A stretch of DNA of 64,000 nucleotides from Vulcanimicrobiota bacterium (GTDB lineage: Bacteria; Vulcanimicrobiota; Vulcanimicrobiia; Vulcanimicrobiales; Vulcanimicrobiaceae): the NCBI GenBank assembly GCA_963795855.1, contig CAWCIZ010000001.1, forward strand, positions 64,001 through 128,000. The letters are read 5' to 3'. A program made the translations under genes and the position numbers. The first letter of the stretch is position 1; every line of letters begins with the position of its first letter. The notes under the pieces are model-generated. The model was not told the origin of the DNA. It saw only the letters and a program-made list of their open reading frames with translations, and searched no databases. Of this stretch, positions 1 to 64,000 are shown piece by piece.

Positions 1-144
1 GTATTTGGGGCGGGACGCGCAGATGCGACCGACCATCGCCACGAGCGCGCAAGCGGCGGCGCCGACGGCCATCGCGGCGCTTCCACCGCCCGGCGCGGGA
101 CGAGAGGATGCGAGATTTGTCAGATATGCTTCGATCGATTCCAC
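1..144 (-). CDS. Formiminotetrahydrofolate cyclodeaminase/cyclohydrolase family, 5' part (runs off window)
   Basis: Manual translation from GTG at 144: MESIEAYLTNLASSRPAPGGGSAAMAVGAAACALVAMVGRIC, with the PAPGGGSA motif. Confidence 0.8.
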   Translation of the reverse strand, partial: MESIEAYLTNLASSRPAPGGGSAAMAVGAAACALVAMVGRICASRPKY

Positions 145-206
145 GCAGCGGTGCTTTAGGTGGCGGGGTTGGCAAGTCTTGTAGCAGAATAGGCCGAGGT
201 TCCTAA

Positions 207-1608
<1,402 letters not shown>

Positions 1609-1612
1609 TAAC

Positions 1613-2836
1613 ATGGCATACCGGCGGCTCTTTACCAGCGAATCCGTGACCGAGGGACATCCCGACAAGGTCGCCGATCAAATCTCCGACGCGGTTTTGG
1701 ATGCGATTCTGAAGGACGATCCGAACGGGCGCGTCGCGTGCGAAACGTTCGCGATAACCGGTCAGATTCACATCGCGGGCGAAATCACCACGACGACGTA
1801 CATCGACATTCCGCGCATCGTGCGCCAAGTTATCACGGATATCGGATATACGAAGTCCGCCGTCGGATTCGATGCAGATACGTGCGGCGTGAGCGTTTCT
1901 ATCGACGAGCAGTCGCCGGACATCGCGATGGGCGTCGACAAATCGCTCGAGGCGAAGACCGGCGAGCATCCCGACGATCTGTGGGATCGCATCGGCGCGG
2001 GCGATCAAGGGATGATGTTCGGGTACGCATGCCGCGATACCGAAGAACTCATGCCGCTGCCGATCGTGCTCGCGCACAACCTTACGCGTCACCTCGCCGC
2101 GGTTCGTAAGAACGGCGACATTCCGTATCTGCGGCCCGACGGCAAATCGCAAGTGACGGTTGAGTACGAGGGAGACAAACCGGTTCGCGTCGACGCCGTC
2201 GTCATCTCGACGCAGCACGATCCGGACATTCCGCTGGAAACGATTCGTACGGAAATCACCGAGAAGGTCATCAACCACGTTATTCCGACCTCGCTGCGCG
2301 ACGCGGAAACGCGCGTGTACGTGAATCCGACCGGCCGGTTCGTGATCGGCGGACCGAAGGGCGACGCCGGTCTGACCGGACGCAAGATCATCGCGGATAC
2401 GTACGGCGGTATGGCACGGCACGGCGGTGGTGCGTTCTCCGGAAAAGATCCGACCAAGGTCGATCGGTCGGCCGCGTACGCCGCGCGTCACGTTGCGAAA
2501 AACGTCGTTGCGGCGGGGCTTGCGGATCGTTGCGAAGTTCAGGTTGCGTATGCAATCGGCGTCGCGCATCCGATGAGCGTGCTCGTCGAAACGTTCGGCA
2601 CCGGTAAGTTACCGGAATCCGAAATTGCGCACTTGGTGAAGACGACGTTCGATCTGCGTCCGGCGGCTATCATTCACAATTTGGATCTGCGCCGCCCGAT
2701 TTATCGGCAAACCGCAGCGTACGGGCACTTCGGACGGCCGGACCTGGACCTGCCGTGGGAGCGCCTGGACAAGGTCGAGGCGCTGCGCGAGGCGGCCAGC
2801 CAAAACCTGAAGGTTCCGGACTTCGCGAAACCGTAA
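1613..2836 (+). CDS. metK: S-adenosylmethionine synthetase
   Basis: [35 protein letters not shown]. Confidence 0.98.
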
Positions 2837-2856
2837 GCGGCTAGCGCTCGAATGCG

Positions 2857-2895
2857 AACGGGCCCATGCGAACGCATGAGGCCCGTTTGTCGTTT
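2857..2895 (+). terminator. Hairpin after metK
   Basis: aacgggcc-catgcg/cgcatg-a-ggcccgtt followed by a short T-rich tail. Confidence 0.55.
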
Positions 2896-2940
2896 AGGGG
2901 GTAGAGAATTCACGAACCGCTTCAGAACCAAGGAGAATCC

Positions 2941-3533
2941 ATGACCCTACGAAGCAGAATTCCGGCGCTGGCGATCATGCTCGCTTTCCTCTTGCCGGCC
3001 GCCGCAATGGCTCAGACGGTAACGCTGCCGCAGGGCCAGGCCATCAACGTCCAAATGCAGGACACGATCGACTCGGGTACCGCTTACGCGGGCGAGCACT
3101 TCACCGCGCAAGTGGTGGCGCCGTATCCGAACGACGACGCGGCGTTCGCGAATGCCATCGTGCACGGAACCGTCATCAAGGTCGTTCCGGCCGGTCAAGG
3201 CCGTAAAGCGGAGCTGCACTTCTCGTGGGATTCGCTGACGATGCAAAACGGCTCGACTATCCGCTCAACGCCGAAATGACGACCGGCGGCCCCTCGCAGC
3301 AGAACAAAAACGGCGGACACGTCGCCCTCACCACGATCGGCGGTATGATCGCCGGCAACATTCTCGGCAAAACGATCTTCCACACGAACGCCGGCGGCGC
3401 GCTCGGCGCGGCAACCGGTTTCCTTGTCGGCTACAACAAGAAATCCAACATCGTAATGAAGGAAGGCACGAGCTTCCAGCTGACGCTCACGCGTCCGCTC
3501 ATGGTTCGCCGCCAGGCCGGCCGCCCGTACTAA
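2941..3533 (+). CDS. Secreted hypothetical protein with glycine-zipper C-terminus (frameshift ~3260)
   Basis: Signal peptide in 2941..3279 ORF; reading continues in the 3225..3533 frame (GGMIAGNILG...GALGAATG). Confidence 0.65.
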
Positions 3534-3577
3534 CCTTTCGCGATTCACTAGCGTGCAATGGAAGCAAGAGCGCCGCG

Positions 3578-4858
3578 TCAGCGGCGCTCTTCGCGTATTG
3601 CAGGCGACGCGATTGCGACGAACGCAATCGCGAGATAACCGGCGGCGGCGACGTCCATCGCAACGTGCGGGCTGAAACGATCGGCGAGCCACCCGAACGC
3701 GACGACGCCCGGCGCCATGCCGCACAGCACGAACAACCGCACCGCGCCGAAAACGCGGCCGACTTGGTCTTCCGGCGTCACGCGCAGCCGGAATCCGACG
3801 ATTTGCGCGATCTCGAACTGCGCGCACGCGTTCGCAAGCGCCCAAAAAACGCCGGCGACCCACATATTCAAGGTCAGAACGACCGGCAAGAAAATGACGG
3901 CGTCGATCAGGTACGCAACCGAAAGCGCGCGTCCGAAAATCCAACGGTTCGCGAATTTTCCGGCAATAAGTGAGCCGCACACGGCGCCTGCAGCGGAAAT
4001 GCCCAAGAACAGCCCTACTTGCGTATCCGTTGCGTGAAAATCGCGCTTCAAAAACGGAATCAGCACCGAATACCCGCCGAATCCGAAAACGTTGAGCACG
4101 AGACTCGCATATGCTTGCGCGCGCATGCCGCGGTCGGCGAGCAACACGCGAAAGCCAAGGCGCACGTCGTCGACGACATGACGCAGTGAGGGAACGCCGC
4201 TCGGTTCATCCGGTCCGAGCGTCGGAATGCGGCTGAGCGAAAGCTGCGAGGCAAAGTACGTCGCCGCATTGATCGCGAGTGCCGGAAGCGGCCCGAACAG
4301 ACTGAACAGCGCGCCGCCCGTGACGGGCGTTATCAAATTCGACGTATTCTCGGCAGCTGCGAGGGCAGCTACCGCTTCCGTTCCGCGCTCGCGTCCCAAG
4401 AGAAACGGAATACTCGATGCCTGACCGCCCAAGAACACGGCGGCGCAGATCGCCATCAAAACGAGCCCGCCGTACAACATGCCGATGGTGAGCGCGTGTC
4501 GGGCGTAAAGCAATGCGAAGAGCACCATCACCGTGCAACGGATCGCGTCCGCACCGATCATGAGCGTGCGGCGATCGACGCGGTCCGCCAGCGAACCACC
4601 GACCAGACCGAAGAGCGCGAAGGGCGCGATTTCGCAAACGTACGATACGCCGGTCGAGAGCGCCGAGCCGGTAAGGCGAAAGACGAGCAGCGGAACCGCG
4701 AGCGTGCGCAATCCGTCACCGATGAGACTCAAGGTTTGACCGGCGTAGTATTGCCGGAAGCTGCGCGAGGCGAAGATGCCTCGCTCCGCGAGAGAAGTTG
4801 ATGCCACTTTTGCACTCCGAGGCGCGTTGAACGAAGGATGGAGAGGCGGGACGGCCAA
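3578..4858 (-). CDS. MFS transporter (macrolide efflux/H+ antiporter-like)
   Basis: About 12 hydrophobic segments, motif A GSLADRVDRR. Confidence 0.9.
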   Translation of the reverse strand: MAVPPLHPSFNAPRSAKVASTSLAERGIFASRSFRQYYAGQTLSLIGDGLRTLAVPLLVFRLTGSALSTGVSYVCEIAPFALFGLVGGSLADRVDRRTLMIGADAIRCTVMVLFALLYARHALTIGMLYGGLVLMAICAAVFLGGQASSIPFLLGRERGTEAVAALAAAENTSNLITPVTGGALFSLFGPLPALAINAATYFASQLSLSRIPTLGPDEPSGVPSLRHVVDDVRLGFRVLLADRGMRAQAYASLVLNVFGFGGYSVLIPFLKRDFHATDTQVGLFLGISAAGAVCGSLIAGKFANRWIFGRALSVAYLIDAVIFLPVVLTLNMWVAGVFWALANACAQFEIAQIVGFRLRVTPEDQVGRVFGAVRLFVLCGMAPGVVAFGWLADRFSPHVAMDVAAAGYLAIAFVAIASPAIREERR

Positions 4859-4890
4859 TTATGGGCCGGTCCTGCCTGAGAGAGGCGCGT

Positions 4891-4966
4891 TCCGGATTAG
4901 CTCAGTTGGTAGAGCAGCTGACTGTTAATCAGCGGGTCGCTGGTTCGAGTCCAGCATCCGGAGCCA
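4891..4966 (+). tRNA. tRNA-Asn (GTT)
   Basis: tccggat acceptor stem, D arm tagctcagttggtagagc, anticodon loop ctGTTaa, T loop ggttcgagtcc, encoded CCA. Confidence 0.97.
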
Positions 4967-4974
4967 TGAACGAA

Positions 4975-5011
4975 AGAGCCCTCGCACACGCGAGGGCTCT
5001 CTTACTACTTT
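4975..5011 (+). terminator. Intrinsic terminator after tRNA
   Basis: agagccctcgc-acac-gcgagggctct plus T-rich tail. Confidence 0.75.
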
Positions 5012-5258
5012 CACGCGCGTCACACTCCAGCATTCATCGGCCGCGCAATGCCGAAACCCTCGAAAAACTGCTGTAAATCGCTAGCGCATAGTGCGGACGA
5101 TTGTATCTACGAAACAGTTGGTCGTCCACACGGGCGGAGACGGGCGGCTCGCTCGCTTTCGCTAATCGAAAAGCCATCAAACTTGAGGAACTGGCACGCA
5201 AGTGGGCAGCCTCCTGCGGGCATCAAAAGGAAAGCCTAAAAGACGCTTCGTTCATGTC

Positions 5259-5705
5259 CTACACCGAGGGCCGTACCGGAGGCGCGTATACACGTGACCA
5301 AGCGATCCAGCCCACCACGAGTATCGCGCTCAGTTGAAGGACCGCCGAAATCAGCAGCAGCATTGCCGTCGCCTGGGTTGGCCTTGCCTGATGCAATGGC
5401 TCAACAATTAGCCGCATTGGCAAACCGACATTAAGCAGGGTGAACGCGAGCCGTGCGAGCGTTTCCGGGTAGCGTCCCTGCGTCTTAGGAAACGCTTTTC
5501 GGTTCAGCGGCAGGAGCCAAAGCGCGACGCCGATTACCGTGTTGACTAGCCACCCGACAAAGCCCATGTGTCCGTGTTCGATACCGATTATGAAGGGCAC
5601 GGGGCGCCTCAGAGCTTCCAGGCCAAGCAGGACTGCGCCGAGCAAGAACGTGAGCACGAGGTACACGATGCCGGCCTTTACAAACAGCCGCGGAACAAAC
5701 GGCAC
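5259..5705 (-). CDS. Four-TM membrane protein with HGH motif
   Basis: Hydrophobic helices, EHGHMGFVGW. Confidence 0.7.
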   Translation of the reverse strand: MPFVPRLFVKAGIVYLVLTFLLGAVLLGLEALRRPVPFIIGIEHGHMGFVGWLVNTVIGVALWLLPLNRKAFPKTQGRYPETLARLAFTLLNVGLPMRLIVEPLHQARPTQATAMLLLISAVLQLSAILVVGWIAWSRVYAPPVRPSV

Positions 5706-5830
5706 GCGTTAGTAATCCTGCATTGTATGAGCCGAAGTAATGATTTGTTCTTCAGCAGAAAGCGATCGGAAGACCGGCATATTCGACGCTCATTCTTTCC
5801 GCCGATGCCACTCTCCGGCGCGGCGCCAAC

Positions 5831-6308
5831 TTACGCAGAGATCCACCGAACGATTGCGGCTACACGGTACGCGAGCTCTCGCACGAAGCGCTCTAGGCTT
5901 GAGTGCGCGGCGCCGCGCAGCACCGTTACGTCGATCGCGCGACCGACTGCTCCAAATGGCACGGTGTACTTTCCGACCAGATTTCAGCTGTGAGCCGGAG
6001 TCGCCCGCCGTCATCAACGTGAGGAGCCCGTGGAATTCCGGATACATCGCTTCATTTTGAGCGGCTCGGATGTGCACCTGCCACTGGTTGCGCGCCTCTC
6101 CCGGAACTACTTGCGCATGAACTGCAACGCAGATAGTCGCCTCAAACGGCAAGTGCAACTGCCGCACATTTAGCGCGAGCGACGCGCGTCCTGGCGCTTG
6201 CGCAAATTCCTTTAAAATCGTTTCGAGTGCCGGCAACGCGAAGTGCGCCGGCACGCATAGGGCGGCAGAAGTGCTGACTTCGAGGCCCGATTCCTTCGTC
6301 TTTTCCAC
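5831..6308 (-). CDS. Hypothetical protein, paralogue of 8452-8922 and 24713-25192 (frameshift ~5985)
   Basis: YPEFHGLLTL, then shifted frame LVGKYTVPFGAVGRAID...LERFVRELA*; start approximate. Confidence 0.6.
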
Positions 6309-6390
6309 CGCATACCACCATACCAACACCTTGGGAAACCAGTGGGACCGGGCGGGGAACGCGCTGCGCGAGTGCGGAACGCTCAACGCC

Positions 6391-7510
6391 ATGGAGGACA
6401 CGCTTAATCACTCCTCGGCGCGCCTTTCGCTCTTGGACGCAGCGCCGGACGCGATGGTCGTAACGGATCATGGCGGGCGAATAGTGCTGGTCAATGCGCA
6501 AGCAGAGAAGCTGTTTGGATATGGGCGCGAAGATCTGCTTGGCCAAGCCATCGAAATTCTCGTGCCCCAGCGCTTTCGTGGACAGCACACCTCGCACCGT
6601 GATGGCTATTATCATGCTCCGCGCGTGCGGCCGATGGGCGCGGGCCTAAGATCTTTACGGACTTCGCAAAGACGGCGGTGAGTTTCCGGTCGAGATCAGC
6701 CTCAGCCCGATCAAGATACGCGGTGAGACGTACGTTTCTAGCGCCATTCGCGATATCACCACGCGAAAGCAAATCGAGAAGGCCCTGCACGAGAAAAACG
6801 TCGAGCTGCAAAATGCGAACCTTGCTAAAGATCGCTTTCTTGCCGGTATGAGCCACGAATTGCGCACGCCGTTAAATGCAATCATCGGCTTTACGGGAAC
6901 GCTCTTGATGAAGCTGCCGGGGCCTCTTACGGATGAGCAAGAGCGGCAGTTGCAGATCGTCGACTCCAGCGCGCGGCATTTGCTGTCCTTGATCAACGAC
7001 ATTTTGGACGTTGCGAAGATCGAATCGGGAAAGACCAGCATCACCCCGGAGCGCGTCGCCGTACAAGAGGTCGTCGGCGAGGTTGCCGACTCACTGCGCG
7101 CGATGGCCGAGGAGAAGCGTTTGCGGTTCGACGTCGATCTGCCGGCCGAGCCGATCATTGCCGTAACGGACCGCCGGGCGCTGCACCAGATACTGCTGAA
7201 CCTTACGAACAACGCAATAAAATACACTGAACGTGGCTCGGTAACGATCCAGGCCTATCCACCGCGTGCTGGGCGGATCACCATCGCGGTGCAAGACACC
7301 GGGGTTGGCATTCTCTCTGAAGATCGCGCTCGGCTCTTTCAGGCGTTTGAACAGCTCGATGCGTCGAGTACGCGGCGTTTCCAAGGCGTTGGCCTGGGCC
7401 TGCACTTGAGTCAGCGGCTCGCGACGCTTATCGCCGCGACTCTGGATTGTGAGAGCACCTATGGCGAGGGAAGCGTCTTCACGTTGACGCTTCCGGCGAG
7501 CATCGGATGA
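6391..7510 (+). CDS. PAS-domain sensor histidine kinase (frameshift ~6650)
   Basis: PAS (LLDAAPDAMVV...VNAQAEKLFGY), HisKA SHELRTPLN, HATPase NAIKYT/DTGVG/GVGLGL. Confidence 0.9.
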
Positions 7511-7875
7511 GCACGCGCATCCTGGTGATTGAAGACAACACAGCCAATCGAGATCTCATCAGCTATTTGCTACGCGCGTTCGGGTACGACGTTCAGTGCG
7601 AAACGAACGGGACCGCTGGGTTGCAGAGCGCGCTTACGGGCTCCTTCGATCTGGTGCTCAGTGATATACTCATGCCGGACATGGATGGTTACGAGTTCGC
7701 GCGCCGGTTTAAAGGGGATACGCGCGTGGCACACTCGCCGCTCGTAGCCGTGACTGCGCTCGCGATGGCGGGCGATAAAGAAAAGATACTCGCGGCGGGT
7801 TTTGACGGGTACATCTCCAAGCCCATCGAACCGCAAAAGTTTGCGGCGCAGATCGCTGCGTTCTTGGGCGGCTGA
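7507..7875 (+). CDS. Single-domain response regulator (DivK-like)
   Basis: ILVIEDN, DILMPDMDG, VTALAM, YISKP. Confidence 0.92.
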   Translation: MSTRILVIEDNTANRDLISYLLRAFGYDVQCETNGTAGLQSALTGSFDLVLSDILMPDMDGYEFARRFKGDTRVAHSPLVAVTALAMAGDKEKILAAGFDGYISKPIEPQKFAAQIAAFLGG

Positions 7876-7879
7876 TAAG

Positions 7880-8248
7880 GTGGCTGATGTTCTGATCGTC
7901 GACGACGATCAAAACAACCGGCTGCTGCTCGCCACACTGCTGCGGCATGCCGGACATAAGGCAGTGGAGGCGGCAGATGCTCGCGCTGCAACCGCGACTT
8001 TGGATGATAAGATCCCAGCGCTCGTCATCGTCGACCTTTCGCTTCCCGGCATTTCCGGCGTGCAGTTGGTGCGGCAGATACGAACCAATCCGCGCACTGC
8101 AAACGTAAAAATCGCGCTGTACACGGCCACGCAGGCCGGGCCGGCGCTGGAAGAATTATGCGACGCCTACGGAATCAGCGCAGTCATTCCGAAGCCAGGG
8201 GACCCGCGCGAGATTTTGGGGGTGCTGCAGCGATTGTTGACACCGTAA
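7880..8248 (+). CDS. Single-domain response regulator
   Basis: VLIVDDD, DLSLPGISG, KP; GTG start at 7880. Confidence 0.85.
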   Translation: MADVLIVDDDQNNRLLLATLLRHAGHKAVEAADARAATATLDDKIPALVIVDLSLPGISGVQLVRQIRTNPRTANVKIALYTATQAGPALEELCDAYGISAVIPKPGDPREILGVLQRLLTP

Positions 8249-8480
8249 TGAGATTGACGATTTTACGCACGCTGGCGAATTGACGCACGCGTGATTCGAT
8301 ATCGTCGCGGCGCTCGGCAGTGGCCGCGTCCCCTTCCAGCGTCACAACTCCGTGCGTTACTCCCACGACTATAGGACAGGCCGGAGCGTAGAGGCGAAGC
8401 TCGGCCGCTATCGCGGCGGCGAGGTCGATGTCGTCGAGCGGGTGTCGGTGCTTACCGCCATAAAATGGTTGAGCTGTCAT
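8184..8480 (-). CDS. BON domain protein
   Basis: DIDLAAAI...GVVTLEG...VRKIVNLI. Confidence 0.7.
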   Translation of the reverse strand: MTAQPFYGGKHRHPLDDIDLAAAIAAELRLYAPACPIVVGVTHGVVTLEGDAATAERRDDIESRVRQFASVRKIVNLITVSTIAAAPPKSRAGPLASE

Positions 8481-8922
8481 GCGGGTTGATGCTCTCGCTT
8501 CTCACTGCGTATTCCGCCTCGATGTCGTGGGCGAAATCATCCAGTAGTCGACGCATTGTACGGTGCGCGATGCGCCGGCCGGCAACAATATCGAAGAACT
8601 TCCCAATCACAGCGTACGGGGGATCGTAAGCGCCCTCCAGTTGGAGCGTGACTCCCGAATGATGAGGACGTACCGTCAGCACGCCCCGAAAGTCGGGAAA
8701 TAATCCGGTGGTTTGCGGACGCCAGGCGATTAGAAGGGCATCGTGTTTGCGCGCTTCGTCGCTGGAATCGTGCGTGCTCGCAACGGCAAAGCGAGCCCGC
8801 TCGCCGAGCGGTGGCGCAGGCGTAAGGTAAAGGCCGGCGCGTCGATTGACGGATTTTTCCGCCAGTTCCATCGCGGCTGAAAACGGACATGCGACAAAGC
8901 GCTTTTCCCGAACCTGTGTCAT
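8452..8922 (-). CDS. Hypothetical protein (SRPBCC-like paralogue family)
   Basis: FPDFRGVLTVRP...LEGAYDPP...FDIVAGRRIA. Confidence 0.7.
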   Translation of the reverse strand: MTQVREKRFVACPFSAAMELAEKSVNRRAGLYLTPAPPLGERARFAVASTHDSSDEARKHDALLIAWRPQTTGLFPDFRGVLTVRPHHSGVTLQLEGAYDPPYAVIGKFFDIVAGRRIAHRTMRRLLDDFAHDIEAEYAVRSESINPHDSSTILWR

Positions 8923-9163
8923 AGCGTCCTTACCGTAGCGCATCCAAGAGAACCACCAGGGAACTTCTGTGCGCCTGCAGTTCCCGCAGAATTCTCGGGT
9001 GCGTTCCATCCGTCAGCGTGTGATGTACAAGAAGAAGGCGGCAAAGTCAGCGTCTTGGGCGATCGACGCGACCGCCATGCTTTTGGTTGCGCGCAATCCC
9101 GCATTGCTTTCGATCGCGCAGGGCGTCAATATCGGTTTGGAACGCGTGCTCCATAGCCTCGTC

Positions 9164-9595
9164 TCATAAACGACGTTCGAATCGTCCGCTCTTTTCTTCG
9201 AGAACGATGCGGTACATCACGGTCGGCGCCTTGTCATCTCGCGGATGAACCGTTTCGCCCGGCGGTCCGCTAAGGCAATCGGTGATCTGATCGATGAGCC
9301 AAGCGAAGCGCGAGTGCGCTTCGTCGCCGGCTATTTCTTCAAACAAGCCAGTCGCAATGACACTCTCCCAGTTGCCCACTTGGTCCATGCAATCCACTTC
9401 GAACGATACGTGCGGGTTCGCGCGCATCATATGGAGTTTCATGCCTTCGTTCGACCGAGCATACACCGCGCAGCCATCGTAGGCGTACGTAATCGGGACG
9501 ACGTAAGTCTTGCCAAACGCGTGGCACCCGATGCGTCCGATGATATTTCCGCGCAGAATGCGCTCGATCTCGCGCGTGTTAAGCTCGCCCAGCAT
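9164..9595 (-). CDS. Pyridoxamine 5'-phosphate oxidase-like flavin-binding protein
   Basis: GRIGC..YVVPITY..GMKLHMMRANPHVSFEVD..WESVIA. Confidence 0.88.
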   Translation of the reverse strand: MLGELNTREIERILRGNIIGRIGCHAFGKTYVVPITYAYDGCAVYARSNEGMKLHMMRANPHVSFEVDCMDQVGNWESVIATGLFEEIAGDEAHSRFAWLIDQITDCLSGPPGETVHPRDDKAPTVMYRIVLEEKSGRFERRL

Positions 9596-9606
9596 GGTGT
9601 CTGTCC

Positions 9607-10095
9607 CTAAGCGGTTGCAACGACCTGCGCCGTTTTTGAAGGCTGACGACGTGTAGCGTGCGCGGCCCAACGGACGACCATCACCGGCACGTTGGCGTGG
9701 CGCAAAACAGCTTCCGCGACGCTGCCAAGCAGCGCACGTTTGAAGCCGGTGCGCCCATGACTGCCCATAACGATTAAATCGCAAGCATTTGCCTCGCAAT
9801 AGTCAATGATTGCCTCAACCGTTTGACCGTTCAGCGCAGTCGTTTTGGCTTGCGCGGTCGCGACGACGCCGGCAGCGGCGTCCGCCAGCACTGCCTTGGC
9901 TTCCTCTTCGAGAGCATTGTAGCAGGCTGCGCTCATCCCGGGGTCACCGAACGCCATGGCCGCCGCCTGGCTCGGATCAACGACGTTGCAGATGGTCAGC
10001 GCGGCGTGCTGCTCGCTCGCGAGCTGGGCGGCAACGTTGAGCGCCTCCAACGATCCCTGTGAGCCGTCAATGGGGCAAAGAATATGTTTGAACAC
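9607..10095 (-). CDS. Universal stress protein
   Basis: FKHILCPIDGS, DLIVMGSHGR, LLGSVAEAVLR. Confidence 0.95.
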   Translation of the reverse strand: MFKHILCPIDGSQGSLEALNVAAQLASEQHAALTICNVVDPSQAAAMAFGDPGMSAACYNALEEEAKAVLADAAAGVVATAQAKTTALNGQTVEAIIDYCEANACDLIVMGSHGRTGFKRALLGSVAEAVLRHANVPVMVVRWAAHATRRQPSKTAQVVATA

Positions 10096-10210
10096 GGTTA
10101 CTCCTCCGATTTCATGAGCGTAGCAGCGACGCGAGAAACCAAAGAGAATCCAGCGAGGCGCCGGTTCCCGTGGGGTTCCTAAGGCGTTCCATCAACCGCC
10201 GCATCGTAGA

Positions 10211-11026
10211 TTGGTGAAGATTCGGCGCTACCCGTATCGGCCGCGCGTCCTGTACGAGACGACGCTCGCTCACCACCTGGCGTCCCTTGCGGCGGCAATC
10301 GTGGTGGCGTTCGTGCTCACTATTGTTCTCTTGCATTTCGCGAATTCGAAAAACACCTTCGATATCAATAGGGTCTCGTTCGCTGACGTCGTCGCGGCCA
10401 CAATGAACACGTTTTTACGCATGCTGCTTGCCTACGTCGCATCGCTGGTGGTTGCCGTACCTCTCGGCCTGCTCATTGCCAGCACGCGCCAAGTTCAGCG
10501 CATTCTCCTGCCGATCGCCGATATTCTTCAGTCGATTCCTGTGCTGGCGTTCTTTCCGGTGATCGTCGTCTTTTTTACGACGTATCGAGCGTTTGAGGCG
10601 GCGGCGATCTTCGTGATCTTCGTAACAATGGTCTGGAACATCGTCTTTCCGATCGTTCAGGGCCTGCATACAATTCCTGACGACATCAATTCGGCAGCGT
10701 TTGTCTTCAATGTTCATGGATTCCGAAAGCTGCGCTACATAACGCTGCCGGCGATCGTGCCGTTCATCGTCGTCGGATCGCTCATGGCATGGGCGCAGGG
10801 ATGGACCGTAGTCATCGTGGCCGAGGTGCTTCACACCTACATCCCCGCCGGCAACATCGCGCAGGATTTGCTGGGCCTCGGAAGCCTGCTCGTTGACTCG
10901 AACGCTCAAGGCCACGCGGCCGTCTTCGCAGCAGCTCTGGCGGCCATGATCGTACTCGTTGCGTTGATGAATTTTCTCGTGTGGCAGCCGCTGCTCGCGT
11001 TTTCGCAAAGATATCGGTTCGATTAG
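10211..11026 (+). CDS. ABC transporter permease (NitT/TauT type)
   Basis: DILQSIPVLAF, EAA-like loop, multiple TMs. Confidence 0.88.
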   Translation: MVKIRRYPYRPRVLYETTLAHHLASLAAAIVVAFVLTIVLLHFANSKNTFDINRVSFADVVAATMNTFLRMLLAYVASLVVAVPLGLLIASTRQVQRILLPIADILQSIPVLAFFPVIVVFFTTYRAFEAAAIFVIFVTMVWNIVFPIVQGLHTIPDDINSAAFVFNVHGFRKLRYITLPAIVPFIVVGSLMAWAQGWTVVIVAEVLHTYIPAGNIAQDLLGLGSLLVDSNAQGHAAVFAAALAAMIVLVALMNFLVWQPLLAFSQRYRFD

Positions 11027-11766
11027 TCGCAGTTATTGCACTTTCGAACGTCAGCAAATCATACGAATCGCCACCGCTCTTGGTTGTACGCGAGTTTTCA
11101 CTAACGATTGATGACGGGGAGTTTCTCTGTTTGGTAGGCCCGTCTGGGTGCGGCAAGTCCACCGTTCTCAAGATGATTGCGGGCATAGAACAGCCGACGA
11201 GCGGTACGGTCACTAAACCGGCGCACGTGGGTATGGTGTTTCAATCGTATGCACTTTTTCCGTGGATGACCGCTGAGGAGAACATCGAGTTTGCCGCACG
11301 CATGCAGAACATTCCAGAACGCGAAGCTAGGCAGCGAACGTCGCGGTATCTGGCCATGGTACACCTGGAAGCGTTCGCGAAGAAATACCCGAGGGAACTC
11401 TCCGGCGGTCAGCGGCAGCGCGTGGGCATCGCGCGAGCACTCGCGGTGGATTCAAAGGTGCTGTTGATGGACGAGCCGTTTGCTGCGCTCGATCCGGTTA
11501 TCACGGATGAGTTGCATGCGGATCTGCTGCTGATCTGGCAAAGTACGCACAAGACGATCGTGATGGTCTCGCACCACTTCGACGAAGCGGTAGCGTTGGC
11601 CGATCGTATCGCCGTAATGCGCGACGGGAGATTGGAGCGCATTGTGTCGGTTGCCCTTCCGAGGCCGCGCAATGAAGAGGATGTGGCGTTCTTGCAGCAC
11701 GTCAAAGAAATTCGCCGGTGTCTGGGCTCCTTTCCGAGTCTAGCGCCGGATGCCGTGAGGAGCTGA
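10981..11766 (+). CDS. ABC transporter ATP-binding protein (NitT/TauT type); start uncertain
   Basis: [23 protein letters not shown]. Confidence 0.92.
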
Positions 11767-11768
11767 CA

Positions 11769-14133
11769 ATGCTAACAACGCAATCGCCGGTCGGAGAACT
11801 TCAGATTCTCGATGCATATTGGCGCGCAGCCAATTACTTGAGCGTTGGGCAGATCTATCTGCTCGATAACCCACTGTTACGCGAACCGCTGCGTCTCGAG
11901 CACATCAAACCGCGGCTGCTGGGGCATTGGGGCACCTCGCCGGGGCTGAATCTTGTCTACGCACACATGGACCGTGTCATCAAGCGCGAGAATCTGAATG
12001 CGATCTTCATTGCGGGTCCTGGCCACGGTGGGCCAGCCGTCGTTGCAAACGCGTACTTGGAAGGCACGTACAGCGAGAAGTATCCACGCATCACCCAAGA
12101 CGAGGATGGAATGCGCGCGCTTTTCCGGCAGTTCTCATTTCCCGGCGGCATCCCGAGCCACGCCTCGCCCGATGCGCCCGGTTCGATTCACGAGGGCGGC
12201 GAGCTGGGATACAGCTTGCTGCACGCGTACGGCGCGGTGTTCGATAACCCCGAACTCATCGCGTGTTGCGTCGTAGGGGACGGCGAAGCGGAGACCGGTG
12301 CACTCGCCACGAGTGGCATAGCAACAAGTTTTTGAATCCCTCTCGTGATGGCGCCGTGCTGCCGGTTTTGCATCTGAACGGATACAAGATCGCTGGCCCA
12401 ACGGTCCTTGCGCGCATTGAAGACTCCGAACTCATTGCACTGTTGCGAGGCTACGGTTACGAGCCGGCCATAGTCGCCGGTGATGAGCCGCAAGCGGTGC
12501 ACGAGTCATTTGCGAGGACGCTGGACGAGGCGTTGGATCGCATCCATGAAATACAATCAACGGCGCGAGCGTCGGGATTCCAGAAACGGTCCGCGTGGCC
12601 TATGATCGTGCTGCGAACGCCGAAGGGCTGGACGGGTCCCAAAATAGTCGACGGCGTCCAAGTCGAGGGCACGTTTCGCGCGCATCAAGTGCCGCTTGCC
12701 GACTTCGATACGAAGCCGGCTCACCTGCGCATGCTCGAAGAGTGGATGCACTCGTACCGTCCTGAAGAGCTGTTCGACGAATCGGGCAAACTGCGCGAAG
12801 TTATAGCCGCTGCCGCACCGTGCGGCACCAGTCGCATGAGTGCCAACCCAAACGCCAATGGCGGGGAAGTACTCAGGCGACTCGTCGTGCCGGATTTCCG
12901 CAGCTATGCGCTCGACGTCGCTTCGCCGGGGACAGTGATGCACGAGAGCATGCGCACGGCGGGGAGCTCCTGCGCGATGTATTACGGCCAAAATCCTGAT
13001 TGTTTTCGGCTCTTTGCGCCAGACGAAGCGGCCTCGAATCGCTTAAATGCCGTATTTGAAGTGGCAGAGCGGTGTTCGACGGCGACCGTATTGCCCACCG
13101 ACGATCATGTGTCCGCCAAGGGGCGCGTTATGGAGATTCTGAGCGAACATTGCTGCGAAGGCTGGCTTGAGGGCTATCTGCTCACCGGACGGTACGGCGT
13201 GTTCACGTCGTACGAGGCGTTCATCCATATTGTTGATTCAATGTTCAATCAGCACGCAAAGTGGCTTGCGTCATCAAAACGCATCCCTTGGCGACGCCCC
13301 ATCGCGTCCCTGAACTATCTCCTCAGTTCGCATGTCTGGCGCCAGGATCACAACGGCTTCACACATCAGGATCCCGGCTTTTTGGATGTGGTCGTGAACA
13401 AAGGCGCCGACGTGGTGCGCGTTTACCTTCCCCCGGATGCCAATACACTGCTATCAGTCCTCGATCACTCCCTGCGCAGCATGAACTACATCAACGTCAT
13501 CATTGCGGGAAAGCAGCCGGAGTTGCAGTGGCTCGACATGGATGCCGCCGTCAAGCATTGCACGAGGGCGTGGGCATCTGGACCTGGGCGAGCAGCGACG
13601 AAGGAACCGAGCCGGACGTGGTGCTCGCGTGTGCGGGCGACGTGCCGACCCTGGAAACGCTTGCGGCCGCGGATTTCCTGCGAACTGCACTTCCAGAAAT
13701 GCGCGTTCGCATCGTCAACGTCGTCGATTTGATGACGCTCCAGCCGAATACGGAGCATCCGCACGGGCTTTCCGACAGGGAATTCGACTCCATATTTACG
13801 GCGGACAAGCCGATCGTGTTCGCTTTTCACGGCTATCCTTGGCTTATTCACCGCCTAACGTATCGCCGAACGAATCATTGCAATTTGCACGTGCGCGGAT
13901 ATAAGGAGCAGGGCACAACCACGACACCCTTCGACATGGTCGTACTCAACGAGATGGATCGCTTCCATCTCGCCGGAGATGCGATCGATCGCGTACCGCG
14001 CCTGACTGATCGCGCGGGGCATGTCAAGCAGCTGATCCGCGACAGATTGGTCGAGCACCGGCTGTACATTGAGAAGTACGGCCAAGACATGCCGGACATT
14101 CGCGACTGGCGATGGACGCAGGCAAAGCAGTGA
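11769..14133 (+). CDS. xfp: Phosphoketolase (frameshifts ~12310 and ~13565)
   Basis: [53 protein letters not shown] spread over three frames. Confidence 0.93.
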
Positions 14134-15170
14134 ACATCCTCAGCCTGAACTTAGGTTCGTCCTCGTTGAAGTATGCCGTCCATGCCGTAACCGACAGTGG
14201 GTTGGAATGCAGGCTCGCGCGCAACTTGGTATCGTCGTCGCAGCCGCAGGATGCGGCACGAGCGACATGCGAAGCCATTACCGATGCCGTGCAACAGGCC
14301 GGCGTGGTGAGTGCCGTCGGGCATCGCGTGGTTTTCGGCGGCGAGGATGACGCACCGACACGCATTACGCCCGAGTTGATCGAGCGCCTTGAAGGGCTCC
14401 AGTCGCTGGATCCGTTGCATGCGCCCGGCGCACTTGCCGTCATCCGGGAAGCGCTGACGGCTTTGCCGGCCGCCGCGCAGATAGCATGCTTCGATACGGC
14501 GTTCTTTCGCGATCTGCCCAAAACAGGCCGCACACTCCCGCTTCCTATGGACGATCCGCTGCTCCGGCGCTACGGCTTCCACGGGCTTTCATATGAGCAC
14601 GTGTGTCGCGTAGTTGGCGAGAAGGTGAGACCACGTACGGCCGTCGCGCACCTCGGTAATGGCGCGAGCGCCGCAGCGCTTTTAAACGGTCGCCCTATAG
14701 CGACGACGATGGGGTTTAGCCCCCTGGGCGGTATGATCATGTCCACGCGGACCGGTGACATCGATCCGGGCGCGCTTTTGTACCTGCTCGAGCGCGCAAA
14801 CATGGATAAGCATACGCTGCGCGATCTCCTCGAAAATGCCAGCGGTCTGCGGGCCCTTTCCGGCGATGAGAGCGACTTGCGCAAACTGTGCGAGCGACAG
14901 GACGAGGGCGCCCAATTCGCAGTCGAGATGTTCGTACGTTCTGCCGCGAGGGCCATCGCAGGATTAGCCATCGAGCTGGTCGGGCTTGATATGCTGATTT
15001 TTACGGGTGGAATTGGCGAACACAATGCGGCGGTACGTAACGCCATACTCGCACGTTTGGCGTTCCTCAATCCGAACCTGACGGTGGAGATCATCGAATC
15101 CGATGAAAATGCGTCTATAGCGCATAACGTCGCCCGCATGGTCGATTCCCGCATGCGAACATCGAAATAG
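14130..15170 (+). CDS. ackA: Acetate/propionate kinase
   Basis: [41 protein letters not shown]. Confidence 0.93.
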
Positions 15171-15194
15171 CTTCGAGACAGGGACGGTAGCAGC

Positions 15195-15918
15195 ATGAGC
15201 AGTCGTATCCCACGCAGCACACCGGGACCGAGACACGTCGAACGGCACTTTACTGCTTCCGAAACGGTGCGCGATATCGTCATTTGGCATGTCGGATGGC
15301 CTAACGGTGCCGTTTGCGCTTGCAGCAGGCATTTCCGGCGCAATAGCGGCTTCGCACGTTGTCGTCACCGCAGGTATTGCGGAGCTGGCAGCCGGCGGCA
15401 TCTCGATGGGGCTGGGCGGATATCTGGCGGCGCGCACCGATATCGAACACTACAAGAGCGAGCAGCAACGCGAGCAGCGTGAAGTGGACGAAATACCAGC
15501 GGAAGAACGCATGGAAGTGCAAAGCATTCTTCGCACGTATGGGTTAGGTCAAGAAGATGCCGCGCGCGTCGCGAGCGCTCTTACTTCAGATCGCGAACGC
15601 TGGATCAACTTTATGATGCGCTTCGAGCTTGGTTTAGAAGAACCGGATCGGCGCAGAGCGCCGCTGAGCGCGCTCACGATTGGCGGTTCGTACGTTATCG
15701 GCGGCATAGTGCCGTTGATACCGTATATGCTCGTTCAAAGATCCAATCAAGGCTTGTATATTTCCGCGATCGTCACGCTGATTGCCCTGTTTATATTTGG
15801 TGCTGTCAAGGGGTGGTTTACAGGCGTTCCGATTTTCCGTAGCGCTTTGCAAACGGTGGTCATCGGCGGTGTGGCGGCGGCCGTCGCCTTTCTGCTGGCC
15901 AGATTAGTTGCCGGATAG
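15195..15918 (+). CDS. VIT1/CCC1 iron/manganese transporter (frameshift ~15285)
   Basis: ERHFTASETVRDIVI|GMSDGLTVPFALAAG, FMMRFELGLE. Confidence 0.9.
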
Positions 15919-15940
15919 CGTGCGGCAACGCTCCAGCAAA

Positions 15941-16188
15941 TTAGCGATTTATGGTGTTGTAAATCCAAGCGAATACGCCGCCGGCCAGTGAAGCGAGAAC
16001 CGCTCCGCCCAACCACCATGCGATCCCCATGCCGTAGCCGCGACCCATCATTCCGGCGTAACCGCCCATCATGTTGCCCATTCCCACCATGGGAAAGGCG
16101 ATGATGAACACAAAATCGACTCAGTGCATCCAGCGGCGAGTGCACATGCTGCGGGATTGAGTCGCTGGGTTCGCGTCAGTTCTGTCAT
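15941..16188 (-). CDS. Small Met/Gly-rich membrane protein (DUF5676-like; frameshift ~16115)
   Basis: GAGGA RBS, MTELTRTQRLNPAACALAAG | FIIAFPMVGMGNMMGGYAGMMGRG...GGVFAWIYN. Confidence 0.5.
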
Positions 16189-16670
16189 TGTTACATCCTC
16201 TGAAATTCAGACTTGCTTCGTCGCCGCGACCCATCGGCATAGCGGTGGCCATCAGCATCGTACTCAGGCGATTCAACCCGCTAGGCGATAGGCGAACGGC
16301 CAACACAAGGACCCAAAGCAAGAACGCTCCGATGTTGATGCGCTCGTAGATAGCGATGCCGGGCGTGGACAAGTTTGCGGCCAGGCGTGCGCCTTGCGCT
16401 CCGGTCAGCGCTCCGAACAAAACGATCACGCCGAACGTCGCAACAGTGTAGTACGTGAAGCGCTTTCCTAGTGCAGCGGTTGCAACACCCATCGCGATAA
16501 GCGTCAATGTCAGCCACACCGCCGTCCAGAGGATGTGGAGTGTATCGGTCAGTCCTATCGGCGTTCCGCGCATGTGCATCGGCGGCCAAAACGACCCATA
16601 GATGGCGGATGTCGCGAGCAGCGCGGCCGTGACGCGTAATACCCGTTTCGGTCCAATATCTTTTGTGCCA
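16121..16670 (-). pseudogene. DUF998-like membrane protein, C-terminal remnant
   Basis: WPPMHMRG..TDTLH..ERINIGAFLLW; there is no room for the N-terminal half before the upstream gene. Confidence 0.5.
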
Positions 16671-16695
16671 TAAGATCAACCACTCGATAGGATCG

Positions 16696-17877
16696 TTATT
16701 GGGTCCCGATAGGTGTGGTCCACCAGAACAGCCAGCGCCATGTCGGTCTACCGTTCGGCGCAGTGGAATTTCCGCCGAGTCCTGCTTCGACATATCCATG
16801 CAAATAGCGCGCATGCGGCACGTTGAACGCGAAGTCCACATTTTGGGCATGCGCGAGATTGCCGAGGCCATCATCGGTGAATTCGTCACGGAAACCAAGA
16901 ACGGCGCCGCGATTAAAAAGCGATTCGTAGAGTTCTGCGGTAACTGCTTTGCTGCTTGCCGCGGGCAATTGGTTGCCATTTGCATCCAAGCCGGGATTCG
17001 GGTCGTGCGCCGCCTGGTAGATTGCGAAGACGCCCGGAATGCCGTTCGGCTGCGGATCGCGTTGCAGATATGCCGCAATCGAAGTGTAGTGGTCGGCGGC
17101 GCCGGTGGACACGATGTAGCTGCCGCTGCTGCCGTAAAGTCCTAACTCCGGCAGTTGCGGCCGGTCGGCGTGGGCACTGGCGAGCTTCCATTGAAACGTC
17201 TTGTCGGTACCCGGCGTCGTCGCAAAGTCCGCGGCGCCGATCATACCGTTGCTGCTCAGCAGCCAGCCCGCTTCGGCGTCCAGCGCGCCATGCACGTACG
17301 CAAGTTTGCTTCCCCAGCGGTTTGCATCAAGTTGGTAAACGTGCTCACCGACGGTGATCTCCGGCGTAGCGAATGCGGAGATGTCGAAAAACTGGCTGAA
17401 CGGCGAAGGCGCCGGCGCTTCATACTTGCCGATGAACAGGTGGCCGTCGCGATGGAATAGGTTGTTGTAGGTGACCCACGCGGTGTCGAGCGTGCCGCCC
17501 GCATCGTCGTTTTGCAGTAGCCACTGCTGTACGTGGAAGGTCCAATCCGGAGCGAGATATCCGGCGCCATGCAGCGCCAGATTACCGAACGAATTCTTGT
17601 AGCCCGGTGAAATGTTGCTGACGCCGCCGGTGCTGTCGCCATTGACTTGCTCGCCGATCCAGATCGGAACCACCGATTTGATGACGTCGTGATTCAACGA
17701 CGAATAGCCGGTCCTTTGGACGTATCGGCCGTACGCATTGAGCGCGGGTACGAGCGTGTGGCAGGTGCTGCAGCTCACACCGTAGGCTTTCGCGAAGGGA
17801 GGCATGGCGTATGCGCCCGCTTCAACGGCCAGCGCAAACCCGGCGCATGCCGCCGCACGCCATGACGAGGCGCACAA
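16696..17877 (-). CDS. Cyc2-like fused monoheme cytochrome c / outer-membrane beta-barrel
   Basis: Signal peptide, then PPFAKAYGVSCSTCHTLVPALNAYGRYVQRTGY; amphipathic beta strands; aromatic C-terminal strand. Confidence 0.75.
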   Translation of the reverse strand: MCASSWRAAACAGFALAVEAGAYAMPPFAKAYGVSCSTCHTLVPALNAYGRYVQRTGYSSLNHDVIKSVVPIWIGEQVNGDSTGGVSNISPGYKNSFGNLALHGAGYLAPDWTFHVQQWLLQNDDAGGTLDTAWVTYNNLFHRDGHLFIGKYEAPAPSPFSQFFDISAFATPEITVGEHVYQLDANRWGSKLAYVHGALDAEAGWLLSSNGMIGAADFATTPGTDKTFQWKLASAHADRPQLPELGLYGSSGSYIVSTGAADHYTSIAAYLQRDPQPNGIPGVFAIYQAAHDPNPGLDANGNQLPAASSKAVTAELYESLFNRGAVLGFRDEFTDDGLGNLAHAQNVDFAFNVPHARYLHGYVEAGLGGNSTAPNGRPTWRWLFWWTTPIGTQ

Positions 17878-18237
17878 TCACTTTTGCACCTTGATTGTAA
17901 GCGCCATGTTCGGATGGCCGGCGCCGCAAATAACCGAGCAGTGCACAATGTACGTTCCCGCCTTTTTCGGCGTGAATGTAACGGTCACGAACTTGTTCGG
18001 CATGATCGTCGTGTCGGGAATGCCCAGTTCGTCGGACTTGATCCCGTGCACGCCTTCGCTGGACGTTAACCGCAGCGTGGTCGGTTCGCTGAGCGGAACC
18101 GTAATGGTATCCGGCGTGAATTTCCAATTCGACGCGACGATGTCGATGCTTGGATGCGCGGTAATCGAGAGCGGAATGATCGCGGCGCACACCAGGAGCA
18201 GTGCGGCCGAAGGCAGGGCGAATCCGGTGATTTTCAT
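17878..18237 (-). CDS. Secreted cupredoxin with CuA-like motif
   Basis: EGVHG ... CSVICGAGHPNM. Confidence 0.88.
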   Translation of the reverse strand: MKITGFALPSAALLLVCAAIIPLSITAHPSIDIVASNWKFTPDTITVPLSEPTTLRLTSSEGVHGIKSDELGIPDTTIMPNKFVTVTFTPKKAGTYIVHCSVICGAGHPNMALTIKVQK

Positions 18238-18363
18238 GTCGCAATTGTAAAGCTTACATGAGGCCAATCGGAGAACGGCCTAGGCCAACTCGGAGAATAG
18301 GCTGCAAAAACAAGAGCAGAGCGGTGGTTCACCGCCCTGCTGTGTCCCTCGCAGAAACTTGCT

Positions 18364-18729
18364 TTAGACGGCTTTTATCGTAATCATCATCTTGCCATGA
18401 TCGGGGCCGCAAGGGATTCCGCACTGTACGGTATACGTTCCGGGTTTTGCGGCCGTAAAGCTTACCATCTTGGTCGATCCTGGCGTGACCATTGTGTTTG
18501 GAATGCCAAGTTCGGCGGATTCGATGCTGTGTACACCGCTCTGCCCGACCAATTTAAGCTCGACGGGTTGTCCCGCATGAACAGTAATTTGTGATGGGCT
18601 GAACAAGGACGAGGCTGAGGCGGTGATGGTTACGACTTGCACAGGAGCGGCGAACGCGCCAAGCGATGCGCCGGCGCTCAGAGAGAGTCCGAATACGCAG
18701 GCTGAAAAAACAGAGATAAAACGCTTCAT
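18364..18729 (-). CDS. Secreted cupredoxin with CuA-like motif (paralogue)
   Basis: SGVHS ... CGIPCGPDHGKM. Confidence 0.88.
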   Translation of the reverse strand: MKRFISVFSACVFGLSLSAGASLGAFAAPVQVVTITASASSLFSPSQITVHAGQPVELKLVGQSGVHSIESAELGIPNTMVTPGSTKMVSFTAAKPGTYTVQCGIPCGPDHGKMMITIKAV

Positions 18730-18808
18730 GAACAGCATGATAGCAGCGGTGGGCGAACTCAGCAGGAACGATGTGAGAACAGGTTGAGGCCACGACTTTT
18801 GTCGGAAC

Positions 18809-18846
18809 AAAAAATCAAGAGCCACCGGCAAGGCGACTCTTGATTT
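18809..18846 (-). terminator. Intrinsic terminator after cytochrome c gene
   Basis: aaatcaagag...ctcttgattt stem with a U tract on the minus strand. Confidence 0.6.
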
Positions 18847-18982
18847 GTTTCCGCGGTCTGGTTCTACAATTGGCCTGATAGCAGGCCCTAACTTCAGAGA
18901 GCCCCGCGCCGCTCTTTTTCTGATGTCTGAACCGTATGCCCAGCGTATCAATTCGATGAGAACGCGTCGAGAAAAGACTGCG

Positions 18983-19714
18983 TCACTTCAGAGATTCGAC
19001 GTAAGCGGCGACATCGCGGACGTCTTGCGAGTTGATCGTGGAGGGATAGAGCTTGGGCATCGGCGGCAGTGGATTCTCGATCCACGTTACGGCTTGCGCG
19101 AAGTTTTTTCGCGACGCCTCACCGATAAGGCGCGGTCCCATTCCGCCTTGGCCTTGCGCACCATGGCATGAGGAGCAATTTTGCGCGAAGATCGCTTTCC
19201 CGTGAGCCGGGTCCGGCGCGGCGTTCGACGCTGTTTGGGAAGAGGCCGTCGCCGATCCGGTTGATGCTGCAACCTGCAACGGTGGGCTGACTCCGAAACC
19301 CCAAGCGGCGAGAAACGCCATCGTCCACAAGCTCAATGCCATCGCCGTGCCGACGCCGTACGCATACTGCTGCCCCGCATAAGCCGTTAGAAAACCGAGC
19401 AGCGCGAGGCCGAGGTGTTCGAATACGTGCGCTGCGGGCAGTTTCTCGAGCGGCGAATATTCCGAGGGCCACATCAGCAGCATCGCGAGCATCGGCGCAA
19501 CGATGCTGAGCACGAGCCATGTTGCGCGTTTGGTGAACGCCGCGGGGGACCGGCGCGCGATCAACAGTCCGGAGAGCGCCGCACCGATCAAAATGATCGC
19601 ATGCAGCAAGTGGTGGATCCGCACCGGGAATTCCACGCCTGTTCGATACGCGGGCGCGAGTGCGAAGAGAACAGTTAGAGCGAGAACGACGTAGCCGAGT
19701 GTGCGCGATTTCAT
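18983..19714 (-). CDS. His-rich membrane domain (CtaG-like) fused to class I cytochrome c
   Basis: HHLLH and HVFEH in TM region; C-terminal CSSCH...MPK. Confidence 0.85.
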   Translation of the reverse strand: MKSRTLGYVVLALTVLFALAPAYRTGVEFPVRIHHLLHAIILIGAALSGLLIARRSPAAFTKRATWLVLSIVAPMLAMLLMWPSEYSPLEKLPAAHVFEHLGLALLGFLTAYAGQQYAYGVGTAMALSLWTMAFLAAWGFGVSPPLQVAASTGSATASSQTASNAAPDPAHGKAIFAQNCSSCHGAQGQGGMGPRLIGEASRKNFAQAVTWIENPLPPMPKLYPSTINSQDVRDVAAYVESLK

Positions 19715-21207
19715 CCCGCTGCCTCTGCCTTGGCAAGCCGCGCTAACCGCGCCGCTTCAATCCCGGCGATGATGAGGCCGGCCAGCAGAATCAGCGCACC
19801 GATCGTCGCGATACCCGCGTACTGCGGTCCGACGCCAGGTTCGACCGCGTACCTTCGAGGCACGCCGCTTGCTCCAGCGATGTAGAAAGAGATCAGAAAC
19901 AATGCGGCCCCGCCGAAGATCGTCGCGCCAGTAAGCCAGCGCATGAAGAGCGACGACGTCTGGCCGCTGCGTTGCTCCAGCGTGACAAACGCCCAGCCGA
20001 TGATGAACAGCAGTACGCCCTGCAGCAGATACGTATGGAAGTGCCCGGGCACCCAGAGCGTGTTGTGCAAATCCAAGTTTATCGGGATCGTGGCGTCGAG
20101 AACGGCCGCGGTGCCGCCGACGACCCAGCCGATCATGCCGGCGTACAAGAACATCGATCCCAGGCTCCAGCGCAACCCCGAGCGGTGTACCAGCATCGTA
20201 CCGGAGAAAACCGTCACGACGACGACCGGAATGGCTGCCAGATACGATGCGATTTCTCCGACGAACTGCACGGTTTCCGCTTGCGCGAAGTCCATGTACA
20301 AATGATGGAAGTACGCGATGATGACGAAGAGCAGCGTTCCCCACCACGCGACGACCAAAGGCTTCGACGTGTGATATTCGCGTTTAGTGCATAGCGGCAA
20401 AGCAACGTACACGCCGGCGACTGCTATATACATGGTTAGATTCGCGAAGGTATGTCCGAACTGATAGATCAGATTCTTTGCCCAGAGTGGATCGATCGCG
20501 ACGGACGGATCGATCCAGTGCACGAGCAGCCCGACGCCGGCGGAAAGCCCGAAGGTGCTGCCGATGATCCCGTCAATCGCCGTAATCGCAGCGGCGAACA
20601 TCTGCGGCGGCGGTTCAACGTGCGTCTGCGCAAACGCGCGCGTGTTGAAGACGTAATCAATGCCGAGCATCCCCGTTATGCCGCCGTAGCGGTTGAGCAA
20701 TGCTCCGAGAATCTGAGCGCACCAAATCATGAAGCCGATCATGACGAGCGCATTGCCGATGAGCCACACGCCGGTCGCCCAACTGGGCCAATACGTGCCG
20801 ACGAAAGGCAGCGGATAGAGCATGGTCCAGAGCGAGCCGTACTTACCGGGAAAGACGCTGATGATCACGCACAGCGCTCCGGCGAGGAAGAATCCGTACG
20901 CCAGATACGCGATGCGAGGGTCGATGACTGCTTCGCGCCGTACCAAGTACCACAGCGTTCCCAGCCCAGCGATAGCCATCGCAGTGATCATGCCGATGCC
21001 GTGTAGACTCAGCATCGCGTAAAACCAGCCGGGATCGTACGTTATCCAGCCGGCTTGCTCTGCGCGCATCGTGATGCCGATGAGCAGCATTATGAAAAAA
21101 ATTGCGAGCCCCGTAGTGATGTAGGTCCACATCACGGTACGCGCACTGCGCAACTCCGCGCTGGTCGGCGCTACGTTAGCGCCGATGTCAATTGTGATCG
21201 CGCTCAT
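19711..21207 (-). CDS. Heme-copper oxidoreductase subunit I, sNOR-like nitric oxide reductase
   Basis: SLHG, FGHTFAN (Asn at the cross-link Tyr position), YFHHLY, GHFH. Confidence 0.82.
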   Translation of the reverse strand: MSAITIDIGANVAPTSAELRSARTVMWTYITTGLAIFFIMLLIGITMRAEQAGWITYDPGWFYAMLSLHGIGMITAMAIAGLGTLWYLVRREAVIDPRIAYLAYGFFLAGALCVIISVFPGKYGSLWTMLYPLPFVGTYWPSWATGVWLIGNALVMIGFMIWCAQILGALLNRYGGITGMLGIDYVFNTRAFAQTHVEPPPQMFAAAITAIDGIIGSTFGLSAGVGLLVHWIDPSVAIDPLWAKNLIYQFGHTFANLTMYIAVAGVYVALPLCTKREYHTSKPLVVAWWGTLLFVIIAYFHHLYMDFAQAETVQFVGEIASYLAAIPVVVVTVFSGTMLVHRSGLRWSLGSMFLYAGMIGWVVGGTAAVLDATIPINLDLHNTLWVPGHFHTYLLQGVLLFIIGWAFVTLEQRSGQTSSLFMRWLTGATIFGGAALFLISFYIAGASGVPRRYAVEPGVGPQYAGIATIGALILLAGLIIAGIEAARLARLAKAEAAG

Positions 21208-21713
21208 CGAACGTCAAAACCTCCTTGCATTGCGGCGTGCGCTATACCGCAGTATTCTAGGCACCGAACCGTGTAGTGGCCGCGGACGTGGAACAGAAAA
21301 GGCAGGTGGTTGACGTAGTCCGGCATCGCCTGCACCTGTCCAACCAATCTGCCGTTGGGATCGTAGATGGCAAAGCCGTGGTTGACATCTCGCGAGGTTA
21401 CGTCGAACACCACGGGTCTGTCCGCCGGGATGGCTGCCGGCAGCATGAAACTATACTGCTGCGCGATCACCCGATAATGCTGCCCGAGTGTTTGCGCACT
21501 ACCGTACGGAAAGTGCGGAATCGTGAAGATAAATACCGCAATGGCGGCGGCCATCACGGTAATGAACCAATACCTTCGAATGGCGTAGCCCTGCGCTGAA
21601 ACGACGTCCTGTGGTACGGGCGTGCGCGAACCGTAGTTTGCGAGAAACACCATCAGCGCAATAGCCACCGCTGCCACGATCAAAAAGACCTCAAGAACAA
21701 GCAGACCTGACAA
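21204..21713 (-). CDS. CuA-containing subunit II
   Basis: DVNHGF ... CLEYCGIAHAAM, two N-terminal TMs. Confidence 0.9.
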   Translation of the reverse strand: MSGLLVLEVFLIVAAVAIALMVFLANYGSRTPVPQDVVSAQGYAIRRYWFITVMAAAIAVFIFTIPHFPYGSAQTLGQHYRVIAQQYSFMLPAAIPADRPVVFDVTSRDVNHGFAIYDPNGRLVGQVQAMPDYVNHLPFLFHVRGHYTVRCLEYCGIAHAAMQGGFDVR

Positions 21714-21728
21714 CAGTTCCCTCCTCCG

Positions 21729-22823
21729 TTATCCTGCGACGCGGGCGGCGTTCTCGTGCAGTATGGCTGGCACATACGCGCACGTCGGCTCTTCCGCAAA
21801 CGCGTCGCCGGCCATCGTATAGGCGCGCGACCGTGAACCGCCGCAGAGCTGCCGAAACTCGCAGGCGCCGCATTTGCCGCCGAAAGTCTCGGGCGAGCGT
21901 AGCCGCCGCATCTCGGGGTCTCCCCGATACATCTCAAGTAAGTTGTCCGTTCGGACGTTCCCTACCGGATTGGGAAGGAAACCGCTGGGGCAAATTTCGC
22001 CGGTGTGCGAGATAAAGACGAACCCCTTGCCGTCGCCGATTGCCGGAAACTCCATCCACGGCTGGCGCGCGTGCGCCGGCCGTTCGAGCGCAGGGGCAGC
22101 CGCCTTTCGTTGCGCCACATATCGCCGAAAGTTTGGCGCCTCCGTCGTCTTTACAGCGAACCGCGACAGCCGCGAAATGCGGTACAGCACCCGAAACGCT
22201 TCCTCAGTCTCATTTGCATCCAAAACTTGGTCGGTTTCGCGCGCCCCACCGGAATCAGAAAGAACGCACTCCAGAGGACGGCATCGAGCCGCTCGACCAG
22301 CGCGGCAATCTGTATCAAGTCATGCGCGTTGAAGCGTGACACCGTGGTGTTGATCTGCAGTTCCATGCCGAGGTCGCGTACTGCCTGCGCTGCTTCTAGC
22401 GTGCGTTTGAAGGAACCGTTGACTCCGCGGAAGCGATCGTGCATCTCCGCTGTGGCGGCGTCGATGCTGAAGGAAATCCGTTTGCAGCCGGCCGCGACCG
22501 AGTCGCTCCAATGCCGCTCGCGTGAGGCGTCCCGTGGCGCTCGGGGAAGCGGCAACGCGCAAGCTGCGATAGGTCGCGTACTCAGCGATCTTATAGATGT
22601 CATCGCGCATCAGCGGATCGCCACCAGTTAAGACGAAAATCGGCTTGCCACATTGGCGCACGGCGTCGACCAGGCAAAATGCTTCTTGGGTAGTAAGTTC
22701 CGCCGGATTGCGATGGGCAATCGCTTCGGCGCGGCAATGCCGGCACGCAAGCGCGCACGCGCGGGTCATTTCCCAAATGACAATGCGCGGCGCATCAGAG
22801 TAAGTTTGAGAAAACAGCGCCAT
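21729..22823 (-). CDS. Radical SAM/SPASM protein, AhbC/AhbD/NirJ-like (frameshifts ~22500 and ~22225)
   Basis: WEMTRACALACRHC, LTGGDPL, FISHTGEICPSGFLP, CGACEFRQLCGGSRSRAY. Confidence 0.85.
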
Positions 22824-22897
22824 GGGGTCCAGCGTACGTGCCGCCTGCAGTGCGGAATGAGAACGCTGCGGGAAACACTTCCGCCAGGGCCGGATGG

Positions 22898-23552
22898 TTA
22901 TACCGCCCGCGTCCGATAGAACAAGAGGCTTAGTAACGCCGTGACGATCCAGAACACTCCGAGGTAGCCGACGATGCCGATGTTCCTTAGCTGCATGCTG
23001 CCCGTTGCGACACCGCTCAAACCGGCTAACGCGAGTATGCCGCTAAGGATCATCAGGAAACGGATCCAAGCCGCGAGCCGATTCCCGCTAAAGGCTGGAG
23101 CCGCGAACAGCATCGAAAGCGCGAAAAAGAAGTCCCAAGCTGAGGACATCGAGAGAATATGCAACTGATGGCCATTTGAAAGAAAAGAACAGTTGAAGCG
23201 ACGATTGCTCAAGAAAGACGGGCTGGCGGCCCAGGGTGAGGATAACGAAGTGCACGCTGCTCGTTATCGCGGCGACCACGCTCATGAAGACAATGGAAGC
23301 CAAACTCAGCGCTTTAGCGTTCAAAGGAGCCCAGGCATACACCGCAATCATAAGCGTAACCATGGCCGGCATCATGATAATGATGAGAACCTCGAGCACT
23401 GAGAACATTGGATCGCCGATGGGCTGCTGCGGAGACTTAAGAGATGCGAAACCTACCCCGAGCGTGATCGCATAGGCCACCTCGAGAGTCGCAACGCTCG
23501 CCGCCGAGAAAATTCCGAGCCGGCGCGCTGTTGAAGTAAATTCAGGACCCAC
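22898..23552 (-). CDS. Hypothetical membrane protein (frameshift ~23150)
   Basis: Two consecutive hydrophobic ORFs join (FKWPSVAY | AWDFFFALS). Confidence 0.6.
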
Positions 23553-23642
23553 GGCAGACGCCCCGCTTGAATTCGTTCTGCTCCCGTAGCTAGGGGGTTT
23601 CTTACTCAGAATTTCTCCGGGTTCGGTTTGGCCCGCAAGGAA

Positions 23643-23750
23643 TTACTTGCGCGCCTGGCCTACGCTTCGCGCAAGCTTCGGTATCCGTTCGGCCCCATAC
23701 AGTAACGTAGCGCCGCCGATGAGCAGCGCGATGATTTCCGAACTCAACAT
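23643..23750 (-). pseudogene. tatA: TatA/E family subunit with premature stop
   Basis: MLSSEIIALLIGGATLLYGAERIPKLARSVGQARK*FLAGQ; TAA falls where the E of the usual EF is expected. Confidence 0.65.
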
Positions 23751-24044
23751 GCTTGCGATGGTACCCCTATGCGAGACGCTTTGAGGAACGCTGTTCCTGC
23801 GACAAACATCGTTCGGTCTCACAGCGTTCCCATTTCTACCCTAACGCATCCTCGTCGATTCTCGCACGTCTCGTAGAGTCTTGCGTAGGCGCCGCGTTAT
23901 TCCCGCCGCGCATGAGGATTGTACAGTGCGCGAAGCGAACACGATCGACGTCGAAAGCGCCGGAGAATCGCTGGCAACCGTCGCGGTGGAGATGCCGGAG
24001 ATGCAGATGCCGCGCATTTCCTCGTTCATGATCGCGGTGCGCTG

Positions 24045-24716
24045 ATGCTTCCGCCGCTCGTCGAGCGCTATCTGCGCTTTGCGTGCCCGTCGAGCCGCGA
24101 CATCATCGGCGCGACCTTACAACAATCCGGAGCTCTACGCGCCGATAATCACGATCCGTGGATGAGATTCACTGCGAGGGAACATTTCACGCTCGATCCA
24201 ATCGCGTTCCACTGGGATGCGTGGGTGGCATCTGGCCCGGTGATGCGGGTTCGCGTGCGTGACAGTTACGAGCGCCATGCCGGCTCGTCGGGCGCATCGC
24301 TGTTCGGTGTCGTCCCTGTTGGCTCGCAGCGCCCGAGCCGCGAGTTAACCGAAGCGTCCTTGGTTCGCTTTCTCGCTGAGAGCGTTTGGATACCGCCGAT
24401 GCTGCGGGATGCGCGGATTCAGTGGCAAGAGTTGGCGCTGCGCAGGATGCGAGCGACGCTCCGCGATCGCCAGAACGCTGCATCGGTCGACTTCACGTTC
24501 GAGGAAAGTGGCGAGATATCACAAGCGGAGACAGAGCGCTATCGAGACGTTCACGGAACCGTTGTTCTCACTCCGTGGCGTGGCTATTTCGAGGAATACG
24601 AGCCGCTGAACGGCATGATGGTGCCAAGGGCGGCACATGTGCAGTGGCTTACAGCAGAAGGACCGGTCGAGGTGTGGCGCGGCCGAATCACCAGCGCTGC
24701 ATTCGCGTACCGCTAG
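24045..24716 (+). CDS. DUF6544-like hypothetical protein
   Basis: LPPLVERYLR, RFLAESVWIP, ERYRDV..TPW. Confidence 0.7.
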   Translation: MLPPLVERYLRFACPSSRDIIGATLQQSGALRADNHDPWMRFTAREHFTLDPIAFHWDAWVASGPVMRVRVRDSYERHAGSSGASLFGVVPVGSQRPSRELTEASLVRFLAESVWIPPMLRDARIQWQELALRRMRATLRDRQNAASVDFTFEESGEISQAETERYRDVHGTVVLTPWRGYFEEYEPLNGMMVPRAAHVQWLTAEGPVEVWRGRITSAAFAYR

Positions 24717-25192
24717 GAGACGGTACGTTTCGCGGCTTCTTCGCGGCGGTAGCGCGCCATTAACTCAGCAGCAATCTTCGCGAGTAGCGCCTGTACCGTG
24801 CTGCTTGCGATCTGTTTGCCGAGCGCCTTATCGAACAGCACGCCGGCCGCTCCGAGCGGCGCGGCGTAGGAACCGGTAAGCTCAAGAATGGCGCTATCAT
24901 AATCCTCATCCGCGCGGACCGTCAGCATGCCCGAAAAGGATGGATAAAAGCCGCCCGGTTCAGGCTCCCACCCGATGTACCAGGGTTCGTCGAAATGCAT
25001 CGGATCGGTGCCCACAGCGTAGCGTACGCGAACCCCTTTTTTGAGGTCGCCCTGGCCAACCGGCAGTGGCGCAGTGAGGATCAGGGGCTGCTCAGCGTGG
25101 CTTTTCGCAGCCTCCGACAGCGCTTCGTGCACGTATTCACGCGCTCGAACGTAGGGGCATGCCACGCGCAATGTTTCATTGATTGTCGCCAT
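24713..25192 (-). CDS. Hypothetical protein (SRPBCC-like paralogue family)
   Basis: YPSFSGMLTVR...LTGSYAAPLG...FDKALGKQIA. Confidence 0.75.
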   Translation of the reverse strand: MATINETLRVACPYVRAREYVHEALSEAAKSHAEQPLILTAPLPVGQGDLKKGVRVRYAVGTDPMHFDEPWYIGWEPEPGGFYPSFSGMLTVRADEDYDSAILELTGSYAAPLGAAGVLFDKALGKQIASSTVQALLAKIAAELMARYRREEAAKRTVS

Positions 25193-25424
25193 AACGCTTG
25201 CGATTGTAGCGTATCGCTGCGAACGCGCTGAGACTGCCGGCCTGCGCATGAGAACGAATGAAGAAACGAGCCGGCATTTCGCGCATCCCCTCGGCAGGGA
25301 GGGAACCGAGGTTGGTCCACCGTCGGGCGTACCATCGGCATGGCCAGCGGTGCCACTGCATAACATTGCGGCCGCGCCGCCTCGCAGTACCGGGAATGGC
25401 CACGTGGTGACGAAACGTTAGGCT

Positions 25425-26120
25425 GTGGCCAAACGTGTGCTCGTAGTTGAAGACGAAGCCGAGATCCGGGAGACGCTAGAGGGCTATCTCCGAAAGGATT
25501 CGTTCGATGCCGTAGGGGCCGGAACGGTGGCAGCGGCGTTGGCGGAGATAGAACAGCATCTGCCTGATCTGGTCCTTCTTGACATTGGATTGCCCGATGG
25601 CACCGGATTTGACGTGCTGCGGAAAACCAACGAACTGCGCCGCGTCCCGACGATCGTTCTCACGACGCGCAGCGACGAAGTCGATCGCATCGTGGGTCTA
25701 GAGTTAGGCGCGGATGATTACATCGGCAAACCATTTTCGCCGCGCGAAGTGATGGCGCGCATTCGCGCCCTGTTTCGGCGGCTAGACGCGGTTGCCGCCA
25801 CGGCGCAACTGCCGGGAGCGGTGCACCGCATTCGCGACCTCGAAATCAATGAGGCGGCACACGAGGTCCGCGTGCAGGGGAAAGCCGTCGACGTGCGTCC
25901 CGCAGAGTTCCGCATTTTGGCCCTGCTGGCAAGACACGCCGGCCAAGTGCTCTCGCGTCCGCAGATGCTGGATCTGCTCCACGATGATGGGAGCATCTTT
26001 GAGCGCACGCTGGATCGTCATATCAATCATCTGCGCCACAAAATCGAGTCAGATCCGGAGAAGCCGACCTATCTCGTGACGGTGTACGGCGTGGGCTACA
26101 AGATTGATCCGTGCACATAA
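25425..26120 (+). CDS. OmpR/PhoB-family response regulator
   Basis: VLVVEDE, LELGADDYIGKPF, RTLDRHINHLRHK, VYGVGYK. Confidence 0.95.
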   Translation: MAKRVLVVEDEAEIRETLEGYLRKDSFDAVGAGTVAAALAEIEQHLPDLVLLDIGLPDGTGFDVLRKTNELRRVPTIVLTTRSDEVDRIVGLELGADDYIGKPFSPREVMARIRALFRRLDAVAATAQLPGAVHRIRDLEINEAAHEVRVQGKAVDVRPAEFRILALLARHAGQVLSRPQMLDLLHDDGSIFERTLDRHINHLRHKIESDPEKPTYLVTVYGVGYKIDPCT

Positions 26121-26122
26121 AA

Positions 26123-26317
26123 ATGAACGAACACGTCGCAGCAGTCAAAAAAGCACGCCATGACCTTGGCAATTTATTGACGATCGCGCAGTCTTCCGTC
26201 GAGGGCATGCTCGATGGAATCGCTCCGATAACTGAAACGCGCTTAAACCGGTTGCGTGAAATTCTATCCCAGGCTCGCGAGCTTCTCGATGAAATAACAG
26301 CGCAATCACTTGAATAA
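26123..26317 (+). CDS. Stand-alone HisKA/DHp-like small protein
   Basis: ARHDLGNLLTIAQSSVEGMLDG two-helix pattern; no ATPase domain. Confidence 0.55.
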   Translation: MNEHVAAVKKARHDLGNLLTIAQSSVEGMLDGIAPITETRLNRLREILSQARELLDEITAQSLE

Positions 26318-26674
26318 GGCGCCGTTGGGATTCCGCGCTTCCGAGAAACGTGAGGGCACGCGCTGGACGCACTGGAACCAGCGACCGCTGATTTACGATC
26401 AGCGCGCGGCGAGGTTGGGGCAACGCGCTGTGAAGCTCTGCCAGCGGCCTTACAACGGCGGGGGCCTGCCTGCTTGTCTATTCGTCTCTTCAGAAGTGCT
26501 CTACGTTTGGATGCGCCTAATGCCGCGTCAATGGTACGACGGCTACTTGACCGCGAGGTTGGGTTTGTTGGTCTCTCCAACAGTGTGGTCAGCGCTTAAC
26601 CAATTCCGCGATGTAGATTCCCTCGTCGAATAATTACGCGCAGCACATGAGCAACGATCGGTTGAGACGAAGCG

Positions 26675-27448
26675 TTGCGCCCAGTGATACTGAATGACGT
26701 CGAGCGCCAGCGTTATACAGCATTCCGCCATAGTTCAAGGTTCAACCAAGAACGCTTCACTGCGCGGCGCGTCGCCCTGAACGCGGCACCGCAAACATCG
26801 CAGATGCCGGCAACATTACCGGATGGTTCGCTGTCGCGTAACTGGTTAACCGTCGTGCACTTCAACGTTACGACCTCCGATCTCGCTCGACTGGAACGTC
26901 TGGAGCGGAAAATTCGGCAGCGTTCGCGGTGGCCGGTTCGCGATATAAGCCGTTCCGGGCAGTACGTGCCCGTACAAGTGCGCCCCGGCGTGACCGTTCT
27001 GCGCCTCGCAGAAACCGTCGGTACCGCAGGGCCGAACGTCCAAATCCGTTTGCAGATAAGCGGACCCGACGTAATTTTTTCGTTACCGGACGTACTGCCG
27101 ATTTGTTTGATTGTGCTGATTGTCGTTGGTTTCGGCGCTTCGGAACGCGCAAGCGCCGACGTCTTTGCGTTTCCACCGGGCATGCATCCCGCAATCGTTT
27201 TTAGTCAGATCCTCGCGCTGACGCTGTTCGCATGCTTCTTGTTTGCGTACGCGCACGAGAGTTCTTTGACGAAGAACCTCGGGATGCTGGTGCTCGACGC
27301 CGCAGTTTGCGTGAATACGATGCGGTGGTTGTGGCTCTCGAAACTGTATTGGAACGGTGCGCGAACGTTGCGCATTACTCGTCGCGCAATCATGGCGGTC
27401 GGCGTTGCACTCACGGTCGCGGGAGTCTTCGTCGCGACGAACGGATAA
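26675..27448 (+). CDS. Hypothetical membrane protein; start uncertain
   Basis: Four hydrophobic segments in the C-terminal half. Confidence 0.5.
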   Translation: MRPVILNDVERQRYTAFRHSSRFNQERFTARRVALNAAPQTSQMPATLPDGSLSRNWLTVVHFNVTTSDLARLERLERKIRQRSRWPVRDISRSGQYVPVQVRPGVTVLRLAETVGTAGPNVQIRLQISGPDVIFSLPDVLPICLIVLIVVGFGASERASADVFAFPPGMHPAIVFSQILALTLFACFLFAYAHESSLTKNLGMLVLDAAVCVNTMRWLWLSKLYWNGARTLRITRRAIMAVGVALTVAGVFVATNG

Positions 27449-27450
27449 AG

Positions 27451-28632
27451 CTAAGCCGCGCTGTCCGCGGGAACCGGACCTTCGCTCGTGCGCGGACTCT
27501 TGCTGCCGCGATTTCCGAGAATCCACGCCGCCGCCACCGCAATCGCCGGAAGCACGCCGATCAAGCGCGCTTGCTCACCGACGATCGCCGTTCCGATCGC
27601 CGGTGCGAGAATCAGCGCGACGGAATTCACCGAGTCGCTCACGCCCATGATCGCGCCGCGTTCCGATTCCGGCGCTCGCTTTGCGAGCAGCGCCATGAGC
27701 GTCGGCTCCGCCATCGCCGCGCCTGCAGCCCAAAGGATGAGCACCGGAAAAAACCACGCGAGCGATTGAACGAAATAGATGAGCGCGTACGATGCGAAAA
27801 GGAGCGCGAATCCGATCTGGCCGACGACCCGATCCCCGAAGCGTTTGGTCATCGGCGTGACTGCGATGAGTATGGTCGCTCCGCCGATCACACCCGCGCC
27901 CGCAAGCAGCCAACTCGCGCGTTGAACGGTCGCGTGAACGGCGTGATCGAGATACAGCGCGAAGTCGGCAAGCAAGTAAACGACCGCGAAAACGAACAGA
28001 AACTGACGCATCAGGACCACGCGCACCGCGGGTTTCCACGCCTCGCGTATCGACTTTTTGACGCTGGTCTGCTCCCGCTTCTCTCGCGTGCGCCACGGAA
28101 GGAGCCACAGCGTTATGCCGATGTTGATCACCTCCAGCCCCGCCGCGATGAAAAACGGAAACTGCAGGCCGTACCGCTGCAAGAACCCCGCCGCGATCGG
28201 TCCGACGATGAACGCCGATCCGAAGACGGCTCCGTATACGGCGTACGCTCGATCGCGCTGTTTTTTGTCGGTTACATCGGCGATGTACGATTCCGCGGCG
28301 CCCAAACTCCCGGCGCCCGTTCCGGAAATAAGCCTCGAAACGTAGATCCAGAACAGTGAATGCGAGAGCGCCAGCATCGCGTAACCGACCAGCGAAAAGC
28401 CTTGCGCGATGAGAATGATCGACTTGCGGCCCGCGTGATCGCTGAATTTCCCCCACACGGGCGCCGCGATCGTCGCGCAGAACGCCGGAATGCTCAGGAG
28501 CATCCCGACCATCCAATCGTGCGCGCCGTAGTGCTTGGCCATTGCCGGCAGAAGCGGGATGAGCAGCGTATACCCGAGCATGTCCATGAACGTCGTGAGG
28601 TAGATCGGGAAAACGTCTTTCGGCAGGCCCAC
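27451..28632 (-). CDS. MFS transporter (TetA-like)
   Basis: GKFSDHAGRK, YIADVT, about 12 TMs. Confidence 0.9.
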   Translation of the reverse strand: MGLPKDVFPIYLTTFMDMLGYTLLIPLLPAMAKHYGAHDWMVGMLLSIPAFCATIAAPVWGKFSDHAGRKSIILIAQGFSLVGYAMLALSHSLFWIYVSRLISGTGAGSLGAAESYIADVTDKKQRDRAYAVYGAVFGSAFIVGPIAAGFLQRYGLQFPFFIAAGLEVINIGITLWLLPWRTREKREQTSVKKSIREAWKPAVRVVLMRQFLFVFAVVYLLADFALYLDHAVHATVQRASWLLAGAGVIGGATILIAVTPMTKRFGDRVVGQIGFALLFASYALIYFVQSLAWFFPVLILWAAGAAMAEPTLMALLAKRAPESERGAIMGVSDSVNSVALILAPAIGTAIVGEQARLIGVLPAIAVAAAWILGNRGSKSPRTSEGPVPADSAA

Positions 28633-28675
28633 GCCACGGGATGTACCCACGTCAAAACCGGGAAGAACGGAGAAC

Positions 28676-29158
28676 ATGTGGGACCACGGTGTGCTCATCG
28701 AATCGGCGCGCATCAACCTGCTGCAGGGCGTCATCGCCGGAATTTGCGGCGGCGCCGCGATGGCGCTCACGATGATGGCGTTGAGCCGCGCCGTCGGTCA
28801 GTCGCCCTGGACGATGGCAAAACGTCTCGCGGGCGTACTGCTCGGACCGAGTGCAAAAGATGGCGGTCCCCCGGTTATCGCACTCGGCTTTGCGATGCAC
28901 GTCGTCTTCTCGGCCGGTTTCGGCGCGCTCTTTGCAGTCGTTGCCGATCGGCTGACTCACGAGTTTTGGATGACGGGCGTCGCGTATGCGCTCACGTTAT
29001 GGGTGATAAATTTCTGGGGCGCGCAAATCACGCCGGGCGGGCGCGCGATGAGCGAAGCCGCATGGGCGTGGCTCAGCCCGATCGCGCACATCGTGTACGG
29101 CGGCGTGATGGCGGCGATTGCAGTAGTGTTCGCGGCGGCGGCGATGGGGAGCGGATGA
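28676..29158 (+). CDS. Membrane protein with conserved-looking His residues
   Basis: Four TMs, MHVVFS, AHIVYG. Confidence 0.7.
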   Translation: MWDHGVLIESARINLLQGVIAGICGGAAMALTMMALSRAVGQSPWTMAKRLAGVLLGPSAKDGGPPVIALGFAMHVVFSAGFGALFAVVADRLTHEFWMTGVAYALTLWVINFWGAQITPGGRAMSEAAWAWLSPIAHIVYGGVMAAIAVVFAAAAMGSG

Positions 29159-29367
29159 TGGACCGGTACACCAAACACGATCTCGTGCAGAAGCTCGGCG
29201 AACCGGCCGAAGAAAACGTGCGCCCGACGTTGAGCGAGCCCGGCAAACCGATGAGCGTTTTGCGCTGGAACTGCGGATGCGGCGCGGCGAAACTGCAGGA
29301 CGATCAGCTCTGGGAATGGGATCCCGGCGACTGCACGGCTCACGCAGCCGGCCCGCCCGAAACGTAA
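29155..29367 (+). CDS. Small Cys/His protein
   Basis: ATGA overlap with upstream gene; WNCGC ... CTAH. Confidence 0.55.
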   Translation: MMDRYTKHDLVQKLGEPAEENVRPTLSEPGKPMSVLRWNCGCGAAKLQDDQLWEWDPGDCTAHAAGPPET

Positions 29368-29370
29368 AGA

Positions 29371-29398
29371 AAGAGCGCGGTTGAAACACCGCGCTCTT
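29371..29398. terminator. Bidirectional terminator hairpin
   Basis: aagagcgcggt/accgcgctctt between convergent genes. Confidence 0.7.
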
Positions 29399-29412
29399 CG
29401 AATCAGCCTCGT

Positions 29413-29886
29413 CTAGGCTTTCTTTTTGCGCCCGCCTTTGCGGCGTCCACCGCTCTTGCGGCCGCCCTTGCGGCCCGCGGCAGCTTTGCGCGACGACTTG
29501 CGTCCGCCCGCGCTCTTTTTGCGTCCGCCGGTTTTCTTGCGTCCGCCGGTTTTCTTGCGTCCGCCGGTTTTCTTGCGTCCGCCGGTTTTCTTGCGTCCGC
29601 CGGTTTTCTTGCGTCCGCCGGTTTTCTTGCGTCCGCCGGTTTTCTTGCGTCCGCCGGTCTTCTTACGTCCGCCGGTCTTCTTACGTCCGCCGGTGCTCTT
29701 CTTACGACCGCCGGTGCTCTTCTTGCGACCGCCGGTGCTCTTTTTGCGTCCGGCGCTGCTCTTCTTACGGCCGCCCGTTGATTTGCGGCCGGCAGCTTTT
29801 TTACGTCCGCCCTTACGGCGTCCGCCGCGTCGCGATGAGCTTTCGTCGCCCATCGTTCCGCCGTTCTGCATCATGTCAGAATCCAT
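29413..29886 (-). CDS. Highly basic Lys/Arg/Gly repeat (histone-like) protein
   Basis: GGAGG RBS, 157 aa, (RKKTGG)9 plus RKKSTGG units. Confidence 0.85.
   Translation of the reverse strand: MDSDMMQNGGTMGDESSSRRGGRRKGGRKKAAGRKSTGGRKKSSAGRKKSTGGRKKSTGGRKKSTGGRKKTGGRKKTGGRKKTGGRKKTGGRKKTGGRKKTGGRKKTGGRKKTGGRKKTGGRKKSAGGRKSSRKAAAGRKGGRKSGGRRKGGRKKKA
29521..29682. repeat. 18-bp tandem repeat x9 (coding)
   Basis: gcgtccgccggttttctt: 7 identical copies plus 2 synonymous variants. Confidence 0.95.
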
Positions 29887-30078
29887 TCTTCCTCCCTTCG
29901 TCCCCCCGGGGGACGAACTTGAGATGGTGGACAGCGCGAAATAGCGCTTTGTGCGCATCATAAGTAATTTTTGCAAGAATTGCAAATTTTGGTAGGATTT
30001 GCGCTTGACGATTATCCGCCGGATGCGTTATCACGCGTACGCGCGCGCGCAAAATGTGCGATTGGCGGACGGCCCGGT

Positions 30079-30108
30079 TTGCCCCGGGGTTGACCGCGGC
30101 GGTATACT
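30079..30108 (+). promoter_or_regulatory. Sigma70-type promoter for a probably leaderless topA
   Basis: TTGCCC-N18-TATACT, 7 nt before GTG, no SD. Confidence 0.55.
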
Positions 30109-30115
30109 AAGCCCC

Positions 30116-32230
30116 GTGAAAAAGCCCTTGATCATCGTGGAGTCGCCCACGAAGGCTCGCACGATAAAAAAGTTTCTTCCCGCGCGTTTTATCGTCAAGG
30201 CGTCGGTCGGGCACGTGCGCGATTTGCCGAAGAGCACGCTGGGCGTCGACGTGGAGCACGGCTTCGCTCCGAAATATCTGACGATCAAGGGTAAGGGCGA
30301 CGTCATCAAAGATTTGAAGTCGGCGGTGAAAAGCGCGAGCGACGTCTACCTCGCGACCGACCCCGATCGCGAAGGGGAAGCCATCGCCTGGCATTTGGCC
30401 GAACTGCTCAAACTCGACGAGCCCAAACGCATCGAGCTGCACGAGATCACCAAAGATGCGGCGCTCGCGGCTCTCAAGGATCCCCACCCCATCGACATCG
30501 ATCGCGTAAACGCACAGCAGGCGCGGCGCATTCTGGATCGGCTGGTCGGCTACAAGATCTCGCCGCTGCTCTGGGCAAAGGTCCGCGGCGGCCTTTCCGC
30601 AGGGCGCGTGCAGTCCGTCGCCGTGCGCCTCATCGTCGATCGCGAGCGCGAAATTCAGGCGTTCGTCACTCGTGAGTACTGGTCGATCACCGCGATGCTC
30701 GCCGCGCAGAGCGACCCGTCCCTCGTTTTCGGCGCGGATCTCATCGCGCACGGCGGCCAGAAGATCGCGGTCGAAAACCAAGCGCAAGCCGATGCGATCC
30801 TCGCCGACTTGCGCGGCGCGGCCTTCGCCGTCGCGTCGGTGAAGCAGCGCGAAGTCCGGCGAAACCCAACGGCTCCGTTCACCACCTCGACGCTCCAGCA
30901 AGAAGCCTCGCGCAAACTTCGCATCCGCGTCCGCCGCGCGATGCAGATCGCCCAAGCTTTATATGAAGGCGTGGACCTCGGCGCCGAAGGCACCGTTGGT
31001 TTGATTACGTACATGCGCACCGACTCGACGCGCATCTCCGACGCGGCTCGCGAATCCGCCCGCGAGTTCATCACGCAGGCTTACGGCGAGGCGTATCACG
31101 GCGGCCGCGCGCACAAAGTGCGCGAAGGCGCTCAAGACGCGCACGAAGCGATTCGGCCGACCTCGGTTCACAACACGCCCGAAAAAATGGCCGGCATCCT
31201 CAAACGCGACGAGCTGCGCCTCTATACGCTCATTTGGAACCGGTTCGTCGCCTCGCAAATGTCCGCCGCGGTCTTCGATCAGACGACGGTCGACATCGCA
31301 GCCGGGCAGTACACGTTCCGGGCGAGCGGCAGCGTCGTGAAATTCCTCGGCTTTACGAAAATCTACGAAGAGAGCCGCGACGAAGACGCTGCGGCCGAAG
31401 AGAAGAAAGCCCGGCTGCCCAGACTCGAGGAGCGCCAGCCCCTGGCGCTGCAGAAGCTCGATCCCAAGCAGCATTTCACCGAGCCGCCGCCGCGCTTCAC
31501 CGAAGCGACGCTGGTGCGAGCGCTCGAAGAGAACGGCATCGGGCGCCCGTCCACGTATAGCACGATCGTCGAAACGATTCAGGCGCGCGGATACGTCATC
31601 CAGGCCGAACGCCGCTTCCAGCCCACCGAAATCGGCGTCGCCGTGAACGATTTGCTCGCCGAGCATTTCCCCGACATCGTGGATCTGCGGTTCACCGCGC
31701 AGATGGAGGGCGATCTCGACAAAGTTGCCGAGGGACACGAAGATTGGGTGAAGCTGCTCGACCGCTTTTACGGGCCGTTCGCGAACAAACTCGAACAGGC
31801 CGAGCAAAAACTGCCCCGCCTCGAAATCAAAGATGAGCCGACCGACGAGATCTGCCCGAACTGCGGGAGGCCGATGGTCATCAAGACCGGACGCTTCGGC
31901 CGCTTCATTTCGTGCACGGGCTATCCCGAATGCAAGACGACCCGTCCCATCCTTAAAGATACCGGCGTGAAGTGTCCCAAAGACGGCGGGATGGTCGTCG
32001 AGCGCAAGTCGCGCAAGGGCCGCACCTTTTACGGCTGCGCAAACTACCCGAAATGCGATTTCGTCTCGTGGGATCGCGTCGTTCCCGAACCCTGCCCGGT
32101 ATGCGGCTCGTACGTCGTCGCGAAGACGCGCCGCGGCGGCGCCGTCGCGCTCGAGTGCAGCGCCAACCGCGAACACGACGTCAGCAGCATCGCGCAAAAA
32201 GGCGAGGAGCGCGAAGCGGTCGAGGTCTAG
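30116..32230 (+). CDS. topA: DNA topoisomerase I
   Basis: IVESPTK, DPDREGEAIAWH, SAGRVQS, ITYMRTDS, Zn ribbons. Confidence 0.98.
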   Translation: MKKPLIIVESPTKARTIKKFLPARFIVKASVGHVRDLPKSTLGVDVEHGFAPKYLTIKGKGDVIKDLKSAVKSASDVYLATDPDREGEAIAWHLAELLKLDEPKRIELHEITKDAALAALKDPHPIDIDRVNAQQARRILDRLVGYKISPLLWAKVRGGLSAGRVQSVAVRLIVDREREIQAFVTREYWSITAMLAAQSDPSLVFGADLIAHGGQKIAVENQAQADAILADLRGAAFAVASVKQREVRRNPTAPFTTSTLQQEASRKLRIRVRRAMQIAQALYEGVDLGAEGTVGLITYMRTDSTRISDAARESAREFITQAYGEAYHGGRAHKVREGAQDAHEAIRPTSVHNTPEKMAGILKRDELRLYTLIWNRFVASQMSAAVFDQTTVDIAAGQYTFRASGSVVKFLGFTKIYEESRDEDAAAEEKKARLPRLEERQPLALQKLDPKQHFTEPPPRFTEATLVRALEENGIGRPSTYSTIVETIQARGYVIQAERRFQPTEIGVAVNDLLAEHFPDIVDLRFTAQMEGDLDKVAEGHEDWVKLLDRFYGPFANKLEQAEQKLPRLEIKDEPTDEICPNCGRPMVIKTGRFGRFISCTGYPECKTTRPILKDTGVKCPKDGGMVVERKSRKGRTFYGCANYPKCDFVSWDRVVPEPCPVCGSYVVAKTRRGGAVALECSANREHDVSSIAQKGEEREAVEV

Positions 32231-32233
32231 CGC

Positions 32234-33619
32234 ATGGCAAGCTTTTGGAGCGATCGCCTGACGATCGTCGGCGGCGGTTTGGCCGGATGCGAAGCCGCAT
32301 GGCAGGCGGCGCGCCTCGGCGTCGGCGTCGATCTCTTCGAAATGCGTCCGCACAAAAGCGGTCCCGCGCACGCCACCGGCAACCTCGCCGAACTCGTCTG
32401 CAGTAATTCGCTGCGCGGCGCCGCGATCGAAAACGCGGTCGGGCTGCTCAAAGAAGAGCTCGCGCTGCTCGACTCCGCGATCGTACTCTCGGCGCGCGAG
32501 GCGGCGGTTCCGGCCGGCGGCGCGCTCGCGGTCGATCGCGAGCGTTTCGCGCACGCCGTTCAAACGCGCATCGCTTCGCAGCCGAATATCACCGTGCATC
32601 GGGAAGAAGTGCGCGAAGTTCCGATCGATCGGCCTGCGATCGTCGCCTGCGGACCGCTTCCCTCGGACGATTTGCTCGCGTCGATCGATCGCGTCATCCT
32701 CGCACACCACCCCGGCGAGCAAAACCGCCTGCACTATTACGACGCAGCCTCGCCGATCGTGTCGGCCGATTCGCTCGACGAAACGCCGATGTACCGGAAA
32801 TCCCGCTACGAAAAAGGCGACGGCGACGACTACCTCAACATTCCGCTCACCAAAGAACAGTATTTGCAGCTGCTGAACGACTTGCGGACGCTGCCGCGCC
32901 ATCCGACGAAGGAATTCGAGGAAGCGCGGTACTTCGAAGGGTGTCTGCCCATCGAACAGATGGCCGACCGCGGCGACGACGTGCTGCGCTTCGGCCCGCT
33001 CAAGCCCGTCGGTTTGCGCGATCCGCGAACCGGAAAAACGCCGTACGCCGTCGTGCAGCTGCGCAAAGAAAACGTCGAAGGCACCGCTTGGAATCTGGTG
33101 GGTTTTCAAACGCGCATGACGTGGCCCGCGCAAAAAGAAGCATTCGCGAAATTGCCGGGCTTGCATAACGCGGAATGGCTGCGGCTCGGCGTGATGCACC
33201 GCAACACGTTCATCGATTCGCCTCGATTGCTCGACGCGCACTTGCGTCTGCGCGGCACGGCGGCTTTGTATTTCGCCGGCCAAATCACCGGTGCCGAAGG
33301 CTACGTCGAGGCGGCGGCTTGCGGCGCGATGACCGGCATTCACGCCGCGCGTCAAATCTTGGATTTGCCCAGCCTCGAATTTCCGCGGCACTCCGCTTTC
33401 GGCGCGGTGGTCGCGCACTTGCAAAACACCGCAACGCCGGACTTTCAGCCCGCGAACGTCACGTGGGCGCCGTTTCCTCCGCTCGACGAACTCACCGCGC
33501 AGGCGCTCCGGCGCGACAAGAAGGCGCGCCGCCGCGCCATGGCCGACCGCGCAGTCGCGGCAATGCGCGAATTCGCCGTAGCCGTGCGCGCCATGGAAGA
33601 ACCTGCGCTTCGACGCTGA
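32234..33619 (+). CDS. trmFO: Folate/FAD-dependent tRNA m5U54 methyltransferase
   Basis: GGGLAGCEAA, ELVCSNS, GVMHRNTF, AGQITGAEGY. Confidence 0.96.
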   Translation: MASFWSDRLTIVGGGLAGCEAAWQAARLGVGVDLFEMRPHKSGPAHATGNLAELVCSNSLRGAAIENAVGLLKEELALLDSAIVLSAREAAVPAGGALAVDRERFAHAVQTRIASQPNITVHREEVREVPIDRPAIVACGPLPSDDLLASIDRVILAHHPGEQNRLHYYDAASPIVSADSLDETPMYRKSRYEKGDGDDYLNIPLTKEQYLQLLNDLRTLPRHPTKEFEEARYFEGCLPIEQMADRGDDVLRFGPLKPVGLRDPRTGKTPYAVVQLRKENVEGTAWNLVGFQTRMTWPAQKEAFAKLPGLHNAEWLRLGVMHRNTFIDSPRLLDAHLRLRGTAALYFAGQITGAEGYVEAAACGAMTGIHAARQILDLPSLEFPRHSAFGAVVAHLQNTATPDFQPANVTWAPFPPLDELTAQALRRDKKARRRAMADRAVAAMREFAVAVRAMEEPALRR

Positions 33620-33657
33620 AGTACTCGCGAGACAACTTTCTCGAGGAGCGTACGACG

Positions 33658-35225
33658 ATGCGGGTTATTGTTGCGTTCATCGCTGTGCTCGTTTTGGCGC
33701 AGCCGTTGCCGTCGGTCGCTGCGGACGTGCAGTCGCTGGTCGCGACGCACAAGTCGTTTACCGGCTGGGATTCCGGCGATGCCGCGATGGCATCGTGGCA
33801 TCTTTCCGGCACGCGCACGTCGGGGCGCGAAACCGACGCCTTCACGGAATACCGCCGCGGGCCGGCGTTTCGCGATCGCATTCAGACGCCGGCGGGTATT
33901 ACCGACGAAACCGGCTTTACCGGACGCTACGTCTGGCACGCGGACGCGAATAATTTTTGGACGCCGGTATACGGCGTGCCGGCGCAGGCTGCGCTCGCAT
34001 GGGACGTGGTTCGCAGCGAAGCCTTCACCGGATTCCCGCTGCACGTCGTCGGGACCGCGAACGCCGGAGGAACGGCGTGCGTCGTGCTTCGCGTCGAACC
34101 GAAAGGCTTGCCCATCGTCGATCTGTACGAAATCCCGCATTCCGGCGCGCTCGCGCGCGTCGTCGTCGCCCCGGGATCGGCGTCGCCGGTCACGTTCGAC
34201 GACATCGGCTATCTCACGCTTGCGTCCGGCAAGCGCATCGTCGCGAACTGGACTACGGGCAACGTGCGCTACGCGATAGCGAGCGCAACGCTCGGCAACG
34301 TCGACGACCGCGATCTCGTCAGCGAACCCTCACCGGCGACCTGGTCGTATAGCGACGCGCCCGCACCGTTGACGTTCATAACGATTACCGACAACGCGCG
34401 AATGATTCACGTCACCGCATCGGTAAACGGGCACTCCGGCGTCTTCGTGCTCGGCACGAATACGCCGTCGATTCTGCTGTTCGATCCGTTCGCATCGCAG
34501 GCCGGCGTCCGTCCGATGGGCACGAGCGACTTCTCACCCTACGTCGGGAATCTGCAGTTCGAAGGGTACGGGCACGCCGACACGCTGGCGGTGGGCAAGG
34601 CCGTCCTTCGTAACGTCGTGGTTCAGCGCGTGAACGCGCCGAACGCGAAAATCGCCGGCGTCCTCGGATACGACTTCTTCGCGCACGCAATCGTCAACGT
34701 GGACTTGGCTCGCCAGCAGCTGCAAATCGAAGATCCGCAGACGTATCAGCCGCCCATGGGACAAGGCGCGTACGCCTTTCCGCTCGATCTGACGAACCGC
34801 GTTCCGGTCATCGGCATCTCGCTGCCTTCGGGCGCAGCGGCGCATCCGTCGCTGGACAGCGATCTCAACGGGTTCATGGTGCTCTCGCAAGCGCTCTACG
34901 ACAGCCACGGCATCGGCGGAAGCCCGATCACGGATGAAACCAGCGTCATCTTTACGGGCGTCGGCGCGACGGGCGACCCGATCGCGACTCCAGTTTGAAC
35001 TACGACTACACCGCCTGGAACGGCGCAACCAGTACCGGGCAGTGCATCGACACGCCGAAGATCGACGTCGGGCCGTACACCTACGAAAATCCGCCGGTAT
35101 GCTTTGCCGGCACGAACATCTTCGGCGACGACGGCGGTTCGATCGGTCTCGACTTCCTGCGCCACTTCACCTGGAGCGTGGATTACCCGCACAGCCGGTT
35201 CGTCTTGACGCCGAACGGTCACTAA
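33658..35225 (+). CDS. Secreted protein with degenerate aspartyl-protease-like domains (frameshift ~34995)
   Basis: Signal peptide; ASVNG..FVL, GVLGYDFF, IGLDFLRHF. Confidence 0.7.
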
Positions 35226-35381
35226 AGAGCGGCGCGAGCCGTTCTCTCTGTATTCGAGCGCACAGTTCGCCGGTGAAGGTGCGGTGTGCGCATCGTATAA
35301 ACTTAGATGAACGGGCGGCGTCTTGAAACATGGACAAAGGTGCGAAGCCCCAACATCTGCCGTAATTGCAGTGGAGGCTCA

Positions 35382-38300
35382 ATGAGGCACGGACCAACGA
35401 GGCGGCTCGCCCTTGCGTTAGCATTGGCGGCCCTCTTTTTTACTCAAGTATCGACTGCGGCATTTGCCAGCACGGTGGGCGTTCTTAGCGGACGCGTAAC
35501 CGACGCTACCAGTAATCAGCCGCTTGCCGACGTGAAAATCAGCGCAGCGTCGCCGTCGGGTTCATACAGAACGACGACCGATGCGCACGGGTTTTATTCA
35601 CTTACCGGCATCTACGCGGACACCTACACCGTCTCGTTCCAACTGAGCGGGTATCAGGCGGAATCGACGCCCGGCGTCACGGTGTTCGCAGATCAAGTAC
35701 AAACGCTGAATCAATCGCTGTCCAAGTCTTTGAAGACGATCGCGGTTGCGCACGCGCGCAGCTCGGGCAGCGCGTTCCAGCCGACGCAGACCGTCGACAC
35801 GGTCAGCGTCAACACGCAGCAGATTCAGCAGTTCCAAGGCTCGACGTTCAATTTCGACGAGGTCAATCTCATCTCGTCGATGCCCGGCGCGGAGCTCGAC
35901 TCGTCCGGTTATCCGGTCATTCACGGCGGCCGCGAATATGAGGAAGGCTTCGAGTTCGAAGGCATCCCGTACACGGACGCCTATTCGAACCAGTTCACCA
36001 ACAGCTTGACGATTCCGACGCGCGGCGTCAGTTCCGTCCAGCTCACTCCGGGCGGCGGCGACATCACGCAGGCGTCCGGCGGATTCGGCGCGCTCAACGT
36101 CGTTGCTCGCCGCGGCACCTATCCCTCTTACGCGGAAGCCGGCCTTTCGATCGGCGGTCCCGCGTTCGATCACCGTTTCACGTTCGACTACAGCTTCGCG
36201 ACGCCGGATCAGCGCTTCTCGAACTACGCGTCGTTCATCGGCAACAACAACACCTTCGATTACGGGAACAACCAATATCCTCTGGCGCAAATCAACCAGT
36301 TCTACAGCCGGCGATTCAACGCGCAGCGCGAGTTCCTCGACAATTTCGTCTTCCGGTTCGGCTCGAACAATCACGAGTCGCTGCAATTCTTTACCGACAT
36401 CGCGATGAGCCAATTCTACGAAGGCGCGGGCGGCATGTTCGGAAACGGCAGCGCACTCTGCTACGCGAGCTGCGATCCGGAATACGACAACGTTTGGGCC
36501 GAGTATCTTCGGCATGACGCCTACGCAAGTGATGAACATGTCGGCGCTCTATCCCGGCCAATCTTCGGTCGCGGAAACGCTCGCATGCCCCACGCCGGCG
36601 GCTTTGGCGGCTCAAGGTTACACGTGCGACAACGCGACGCGTTCGCCGTTCACCTACTATCAGCCGAACCAAGCGTTCAAACTCGAATACACGAACAACT
36701 TGAACGCGTCCACGTATCTCTCGCTGACGGCATACCGCACGAACGCGGTCACGACGTTCGACGGGCCGAGCACCGAAGGCAGTTACAACGGCGATATCTA
36801 CATCACGTCGCAAGGCGGCATGACGGACGGCTTGACGCTCGCGCTGCAGAAGCAGACTCAGCGACAAGAACCTGCTTCGCGCAGGTGTCGACGTTAGCCA
36901 TCTGCATCCGGTCGATTCCTACTCGTCCGACTCGTTCGGGTTCTTGGGATCCTACCTTGGCGTGCTGAATGGGTTCGTCGATCAGTACACGCTTCCGTAT
37001 GCGTTCATTCCGCCGAGCGATCCGAATTGCCCATTGGGTCCCGGACCGGTCGGAGCGACGTGCGGATATGCCTATCAGGGCGCGAATGCCAACGCGGCGC
37101 AACTGGCGTTTCCGGGATACGATCAGGTTGCGACGTCGATAAACCGGCAAGACTACTCGCTCTATCTCAGCGACAAGTGGTCGCCGAACGACCGCTTCAA
37201 CGCGGAAGTCGGTGCACGCTTGGACATGGCGACGTACAAGGTTCCCGCACCGGGTATCGACCCAACGTACCTGCACGTCGCTCTACGCGCCGACGACATG
37301 GACGCCGCCCAGCCATGCATGGGATCCACAAGGGCTGTATGGTGCGCCGTCGTTCACGTGCGATGCCAAATCGTCGTACGACAACTTCAACAACGACACG
37401 GTGAAACCGAAGGTTCTGCAGCCGCAGATCGGTCTGTCGTACCGAATGGGCTCGAACACGTCGGTACGTCTGACGTATCGCCGCGCGGTGCAGTTCGTGC
37501 CGATCGGCTCGTGGGACTTTGGCGAGGTCGATCCGTCGCACTACATGAACGGCTACGGCGGCTTAGCGCCCTACAATCCGTTCTTTATGCCCCGCCGGGC
37601 ACGCCGCCGTCGGCACCCACGAATTGCGGATACTGGGGTACGGACGCGGCGACGGCAACCCCGCTGCAGGTTGCGTGCCGCACCTTCGGCGAGCAACTCT
37701 ACTGGATCAACCAGAACTTCGGCGGCGTCGCGTTCCAACCGGCGCGGCCCGCAACGTCGGACAATTACGAGTTCACGTTCTCGCACCAGTTCACGTCGGG
37801 GCTGCTCAACGGAATGGCTGTGAGCGTCTCGCCGTGGTATCGGAATCAGCACGACACGACCGCTTCGGAAGCATCCCCGGTGCTCCAGAACGGCGTGCCC
37901 GTGGTGATCAACGGCCAGTTCCTGTTCGGACCGCAGATCCTTACTAACAACGGTAGGGAGCATGCGACCGGCGTGGACTTCAACCTGACCAAGGAGAGCG
38001 CTTACGGTCTCAGCGGCCAGTTGACGATGTCGTACATCAACGAGTTCTCCAGCGTTATCCCGCTCAGCTCGAGCGAAGACTTCTATCCGACCATCGTGCC
38101 GGCGTCGCTTGCGCTCGGCAACGTCTACCGGGTCGGCTTCCTCTCGCCGTTCCAAGGAACGGTGGCGCTTTCGTATCGTACGCACAGCGGGTGGCGGATC
38201 AATCCGCGCTTCACGTACAACATCGGGTATCCGACCGATAACGGACTCCTGACCTCCGCCATCATCAACGGCGTGCCTGTCAACGTACCGAACACCAACG

Positions 38301-38749
38301 CCGTCGCCGGTAATGCTCCGGCGGGGCCGGCGTGTTTCATCGATCCGATGAATCCGGGCAACGTCTTCAATCCGAACCTCGTCGGCTGCCGCGGCAACGC
38401 GCAATCGGCTTCGCCGGGCGGAAAACTGTCGCCGCCGGACTCGACCACGAATCTCACGATCGAGTACAGTCCGCCGACGTCGCGCCTCACGTACGGTTTC
38501 GACGTTGAAAACCTCTTCAATGAAACCTACAGCGGCGCGCTAATCAACAGCCGCTACGAGCCGATCGCGACCGGAATCTCCGGTCCGCTCACCGGCTATT
38601 CCACCAGCGGAGTCAACTACTTGAACAATTCGACCTACCCGTCCGCATGGCCGCAGTACGGCTCGTTCATCAAGAGCAACGGCGTTTATGTGGACATTCC
38701 GAATAACGTCGGACGTTCGTTCTACTTCTACATCCAAGCGAGGCTTTAA
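35382..38749 (+). CDS. TonB-dependent receptor-like outer-membrane protein (several frameshifts)
   Basis: Carboxypeptidase-regulatory N-domain, plug-like IHGGR, VENLFN, terminal strand FYFYIQARL. Confidence 0.85.
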
Positions 38750-38771
38750 CGTGCACTTCCATACTCCATAC

Positions 38772-39946
38772 ATGAAAAGGGCCGTTGGCTTCGCGCTGGC
38801 TCGCAGCGCTGCTGGCGGGATGCTCCACCAATGGAGGATCCACGCTGCCGTCCGTTTCGCACGCGGATTTGGGCGCAAACGCGTTGCAGCTCGCGGTTGG
38901 AACTGCAACGCTCCCCGACGGCACGACAGGCCTCAACGTCGTTGCGACGTTGAGGCAGGCCAACGGACTGTCGGGCGTGCTTGCAAATCAGCCGACGCTC
39001 ACATTGCCCGCAGGTATGCTGGTGCCGGCAGGCACCCCGGGCGCATATCCTGCCTCTGTGGGACCGAACGTTGACGCCGGAACGAACCATATCAGCGGCT
39101 CGCCGCAGGTCCCGCGCAACAACGCAGGTCTCGTTAACAGCACGCTGGGAACGTTTACAGGCATCTTCGTGAACGGTTTTGGGCCGTTTAACTGCGACCA
39201 AAGCCTGCAGCAGCACGGGAGCGTACTACATCGGAAATCCGAACGCATCGATCGGGAACGGCTTTAACTCGTCTATCTATGACGGCACGAATTCGTATCT
39301 CGGCGGCGCGGGGTTACCGGATCCGACGCAACCACTGCCGTTCTTCTCTGCCACGCCGATGGACTACGTCGTTGGCCCGCCGGCCGTGGCGTTTTTCCAA
39401 AACGGCAAACAATATGCCGGATTCGCGGGATACTCTCCCGGTTTCACGACTTTCGAACTGGCGCCGGCGGCGGGGCAATATAGCCTCTCCGCTCTGGTCG
39501 CGGCTTCGAATGTTGCTCCGGTTACCTATACCGCAACGGCGAACCTCACTTCGACGACACCGCTTGGGCCAACCGCGGTAACGTTCGCAAGCGATGCGAA
39601 CGGCGATGGAGGAGGCACGGGGACCGTTACGATCCCGCCGGGCGTCACGGAAGCGGAAGTCTTTATCGTCGACCTAAAGAGCTACTCGTTCTTCACGGTC
39701 AAACTAACGGGAACGGCCCCGGGCACTGCATCCTACGCATTGCCGGCAAACCTGGGTTCGTGCGGAACGAATTGCCCGCAACCAACGCTGGTTACCGGAG
39801 ATCCGCTGCTCATCGCGTCGGTTGGATACGATTATCCGGCCACCGAAGCGAGCGATCCAACCAGCACGTCGCAAAAACCAACAATCACGGGCGCGAACGG
39901 ACAGGCCGACATCACCATGTCTCCGATCGTTTCGCAGAACTACTAA
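38772..39946 (+). CDS. Lipoprotein, probable receptor partner (frameshifted)
   Basis: LLAGC lipobox; 38785 and 39179 ORFs join. Confidence 0.7.
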
Positions 39947-39967
39947 ACGCGATTCGCGCGTAAGGTG

Positions 39968-39998
39968 AAGGGGAGCGGCGGCGCCGCTCCCCTTTTTT
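39968..39998 (+). terminator. Intrinsic terminator
   Basis: aaggggagcggcg/cgccgctcccctt plus T run. Confidence 0.85.
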
Positions 39999-40036
39999 AT
40001 TGGATCGTGGTAAGTCCGCCGCGAACCACGGCGAGA

Positions 40037-40366
40037 CTAACCGGCGATCTCGTCCCTTGAAATCCGCCCTGCGCGATAGTACGTCCGAGAATCGATCGCG
40101 CTCGCGCTTTGCACGATCGATACGAGGCTATCGGAGACCTCCCTGTCCCACTGCGACATGCTCCAATCATGTTGCGAAAGCCATTCGGTAATGATGAGTA
40201 TTCGCGACTGATCCTCACTCTGAAATATTTCACCCTCGATGAAACCCGGTAAATCGCCTTTGTGGTTCATCAAGGACGTAGCCGCTTTTACGAGGTTGGC
40301 GCTATCGCTCTCTGCGACGTTAATAAGAAGAACGGAAACGACGTGGTGTCCGGAGTCCCCTACCAT
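40037..40366 (-). CDS. Antibiotic biosynthesis monooxygenase family protein
   Basis: LPGFIEGEIFQSED..ILIITEW. Confidence 0.65.
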   Translation of the reverse strand: MVGDSGHHVVSVLLINVAESDSANLVKAATSLMNHKGDLPGFIEGEIFQSEDQSRILIITEWLSQHDWSMSQWDREVSDSLVSIVQSASAIDSRTYYRAGRISRDEIAG

Positions 40367-40379
40367 GTCACATCGCAGT

Positions 40380-40724
40380 TCAATATCTTCCGGAAACCCA
40401 ACGCTTAGCACCAACCGCCGCCGGCCGCGCCGCTTCCATCTGCAGAATGGCCGCGATGTCTCTATAAAGAACGTGCAATTCATGCGCAGCTGATACGGCA
40501 GACGTAGTAGGTATCAATCCATCTAGGGTTTCACGCAGCTCGATCTGGCGCTTTCGCAGCCATCCGCGATTATGGGGCGCGTTATATGCTGCTTGTTCTA
40601 AGCCCATCAACGCTCGTAGCGGAGCGCGCATTTGTTCGATGTCGCCTCGGGCGCGAATTGCAATAGCAGCGCGCAGAGCGACACACGCCGCTTTTAGGGA
40701 TGCAGTGTCCAAGGGATCAACCAT
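40380..40724 (-). CDS. Hypothetical protein
   Basis: AAGGA RBS plus ATG, 114 aa helical. Confidence 0.45.
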   Translation of the reverse strand: MVDPLDTASLKAACVALRAAIAIRARGDIEQMRAPLRALMGLEQAAYNAPHNRGWLRKRQIELRETLDGLIPTTSAVSAAHELHVLYRDIAAILQMEAARPAAVGAKRWVSGRY

Positions 40725-40991
40725 AAGTCCTTATTCTGCGGGGTCGCTTTTACAGCGTTTTTCGACGCTCGCCGGCTCCAGTATCCCATAAATCGGCGAA
40801 TCTGCATAGGGCGGGCATCAGGCACTGATTACGAATCAGTCTTCTTTAAGAGCATATATGGAGCGATTAGAATCGTTTCGGATACGCTCCACCATGCTCA
40901 AAGACCACATCCGAGATCAAATGGTTGCGCCCGTGCCGTAGGAAGCGCGTGGCGCAGGCGAAATACGCTGGAGTGGGGGGATATTTACACG

Positions 40992-41831
40992 GTGGAAAAG
41001 CAGACTCGCCCGCGCGCTGAATCGTACCAAACGCATTACCAACCAATCACGCCGCTGCGGTTAAGCGCTTCGACTCAACCCTCGAGCCCCGAAGAATCGG
41101 CTGAGGCTCGCGCCGCTGCGCGGATGCTCGTGCAAGAACTTTTCTCGGTCACGCCCGGATCGATTCCAGGCCTTGACTACAACATTACTTATCAATTGGC
41201 GCAAGGACACGCGGGCGGCGATATCGCTGACGTGTATCGTTCGCGGGATGGCACATTGGCACTTTCACTTGCGGACATTTCGGGGCGCGGATTACGCGCG
41301 GCCGTTCAAGCCTCACTAATCAAGTACGGATTACGAGCGTTTATTTCGGATGGTTCCGATCCGGCAAAAGCGGTCACGGCACTCGATCATTTATATTTCG
41401 AAACGAATGCGAGGGATTCCGAACAGTCTTTTGCTACGCTGTTTTTGGCATGCGTCGAAGCGGAGCGCCGAGTGCTGACGTACGCGTCCGCGGCGCACGA
41501 CCCGGTGTTTTTGATGCACCCCGGCGAACCGCCCATCGCATTGCCGGTGACCGGACCGCTCTTGGGAGCGTTTGAAGATAGTCTCTATCCTTTCGGGCAG
41601 CGATCCGTACGGCTACGCGCCGGGTCGGTGCTCCTTGCCGCGACCGACGGCGTCGTGGAAGCGCGGCGCGGCGTAGAATTTTTCGGCATGGAACGGCTGA
41701 CTGATTTGCTGCAGAGGTGCGCGACCTTTGACATGGAGACTCTTGCGCAGAATGTGCTCCGCGAGGTAGTGAAGTTTTGCAGCGGCCGTAACGATGACGA
41801 CATCGCCGTTTTGGCGGTCCGGTTTCTGTAG
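40992..41831 (+). CDS. SpoIIE/RsbU-like PP2C phosphatase
   Basis: GGDIAD, ADISGRG, TDGVVEAR, DDIAV. Confidence 0.9.
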   Translation: MEKQTRPRAESYQTHYQPITPLRLSASTQPSSPEESAEARAAARMLVQELFSVTPGSIPGLDYNITYQLAQGHAGGDIADVYRSRDGTLALSLADISGRGLRAAVQASLIKYGLRAFISDGSDPAKAVTALDHLYFETNARDSEQSFATLFLACVEAERRVLTYASAAHDPVFLMHPGEPPIALPVTGPLLGAFEDSLYPFGQRSVRLRAGSVLLAATDGVVEARRGVEFFGMERLTDLLQRCATFDMETLAQNVLREVVKFCSGRNDDDIAVLAVRFL

Positions 41832-41844
41832 CGAGCCCTTTTAT

Positions 41845-42559
41845 TTAACGTCGAATGGCAAAGCGCATCGTCACGCTGCTGTACACCTTCACGGTGAGCA
41901 TGTCGGCCGGAGACAACTGCGGATACGATGCGCCGAACGGCCCGACGGAGTAATTGAAGCTGCACGAATCGGGGCCGCCGCTCGCGATCGAACGTTCGTC
42001 GACGGCCAGTACAGCTTCCGACCTTCGCCTCGATCTGCTTTGCGATGAATGCAGCGTTGGCGCGCGCGTCGGCAATCGCGTTCGCCTCTGCGGCGCGCTG
42101 CAGTGCGGAACAGTCGCCGGCGAGCAGCCGAATCTCGGCGCCGTTCAAAATCAGGTCCGGATTTGCTGCGAACGCGTTCGCGATCGTCAGCATGCCTTGC
42201 TGCAGCATCGCCGTCGTCGGGTGCTGCACGCTCGCGGTTATCGCGGCGTTGTTCGTTCGCGCCTGACCGACCAGATACGGCGGCAGCTGCACCGACGAAC
42301 GGTCGGCCCCGGCGCGAACGAGCGCGTCTGCAATCGGCTGCAGCGTTTGCTCCGTCAGAGTCGGAGCGTTATTTCGCGCAGAGATGCGCAACGTAATCTG
42401 CGCCTGCGACGCCTGCGCCGCTGCGTACGCGCTGCCGGTCACCGTTATGCCGTCGCCGGGTCCGGGCGGCGCCTGCGCGGGCATCGGCACTCGCGGCGCC
42501 AGGTGCGGCATCGGTATCTGCGCCACGACAAAGGCCGCAGCCAAGAATGTTCTGAACAT
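41845..42559 (-). CDS. SIMPL (DUF541) domain protein (frameshift ~42015)
   Basis: [16 protein letters not shown], shifted end VTMRFAI. Confidence 0.75.
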
Positions 42560-42653
42560 CAACACCCTCCTTGCTCGAAGAACGTGGCTTTTCCGGATAG
42601 GTGACCGGCGCCTGTGCAACCCCGCGCCCGTCTTCGGGGTAAGGTCGAGCGAG

Positions 42654-43181
42654 ATGAGAATTCGATCCACTACCATTTTGGCCGTCCGCCGCGACGGAAA
42701 ACTGGCAATTGCGGGCGACGGGCAAGTCACCTTCGATAAAACCATCATGAAGCACGGCGCCCGTAAAGTGCGCCGCGTTGCGGGCGGAAAAGTCGTGGCC
42801 GGCTTCGCGGGTTCGGCCGCCGACGGCATGACGCTGCTCGAGAAATTCGAAGGCAAATTCAACGAGTACAAAGATATCGTGCGCGCGTCCGTGGAACTTG
42901 CGAAGGACTGGCGTCAAGATCGCGCGCTGCGCAAACTCGAAGCGCTGATGATCGTCGGCAACAACGAACACTTGCTCGTGCTCAGCGGAAACGGGGACGT
43001 CATCGAGCCGGATGAGGGCTTGGCCGCAATCGGCAGCGGCGGTCCGTACGCGCAGGCCGCGGCCGCGGCGCTGATGCGCAACACGTCGATGACCGCCGAA
43101 GAGATCGCTCGAAAAGGGCTCGAGATCGCCGCCGAGATCTGCATCTACACCAATCAGAGCATCGTGGTGGAAACGTTATGA
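42654..43181 (+). CDS. hslV: ATP-dependent protease subunit HslV
   Basis: [27 protein letters not shown]. Confidence 0.97.
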
Positions 43182-44608
43182 CGCAACTCACGCCGCGCGG
43201 GATCGCCGCGGCGCTCGACAAATACATCGTCGGACAGGCCGCTGCAAAACGCGCCGTCGCGATTGCGATGCGCAACCGTTACCGCCGGGAGCGCGTGAAC
43301 GACGACTTGCGCGGCGAAATCATTCCGAAGAACATTTTGATGATCGGGCCGACCGGCGTAGGCAAGACCGAAATCGCGCGCCGTTTGGCTGCCCTTGCCG
43401 GCGCGCCGTTCGTCAAGGTGGAAGCGACGAAATATACCGAGGTCGGCTACGTGGGACGCGACGTCGAGTCGATGGTTCGCGATCTCGTGGAGCAGGCGGC
43501 GCGCATGGTGACCGACGAGCGCCGTGAGGAGGTCAAAGACGTTGCCGCGCGCATGGCCGTCGAACGCGTCATCGATCTGCTGCATCCGGAAACGCGCGCG
43601 CCGCAGCCCGCGGCGTGGCAGCAGCATCCGTTTGCCGCGACGCTCGGCTCGATTTTCGGCGGTTCGGGCGTGCAGCAGCAGCAACAGCCCCCGCCCCCGC
43701 CGCAGGCGCCGAGCGCCGACTCAGCGCGAGTCCGCGAACAAGCGCGCGCCGATGTCGATCGCGGATTCTACGACGTGCGTCTGGTCGAGATCGAAGTCGA
43801 GGAAGCGCAGAGCATGCCGATCGGCGTCATCGGCGGGGGCATGGATCAAGGCATGGGCCCGGGCGGCGGCGACTTGGGCGAGATGCTCGGCGGATTGCTT
43901 CCGAAAAAGCGAGTGCAGAAACGCGTGACCGTGCAAGAAGCGCGGCGCATCTTCGAACAGGAAGAAGCGGCCAAACTCATCGACATGGACGCGGTCAAGC
44001 GCGAAGCGCTGCGCCGTGCCGGGGAGAACGGCATCATCTTCATCGACGAAATCGACAAAGTCGCCGGACGCGAAGGATCGCGGGGCCCGGACGTTTCCCG
44101 CGAAGGCGTGCAGCGCGATATTCTGCCGATCGTCGAAGGCAGTACCGTCAATACGAAATATGGCCCGGTAAAAACCGATCACGTGCTGTTCATCGCTGCC
44201 GGTGCGTTTCACATGAGCAAACCGTCCGACTTGATTCCCGAATTGCAGGGGCGGTTCCCGATACGCGTGGAGCTCGATTCGCTCACCGCCGAGGACTTTC
44301 GCACGATCCTCACGCAGCCGAAAAACGCGTTGACCGAACAATACAAGGCGCTGCTGGCGACCGAGGGCGTCACGCTCGAGTTTCAGCCCGACGGCATCGA
44401 TCAGATCGCGCAATTCGCGATGGAAGTGAACGAACGCAGCGAGAACATCGGCGCGCGCCGCCTGCACACCGTGCTCGAAAAACTCCTGGACGACGTCAGC
44501 TACGAAGCGCCGGAGAAAAGCGGCACGGTGGTCGTCAATGCCGAGTACGTTCGCATGAAGTTGCAGGACGTCGTGACCAACGCCGACTTGAGTTCGTACA
44601 TCCTGTGA
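43178..44608 (+). CDS. hslU: ATP-dependent protease ATPase HslU
   Basis: [33 protein letters not shown]. Confidence 0.97.
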
Positions 44609-45618
44609 ACGTTCTGCTGCTCGGCGGAACGCGGTTCGTGGGACGTCACATAGCGCAGGCATTTGCGGATGCGGGACATGCGGTCACGCTGTTCAACCGC
44701 GGCACTCACGGGGATGTGCACGCGCAACTCGAGCAAGTTCACGGCGATCGCGTGACCGGCCTGGACCGGCTCTCGGCGCGTTCGTGGGATGCGGTCGTCG
44801 ACACGTCGGGCTACACGCCGGACGTGGTCGAAACCTCTGCGCGGTTTTTCGACACGCGCACGGCGCGTTACGTGTTCGTTTCCACGCTCTCCGTCTACGA
44901 CGGCGAGCGCACCGGCGGTCCGGACGAAGATGCGCCCGTGCTGGCATTCCCTGAAGGCGCGGATCCGGCCGAGTATGCCGACGAACGGTACGGCGCGCTC
45001 AAAGTGTTGTGCGAAGGAGCGGTGCGCCGCACGTTCGGCGATCGCGCGACCATCTTGCGTCCCGGCCTTGTCGCCGGCCCGTACGATCCCACCGATCGGT
45101 TCACGTATTGGCCCGTGCGCTTCGACGACGGCGGCGAAGTCCTCGCGCCGCTCCCGCAAAATCGCGTTCAATACGTCGATGCGCGCGATCTCGCGGCGTT
45201 CGCCGTGCGCGTCGCGGAACGAAATCTCGACGGCGTGTTCAATTGCGTGACGCCGCAAGGCGCCGTGACGTTCGGCGACTTGTGTGCCGCGTGCATGCAC
45301 GAGGCGTCGGCGGAAGACGCGGTCGTCGTCGCGGTGCCCGATGAATTTCTCGCGGAACAAGCGGTGCAGCCGTGGAGCGACTTGCCGCTGTGGATTCCGG
45401 CGGCAAGCACGCATGCAAGCATCGCCAACGCCGACGCGTCGCGCGCGCAGGCCGCCGGCCTAAGCGTTCGGCCGCTGCGCGAAACCGTGCGCGACACGCT
45501 CGCCTGGGCGAGAACGGCCGAGAAACGGCCCGGGGCGCTGCACGCCGGCCTTTCGCCGCAGCGCGAATCCGAGGTCCTCGCGGCGGCCAAGGCGGCTGGA
45601 CACGCCGAGGTAGAATAG
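44605..45618 (+). CDS. NAD-dependent epimerase/dehydratase family
   Basis: [23 protein letters not shown]. Confidence 0.9.
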
Positions 45619-45625
45619 AACCGCC

Positions 45626-46162
45626 ATGCCCTACGTGCGCCCGATTCTGACGGACGGACATCCGACGCTCCGTAAAGTTGCAAAAAAAGTCGACGTGAAA
45701 GAACTTGGCGATCCGCTGTTTCAGCAGCTCGTCGACGATATGTTTGAAACGATGTACGCCGCGCCGGGCGTGGGGCTTGCGGCGCCGCAGATCAACGTGT
45801 CCAAACGCTTGTTCGTCATGGACGTCGGCCACGACGACGAACATCCCGAAGGCGGTGCGTACGTCGTAATCAATCCGAAAATCGAATTGCAAGAAGACGA
45901 GGTCGAGATGACCGAGGGCTGCTTGTCGGTTCCCGGCTACGTCGGCGAGATCGCGCGTTTCAACCACGTCGCCGTGACCGGCATCGATCGGCACGGAGAA
46001 AAAATCCGGCTCGAAGGTAAGGGAACGTTCGCGCAGGCCCTGCAGCACGAGATCGATCACCTCAACGGCGTGCTGTACGTCGACAAGGCGAAGAACGTTC
46101 GAATTCCGCAGAGCAAGGAAGAGGAAGAGATCGCGCAAGCCGCGGCGGCGGAAGCGTATTAA
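45626..46162 (+). CDS. def: Peptide deformylase
   Basis: GVGLAAPQ, EGCLSVP, QHEIDHLNG. Confidence 0.97.
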   Translation: MPYVRPILTDGHPTLRKVAKKVDVKELGDPLFQQLVDDMFETMYAAPGVGLAAPQINVSKRLFVMDVGHDDEHPEGGAYVVINPKIELQEDEVEMTEGCLSVPGYVGEIARFNHVAVTGIDRHGEKIRLEGKGTFAQALQHEIDHLNGVLYVDKAKNVRIPQSKEEEEIAQAAAAEAY

Positions 46163-47066
46163 AACGCTTTTCTTCGGGACCAGCGCGTTTGCGGTTCCGG
46201 CCCTTCGCGTTACCGCGCAGCGTACGCAGCTCGCCGGCGTCGTCACTCAACCCGATCGTCCGGCCGGACGCGGTCACAAATTACAGCGGACCGCGGTAAA
46301 AATCGCGGCGATCGGACTTGGCGTTCCGGTCTTCGAGCCCGCTTCTCTGCGCGAGTTCGCGCGTGAGATCGCAAACGACGGATACGACTTGTTCGTGCTC
46401 GCCTCGTACGGACGGATACTGCCGCAAGCACTGCTGGACGTTCCAAGGCTCGGGTCGTTCAACGTCCATCCCAGTTTGCTGCCGAAGTACCGCGGCGCCA
46501 CGCCGATTCAAACCGCTCTTCGCGACGGCAACGAAGAAACGGGCGTGACGATCATGCTCATGGACGCCGGCATGGACACCGGCGACGTCGTTCTGCAAGA
46601 GCGCACGCCGATCGCCGCCCGCGAACGGTACGGTGAACTGCACGATCGGCTGGCGTCCTTCGGGGCGCAAGCGCTCTCGCATGCGATCGACTTGGCGCGC
46701 AGCGGACACATTCCGCATCGTCCGCAAACCGGCAAAGCAACTTTGACGCGTCCGATCCGCAAAGACGATCTGCTCGTCGACTGGCAGTGGCCGGCGCGGC
46801 GCATCGTCAATGCAGTTCGCGCATACGCGCCCGCGCCCGCCGCGCGAGCGACGCTCGCAGGCCTAACCGTCAAACTTTTGCGCGCTGCGGTTGGAACGCC
46901 CTCGATTGCGCCGTCGTCTGCCGGCGAAATCGCCGGCGCATCCGCCGACGCGATTGCGGTGCGCTGCAGCGATGGAACGGTCGACGTCTACGAACTGGTT
47001 GCTCCCAATCGCGGCCCCCAATCCGGCGCCGCATTCTTGCAGAGCCTCTCGGGCAGCCGCCCATGA
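46158..47066 (+). CDS. fmt: Methionyl-tRNA formyltransferase (apparent ATT start)
   Basis: In-frame IKTLFFGTSAFA..VVTQPDRPAGRG upstream of the tracked ORF; NVHPSLLPKYRGA, MDTG. Confidence 0.93.
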   Translation: MKTLFFGTSAFAVPALRVTAQRTQLAGVVTQPDRPAGRGHKLQRTAVKIAAIGLGVPVFEPASLREFAREIANDGYDLFVLASYGRILPQALLDVPRLGSFNVHPSLLPKYRGATPIQTALRDGNEETGVTIMLMDAGMDTGDVVLQERTPIAARERYGELHDRLASFGAQALSHAIDLARSGHIPHRPQTGKATLTRPIRKDDLLVDWQWPARRIVNAVRAYAPAPAARATLAGLTVKLLRAAVGTPSIAPSSAGEIAGASADAIAVRCSDGTVDVYELVAPNRGPQSGAAFLQSLSGSRP

Positions 47067-48406
47067 GTGCTCGCGACGTCGCGCTCCAGGTCGTCCGGGA
47101 CGTCTTTCCGGGCGGCACGACACTCGGCGGCTCGAAAGGCGAACGCGGCGCGCAAGAAGCGCTGGATTACCGCTTTCGCAAATCGGATCTCGACGCGCGC
47201 GATCGCGCGTTTGCGACGATGCTGGCGTTCGGCGCGATCAAGATGCGCCGCACGCTGGATTGGTATCTGCAGCCGTACATCGGCGAACGCCCCAAACCGC
47301 TGCCGCCGGTCATCGCGGAAATTGCGCGCATGGCCGTGCACGAGTTGCGCTTCACCTCCTCGCAACCGCACGCGTCGGTAAGCGAATGGGTGAATCTCGC
47401 GAAGGTCTACGGACATCGCGGCACGGCAGGCCTTGTGAACGCGGTGCTGCGCGGTTTTCTTCGCGACAACCCCCCAGCTCCGCAGCGTGAAGACTTCCGC
47501 GACGAAGACGATTACCTCGGCGCGGCATATTCGTATCCGACGTGGCTGGTGCGGCGTCTGCGCGAAACGTTCGGCGGCGCGCAGCTCGAACTGTTGCTCG
47601 AGGCGTGCAATGCGCCCCCGCAGTGCGCGATCGTCGTCAACCGCGCGCGTGCAACGCGAGAAGAGGCGCGAGCGTGGTTTACGCAGCGCGGAGCCCGCGC
47701 GGAGCTTTCCACGCTGGCGCAGGACGCCGTGCTGATTGCCGACGGCGCGCTGGCGAGAAGCGGCGAGCAAGAATGGAAGGGCGCGTGGTGGGTGCAGAGC
47801 GAGGCTTCGGCGCTCGTGGCCGACGTTCTGAATGTGCAGCCGGGAGAAGCCATCGTCGACGCGTGCAGCGGTCGCGGCAGCAAGGCGCTTCAAAGCGCGG
47901 CGCGGCTGGGCGGTGAAGGCACGGTGCTTTGTATCGAGCGCGATGCGCGCAAGGCAGCGGCTTTGGAGCGGCGCGCGCAAAACGCCGGTCTTCCGGTAAC
48001 TTTGGTCGTCGGGGATGCGACGGCGCCGATCTTGGAGCAGCGTTTCGATCGCATTCTGGTCGACGCGCCGTGCTCCGGAATCGGCGTCATCGGGCGCCAT
48101 CCGGAGGCGCGCTGGCGGAAGCGGCCCGAGGACGGCGAACGCTTGGCGCTCACGCAGCGCGCGCTCTTGGAAGCGCTCGCGCCGCATCTGCACGAGGGGG
48201 GCGCCATCGTTTACGCGGTGTGTTCCGTCGACAAACGGGAGACCATCGACGTCGTTGAATGGTTCCTGCGCACGCACAGCGTTCAGCGCGGATTGATTCC
48301 CGCGCATCTGGCCGAGTTCGAAACGGAAGCCGGCGACGTCCTCGTGCCGCCCGGTTTGGGCGGGCGCGACGGTTTTTACGTCGCACGCTTGGAACGCCGC
48401 CTTTAG
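47063..48406 (+). CDS. rsmB: 16S rRNA m5C967 methyltransferase
   Basis: NusB-like N-domain (VNAVLR), DAPCSG, YAVCS, DGFY. Confidence 0.92.
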   Translation: MSARDVALQVVRDVFPGGTTLGGSKGERGAQEALDYRFRKSDLDARDRAFATMLAFGAIKMRRTLDWYLQPYIGERPKPLPPVIAEIARMAVHELRFTSSQPHASVSEWVNLAKVYGHRGTAGLVNAVLRGFLRDNPPAPQREDFRDEDDYLGAAYSYPTWLVRRLRETFGGAQLELLLEACNAPPQCAIVVNRARATREEARAWFTQRGARAELSTLAQDAVLIADGALARSGEQEWKGAWWVQSEASALVADVLNVQPGEAIVDACSGRGSKALQSAARLGGEGTVLCIERDARKAAALERRAQNAGLPVTLVVGDATAPILEQRFDRILVDAPCSGIGVIGRHPEARWRKRPEDGERLALTQRALLEALAPHLHEGGAIVYAVCSVDKRETIDVVEWFLRTHSVQRGLIPAHLAEFETEAGDVLVPPGLGGRDGFYVARLERRL

Positions 48407-48415
48407 CGTACGCCG

Positions 48416-49105
48416 ATGAGTCGGTTTGCCCGCATCGAAGAGGCCTGCGCCGGATTCATCGAGCGCGCGTTTGCGAACATGTTTCCGAGCGACGTCGAAC
48501 CGGCGCAAATTGCGCGCAAACTCGTTTCGACGATGGAAGCGCGCACGCAAGCATCCGATAACGGCGCGATGACGGCGCCTCGACGTTACGCCGTTGTGGT
48601 TCACTCCTCCGACTACGAACGCTTGCGCCAGCACGCCGGCTATCTCGAGCGCGAATGGGCAGCTTTGCTAGCGGAAGTTGCGCAGCGCGTCGGCATCGCG
48701 TTTTCCGGCGCGCCGGAAGTCGAACTGCGCGAAGGCGAAGAGATGGTGCTGGGCGCGATTGCAATTGACGTGCTCGACGACGCGTTGCCGCAAGCGGCTC
48801 GCACGGCGCAAACGTTCGTGCTGCGGATGGTCAAAGGCATGCCCGCGGACGCGCGGTATCGGATCGTCGACGGCATGCGTGTCGGACGCAACACCGAAAG
48901 CGAGGTGTTTCTCGTCGATCCGAGCGTTTCGCGCAATCACGCGGTGCTCGAACTGCGCGGCGGCGACGTCGTCGTGCGCGATTCGGGCTCCACGAACGGC
49001 ACGTTCGTCAACGGGGAACGCGTGCAGTTGCGTACGCTGCATCTCGGCGATCGCGTCGCGTTCGGAAAGACGGAGATGATGCTGGAAGGCGACGTCTCGC
49101 CGTGA
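48416..49105 (+). CDS. DUF3662 plus FHA domain protein (FhaA-like)
   Basis: PAQIARKL; GR..SRNHA..STNGT. Confidence 0.88.
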   Translation: MSRFARIEEACAGFIERAFANMFPSDVEPAQIARKLVSTMEARTQASDNGAMTAPRRYAVVVHSSDYERLRQHAGYLEREWAALLAEVAQRVGIAFSGAPEVELREGEEMVLGAIAIDVLDDALPQAARTAQTFVLRMVKGMPADARYRIVDGMRVGRNTESEVFLVDPSVSRNHAVLELRGGDVVVRDSGSTNGTFVNGERVQLRTLHLGDRVAFGKTEMMLEGDVSP

Positions 49106-49542
49106 ATTTCACCGCCGCCATGCGCGTCGGATCGCTTGAAATCCTCGCCGCGATCGCGGCCTTCGGATTCGTGACCGCGCGCTTGCGACTTGCACCGGCG
49201 CGGCCGCGCCCGACGGCGCTGACGCTTTTGCTGGTGCTCCGGGAGGGCGCAACGGCTGCGATCCCGCGCGAGGTCTCGCTCGACGTTTCGGAGGGCACGC
49301 CCATTGTCATAGGCCGCTCGGCCCATGCCGGCCTGGAAGTGGCCGATCCGGAGGTCAGCCGGCAGCACGCGCGCCTCGAATTGGTGCGTGGTGTCCTTTA
49401 CTTGGCAGACCTGCACAGCAGCAACGGCACATTTCTCAACGGAAAAGTTCTTTCGGATGAGAGCATTGAGGTCAGACCTGGGGATGATATTGACGTGGGA
49501 AACACGCGCATCACCATAAGGGAGGCAGCCTCGGCATCATGA
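49102..49542 (+). CDS. Membrane-anchored FHA protein (FhaB-like)
   Basis: N-terminal TM; GR, SRQHA, SSNGT. Confidence 0.88.
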   Translation: MNFTAAMRVGSLEILAAIAAFGFVTARLRLAPARPRPTALTLLLVLREGATAAIPREVSLDVSEGTPIVIGRSAHAGLEVADPEVSRQHARLELVRGVLYLADLHSSNGTFLNGKVLSDESIEVRPGDDIDVGNTRITIREAASAS

Positions 49543-50255
49543 ACGTCGCCGTCAGCGGCGACCGCGGATCGTGCGTCACGCGTCTTATCGCGCCGCAGAC
49601 GTATCTTTTCGCCGTTGCAAACGGATTTGGTTTCGTCGAAGGCGAGCCCATTGCGGGCAACGTCCTCGAGCGCTTGCAGGATGACTTGCAGCGCCGCGCG
49701 CGCCGCGTGAAGAGCGCGAAGAATTTGCTCGCGTCGGCGTTCTCGCGCGTGAACGACGAAGTGCATGCGCGTACCGCTTCGCACGAAGATTACGTGACGG
49801 CGGGCTGTTCGGCGACCGCGGTGCTGCTGGTGGAAAACCGCGCGTACTTGGCCCATGCGGGTTCGACCGGTGCGTATCTCGCGCGCGACGGCTACGTCGT
49901 TTCACTCACGAAAAACGACACGTTCGAAGAAGAGGGAACCGTACCGGTTCTCACGCGCGCGATCGGTATTGCGCCCGTGATCGACGCGGCGGCGTGCACG
50001 TTCACGCTCAACGACGGCGATACGCTCGTGTTGGCCGGCCGCCGCTTGCGCGAAGCCGAGGAACGCCGGCGTTTGGCGGAATGTCTGGCCTACGGCTCGC
50101 AGGCGGTCACGACCGGCGAGCAGATGGTCATCGTCCGCTTCCAGCGCGAAGAGCGCGAGCAGGTGCCCGTCCATGCGGAATCGCAGAGCGCGCAAAGCGT
50201 AGTGATAGGAGTACTGGCGACGATTTTGTTCTACGCGATGCTTTGCATCCGCTAG
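49539..50255 (+). CDS. PP2C-fold protein lacking catalytic aspartates
   Basis: LFAVANGFG, AHAGS, LTRAIG, LVLAGRRL; C-terminal TM. Confidence 0.75.
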   Translation: MNVAVSGDRGSCVTRLIAPQTYLFAVANGFGFVEGEPIAGNVLERLQDDLQRRARRVKSAKNLLASAFSRVNDEVHARTASHEDYVTAGCSATAVLLVENRAYLAHAGSTGAYLARDGYVVSLTKNDTFEEEGTVPVLTRAIGIAPVIDAAACTFTLNDGDTLVLAGRRLREAEERRRLAECLAYGSQAVTTGEQMVIVRFQREEREQVPVHAESQSAQSVVIGVLATILFYAMLCIR

Positions 50256-51481
50256 CGGTTCTGCGGCGCGTTCTTCCGACCGCGATGGCTTTAGCCGTCG
50301 CGGCTTTTGCACTGTCCTTCGCGCCTGCGAAAGCCATCGGGCCGACGTGGCTGCTTGCCGTGCTTGCCGCGCTGTGCCTGGCATGGGTGCTGGTGCAGCC
50401 GCGATCGATGCTGCGCGACGACGCGTTGCCGGCGATTGCGATCGTGCTGTCCGCATTCGGTTTGCTCCTCGTTTCGCGCCTTTCGCCCGAGCTCGCCCAC
50501 AAACAGCAGTACTGGCTGCTGATTTCGCTCGTGCTGGCGATTGCGCTGGGACCTGCGTTCACCTTGTTCCGCCGCATGGCCGCGTACAAATACGTCTGGG
50601 TGCTGCTCTCGCTGGCGTTGTTCGTTTTGCTGCTCGTCTTCGGGCAAGAAGTCAACGGCGCGCGCTTGTGGATCAAACTCGGACCGGTGCAGTACGAACC
50701 GGTCGAACTCATCAAACTCTTCATCGTGTTTTTCCTCGCCGCATATCTTGCGGAAACCGCGGACGTCATCGCGCGAGCGCGCCCGTGGTCGATTCGCGCG
50801 AACCTGAAATATTTGGGGCCGCTTTTTCTGGGCTGGGGCGCGTCGATGGCGATATTGATTCTTCAGCGCGACATCGGCATGGCGGGGTTGCTGCTCGCGA
50901 CCTTTGCGGTGCTGCTCTACGTCGCAACGCGCCGAATCGATCTGCTGGTCGGCAGCCTGGTGGTGTTCGGCGGCGTCGCCGTGTGGGTCGCGCATCATTA
51001 CCACTACGTCGGCACGCGCATAGCGGTGTGGCGCAATCCGTTCGCCGATCCGCTCGGCGCCGGCTACCAGGCGGCGCAAGGCTATTATTCGCTTGCGGCG
51101 GGCGGCATATTCGGTACCGGATACCGGTTGGGACATCCCGGCTTCATCCCGGACGCCGCAACCGATTATATTTATGCCGCGCTCAGCGAAGAATTCGGTT
51201 TGATCGGTGCGATCGTCGTGCTGGCGCTTTTCTTGCTGCTGGTGCGCCGCATCATCGGCATCGCCGCGGCACAGCCGGACTTGTATACGCGGCTGCTCGC
51301 CGCGGGTTTGGGCGCGACGCTCGGATTCCAAGTATTCATCATCGTCGGCGGCGTGATCGGGCTTTTTCCGCTCACCGGCATCACGCTGCCGTTCATGTCG
51401 TACGGCGGCAGCTCGCTCGTCGCCAATTTCGTGCTCGTGTCGCTCGCGTGGGCGATGAGTTCGCGTCCCGAACCTGCATGA
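50243..51481 (+). CDS. FtsW/RodA/SpoVE family SEDS protein
   Basis: NGARLW, QRDIG, TDYIYA..EEFG, GITLPFMSYGGSS. Confidence 0.93.
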   Translation: MHPLAVLRRVLPTAMALAVAAFALSFAPAKAIGPTWLLAVLAALCLAWVLVQPRSMLRDDALPAIAIVLSAFGLLLVSRLSPELAHKQQYWLLISLVLAIALGPAFTLFRRMAAYKYVWVLLSLALFVLLLVFGQEVNGARLWIKLGPVQYEPVELIKLFIVFFLAAYLAETADVIARARPWSIRANLKYLGPLFLGWGASMAILILQRDIGMAGLLLATFAVLLYVATRRIDLLVGSLVVFGGVAVWVAHHYHYVGTRIAVWRNPFADPLGAGYQAAQGYYSLAAGGIFGTGYRLGHPGFIPDAATDYIYAALSEEFGLIGAIVVLALFLLLVRRIIGIAAAQPDLYTRLLAAGLGATLGFQVFIIVGGVIGLFPLTGITLPFMSYGGSSLVANFVLVSLAWAMSSRPEPA

Positions 51482-51593
51482 AATTCGTGCAGGCGCCCGC
51501 CCGGCTCGCGCGGTCGGTATGCCCTCCAATGGAGGCGCTCGCGCATCGAAGGAGTAGTAGCCAAGATACGGTTTTCGCGAAAGGAAGCATGGC

Positions 51594-52176
51594 ATGCAAA
51601 GATCCGTAACCATCGTGGTGACCGCCGCGATTGCGGCAGCTGCGCTGGTGGCGTGTTCCGGTGGAAAGCAAAGCAGTTCTACTACGACGACGACCACGAC
51701 GACGACGCAAACGTCGCCCGGCGCATCGCCTGCGGCAACCGCTGCAGTAAGTCCCGGTGCGGCGAGTCCCGCTGCAGCGAGTCCCGCCGCGACGACTGCG
51801 ACGAAGACGATGAAGTCCACGACCATGAAGTCGACGACCGTCGCCGCGGGCGGCGCTTCCGCTGCCGGCCAAAAAGTGTTCACCACCAATTGTTCCAGCT
51901 GCCATCAGGCGAACGGAAAAGGCCAACCGGGCGTGTTTCCGCCGCTCGCGGGCAACTCGGTCGTGACCGGTCCTCCCGGCAAAGTGATCTCGATCGTGAA
52001 AAATGGGTTGAGCGGTAAGGTCACCGTCGGAAGCACGACGTACAACGGGCAAATGCCCGCGTGGAAAGGCACGCTGAGCGACAGCGACATCGCATCGGTG
52101 ATCACGTATATTCGCTCCGCCTGGGGCAACAAAAGCTAGTGCCGTAACGGCAGCCGAAGTGACCGCAGCGAAGTAA
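51594..52176 (+). CDS. Lipoprotein cytochrome c with Thr/Ala/Ser linker (A-run frameshift ~52133)
   Basis: LVAC lipobox, CSSCH, FPPLAG, MPAW; removing one A gives WGNKASAVTAAEVTAAK*. Confidence 0.9.
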
Positions 52177-52193
52177 CGACGCCGCATTCATAC

Positions 52194-52227
52194 ACAAAGC
52201 CCGGCATTGCGCCGGGCTTTGTTTTTT
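52194..52227 (+). terminator. Intrinsic terminator
   Basis: acaaagcccggc/gccgggctttgt plus T run. Confidence 0.85.
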
Positions 52228-52272
52228 CTAACTGTCACGGCTCGCGCGAGCGCCGATCCTCGCGTTTTCACA

Positions 52273-53076
52273 TTATGGAGTGGCAGAAGCCGCCTCGGTA
52301 AATACCTGCGGCTCGAGCCACTGGGGAAACTCTACGTTTGTCAGGCTGTAGTGCCAGATGCCGTGATGCACGGCAATAAATGCGACGCGGAGCGTCCCGT
52401 CCAAAAAACCGCCCGTCTGCATCCAATATGCGCCCACATCGCCGTAATGCTCTTCCATGATGCCGTGGAAACCGAGACCACTGTTGAGCGCAAAACGCAG
52501 CATGCAGAAGCGCATATTTTTGGCGTCGACGATCACGTCGGTAAGCTGATGAAGCGGATTTCGATCGCGTGAGACAAGGTGCAGAGCGTGCCCCGGATCA
52601 CCGTTCGCGCATGGCGCCGTTCCGCGATCCTCGACGCGGTAGATGCCGGGACCCATGGCAGCGACGATCGTAATCGTTTTGAGCTCGAGCAGCGGCGCCG
52701 AAGGACTTGCCGATTGGACGCGGGGCGCGGCCGCGTCCTGTGAGTTGAACATCCCCTCACGTAATGCGCGCAGCGCGCCGTACCACGTCGGATCGAAGAA
52801 CGAACGTGCGGTGTAGTACCGCCGGCCATCCGCAGTGGTGAGAACGCTTCGATAATCGTAAGTCCGATGTTTGAGCTCCCAAGTGGGCGAGTTTGAGCCG
52901 GAGTGAATGTTCAGCCAAACGTTACCGTCCAGGAGCACCGGATCCACCTGCAGGCCATCGCTTTTCGCATCGATGACATAAGTGAGATAGTGGGGCTGCG
53001 GCAGATTACTCATGGCGGTTATCGCGTCCGAGTAGAGCTGCGCTGCGAGCGCTGCCGCAAGAAAAACATGGATCAC
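52273..53076 (-). CDS. Hypothetical exported protein
   Basis: GGAGG RBS, short hydrophobic N-terminus, 267 aa. Confidence 0.65.
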   Translation of the reverse strand: MIHVFLAAALAAQLYSDAITAMSNLPQPHYLTYVIDAKSDGLQVDPVLLDGNVWLNIHSGSNSPTWELKHRTYDYRSVLTTADGRRYYTARSFFDPTWYGALRALREGMFNSQDAAAPRVQSASPSAPLLELKTITIVAAMGPGIYRVEDRGTAPCANGDPGHALHLVSRDRNPLHQLTDVIVDAKNMRFCMLRFALNSGLGFHGIMEEHYGDVGAYWMQTGGFLDGTLRVAFIAVHHGIWHYSLTNVEFPQWLEPQVFTEAASATP

Positions 53077-53143
53077 GTTTGGCTGCCTCCACGGCGAATA
53101 TATTGCCGTCGGTTGTTGCGCGACTTCTAAAGATCACCCTTTC

Positions 53144-54026
53144 TTATAGCGTCATCGTTGCGATCGTCAGCGGCGCAACGTAACCGCCGACTTCGATGCC
53201 GCCCACTCCCCGTTCGCTCGTCAGGCGTACGTGCAGCTCGCTGCGGCGTCCCATTTTCACACCCTGTTCGCTGATGAAGCGCGCGCCGTCGGACGTCGAC
53301 GGTGCCAAGCCGTATTCGATCATGAACGCCGCGAGCGGCCCGGTCGCGCTGCCCGTCGCCGGATCTTCGGGCACGCCGAGCGCCGGCGCGAACATACGCG
53401 AGTACGCGCCCGTCGCCACGGGTGCAAACACGAACGTGCAAATCGCATTCGGCTCGTCCGCAAAGAGCGCTGCAAGTGCCGCCGTGTCGGCTTGCGCGCG
53501 ATCCACTGTTGCAGCGTCGCGTACCGCGATGTAAACGTTGGGATTGCCCGCGCTCCAAATTTCGCACGGTACGCCGTCGATTAAGTCCGCGGGCTGCAGG
53601 CCGGCTGCGCGGGCGCAAGCCGCACCATCCAAACGCCGCCCTTTCGAAATCGGCGGCGTGCGCAGCCAGAGGAGCGGGTCGCTCGGGCTTTCGACACGTA
53701 CCGGCACCGCGCCGATTTTTTCTTCCAAAACGAAGTGCTGGGCGTCACGCGAGACCAATCCGAGCGTTCGTGCAACGTATGAGGCACCTACGGTCGGATG
53801 TCCGGCAAACGGCATTTCCTGCGCAGGGGTGAAGATGCGAACGCGCAGGTCGAACTGCGCGTTCGTAGGCGGGAAAAGAAAGACCGTCTCCGAGAGGTTG
53901 AGTTCTTTTGCTGAGCTGCTGCATCAGCCGTTCGTCGATGCCTTGCGCATCGATGAACACTGCGAGTGGGTTTCCCTCGAGCGGCACCTTGGTAAAGACG
54001 TCGACGACGTGATAGTGTAGTTCCAC
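53144..54026 (-). CDS. PhzF family isomerase (frameshift ~53905)
   Basis: VDVFT..GNPLAV, PFAGHPT, EDPATGSA. Confidence 0.9.
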
Positions 54027-54094
54027 ACGCTACGTTTCCGGGGAATTCCGCGTACGCCTTCGAAACTGCGTTCCTTGATCGATTGGAGATGCAC

Positions 54095-54448
54095 ATGGTA
54101 AAAGACTTGGCATTCGTCGCCTACTCCGTTCGCGACGTTCCCGCGGCGATTACGTTTTACCGCGACGTCGTCGGCTTGCAGCCGGGCGATATGTTCGGCG
54201 ATCATTGGGCCGAGTTCAACGTCGGCTCGGCAACGCTGGGAATCGGCAACGGCGAGCCGCTGGGATACGAACCGGGCAAATCGACCGGCGCCTCGTTCGA
54301 AGTCGACGACATCGCCGCGATGCGCGATCGCCTCGTGCAGCACGGCATCGAGGTCTCCGAGATTCAAAGTTTCCCGGGCTGCTCGGCTTGTTTCGCGGCA
54401 GATCCCGAGGGCAATAAGTTCGCTTTGCACCAGCGCAACGCCGGTTAG
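54095..54448 (+). CDS. VOC/glyoxalase family protein
   Basis: FYRDVVGL, FEVDDI, DPEGN. Confidence 0.9.
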   Translation: MVKDLAFVAYSVRDVPAAITFYRDVVGLQPGDMFGDHWAEFNVGSATLGIGNGEPLGYEPGKSTGASFEVDDIAAMRDRLVQHGIEVSEIQSFPGCSACFAADPEGNKFALHQRNAG

Positions 54449-54495
54449 TCTGGTTTCAAAAGGGCCGGACCGCACCTTCGCACAAGTAACGTGCG

Positions 54496-55563
54496 ATGGG
54501 TGTAGTGTACATGGTGCCGAGTCCGCTTATCGACGCGGCGATTGCGGTATTGGCGGACGGAAAACCTCGCACGGCGGACGAAATTCTCGCGATTGCGGTG
54601 GCACGCCGCTTATTGCCGGCCGCGATGACGCGAAAGCGCCTCTACACGGCGCTCTCGCAATACGTCGAGCGCGCAGTAGGCCGCGGCCGTAAGCCGCAAA
54701 TCGTCGAGGATGCGCAGCACCGCTTCAGTTTGAATCGCGCTCGCGACGATTGGCCCGATCTCGACCTCACGGGACTGGCGCCGCTTAGCGAAGCGCGCAC
54801 GCTTTCCGCCGGCGCACAAAAAGCGATCGACGCGCTGCGCCATGCGGCGTCGCAAACCGATCCGGCCGCGTTCGAAGTTGCCGTTTGCGATATGTTCGAC
54901 TGCCTCGGTTTCGCCGCGACGCACGTCGGCGGAAACGGACAGCCGGACGGGTATGCCGACGCACTGCTCGGTCCGCTCGCATATCGCATCATGATCGAGT
55001 GCAAACTCTCCGCCGACATCGGCGATTCGCACAGCGCAGCCGCAGCCGAAACGGCAAAGTTCAAAGACGCCTACCACGGAGACTATTGCGTACTGGTGGC
55101 CCCGTCGTTTGAAGGCGAGGTGACGTTCGCGAGCGAGCTGCAAGTGCACAACGTCAGCGCGTGGACCGTCGAGGATCTGACGAGCGCGGTTAAAGCGGAC
55201 TGCGGCGCGTTGGAAATGCGGGCGCTCCTCACCGCCGGCTTCGCGGAAGATGTGCTGGGCGATTTTCTGTGGCAGCGCGAGCACGGCCGCGCGAAACGCC
55301 TTCGAGTGGTGGCGTCCGTCATCGTCCGGGAAGCATTGCGGCAACAGCGCCTCGATCGAACTTTGGGAGACGCGGCACAGGCTCCGCATTTCACACTCGA
55401 CGTCGCGATGAGCGTCATCGACACGTTCCTTGGAATGAACGGCGCGAGCGCCGCATGCTCACGCGCCGAAGTCGAAGATGCGTTTGCGTGGCTGACCAGC
55501 GCCTATGTCGGCCGCGCGGTGTGGGTCGACGATGACAGAACGGCGATCGTCGTCAAACCATAG
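54496..55563 (+). CDS. Winged-HTH (HARE-HTH-like) plus PD-(D/E)xK restriction-endonuclease-like protein
   Basis: AAIAVLADGKPRTADEI; FEVAV..GF..PDG..IECK. Confidence 0.7.
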   Translation: MGVVYMVPSPLIDAAIAVLADGKPRTADEILAIAVARRLLPAAMTRKRLYTALSQYVERAVGRGRKPQIVEDAQHRFSLNRARDDWPDLDLTGLAPLSEARTLSAGAQKAIDALRHAASQTDPAAFEVAVCDMFDCLGFAATHVGGNGQPDGYADALLGPLAYRIMIECKLSADIGDSHSAAAAETAKFKDAYHGDYCVLVAPSFEGEVTFASELQVHNVSAWTVEDLTSAVKADCGALEMRALLTAGFAEDVLGDFLWQREHGRAKRLRVVASVIVREALRQQRLDRTLGDAAQAPHFTLDVAMSVIDTFLGMNGASAACSRAEVEDAFAWLTSAYVGRAVWVDDDRTAIVVKP

Positions 55564-55715
55564 GCGGCGGCCAGCGTCGCCTCGTCGTACGTTGCGTTGC
55601 CGCGCACGACGGAGATCGGGGCGGGCGATGCAATGTCGATCGCCGCGGCCAGTCGAAGCGGGTTGTCAACTAGTATTCTAAGTGACGCGTTGCACGCGTC
55701 CAGAACGAGGCGCGA

Positions 55716-56816
55716 TCAGTCGCTCACGCGTCCGATTTTTTCCGTTCCGATGTCGGTGAACCACAATGTCCGCACGGTGGCCGAAGAGGCGATACCGGCT
55801 GGGTGGCCGCCCGCGAACGGTAGCGTATATTCGGACATTACACCCGTAGTGGTGATTCGACCGATCTTATTCGCGTGCGCTTCGGTAAACCACAATGCGC
55901 CGTCCAGACCGCGGACGATTCCGACCGGCTGCGAATTTGCCGTTGGTATCGCATACTCGTGTAGATGCCCCGGAACGAAGCGACCGATAGCGTTTCGTCC
56001 ATTATCGGTGAACCACAGCGCTGCGTCGGGCCCTTCAGTCATGCCATGAATATTCGACGGCGCGGTAAGAACCGCCACGCTGGTGAACCCCGAGAGTGTC
56101 GTTGCGTTGATCTTGTAGATTCGCACGCCGGTCTGCGCGCCGTGACTATAATTTTCCGCGCCTGCTACGTAGAGGTACCCACCGAGGTAGGTGATGGCCT
56201 CACCGGCTTCATAGTTTTGGGTGCGGACTGCGTCGCCGCCCGTGTTGGAAATCACGTACAGGCATTCAGTACATCCGGGTGGTCCGAGTGCGTCGTACGA
56301 GCCTGTGGCGTATACGGCCGACGGACCTGCGGCGATCGCCTGCATCGTCCCGGTATCGGGAGACGAAACCTGATTGCCGCCTGTGAGCGATACGTGATGC
56401 GTGTAGCTGATCTGGTAGATATCGTTCTCGTCGTTAAAGCCGTTCTGTTCGACGTATTGGACGCCGCCGTAGACTCCCGAAGAGAGCGCTGCCAGAATGT
56501 GTTCCGCGCCCTGCGACATGTAGTTGAACTGCGGCAGGTTCACGTAAACCGACGAGAACGAACCGTTGAAAAATCGTCCGACGTACGAATTGTTTTGCGT
56601 AAACCACACCGCGTCGTCGTGACCGAACGCGATTCCAGCGGTGACGCCGTTCGCCGGCGGCTTGTATTCGTTGAATACCGGCGAGGTTAGCGGCGAGAGC
56701 ATGCTTTCTGCCGCCGGCCTTTGTTCCGGCAAAACGGATGGCGCTCGGGAACCGCCGCAGCCTGAAGACACCATCGCGAACAGAAGAAGGGACGCAGAAG
56801 CAATGCGTGTTCTCAT
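55716..56816 (-). CDS. Vgb-like beta-propeller lipoprotein
   Basis: SSGC lipobox; repeated GPD/GLD-ALWFT..N.IGR. Confidence 0.8.
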   Translation of the reverse strand: MRTRIASASLLLFAMVSSGCGGSRAPSVLPEQRPAAESMLSPLTSPVFNEYKPPANGVTAGIAFGHDDAVWFTQNNSYVGRFFNGSFSSVYVNLPQFNYMSQGAEHILAALSSGVYGGVQYVEQNGFNDENDIYQISYTHHVSLTGGNQVSSPDTGTMQAIAAGPSAVYATGSYDALGPPGCTECLYVISNTGGDAVRTQNYEAGEAITYLGGYLYVAGAENYSHGAQTGVRIYKINATTLSGFTSVAVLTAPSNIHGMTEGPDAALWFTDNGRNAIGRFVPGHLHEYAIPTANSQPVGIVRGLDGALWFTEAHANKIGRITTTGVMSEYTLPFAGGHPAGIASSATVRTLWFTDIGTEKIGRVSD

Positions 56817-56954
56817 CACCCGCACCTCACAAAAGAAAAATGTATGCCCAGCTCCATTGCTACGCCGTGCCGAAAAAAATGTAAATGGGCTAAGCGACCC
56901 CAAACGTAAATCATCGGCGCGGGCCGCTCTTACAAGCTGCTTTGCAACCGTACG

Positions 56955-57542
56955 TTAGGCCGAAGAAACGGCGAGCGAGAAATCGATGCGGAACAGCCGC
57001 TCGACGTACTCGTACATCCGCGGATCGATGCGCTGGAGCCGCGATCGCGTCGCGCGCGGCCAGAATGATGCTGGATCGTTCGCCTCGACGTACGCGCGAA
57101 CGCTTTCGGCGAAGTACTCATCGCTGCCCGTTGCCGCATACGGCGTGACGAACGCGTTCGCTTCTGCGAAGAGGCGGCGAAGCTGCGGATCGACGCTGGA
57201 ACGGTACACGCCTCCGCCCAGCGCGCAATCGAGTGCGTGTCCGAATTCGTGTGCCACCGTCATCGGACTGCGGGAGCGCAAATACACCGTACGCTCTTCT
57301 ACGACGAAGAGTCCGGCGGGCGGCGCGGGCCACGCGTCAACGTCCACTCCGAGCCGTTTGAGTGCGGGCGATACATCGTCGTACCGCTGCTCGCGCGCGA
57401 GCGGAACGATGCGCGTTCCGCACCGCAGCGCAAATGCAAGCGCGCAGTCTCCGAAGCGCCGCAGGGTCCGAATGATTTCCGGATGCTCTGCCGGCGTGCC
57501 GCCGGTGAGGGCGCAGGCGGCGTCTTGCGTGGACTCGTGCAT
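56955..57542 (-). CDS. ATLF/Pro-Pro endopeptidase-like zinc metallopeptidase
   Basis: HEFGHALD and DEYFAES. Confidence 0.75.
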   Translation of the reverse strand: MHESTQDAACALTGGTPAEHPEIIRTLRRFGDCALAFALRCGTRIVPLAREQRYDDVSPALKRLGVDVDAWPAPPAGLFVVEERTVYLRSRSPMTVAHEFGHALDCALGGGVYRSSVDPQLRRLFAEANAFVTPYAATGSDEYFAESVRAYVEANDPASFWPRATRSRLQRIDPRMYEYVERLFRIDFSLAVSSA

Positions 57543-57633
57543 CGCACGAGGCTCTCACTGTAGTGTTGCGGCGGAATTGCGCCCGGATTGCCCGGTCGTG
57601 TGCTAGAGTGTTAGATCTAAAAGGAGCCGCGTT

Positions 57634-58200
57634 ATGGAATGGCTGCACGATTTAGACGCCGCGCTCGAACGCGCGAAACGGGATTCGAAGTTTGTTTTGC
57701 TCGACGTGTTCAACCCCGGTTGAGGGGGATGCCAAGCGCTGGATACCGTGACGTATCCGCAAGCACCGGTAAGGGACGCAATCGCGCGGTACGCCATTCC
57801 GGTTCAATTCAATAACGCCGAGGAACGGAACGCGAGCGTGCTCGCTCGCATCCATCACATTTGGACGCCCGACGTCCGCGTAATGGCGGGCGACGGTTCG
57901 GAACTCTACCGCTTCGATGGGTTTTTGCCGCCGCCGGAATTTATTGCACGCGTAACGTGCGCATTTGCGTACGCGCTGCTCCGGCTGCGCAAATACGACG
58001 AGGCGGAAGCGGCGTACGTCGACGTGCTCAGCCGCTTTTCAACCTCGTACGCTGCACCCGAAGCGCAGTATTACCTGGGCGTAACGCGCTACCGCCGCGA
58101 TCCGGAAAGTGACGAATTGCTCACGCAATGGGACAAACTGCGATCGCGGTATCCGGCGAGCGAATACCGCGTCAAGCAGTCGTTCAAAGAGCTTCCCTAG
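57634..58200 (+). CDS. Thioredoxin-fold plus TPR selenoprotein (UxxC)
   Basis: AAGGAG RBS, ATG 57634, in-frame TGA 57721 in FNPG-U-GG-C, frame continues into the 57748..58200 ORF. Confidence 0.85.
57735..57762 (+). promoter_or_regulatory. Bacterial SECIS-like hairpin
   Basis: ggatac-cgtgac-gtatcc; loop starts 23 nt after UGA, with G at loop position 2. Confidence 0.65.
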
Positions 58201-59729
58201 GTGCAGCCGTTGGTCGTCAGCAGTACGTAGCCGTCCGTTCCCGTTAAGTGGAGCGGGTTTGTGACCGCGCGCCCCTCGAGGTCGTGATACGCGTGGTTCG
58301 CCGGCAGCGAAACGCTGTACGAACTGCTGTTTGCGTTCACCACGACCATGCCGCCGTTGAATCTGCGCTGGTACACGTTCGGCGCGATTTGCGCGTACGC
58401 GCCGCACGGCGCGCCGTACGTAGCCGTGAAGTCCGGCCGGTACGAGTACCATTCTCCCGTCTGCGGGGAAACGTAGACATCTTCGCCGCCCTCGTTGATC
58501 AACGCGTACGTCGCGAGCGACCAGTCGATTTGCGGCGCTGGAATCGCATTGGGATCGGTGGGGCACGGTGCGTTTCCGTTGAACGGCTGCGTGCCGCCGC
58601 GGCTCGAGCACAAGTAGTCCGTTATCAAGAACGCGACGTGGTGCTGCTGGGCATACTCACCCCACTCGATTGCGAAATTGACGATGCCGCTGCCGGCCGT
58701 TTGATATTTGCCGTAGTCGGTGAAGCCTTGTTCGAAGAGCATACCGTCGGCGTTCGCGAGCATTTGCTGCTCGTTCGGATCCGTCGGCGCATTGTAGAGC
58801 GGGTGATTGATGATCAGTTTGAGGCCGTTGTTGTGCAACTGCTGGCTGACCGCGTGCGTCCAGTTGATCATTGCGGTGATGAACGCCGGATCGTTGCCCG
58901 GCCCGAACAGGCGATGAAAGTTGCCGCTCGTGTCGTATGTGCCGCATCCGTAGTCGCCGCTGACGATCGGTTGCCCGAATTCCGGGTTCCCGCCCTTCAG
59001 GTAGTTGAGCAAGTCGGTGTTGTCGACCGCGAGCGCGTTATATCCGTTCGCTTTCAGATACGGAATCATCAACCCCATCTGATAGTTGATGACGCTGGGG
59101 TTCGTAAAGTCGAGCGGCACTTCAGGGAAGCCCGACGTCGACCACGCCAGCATCTTCGTCGGATTTCCGCCGGAATCGCAGGCGTAGAGAATCCAATCCG
59201 GATGATTGCTCTGCCACCAAGAGAGATTGTGTCCCGAAACGGTATTGTCGTCGTCCACCGGCAGCATGTAGCGTGAAACGATCATGCCGGAATGCGCCGC
59301 GTCCCACGTTCCGGGATTGAACGCACCCCACACCGCGTCTTCGTGCGGCGCTTCGCTGTCGATTTGCGCATTGCTGAGCGGAGCGTGATTCGGGTTGCCG
59401 TCCCAGTCGAAGACTTGGAACAAGCCGAAGCGTCCCGTCGTGTCGGGCAACATCGTGATGCCGCGCCCGGCGGGCGTTGCCGTCGGAATCGGCGTCGGCG
59501 TTTGCATCGGCGTGGCGGTCTGCACGGGGGTCGCCGTAGCTTTGGGCGTGCTCGTTCCAACCGGTGTCGCGGTTGCTCCGGGCGATGAGGTTGGCGGTGG
59601 GCTTCCGCCGCCGCCCGGTGACGGTATCGACGGCGTGCCGCCGCCTCCGCCTCCGCATGCCGTGAGCGAAATGATGAACACGGCGCACGCCGCGGCCGCG
59701 ATATGGCGGGACAGTGTAAGCTTCAGCAC
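58197..59729 (-). CDS. Lipoprotein, putative glycoside hydrolase with Pro/Thr linker
   Basis: LTAC lipobox, TATP repeats, HPDWIL, DFTNP, GYNALAVDN. Confidence 0.65.
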   Translation of the reverse strand: MLKLTLSRHIAAAACAVFIISLTACGGGGGGTPSIPSPGGGGSPPPTSSPGATATPVGTSTPKATATPVQTATPMQTPTPIPTATPAGRGITMLPDTTGRFGLFQVFDWDGNPNHAPLSNAQIDSEAPHEDAVWGAFNPGTWDAAHSGMIVSRYMLPVDDDNTVSGHNLSWWQSNHPDWILYACDSGGNPTKMLAWSTSGFPEVPLDFTNPSVINYQMGLMIPYLKANGYNALAVDNTDLLNYLKGGNPEFGQPIVSGDYGCGTYDTSGNFHRLFGPGNDPAFITAMINWTHAVSQQLHNNGLKLIINHPLYNAPTDPNEQQMLANADGMLFEQGFTDYGKYQTAGSGIVNFAIEWGEYAQQHHVAFLITDYLCSSRGGTQPFNGNAPCPTDPNAIPAPQIDWSLATYALINEGGEDVYVSPQTGEWYSYRPDFTATYGAPCGAYAQIAPNVYQRRFNGGMVVVNANSSSYSVSLPANHAYHDLEGRAVTNPLHLTGTDGYVLLTTNGCT

Positions 59730-59869
59730 GGAGTACCCCTTTTGTTGCGCTTTGAAGTATAAGCGCGCAAGACCCAATTCAGAACGGACGTTCGGACCCG
59801 GAGTCCCGGGCTTTTGCGCTAAGTCATTGTGTCCGCAGCCCTCTACGGGGGTATAGATTTTTGGGGAGG

Positions 59870-61183
59870 GTGCCCACGATCGAGGAACGGTTTGCTTCCG
59901 CGGATCCGCATGCACGCATCGCTGCGGCGGTTTTGCGTTCGGTTTTCGGCGATGCCTACGCACGGCGCTTCGCGATACGGCTCTGGGAAGGGACGCTGAT
60001 TCCCGCGCAGCAGCAGCCCGATTTCACGCTGCTCGTCAATCACCCGGGAGCGCTCCGCACGGCGTTTCGCCCGCCCGTCGATTTGAATGCCGGGCGAGCT
60101 TTTGCCGCTGGGCTGCTCGACGTCGAAGGCGACGTCGAGGCGGCGATTGACGCGATGATGGCTGTGATGCAGCGGCCGGCCATGGGAACGGTGGCGCGTC
60201 TGGGGATGCTGCTCCGGCGCCTGCCCACGGCTCCGCTGCCGGACCTGCGCGAAGCGCACTTGCGCGGCAAACGTCATTCCCTGGCACGGGATCGCGCCGC
60301 GATCGGCTTTCATTACGATCAGCCCGTTCCGTTCTATCGAACGTTTCTGGGCGGGACGCTCGTGTATTCGTGCGCCTATTTCGACGAGGGCGTCGAGACG
60401 ATTGAAGAAGCGCAAACGGCGAAGATCGATCACTCGCTGCGAAAATTGCGATTGCGCCCCGGTGAACGTCTGCTCGACATCGGCTGCGGATGGGGCGCGC
60501 TGGTGGTGCGCGCGGCGCAGGAGTTCGGCGCATATGTTTTAGGCGTGACCCTCAGCGAAAAGCAGTGCGGCGAAGCCGGCGGGCGCATTTCGGCGGCCGG
60601 CGTGAGCGATCGTGCAAGGGTCGAGTGTTGGGATTACCGGCAGCTTCCCGCCACCACGTTCGACAAGATCGTCAGCATCGGCATGTTCGAACACGTCGGA
60701 CGCGAGAAATTGCCCGAGTACTTTTCGACGGCGCATAAGCTGCTCAAAGACGGCGGACTCTTTTTGAATCACGGCATCGCCAATCAGCATCGAACGCAGC
60801 GCGACGGCCGCTCGTCCGGGTTCATGGATCGCTTCATCTTTCCGGACGGCGAACTCGTGAATGTGAGCGACGCGCTGCAATTCGCGGAACGCGCCGGATT
60901 CGAAGTTCGCGACGTCGAGAATCTGCGCGAGCACTACGCGCGTACGCTGCGCTTGTGGGTGCAAAGCCTCGATCGCAATCGCGATGCGGCAATCGCAGTT
61001 GCCGGAGAACAGACGTACCGCGCCTGGCGCCTCTACATGGCCGGAAGCGCGCAAGGATTCCGCACCGGACGCATGGGGCTGTTTCAGTCGCTGCTGGCCA
61101 AACCGCTGCCGAGCGGCGCCGTGCCGGAGGTTCCGCCGACGCGCCGCGACTTGTACGCAGAAGGCGGCGTCCGCGTGGGCTAA
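59870..61183 (+). CDS. cfa: Cyclopropane-fatty-acyl-phospholipid synthase
   Basis: FHYD, YSCAYF, LDIGCGWG, SIGMFEHVG, HYARTL. Confidence 0.93.
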   Translation: MPTIEERFASADPHARIAAAVLRSVFGDAYARRFAIRLWEGTLIPAQQQPDFTLLVNHPGALRTAFRPPVDLNAGRAFAAGLLDVEGDVEAAIDAMMAVMQRPAMGTVARLGMLLRRLPTAPLPDLREAHLRGKRHSLARDRAAIGFHYDQPVPFYRTFLGGTLVYSCAYFDEGVETIEEAQTAKIDHSLRKLRLRPGERLLDIGCGWGALVVRAAQEFGAYVLGVTLSEKQCGEAGGRISAAGVSDRARVECWDYRQLPATTFDKIVSIGMFEHVGREKLPEYFSTAHKLLKDGGLFLNHGIANQHRTQRDGRSSGFMDRFIFPDGELVNVSDALQFAERAGFEVRDVENLREHYARTLRLWVQSLDRNRDAAIAVAGEQTYRAWRLYMAGSAQGFRTGRMGLFQSLLAKPLPSGAVPEVPPTRRDLYAEGGVRVG

Positions 61184-61229
61184 ACCGGCCCTTGCGCTTT
61201 GTTCAAGCCGTGCTATATTAATTTTATAA

Positions 61230-61637
61230 ATGCGCGGATCGACAAGTGCGATGCCTTCGCGGGCTGCCGACGAGGTGCTCCGAGGGCCGGTCAAGTCGAA
61301 AACGGTTCTGCCGGTACTCGTCCTGCACTTGCTCGACAAGCAGGCCGGCCATGGCTTGGCCGTCATGCAGCGTATCGAAACCGCCTGCGGCGGGCTCCTC
61401 GCAGTCAACACGAACACCGTCTATCCGCTGCTGCGACGGCTGGAAGAGCGCGGCTTCGTCGTCGGCGAGTGGGATCACCCGACCAAACGGGCGCGGCGAC
61501 TCTACCGCATCACGCCCGCCGGCCGCGAACGCCTGGCGCGCATCAAAACGAACATGCTTCCGTACCTGGAAATGCTTTCCGATTCGCTCGAGCGGCTGCG
61601 CCGCGAACTGTACGAGAAAGAGCACATTCATGAGTAA
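61230..61637 (+). CDS. PadR family transcriptional regulator
   Basis: TVYPLLRRLEERG, RRLYRITPAGR. Confidence 0.9.
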   Translation: MRGSTSAMPSRAADEVLRGPVKSKTVLPVLVLHLLDKQAGHGLAVMQRIETACGGLLAVNTNTVYPLLRRLEERGFVVGEWDHPTKRARRLYRITPAGRERLARIKTNMLPYLEMLSDSLERLRRELYEKEHIHE

Positions 61638-63450
61638 TTACCAAGCGCCGCTGCGCGACATGCTGTTCGTCCTGCGCGAACTCGCCGGACTGGAAGACAT
61701 TGCGAAACTTCCCGGATGCGAGGAAGTGCTCGACGTCGCCGAGCCGATTCTCGAAGAAGCGGCCGCGTTCGCGAGCGGCGTGCTCGATCCGATCAATCAA
61801 TCCGGCGACAAGGAAGGCTGCACGTGGAAAGACGGCAACGTCACCACGCCCAAAGGCTATAAAGAAGCGTACGCGCAGTTCGCGAAGGCCGGCTGGATCG
61901 GTTTGCCCGTTCCGGACGAATACGGCGGACAGGGGCTTCCCTCGCTGATGCTCGGACCGACGCTGGAAATGTGGAACGCGGCGAACGTCGGCTTCGCGAA
62001 CGGCCCGCTGCTCAATCAAGGTGCGATCGAGGCGATCGAACTCGTCGGCTCCGACGAGCAGAAGCATCTCTACATTCCGAAATTGGTCGACGGTACGTGG
62101 ACCGGCACGATGTGTTTGACCGAACCGCAAGCCGGTTCCGATCTCGCGCAGGTCCGCACCAAGGCGGTTCCCAGCGGCGACCATTACCTGCTGTCGGGTC
62201 AGAAGATTTTCATCACGTTCGGCGAGCACGACATGGCCGAAAATATCGTGCACTTGGTGCTCGCGCGCCTTCCCGGCGCGCCTGAAGGTACCAAAGGCAT
62301 TTCGCTCTTCATCGTGCCGAAATTCGTCGTGAATTCGGACGGATCGCTCGGCAAGCGCAACGACATGGTTTGCGCGGGAATCGAACACAAGATGGGAATC
62401 AACGGCAACCCGACGTGCACCATGAATTTGGGTGAGAACGGCGGCGCCGTCGGCTATTTGGTCGGCCAGCCGAACGAAGGCCTCAAGTACATGTTCGTCA
62501 TGATGAACGCGGCGCGGTTTTCCGTCGGCGTTCAGGGCATGGCGATTGCCGATCGCGCATATCAAAGCGCGCTGCAGTACGCAAAGGAACGCGTGCAGTT
62601 CCGCGACGTCGCCTCGCGCTCGCCCGAGCCCAAGCGCATCATAGAGCACCCGGACGTGCGCCGCATGCTGATGTCGATGAAGTCGCAGATCGAAGCGATG
62701 CGCGCGCTCTCCTACGTGACGGCGGCCGCGATAGACATGGCAAATCGCCATCCGGACGAAAAAGTGCGCAAAGAGAACAAGGCGTTCGTCGATTTAATGA
62801 TTCCGGTCGTAAAAGGCTGGTGCACGGAAACCGCTATCGACGTGTGTTCCACCGCGGTGCAAGTCTTCGGCGGCATCGGCTACGTCGAAGAAACCGGAAT
62901 CGCGCAGCAATACCGCGACGTGCGCATTACCACAATCTACGAGGGTACGACCGGCATTCAGGCGCTCGACTTGGTCGGACGCAAACTCGCTCAGGACATG
63001 GGCGCGACCGCGACGCGCGTAATCGGAACGATGCAGAAAGTCGTCAAGGATCTCGAAGCATCAGACGACGAGGACGTGAAAGCGCTCGCGACCCCGCTTT
63101 CCGAAGCGATCGGCGCGCTGGCCGAAACCTCGCAATTCATCGGCATGTCGGCCATGGGCGATCTGCGCAAAGCCGTCGCATGCAGCGTTCCGTACTTGAA
63201 GCTCTGGGGCGTGACCGCCGGCGGTTGGCAGATGGCGCGCGCGGCACTGGCGGCGGCGAAAAAGGTTGGCGCCGGAGATGCAGACGCGGAGTTCTACAAA
63301 GCGAAGATCGCGACGGCGCGCTTTTACGCCTCGCACGTCCTCACGCAGAGCGCGTATCTGAAGCGGCAGATCGTCGACGGCTCGGGCGACGTCATGACGC
63401 TCACCGAAGCTCAATTCGACCTCGATCGCAAATCCGCCGTGGTTGCATGA
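61630..63450 (+). CDS. Acyl-CoA dehydrogenase
   Basis: MCLTEPQAGSDL, GQKIFIT, GGIGY, IYEGTTGIQA. Confidence 0.96.
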   Translation: MSNYQAPLRDMLFVLRELAGLEDIAKLPGCEEVLDVAEPILEEAAAFASGVLDPINQSGDKEGCTWKDGNVTTPKGYKEAYAQFAKAGWIGLPVPDEYGGQGLPSLMLGPTLEMWNAANVGFANGPLLNQGAIEAIELVGSDEQKHLYIPKLVDGTWTGTMCLTEPQAGSDLAQVRTKAVPSGDHYLLSGQKIFITFGEHDMAENIVHLVLARLPGAPEGTKGISLFIVPKFVVNSDGSLGKRNDMVCAGIEHKMGINGNPTCTMNLGENGGAVGYLVGQPNEGLKYMFVMMNAARFSVGVQGMAIADRAYQSALQYAKERVQFRDVASRSPEPKRIIEHPDVRRMLMSMKSQIEAMRALSYVTAAAIDMANRHPDEKVRKENKAFVDLMIPVVKGWCTETAIDVCSTAVQVFGGIGYVEETGIAQQYRDVRITTIYEGTTGIQALDLVGRKLAQDMGATATRVIGTMQKVVKDLEASDDEDVKALATPLSEAIGALAETSQFIGMSAMGDLRKAVACSVPYLKLWGVTAGGWQMARAALAAAKKVGAGDADAEFYKAKIATARFYASHVLTQSAYLKRQIVDGSGDVMTLTEAQFDLDRKSAVVA

Positions 63451-64000
63451 CCCAAATGCTGAAAACGATTACGCTCGACAACCCGCCCGTCAATGCGCTT
63501 TCCTTTGCGTATTCCGCTAAGCTTCTCGAGCAGGTTGCCGCCGCCGAGGGCGATGCGTCGGTGCAAGCAGTGGTGTTCACGGGTGCGAACGGCCTTTTCA
63601 GCGGCGGCGCCGACATCAACGACTTCGCGAAAGAACCGGATCCGAACGACAAGAACGTGCGGCACGTCATCGCCGCTATCGAAGCCGGCAAGAAGACCTA
63701 CATCGCCGCGATCGACGGAAACGCCATGGGCGGCGGTCTGGAACTCGCGCTCGCGTGCGACTATCGCATCGCGACCGCGAAGTCGAAACTCGGGCTGCCC
63801 GAAATCAAACTCGGTTTACTGCCGGGTGCGGGCGGCACGCAGCGGCTGCCGCGTCTGATCGGCGCGCAAGACGCGCTGCAGATGATGCTCAAAGGTGAAA
63901 CGGTCAAAGCGGAAGATGCGAAAAAGAAAGGCCTGATCGACGAAATCGTTACCGGCTCGCTCGTCGAGGCGGCGCAAGCATACGCCGGCAAACCGCGCAG
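63447..64000 (+). CDS. Enoyl-CoA hydratase domain, probably the N-terminus of a multifunctional 3-hydroxyacyl-CoA dehydrogenase (partial)
   Basis: DNPPVNAL, FSGGADI, GGGLELALACD, PEIKLGLLPGAGGTQRLPRL. Confidence 0.9.
   Translation, partial: MTQMLKTITLDNPPVNALSFAYSAKLLEQVAAAEGDASVQAVVFTGANGLFSGGADINDFAKEPDPNDKNVRHVIAAIEAGKKTYIAAIDGNAMGGGLELALACDYRIATAKSKLGLPEIKLGLLPGAGGTQRLPRLIGAQDALQMMLKGETVKAEDAKKKGLIDEIVTGSLVEAAQAYAGKPR

Follow-up and report, generated by a model that had tools for sequence, protein, structure and literature searches.

A Cyc2-like cytochrome-porin and CuA cupredoxins beside an sNOR-type haem-copper operon in an Eremiobacterota genome

Two modules, conserved independently of one another in Eremiobacterota, are juxtaposed at the locus described here. 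The first, module A, is an sNOR-type haem-copper operon with the gene order (radical SAM)-subunit II-subunit I-membrane cytochrome c. In module B, the gene for a secreted CuA cupredoxin stands directly upstream of that for a divergent Cyc2-like monohaem 16-strand porin, an arrangement seen in 27 of the 29 relatives' loci, which were picked from porin matches and are not a random sample. In the best, tentative reading, module B would take up electrons and pass them to haem-copper terminal enzymes, which here may include the NO reductase. It looks like a general electron-intake unit rather than a dedicated iron-to-NO chain, since in relatives the pore and copper pair is usually in an operon with an O2-reducing oxidase.

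The window, i.e. the whole 64,000-nucleotide stretch that was analysed, belongs to genome G000 (86% complete, from an error-prone assembly). The source organism is a soil bacterium of the little-known phylum Eremiobacterota. The evidence covers the genes present, the motifs of their metal ligands, fold and homology, and also synteny statistics from a survey of 201 Eremiobacterota genomes. Cyc2-like genes in this phylum had already been published (PMC8357290, PMC13594681), and sNOR is listed for Baltobacteraceae genera (Dataset S6 of PMC11214002, from the part of that source used here), so the suggestion that such a module was new to the lineage does not hold for its components. It holds for their arrangement as far as the literature search went, as nothing was found on porin-sNOR adjacency or on a CuA cupredoxin partner in Eremiobacterota.

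Gene content and transcription units

Seven adjacent minus-strand genes had been proposed, and all were recovered at the proposed coordinates with family or homologue support for each (Table 1), but the radical SAM gene is broken over three frames. Model positions 3-106, 106-195 and 199-366 of TIGR04053 fall in ORFs 22823-22320, 22603-22151 and 22223-21729 (one +1 and one -1 shift), the pieces score 132, 105 and 170 bits, each below the 395-bit cut-off, and no intact TIGR04053 protein above that cut-off was found at the locus as assembled. The cluster motif CALACRHC (CxxxCxxC type) is present. Because the homologue from the same genus is unbroken (376 aa, L017:7386-8516) and other genes of G000 are also split (the phosphoketolase at 11718-14133, a membrane ORF at 22898-23552 and two further oxidase loci), the breaks are likely assembly indel errors.

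Table 1. Features of the locus in window coordinates.
Feature	Position	Strand	Basis
Cyc2-like fused monohaem cytochrome-porin, 393 aa	16696..17877	-	ORF; homologues, model, hhalign
cupA, secreted stand-alone CuA-type cupredoxin	17878..18237/18267	-	PF13473 + PF00116
Terminator-like hairpin between cupB and cupA; 12-pair stem, T-rich tail	18315..18341	-	
cupB, second secreted CuA-type cupredoxin	18364..18738 (ORF to 18951; likely ATG 18738 or 18729)	-	PF13473 + PF00116
Terminator-like hairpin 3' of cytochrome c gene; 15-pair stem, T-rich tail	18812..18846	-	
Membrane cytochrome c	18983..19714	-	PF13442 + PF00034 at residues 168-243
Haem-copper subunit I, sNOR type, 498 aa	19711..21207	-	PF00115, 161 bits
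CuA subunit II, 169 aa	21204..21713	-	PF00116 + TIGR02866
TIGR04053-family (AhbD/NirJ-like) radical SAM/SPASM gene, three frames	21729..22823	-	TIGR04053 match in three pieces
OmpR-family response regulator, possible module regulator	25425..26120	+	tblastn with L001 regulator

The subunit II and subunit I genes overlap by 4 bases, and the stop codon of cupA and the start codon of the porin gene are immediately adjacent in the window. Both hairpins of the original prediction are present, one per intergenic gap, and terminator-like sites across the region are no more numerous than expected by chance (10 vs. 8.0 +/- 2.5 in shuffles). As the hairpins part module A, cupB and cupA-porin, with cupB alone and flanked on both sides, co-transcription is unlikely and the run probably forms three transcription units. 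Within module B, cupA would be translationally coupled to the porin, and cupB would be an addition in G000. At a distance of 0.8 kb from the porin gene is one for a VIT1-family iron/manganese transporter. Querying by tblastn with the L001 regulator gave G000:C1:89437-90105 (window 25437-26105), whose product shares 60% identity with the regulator that relatives encode next to ba3 and cupA-porin. A regulator adjoins the module in L001, L002, L109, L111, L114 and L118, and the one in the window possibly controls it here.

Protein families and metal sites

No Pfam or NCBIfam family matched the porin. Its 573 homologues, where named, are nearly all from Eremiobacterota, and one scan of genome contigs gave mostly Acidobacteriota homologues, with no reference iron oxidiser among them. 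The AlphaFold2 model has 16 strands (pLDDT 74.8), with 16-strand general porins as the best Foldseek matches (E 1e-10). Homology to Cyc2-type fused cytochrome-porins, as originally proposed, is supported by hhalign against canonical-motif Cyc2-like proteins (probability 99.4%, E 7e-22), and the porin profile reaches canonical-motif proteins at E 1e-8 to 1e-13, chiefly over the N-terminal third.

Cyc2 proteins are characterized by a single CXXCH close to the N-terminus after a signal peptide, the motif AXPXFAR[Q/K][T/Y] upstream of it and PXL four residues after it, a minimum of 365 aa and a porin of 16 strands (PMC8406198, as given in the part consulted). The window protein has a short signal-like N-terminus, AMPPFAKAY-3-CSTCH-3-PAL and then the barrel. 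A 24-residue hydrophobic segment ending in AYA precedes the haem motif, the signal peptide being called by eye. CSTCH (residues 36-40) is the sole CXXCH, it is followed by TLV-PAL with P44 and L46 invariant in 25 sequences, and the length exceeds the minimum. The pattern A.P.FA...-3-CxxCH-3-PxL is kept in 111 of 120 homologues, and the FA segment has the same spacing to CXXCH in the window porin and in the canonical-looking P0381. The strict FAR[Q/K][T/Y] string is absent from the window protein and from all 111 homologues with the spaced pattern, in which the residue after FA is K (56), Q (44), E (8), L (1), A (1) or R (1), and the second is invariably A or G.

Two secreted cupredoxins had been predicted, and two are present. 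They are more exactly CuA-type (H...CxxxCxxxHxxM) and do not have a type-1 site. CupA has a signal peptide and a mature protein of about 93 aa from HPSIDIV, and its ligands H64, C100, C104, H108 and M111 are invariant in 22/22 aligned sequences, cupA and cupB included. The spacing H-(about 35)-C-x3-C-x3-H-x2-M occurs in both proteins, which are 36% identical. Among solved structures, cupA is closest to the soluble CuA domain found in subunit II of the Thermus thermophilus ba3 oxidase (E 2e-16).

Classification of subunit I bears out the expected NO reductase-like active site, of the sNOR type. It has GHTFAN, with Asn in place of the cross-link Tyr, and keeps the three His ligands (HH + HFH). 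Asn, Tyr and Tyr occupy H+4, H+8 and H+15 in 118 of 119 homologues. The channel residues reported for sNOR are Y247, Y254 and T319, with a conserved Glu, E255 (Dataset S1 of PMC11214002, in the part available). Subunit I correspondingly has Tyr at N+4 and N+11, and the Thr of VVTVF aligns with AVTAF of Ruegeria pomeroyi. The Glu (E255, B. azotoformans numbering) is missing among the 119 homologues (V 110, T 4, Y 3, A 2, E 0). The position holds Val in the window, Glu in R. pomeroyi and Ala in Thermomicrobium roseum. Subunit I is 35-36% identical to the enzymes of the R. pomeroyi and T. roseum clusters, and matches solved A- and B-family oxidases at only E 1e-10. In a 17-row tree, built without eNOR, gNOR, bNOR and nNOR references, it forms a clade with these two sNOR-context enzymes (91/96), apart from ba3, NorB-like and CcoN sequences. 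Subunit II contains CLEYCGIAHAAM and two N-terminal hydrophobic helices, and is thus a CuA-containing subunit as in sNOR.

The membrane cytochrome c gene comes third, after subunits II and I, in 13/13 relatives' loci examined. Residues 1-160 had no Pfam match, and the N-terminal domain has about five hydrophobic helices with conserved HHLxH, MLLMxPSxY, HxxEH and YAGQxY. The C-terminal domain is a monohaem class I cytochrome c (CSSCH).

Linkage across Eremiobacterota and electron flow

Among the 201 genomes, 93 carry the porin, 72 the ba3-type oxidase and 26 the sNOR-type enzyme. The porin and cupredoxin pair most often has the ba3-type O2 reductase as its neighbour, at most 5 kb away in 25 of the 64 genomes with both and at most 15 kb in 31. 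In a sister family, ba3II-ba3I-cupA-porin is co-directional in 8 of 10 loci, and the identity of the relatives' ba3 is firm (E 1e-116 to T. thermophilus ba3). For porin and sNOR-type enzyme, distances are at most 5 kb in 4 of the 22 genomes with both and at most 15 kb in nine. These nine span seven genera and involve different porin paralogues. Seven of the pairs, in six genera, have an ortholog-level porin. Since the sNOR-type enzyme is missing from 71 of the 93 porin genomes, and 22 of the 93 (the unpublished genomes G128 and G178 counted among them) lacked both it and ba3 by the queries used, module B does not depend on either enzyme.

The close gaps are 1.8 kb in G000, 3.1 kb in G131 and 2.3 kb in G065, whose sNOR-type enzyme is degraded. 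The enzyme of G081 has a distant porin paralogue 1.1 kb away, in divergent direction. In G160, of the same genus as G000, the sNOR operon and cupA-porin are on separate contigs, and the operon is not followed by anything resembling module B. Loss of linkage in other genomes, named beforehand as counting against the original prediction, was thus found in part. In G000 (86% complete), ba3, NirK over its cut-off, NirS and RuBisCO were not found. An internal NO source is accordingly not evident, and the organism is not an obvious iron lithoautotroph.

The route set out next, including every electron-transfer step, the substrate and the NO reductase activity, is predicted. A dissolved reductant would enter the 16-strand pore, Fe(II) being the best guess by Cyc2 homology, and would reduce the single porin haem at the periplasmic end. 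A soluble CuA protein could then ferry the electron to an inner-membrane haem-copper terminal enzyme, which in most relatives would be the ba3-type O2 reductase from the same operon. As no ba3 was found in G000 and module B lies directly behind the sNOR operon, the sNOR-type enzyme is a plausible acceptor here, via its cytochrome c or its CuA, alongside oxidases encoded elsewhere. Electrons probably enter the sNOR-type enzyme through the tethered cytochrome c. Subunit I lacks the tyrosine needed for O2 reduction, and the enzyme would most likely reduce NO to N2O. The radical SAM enzyme probably aids haem supply without O2.

It is somewhat unlikely that the modules are independent members of a respiratory and stress gene island. 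On that view the quinol-cytochrome c chain would supply the sNOR-type enzyme with electrons for NO detoxification, the pair would serve O2 respiration through oxidases encoded elsewhere or have another purpose, and the adjacency would stem from rearrangement and mean nothing mechanistically. In most genomes each module is present without the other, terminator-like hairpins stand between them, G000 has three further PF00115 loci, and neighbourhoods are reshuffled between genera, with phosphoketolase, acetate kinase, Usp and regulators moving along. Against this, proximity within 15 kb in 9/22 genomes of about 3 Mb is far above random placement, although related genomes are non-independent samples in such counts. 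Shared neighbourhoods also contain Usp, PAS kinases, regulators and haem genes, and the linkage may mean common regulation in a respiratory island, not direct electron transfer.

The original prediction was of a dedicated chain from extracellular Fe(II) to NO. Such a chain would run as one pathway from the porin through both CuA cupredoxins and the membrane cytochrome c to the sNOR-type enzyme, and could serve detoxification or energy, for example with NO formed abiotically from nitrite and Fe(II). Cyc2 homology and the sNOR-type site remain in its favour, as do the adjacent modules of G000, G131 and G065 and the nearby paralogue of G081. Without a detected ba3, the sNOR-type enzyme is the sole CuA-bearing neighbour, the extra cupredoxin cupB sits between the modules, and natural porin fusions elsewhere carry a C-terminal cytochrome c domain that is 53% identical to that of the window membrane cytochrome. 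This chain is nevertheless unlikely, because close linkage is rare and lost within the genus, ba3 is the usual partner, the genes fall into three transcription units, searches of G000 gave no nitrite reductase, and the NO reductase activity of sNOR is itself still at the proposal stage (PMC11214002, in the part consulted).

Very unlikely is that the pair is not an Fe(II) oxidase but handles another substrate (Cu(I), Mn(II) or reduced humics), exports electrons outward, or serves copper homeostasis or redox sensing under the OmpR-type regulator: the Keffer motif is not matched, divergent Cyc2 homologues are described as of uncertain function (PMC8406198, in the part consulted), RuBisCO was not detected, a response regulator accompanies the module at many loci and the proteins are copper-rich, but the haem and PxL motifs are conserved, the VIT1-family gene is close by, and many genomes encode the pair and a terminal oxidase as one operon, an arrangement more in keeping with a supply of electrons to respiration than with metal export.

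Comparison with known systems

With Cyc2 (A. ferrooxidans Cyc2, Mariprofundus Cyc2PV-1 and Leptospirillum Cyt572), the porin shares the signal peptide, single CXXCH, PxL and minimum length, as well as A.P.FA..Y with three-residue spacing to the haem motif, the 16-strand barrel and profile-profile homology. Its clade has FA[K/Q/E]AY, whereas Cyc2 is defined by FAR[Q/K][T/Y] (PMC8406198, as far as consulted).

With the sNOR family (norSY-senC-orf1), module A shares a CuA-bearing subunit II, Asn where the Tyr would stand, Tyr at +4/+11, the channel Thr, a grouping with the enzymes of R. pomeroyi and T. roseum in the 17-row tree and the listing of the family for Baltobacteraceae. It differs in having Val for the conserved Glu and in lacking a nitrite transporter gene and SenC/SCO (PMC11214002, as far as consulted), no SCO/SenC gene being found in the cluster with Pfam and NCBIfam models. 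The R. pomeroyi cluster is ordered Rrf2-II-I-SCO-orf-nitrite transporter-cytochrome c. In the window the third gene instead encodes a five-helix membrane domain fused to cytochrome c, and a TIGR04053 radical SAM gene stands upstream in some Eremiobacterota genomes.

The CuA domain of T. thermophilus ba3 subunit II (PDB 2CUA, 6PTY and others) matches over the full-length cupredoxin, including H, C, C, H and M. CupA and cupB are stand-alone secreted proteins with a cleavable signal peptide, unlike that anchored oxidase subunit.

The rus operon of Acidithiobacillus ferrooxidans is cyc2-cyc1-cup-coxBACD-rus. Its carrier is the type-1 rusticyanin, as against a binuclear CuA cupredoxin in the window. 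Its cyc1 is dihaem, as against a monohaem, membrane-anchored cytochrome c. Its terminal enzyme is aa3, as against sNOR-type in the window and ba3-type in relatives, and it is a single transcription unit, as against three. The parallel originally drawn with its parts list is sound as a likeness in composition, and the logic is shared: a cytochrome-porin of the outer membrane, copper and haem carriers of the periplasm and a haem-copper terminal enzyme are encoded together.

Locus layout and assembly

Subunit II overlaps subunit I by 4 bases, as does subunit I the membrane cytochrome c gene, and the stop of cupA directly abuts the start of the porin gene. Long-stem hairpins with T-rich tails fall exactly within both larger gaps of the run; terminator-like sites across the whole region were not above chance (10, vs. 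8.0 ± 2.5 in shuffles). Because genes overlap or adjoin within units and hairpins stand in both larger gaps, the seven-gene run most likely comprises three transcription units: radical SAM-II-I-cytochrome c, cupB, and cupA-porin. In L013, a locus of genome G131, a VIT1 gene was likewise seen, at a distance of about 5 kb from the porin. Genes for phosphoketolase and acetate kinase accompany these respiratory genes in genomes G061 and G043 and in the window. In the first two (loci L001 and L002) they sit immediately upstream of subunit II of the sNOR-type enzyme (a haem-copper enzyme with an NO-reductase-like active site), and in the window beyond the porin end of the cluster.

Features of the cluster and its surroundings, the seven-gene run in transcription order (window positions)
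Feature	Position	Strand	Remark
TIGR04053/AhbD-like radical SAM gene	22823-21729	-	first in transcription order
CuA subunit II	21713-21204	-	169 aa
Haem-copper subunit I	21207-19711	-	498 aa
Membrane cytochrome c	19714-18983	-	243 aa
Membrane domain of the cytochrome c	19235-19714	-	
Hairpin with T-rich tail	18846-18812		
cupB cupredoxin	about 18738-18364	-	
Hairpin with T-rich tail	18341-18315		
cupA cupredoxin	18237-17878	-	
Porin	17877-16696	-	393 aa; one CSTCH; no Pfam or NCBIfam family
DUF998-like membrane gene	16121-16579	-	just past the porin
VIT1-family gene	15289-15918	+	iron/manganese transporter; 0.8 kb from the porin
Phosphoketolase and acetate kinase genes	11718-15170		
Phosphoketolase	11718-14133		split over three ORFs
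Membrane ORF	22898-23552		split

The assembled genome of the window (G000) totals 3.06 Mb over 6 contigs, with its completeness put at 86%. Its radical SAM gene matched TIGR04053 as three pieces in three ORFs; pieces 1 and 3 are in a common frame, with +1 and -1 shifts bracketing about 265 bases. DNA alignment to the same-genus homologue, which is intact (376 aa), gave 75% identity, a level at which noise blocks single-base placing of the indels. Besides the two split neighbours in the table, G000 has three further PF00115 loci, of which two were broken into three or four pieces (oxidase subunit I, G000:C1:256406-257701 and G000:C3:82771-84092); the other six genes of the seven-gene run were intact. 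As several genes are split and the same-genus radical SAM homologue is intact, the frame splits are probably assembly indel errors; many such errors are likely in this assembly, and they may also account for a completeness of 86% in a genome of 6 contigs.

The porin and its free CuA cupredoxins

The porin was scored against the published Cyc2 definition, as given in the accessible portion of PMC8406198. It fits that definition in its 16 strands, its length, its PxL motif and its lone CXXCH, but reads FAKAY in place of the family-defining FAR[Q/K][T/Y], and is accordingly described here as a divergent Cyc2-like protein by sequence. The spaced pattern was present in 111 of 120 homologues; counts for its first variable residue were K 56, Q 44, E 8 and R 1, while its second was Q or K in none of the 111. 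A 25-member profile of the porin family recovered 1325 representatives at E up to 0.001 from 1.8 billion clusters, and full-length distant matches bear the canonical Cyc2 N-terminus (e.g. IPAFARKYGM.CSACH and MPSFARQTGMECSACH). Profile-profile comparison with four canonical-motif proteins gave 99.4% probability (E 7e-22) over 228 columns reaching into the barrel. The AlphaFold2 model (pLDDT 74.8) has 16 strands and resembles 16-strand general porins; confidence is low in its haem domain, which is to be expected of a model lacking haem. The porin profile gave 0 matches in a PDB sequence search at E up to 10, and a search of a plasmid collection with the porin gave none. The labels of 10 distant-match clusters read 'hypothetical protein', with one 'mono/diheme cytochrome c family protein'. 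The nearest ESM Atlas clusters, unnamed and taken as leads only, were from Vulcanimicrobiota, Acidobacteriota and Pseudomonadota, with Porin_O_P on 20% of the members of one cluster. A second, remoter Cyc2-like ORF with AIPLFAQRY...CGACH was seen outside the window (G000:C3:256315-257520), with two type-1-like cupredoxin ORFs and an SCO-like thiol protein upstream and an OmpR/histidine kinase pair downstream.

In a 22-sequence alignment of cupA, cupB and relatives, H64, C100, C104, H108 and M111 were invariant and make up a CuA ligand set. All aligned cupredoxins have a signal peptide, after which the cupA orthologues start HPSIDIV or a close variant. The best solved match of the cupredoxin profile was the soluble CuA domain of Thermus thermophilus ba3 subunit II, over the whole domain (E 2e-16 to 1e-13). 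On the ligands, the domain match and the signal peptide, the cupredoxins are predicted to be free secreted CuA proteins of about 93 residues. Complex prediction with porin residues 24-393, haem and cupA residues 28-119 scored 0.00 in two runs and counts neither way.

Canonical-motif queries against named genomes returned 80 Cyc2-like loci, mostly from Acidobacteriota MAGs, with no classical or reference iron oxidiser among them in this single scan. A CuA-motif ORF lay within 4 kb in 44 of the 80 (L023-L102), and those listed were mostly of 216-315 aa, the size of a subunit II. Since 44 of these mostly acidobacterial loci pair a Cyc2-like gene with a CuA-motif ORF, combining a porin, a copper protein and a haem-copper oxidase is a widespread theme. 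The CuA-motif ORF of these loci was often preceded by an ORF of roughly 250 aa with a copper-site-like KC.[VI]H.WM motif.

The haem-copper enzyme and its cytochrome c

Subunit I shows only distant similarity to A- and B-family oxidases of solved structure (E 1e-10). Its active site reads GHTFAN, with Asn at the position of the oxidases' cross-linked Tyr, and the HH and HFH ligands are retained. Dataset S1 of PMC11214002 lists the sNOR residues N243, Y247, Y254, E255 and T319; the window has N, Y(+4), Y(+11) and Thr, and Val replaces Glu. Among the best 120 homologues, N, Y, Y was found in 118 of the 119 bearing the motif, and Glu in 0. The nearest named relatives (35-36% identity) lie on two replicons, in a Ruegeria pomeroyi megaplasmid cluster (Rrf2-II-I-SCO-orf-formate/nitrite transporter-cytochrome c) and a Thermomicrobium roseum cluster (II-I-nitrite transporter-assembly protein). 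N, Y, Y and E all occur in the enzyme of R. pomeroyi, whereas that of T. roseum has Ala at the Glu position. A 17-row tree, built without eNOR, gNOR, bNOR and nNOR references, placed the window clade with these two (91/96), apart from ba3, NorB-like and CcoN proteins. As far as the available part of PMC11214002 goes, NO reduction by sNOR is a proposal from a bNOR-like active site, made with no measurement, and its Dataset S6 records a single sNOR each for genomes of Rubrimentiphilum, Cybelea, Tumulicola and Elarobacter, against two for SCRA01.

Where homologues of the porin or subunit I are named, they come from Candidatus Eremiobacterota (Baltobacteraceae, Vulcanimicrobiaceae, Rubrimentiphilum, Tumulicola, Tyrphobacter), and a few carry a Dormibacteraeota label. 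One subunit I with the source label Candidatus Dormibacteraeota (P0134) is identical to one at L004:2795-4264 in G120, a genome of the window's own family, which points to conflicting labels or binning, or else to a very recent transfer.

All 13 relatives' loci examined keep subunit II, subunit I and the membrane cytochrome c in this order, and the radical SAM gene stood upstream in only two of them (L004 and L017). Within L004:11354-16939 there is a second TIGR04053-like radical SAM gene, flanked on one side by a porin-adjacent PNPOx-like gene and on the other by uroporphyrinogen decarboxylase, ferrochelatase and amine-oxidase-type (HemY-like) genes, a setting that would fit an O2-independent haem synthesis role for this radical SAM family. 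In L017, from the same-genus genome G160, a gene for a NorB-like haem-copper protein (WVEATWE) is divergent from the sNOR-type operon; after it come a small ORF and a beta-propeller whose matches to cytochrome d1/lactonase types are weak (L017:8884-12236). This may be another N-oxide enzyme set; it was absent from the window.

About five hydrophobic helices can be counted by eye in the cytochrome's membrane domain, and HHLxH, MLLMxPSxY, HxxEH and YAGQxY are invariant in it (9/9 orthologues); the domain could be metal- or haem-binding. Pfam gave no family for residues 1-160 at E up to 1. Identity with the sNOR 'orf1' was unsupported (BLASTP vs. the R. pomeroyi orf, E 1.3), as was a CtaG-like identity (E 0.024-0.84 vs. 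the T. roseum assembly protein, hhalign probability 6.8%). Both His motifs align with those of the T. roseum CtaG-like protein, without significance.

Linkage across the phylum and reading of the locus

A phylum-wide sample of 201 genomes was queried with the porin, subunit I, and a subunit I of ba3 type (an O2-reducing haem-copper oxidase) from beside relatives' porins. The porin was found in 93 genomes (including the unpublished G128 and G178), the sNOR-type enzyme at 55% identity or more in 26, and ba3 in 72; 22 porin genomes had neither enzyme. Of the 64 genomes with both porin and ba3, 25 have the two within 5 kb and 31 within 15 kb. Porin and sNOR-type enzyme co-occurred in 22, on the same contig within 5 kb in four and within 15 kb in nine, and on different contigs in 10. 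The four were G000, G131, G065 (enzyme degraded) and G081 (a 29%-identical porin paralogue). In the same-genus G160, the sNOR operon (subunit I 90% identical), followed by Usp and a two-component system, and cupA-porin (porin 54-57% identical) were on different contigs.

The array ba3II-ba3I-cupA-porin was found in ten sister-family loci (co-directional in 8, divergent in 2), often with Usp, a small ORF and an OmpR-type regulator as neighbours. The assignment to ba3 is firm, with E 1e-116 against the T. thermophilus enzyme and a GHPLVY motif. In relatives' loci picked from hit lists, a non-random set, cupA was directly upstream of the porin in 27 of 29, the exceptions being L014 (1.1-kb gap) and L020 (a cytochrome c domain and cupredoxin after the porin). 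Thus cupA-porin is a tight unit and the locus holds two separate modules; the commonest partner of cupA-porin is a same-operon O2 reductase, and the sNOR-type operon is a rarer but recurrent neighbour.

In natural fusions of porin and cytochrome c, the c domain is 53% identical to that of the sNOR operon's cytochrome. The porin was seen fused to, or directly trailed by, one or two C-terminal class I cytochrome c domains in P0071, P0105, P0317 and L020:7879-9318, and these domains match the type found in the sNOR operon's cytochrome. We argue that cupA-porin delivers electrons to haem-copper enzymes, because it stands in operon with ba3 and because such fusions occur. Fe(II) would be the best-supported donor despite the motif difference, given the Cyc2 homology, with the nearby VIT1-family gene likewise a weak hint. 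In G000 (86% complete) ba3, NirS and RuBisCO were not found and no NirK scored over the cut-off. The sNOR-type enzyme is a plausible acceptor of cupA-porin electrons there, since it is adjacent, an extra cupredoxin lies between the modules and ba3 was not found.

Common regulation of neighbouring genes, as opposed to electron transfer, is a live alternative, and the neighbourhoods also hold stress and redox regulators and haem genes. A dedicated Fe(II)-to-NO chain at the locus is unlikely, given the terminators between the modules, the patchy porin/sNOR linkage and the lack of any NO-forming enzyme found in G000.

As a broader and equally doubtful proposal, the Cyc2-like porin and free CuA protein of Eremiobacterota might form a plug-in cassette for extracellular electron uptake, the secreted CuA protein being a natural soluble purple-copper carrier. 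Evolution would have joined the cassette either to O2-reducing ba3 or to the NO-reducing sNOR-type enzyme; in G000, where neither ba3 nor nitrite reductase was seen, it would drive Fe(II)-dependent reduction of NO formed environmentally or abiotically.

Eremiobacterota, a phylum abundant in peat, tundra and mine soils, have seen few tests of their physiology. Should the conduit operate in this way, respiration would receive electrons from dissolved Fe(II) or a comparable reductant, in some lineages feeding NO reduction; this would matter for iron cycling and for the release of N2O by wet soils. Were the cassette reading true, abundant peat and soil heterotrophs would be an unrecognised NO sink and N2O source at iron-rich redox boundaries. 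As a natural electron carrier, a free-standing CuA cupredoxin in such strict pairing would be unusual; at about 93 residues, with a purple-copper spectrum expected, it is an easy biochemical target. The relatives' four-gene array offers a compact system for testing the proposed Cyc2-to-oxidase route. Caution is due with marker genes: the porin clade does not pass the published Cyc2 motif filter, yet HMM tools may flag an iron oxidiser.

Literature searches found no paper joining Eremiobacterota with cupredoxin, no relevant paper joining Cyc2 with sNOR, none, going by the listed entries, on a free CuA partner of Cyc2, and nothing related for Eremiobacterota with nitric oxide reductase and iron oxidation. 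In the accessible portions of the sources, a Cyc2-like gene was detected by BLAST in a UBA5184-family Eremiobacterota MAG (PMC8357290) and Baltobacteraceae MAGs were predicted to be iron oxidisers (PMC13594681). As far as these and PMC11214002 go, Cyc2-like genes in Eremiobacterota and sNOR in Baltobacteraceae are already known. The present case stands out by its free CuA carrier and by attachment to an sNOR-type enzyme as the alternative. The carriers of the rus system are type-1 blue copper proteins, whereas those described here are of the CuA type.

What the first reader, a model, noticed from the sequence alone, without database searches (positions are those of the whole stretch)
57634..58200. 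Hidden selenoprotein: UxxC thioredoxin-TPR with a SECIS-like hairpin
Seen: a strong RBS and ATG begin MEWLHDLDAALERAKRDSKFVLLDVFNPG-TGA-GGCQALD, and the frame stays open to 58200. The TGA sits exactly at the first Cys of the thioredoxin CxxC, and a hairpin with G early in its loop follows at SECIS-typical spacing. The C-terminus is TPR-like (AAPEAQYYLG). The ORF track loses the active site. Inference: this organism decodes selenocysteine.
Basis: partly seen in the sequence, partly recalled or inferred. Interest (0 to 1): 0.8.

Follow-up and report, generated by a model that had tools for sequence, protein, structure and literature searches.

The report
Hidden selenium enzyme of known family
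A stop codon inside this gene is likely read as the rare amino acid selenocysteine, making a small predicted redox enzyme that gene callers cut short; it is real but belongs to a family already predicted in 2006.

Summary
The TGA at 57721-23 sits in U-G-G-C of a 188-aa thioredoxin-fold plus TPR protein. It is TGA in 105 of 105 related loci that cover the site. A 6-bp hairpin 23 nt downstream is paired in 115 of 117 distinct TGA-form variants, with compensatory changes. It is broken in 8 of 8 cysteine-codon relatives. The genome has selA, selB, selD and tRNA-Sec(UCA), plus four more UGA-bearing genes of selenoprotein families. selA and selB each carry a frameshift, but so do 22 of 117 sampled genes, so these are probably assembly errors. 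It is not a new family. It matches the 'thiol:disulfide interchange protein' selenoproteins of Geobacter and Syntrophus listed by Zhang et al. 2006 and in a 2026 inventory. What it adds is a distinct UGGC subclade, common in Vulcanimicrobiota (Eremiobacterota) and truncated by gene callers, and a TPR tail that the family name ignores. This scan noted the same family before on other DNA (e1-4306409). Selenium incorporation, clients and activity are untested.

The parts
57621..57626 (+). Shine-Dalgarno AAGGAG, 7 nt before the ATG
   Evidence: sequence
57634..58200 (+). Full gene, 188 aa when UGA is read as Sec; no signal peptide or membrane segment seen
   Evidence: AlphaFold model mean pLDDT 89.9, pTM 0.86
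57634..57954 (+). Thioredoxin-fold domain (about residues 1-107), DsbD-gamma/DsbH-like
   Evidence: Pfam PF13899 over cut-off; PDB profile hits 2kuc E 3.8e-11, DsbD-gamma E 1.3e-9; DsbH 2ju5 Z 11.1, rmsd 2.4, 112 aligned
57721..57723 (+). In-frame TGA, inferred Sec30, first position of UGGC
57730..57732 (+). Cys33, inferred resolving cysteine
   Evidence: invariant in 80 of 80 unique genes
57741..57758 (+). SECIS hairpin: 6-bp stem GGATAC/GTATCC, loop CGUGAC, loop 23 nt from the UGA
57748..57750 (+). GTG taken as start by gene callers (150-aa truncated product); it lies inside the SECIS loop
   Evidence: 120 of 120 listed closest database proteins are truncated this way
57862..57870 (+). W77-T78-P79, at the position of the thioredoxin cis-proline loop (cis geometry inferred)
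   Evidence: invariant in alignment A1; aligns with the Pro of 2kuc and DsbD-gamma
57931..58158 (+). TPR-like helical tail (about residues 100-175, four helices), YbgF/BamD-like

Best explanation
The gene encodes a 188-residue thioredoxin-fold protein with a short TPR tail, whose in-frame UGA is likely read as selenocysteine, giving a U-G-G-C active site that would reduce disulfides on protein clients. Shown: the frame, the conserved UGA, the conserved 6-bp hairpin 23 nt downstream, the genes for SelA, SelB, SelD and tRNA-Sec, and the two-domain predicted fold. Inferred from the standard bacterial pathway: SelB binds the hairpin loop and delivers Sec-tRNA to the UGA. Inferred from thioredoxin chemistry: Sec30 attacks a client disulfide, Cys33 resolves the mixed bond, and a cytoplasmic reductant recycles the enzyme. 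Inferred more weakly (about 0.6): the TPR helices pick the client or partner. It is a member of the predicted 'thiol:disulfide interchange protein' selenoprotein family, in a separate UGGC subclade.
For: TGA in 105 of 106 loci, the one miss not covering the site; these include the window's own locus and loci found twice. TGA in 80 of 80 unique full-length genes. Codon choice is nearly fixed at conserved residues 31-42 (mean 0.90; 8 of 11 at 0.9 or more) against 0.64 elsewhere (5 of 99), p 1.7e-5, kin not independent. Stem fully paired in 56 of 58 TGA forms and 0 of 8 TGC/TGT forms among 67 distinct metagenome genes. 99.7% of 702 cells paired, 33 with both sides changed, 0 of 500 shuffles as high; slid controls 27-60% paired. 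RNAalifold finds the same stem unprompted. selA, selB, selD and tRNA-Sec present. SelD, FdhA and two peroxiredoxins of this genome also carry one in-frame TGA. 45 of 63 full-length distant homologues have CxxC. All 30 other sampled genomes with the gene have selA. The published members show the same length and motifs by eye; a Geobacteraceae relative aligns at 31% over 181 aa, E 6e-32.
Against: selA and selB are each split by a frameshift in this assembly. The hairpin is not energetically special on its own. Six of the 8 Cys-codon genes went into the tree, and they form one clade, so the Sec-versus-Cys contrast may be a single event. The co-occurrence with selA is weak evidence, since 124 of 151 genomes have selA; within the host family it is 23 of 65 against 0 of 6. 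PF13098, the domain that the review names for the family, scores 24.9 bits, under its cut-off of 27. No conserved neighbour points to a client: best 12 of 74 loci for a real neighbouring gene. 18 of 63 full-length distant homologues lack a full CxxC, so redox activity is not universal in the wider group.
Confidence: 0.88

Rival explanations
1. It is a selenoprotein, but its main job is that of a chaperedoxin like CnoX: the TPR tail holds unfolding proteins while the active site protects or repairs their cysteines.
For: Same domain order as CnoX/YbbN, which is the top Foldseek hit (E 4e-5). Caulobacter CnoX has CXXC and both activities (PMC8129009, passages). No clear CnoX was found in this 86%-complete genome with PF14561 (one weak partial hit).
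Against: TM-score only 0.34, rmsd 11.9. CnoX is about 280 aa with two five-helix TPR subdomains; this protein has four tail helices, which are closer to YbgF/BamD-type TPRs. No chaperone gene is a conserved neighbour.
Confidence: 0.2
2. In this strain the Sec machinery is dead (real frameshifts in selA and selB), so the UGA terminates and the gene is a recent relic.
For: Both genes are split, while the copies fetched from relatives are mostly whole. At the measured rate, both being hit by chance is only about 10% likely (my arithmetic from 0.24 events per kb).
Against: 22 of 117 sampled genes (selA among them; 34 events in 142 kb) are frameshifted in this assembly, including a GyrA-like gene just upstream of selA with two breaks (name recognised from the sequence). 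Both pieces of SelA and SelB keep 51-71% identity to relatives. tRNA-Sec, selD and five UGA genes are otherwise intact. G148 has a selA break at a different site.
Confidence: 0.06
3. The UGA is a true stop and the product is the 150-aa protein that databases annotate from GTG 57748.
For: The GTG is invariant in 80 of 80 genes, and 120 of 120 listed close database proteins start about there.
Against: The 29 codons upstream are conserved and have their own RBS. The short form lacks the first strand, first helix and active site of the fold. The GTG is the SECIS loop and is GTT or GTC in 51 of 58 distant TGA forms. Full-length Cys homologues exist.
Confidence: 0.03
4. The TGA is a sequencing error, or the organism reads UGA as Trp or Cys genome-wide.
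For: The assembly is error-prone. Some database homologues show W at this place (19 rows).
Against: The same TGA is in 105 loci from many assemblies. TGA ends 610 of 1404 frames of 400 codons or more (shadow frames included). The only UCA tRNA is the tRNA-Sec. The W forms share clusters with truncated forms and are probably code-4 gene calls (inference).
Confidence: 0.01

Closest known systems
'Thiol:disulfide interchange protein' selenoprotein family (Zhang et al. 2006, PMC1794560; Table 1 of PMC13188914: PF13098, UxxC, WP_011366075.1, 'predicted with high confidence')
   Same: About 190 aa. Same order of motifs: LLDxFNPG-U-xGC, VxYP, WTP, GFxPP, APEAxY, YPxSxW. Sec at the same position. Metagenome relatives of that type have the same hairpin in the same register.
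   Different: UGGC instead of UIGC. About 31-36% identity. A separate well-supported clade. Hosts are Vulcanimicrobiota, whose one cultured member grows aerobically, rather than anaerobic Geobacter or Syntrophus. No Cys form among 105 loci.
CnoX/YbbN chaperedoxins
   Same: N-terminal thioredoxin domain fused to a C-terminal TPR domain; cytoplasmic.
   Different: About 280 aa with ten TPR helices against 188 aa with four; TM-score 0.34; DsbD-gamma/DsbH-type rather than TrxA-type domain; no Sec form described in the passages read.
DsbD gamma domain and DsbH
   Same: Closest solved thioredoxin-type domains.
   Different: Those are periplasmic or membrane-linked (recalled) and lack TPRs; this protein has no signal or membrane segment.
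NCBIfam VPGUxxT thioredoxin-like selenoproteins (NF041383, NF041382) and TsoB (NF045694)
   Same: Thioredoxin fold with Sec at the first position of the motif.
   Different: Scores 29.8 against a cut-off of 275, and 17.3 against 805; different motif and length.

Membership tests
Thiol:disulfide interchange protein (selenoprotein family) | UxxC motif in a thioredoxin-like domain | tested here: met
   UGGC at residues 30-33; fold
Thiol:disulfide interchange protein (selenoprotein family) | PF13098 domain, as listed in the 2026 review | tested here: inconclusive
   24.9 bits, E 2.7e-5, cut-off 27; the related PF13899 passes at 32.4. UIGC-type relatives mostly carry PF13098
Thiol:disulfide interchange protein (selenoprotein family) | Full-length collinear homology with the Geobacter/Syntrophus type | tested here: met
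   31% identity over 181 aa, E 6e-32, to Geobacteraceae P0132; motifs shared with the three published sequences, judged by eye
Thiol:disulfide interchange protein (selenoprotein family) | Scored alignment or tree placement with the three published sequences themselves | not tested
   They were seen only as text in a supplement. With stored relatives, the UGGC clade is separate from the UIGC group and the backbone is unresolved (45/80)
Bacterial selenoprotein gene (bSECIS model, PMC13188914) | Loop 3-9 nt, stem 4-16 bp, G in the first two loop positions, 16-37 nt from the UGA | tested here: met
   Loop 6 nt, stem 6 bp, G at position 2, 23 nt
Bacterial selenoprotein gene (bSECIS model, PMC13188914) | Folding energy of -7.5 kcal/mol or lower | tested here: met
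   -10.1 for the 40-nt local fold; consensus -8.42; other window choices fold differently
Bacterial selenoprotein gene (bSECIS model, PMC13188914) | selA, selB, selC and selD in the genome | tested here: met
   All four over cut-off; tRNA-SeC(tca)
Bacterial selenoprotein gene (bSECIS model, PMC13188914) | selA and selB reading frames intact | tested here: inconclusive
   One frameshift each, against a background of 22 of 117 genes; no reads to check
Bacterial selenoprotein gene (bSECIS model, PMC13188914) | Selenium in the protein | not testable with these tools
   Needs 75Se labelling or MS
CnoX chaperedoxin | Thioredoxin domain followed by a TPR domain | tested here: met
CnoX chaperedoxin | Two five-helix TPR subdomains, about 280 aa | tested here: not met
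   188 aa with four tail helices; CnoX description
CnoX chaperedoxin | Holdase activity and hand-over to GroEL | not testable with these tools
   Bench assay needed
NCBIfam selenoprotein models (NF041383, NF041382, NF045694, NF041199) | Score over the curated cut-off | tested here: not met
   P0001 far below NF041383 and NF045694, and not listed for NF041382 or NF041199; 17 aligned members give only weak E-values (best 3.5e-12)

The most novel reading that the evidence does not exclude
A selenium-using chaperedoxin of aerobic soil bacteria: the UGGC subclade couples a selenocysteine disulfide reductase to a minimal TPR holdase. It would give an old, untested selenoprotein family a protein-rescue function, in a lineage where selenoproteins are said to be rarely kept.
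Probability: 0.2. Interest if true: 0.55.

Novelty: new member of a known kind. Interest (0 to 1): 0.22.

Why it matters
It fixes a systematic annotation error. All 120 listed closest database proteins lack the active site and many are named 'TPR protein' or 'TolA-binding protein', and no NCBIfam model covers the family. It shows Sec use to be common in Vulcanimicrobiota (selA in 65 of 71 sampled genomes of the host family), although the 2026 review says aerobes rarely retain selenoproteins. The family's activity looks untested, and this subclade has an unusually clean SECIS for a reporter test. It does not add a new selenoprotein family or a new recoding mechanism.

Tried and rejected
Folding energy against shuffles did not single out the hairpin. 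A genome-wide SECIS-plus-motif scan gave 463 hits, mostly in shadow frames and only partly shown, so it was useless as a filter. The promoter and terminator scan found nothing; an extended -10-like TGcTAGAGT at 57601-09 was seen by eye only. Neighbourhood: the six window neighbours tested recur in 8, 0, 0, 0, 0 and 3 of 74 loci, and no operon emerged. No solved structure covers both domains convincingly; structural Z-scores of 10-12 for the helical tail are within the range of common arrangements. Cluster look-ups did not reach the published accession WP_011366075.1. Paper searches: 'Eremiobacterota' + 'selenocysteine' gave 0; 'selenoprotein' + 'disulfide interchange protein' + 'TPR' + 'bacterial' gave 1 unrelated paper; searches listed none on this clade. 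These searches miss subscription journals. BSepDB (PMC13326102) screened 64,762 genomes and may already hold these genes; its database could not be read and its supplement was cut when stored. No complex prediction was run, since no partner was indicated.

Full report
Observation. AAGGAG precedes the ATG at 57634 by 7 nt, the frame meets one TGA at 57721-57723 in NPG-TGA-GGC, and it then runs to TAG at 58198-58200. Read through, it is a 188-aa protein. The mechanical ORF list starts it at GTG 57748 and loses the motif. Pfam finds a thioredoxin-like domain over cut-off and weak TPR matches. The AlphaFold model from a 17-sequence alignment has mean pLDDT 89.9: a thioredoxin fold followed by four helices. 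The closest solved thioredoxin-type domains are DsbD-gamma, DsbH and 2kuc; the closest tails are YbgF/BamD-type TPRs.

Is the TGA real? In 106 loci from two searches (the window's own locus and duplicates included), 105 cover the site and all have TGA. After removing partial and identical genes, 80 of 80 have TGA. The named loci are mostly labelled Vulcanimicrobiota/Eremiobacterota. All 120 listed closest database proteins, the window's own among them, are truncated forms of about 150 aa. Among the best 150 profile hits at 50% clustering, 63 are full length (45 CxxC, 7 SxxC, 4 CxxS, 7 other), 52 are truncated in the same way and 35 are other architectures. So Sec aligns with Cys, as expected of a selenoprotein.

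Is the hairpin a SECIS? By energy alone, no: z-scores are near zero, and a loose scan finds 463 look-alikes in the genome. By conservation, yes. At conserved residues 31-42 the commonest codon is used in 90% of genes on average, against 64% at 99 other conserved residues. In 80 metagenome loci of the distant UIGC type (10 duplicates and 3 without the motif dropped), the 6-bp stem is fully paired in 56 of 58 TGA genes and in 0 of 8 TGC/TGT genes; one TCA gene keeps it. Over 117 distinct TGA variants, 115 are fully paired. Two pairs show changes on both sides (A-U to G-C in 26 sequences, U-A to A-U in 7), 0 of 500 shuffles reach the paired fraction or covariation score, and slid controls are far lower. 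RNAalifold predicts exactly this stem. Against over-reading: kin are not independent, the measure 'pairs with a change on both sides' is not above shuffles (168 of 500), and the 6 Cys-codon genes placed in the tree form one clade. The element meets the bSECIS model as stated in PMC13188914 (passages).

Machinery. The genome (3.06 Mb, 86% complete) has selA and selB side by side on C3, selD, and a tRNA-Sec with a UCA anticodon. SelD (CAG-U-ASK), FdhA (ARI-U-HSS) and two peroxiredoxins (TPV-U-TS, TPG-U-TN) each carry one in-frame TGA with a downstream hairpin. selA and selB are each split by a frameshift. To test whether that is decay, I mapped ORFs from 400 kb of relative G097 onto this genome: 22 of 117 matched genes are frameshifted (34 events in 142 kb), among them selA itself and a GyrA-like gene next to it (name recognised from the sequence, not from a family search). 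The assembly is therefore noisy, and error is the likelier cause. Both genes being hit has only about a 10% chance at that rate, so decay is not excluded. No sequencing run was listed to settle it. Across 151 genomes of the phylum, 124 have selA; all 31 with this gene (G000 and 30 others) are among them. This is weak support given the base rate. The tallies include the unpublished G128, on which no claim rests.

What it is. Supplementary file 4 of Zhang et al. 2006 (PMC1794560; I saw table passages and supplement passages) lists three 'Thiol:disulfide interchange protein' selenoproteins, from Geobacter metallireducens, G. uraniumreducens and Syntrophus aciditrophicus. They are about 190 aa and carry the same run of motifs as this protein, C-terminal helices included. 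I compared them by eye. The bridge by tool is Geobacteraceae P0132, at 31% identity over 181 aa, E 6e-32. The 2026 inventory (PMC13188914; section 7 parts 1-2 of 3 and passages read) lists the family as predicted with high confidence, not experimentally verified. In the tree of 54 rows, the 16 UGGC proteins form their own clade (100/93), apart from the UIGC group, on an unresolved backbone. Two deeper genomes of the phylum (G001, G004) carry the UIGC type. The identical hairpin register in both groups suggests one Sec origin (inference). No NCBIfam model passes cut-off.

How it likely works. Decoding (about 0.9): SelB recognises the hairpin loop and inserts Sec at codon 30. Chemistry (inferred from the thioredoxin family): Sec30 at the start of the active-site helix attacks a disulfide, Cys33 resolves it, and the invariant Pro79 shapes the client groove. 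With no signal peptide it should act in the cytoplasm as a reductase, despite the Dsb-like name. The TPR tail, with invariant residues such as E143, Y146, V150, Y153, Y173 and P174, probably binds a partner or client. The neighbourhood gives no hint: no neighbour is conserved. The architecture recalls CnoX (PMC8129009, passages), but size, helix count and structural fit (TM 0.34) rule out membership, leaving it as a functional analogy at about 0.2.

Novelty. This is a new member, in a distinct subclade, of a known predicted family. My paper searches found no paper on Sec in this phylum or on the family's TPR tail. BSepDB (PMC13326102; passages and a truncated supplement) may already list these genes. 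PMC9758169 (passages) shows that the cultured member of the phylum is an aerobe and does not mention selenium. PMC1914089 (passages) did not bear on the family. Verdict: real, well supported, useful for annotation, not surprising to a selenoprotein specialist. Interest 0.22.

Noticed in passing
G000 C3:126741-128115 and C3:124855-126748 (L001-L003, L010): selA and selB each split by one frameshift (near residues 262-266 and about 385-392); probably assembly errors.
   Followed up: yes
G000, genome-wide: About 19% of sampled genes (22 of 117) are frameshifted in this assembly, so broken genes reported from other windows of this genome should be treated with caution.
   Followed up: yes
G000 C1:137371 (+), C4:303710 (+), C3:379311 (+), C3:569168 (-): Four more likely selenoprotein genes: two peroxiredoxins (TxxU), formate dehydrogenase alpha and SelD. 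The selenoproteome was not surveyed fully.
   Followed up: partly
window 56955-57542 (-): Divergent upstream gene, 195 aa, with an HEFGH zinc-binding motif; Pfam ATLF match below cut-off (26.5 against 27.4 bits). It recurs near the gene in 8 of 74 loci. Probably an ordinary zincin-type protein.
   Followed up: partly
window 58197-59963 (-): 588-aa convergent gene whose stop overlaps this gene's stop by 4 bases. It has a lipoprotein-like N-terminus and a Pro/Thr linker, and no Pfam or NCBIfam assignment beyond a weak repeat hit; it looks like a secreted glycoside hydrolase (impression, untested).
   Followed up: no
L197 (metagenome) and proteins P0125, P0137: SxxC forms of the family; L197 has TCA at the Sec position and keeps a fully paired hairpin, suggesting a recent change from TGA.
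   Followed up: no
proteins P0123-P0131 and others: Database entries with W at the Sec position, probably code-4 gene calls on short contigs; they could mislead motif surveys.
   Followed up: partly
codon 29 in 72 of 72 Gly-containing orthologues (window 57718-57720): The codon just before the UGA is always GGT, although the other conserved Gly codons vary; possibly a context effect on Sec insertion.
   Followed up: no
G000 C1 376618-376700, C3 789913-790005, C4 238581-238666: Three unusually long tRNA calls (Arg 83 nt, Asn 93 nt, Arg 86 nt) duplicating normal isoacceptors; may be false calls or integration remnants.
   Followed up: no
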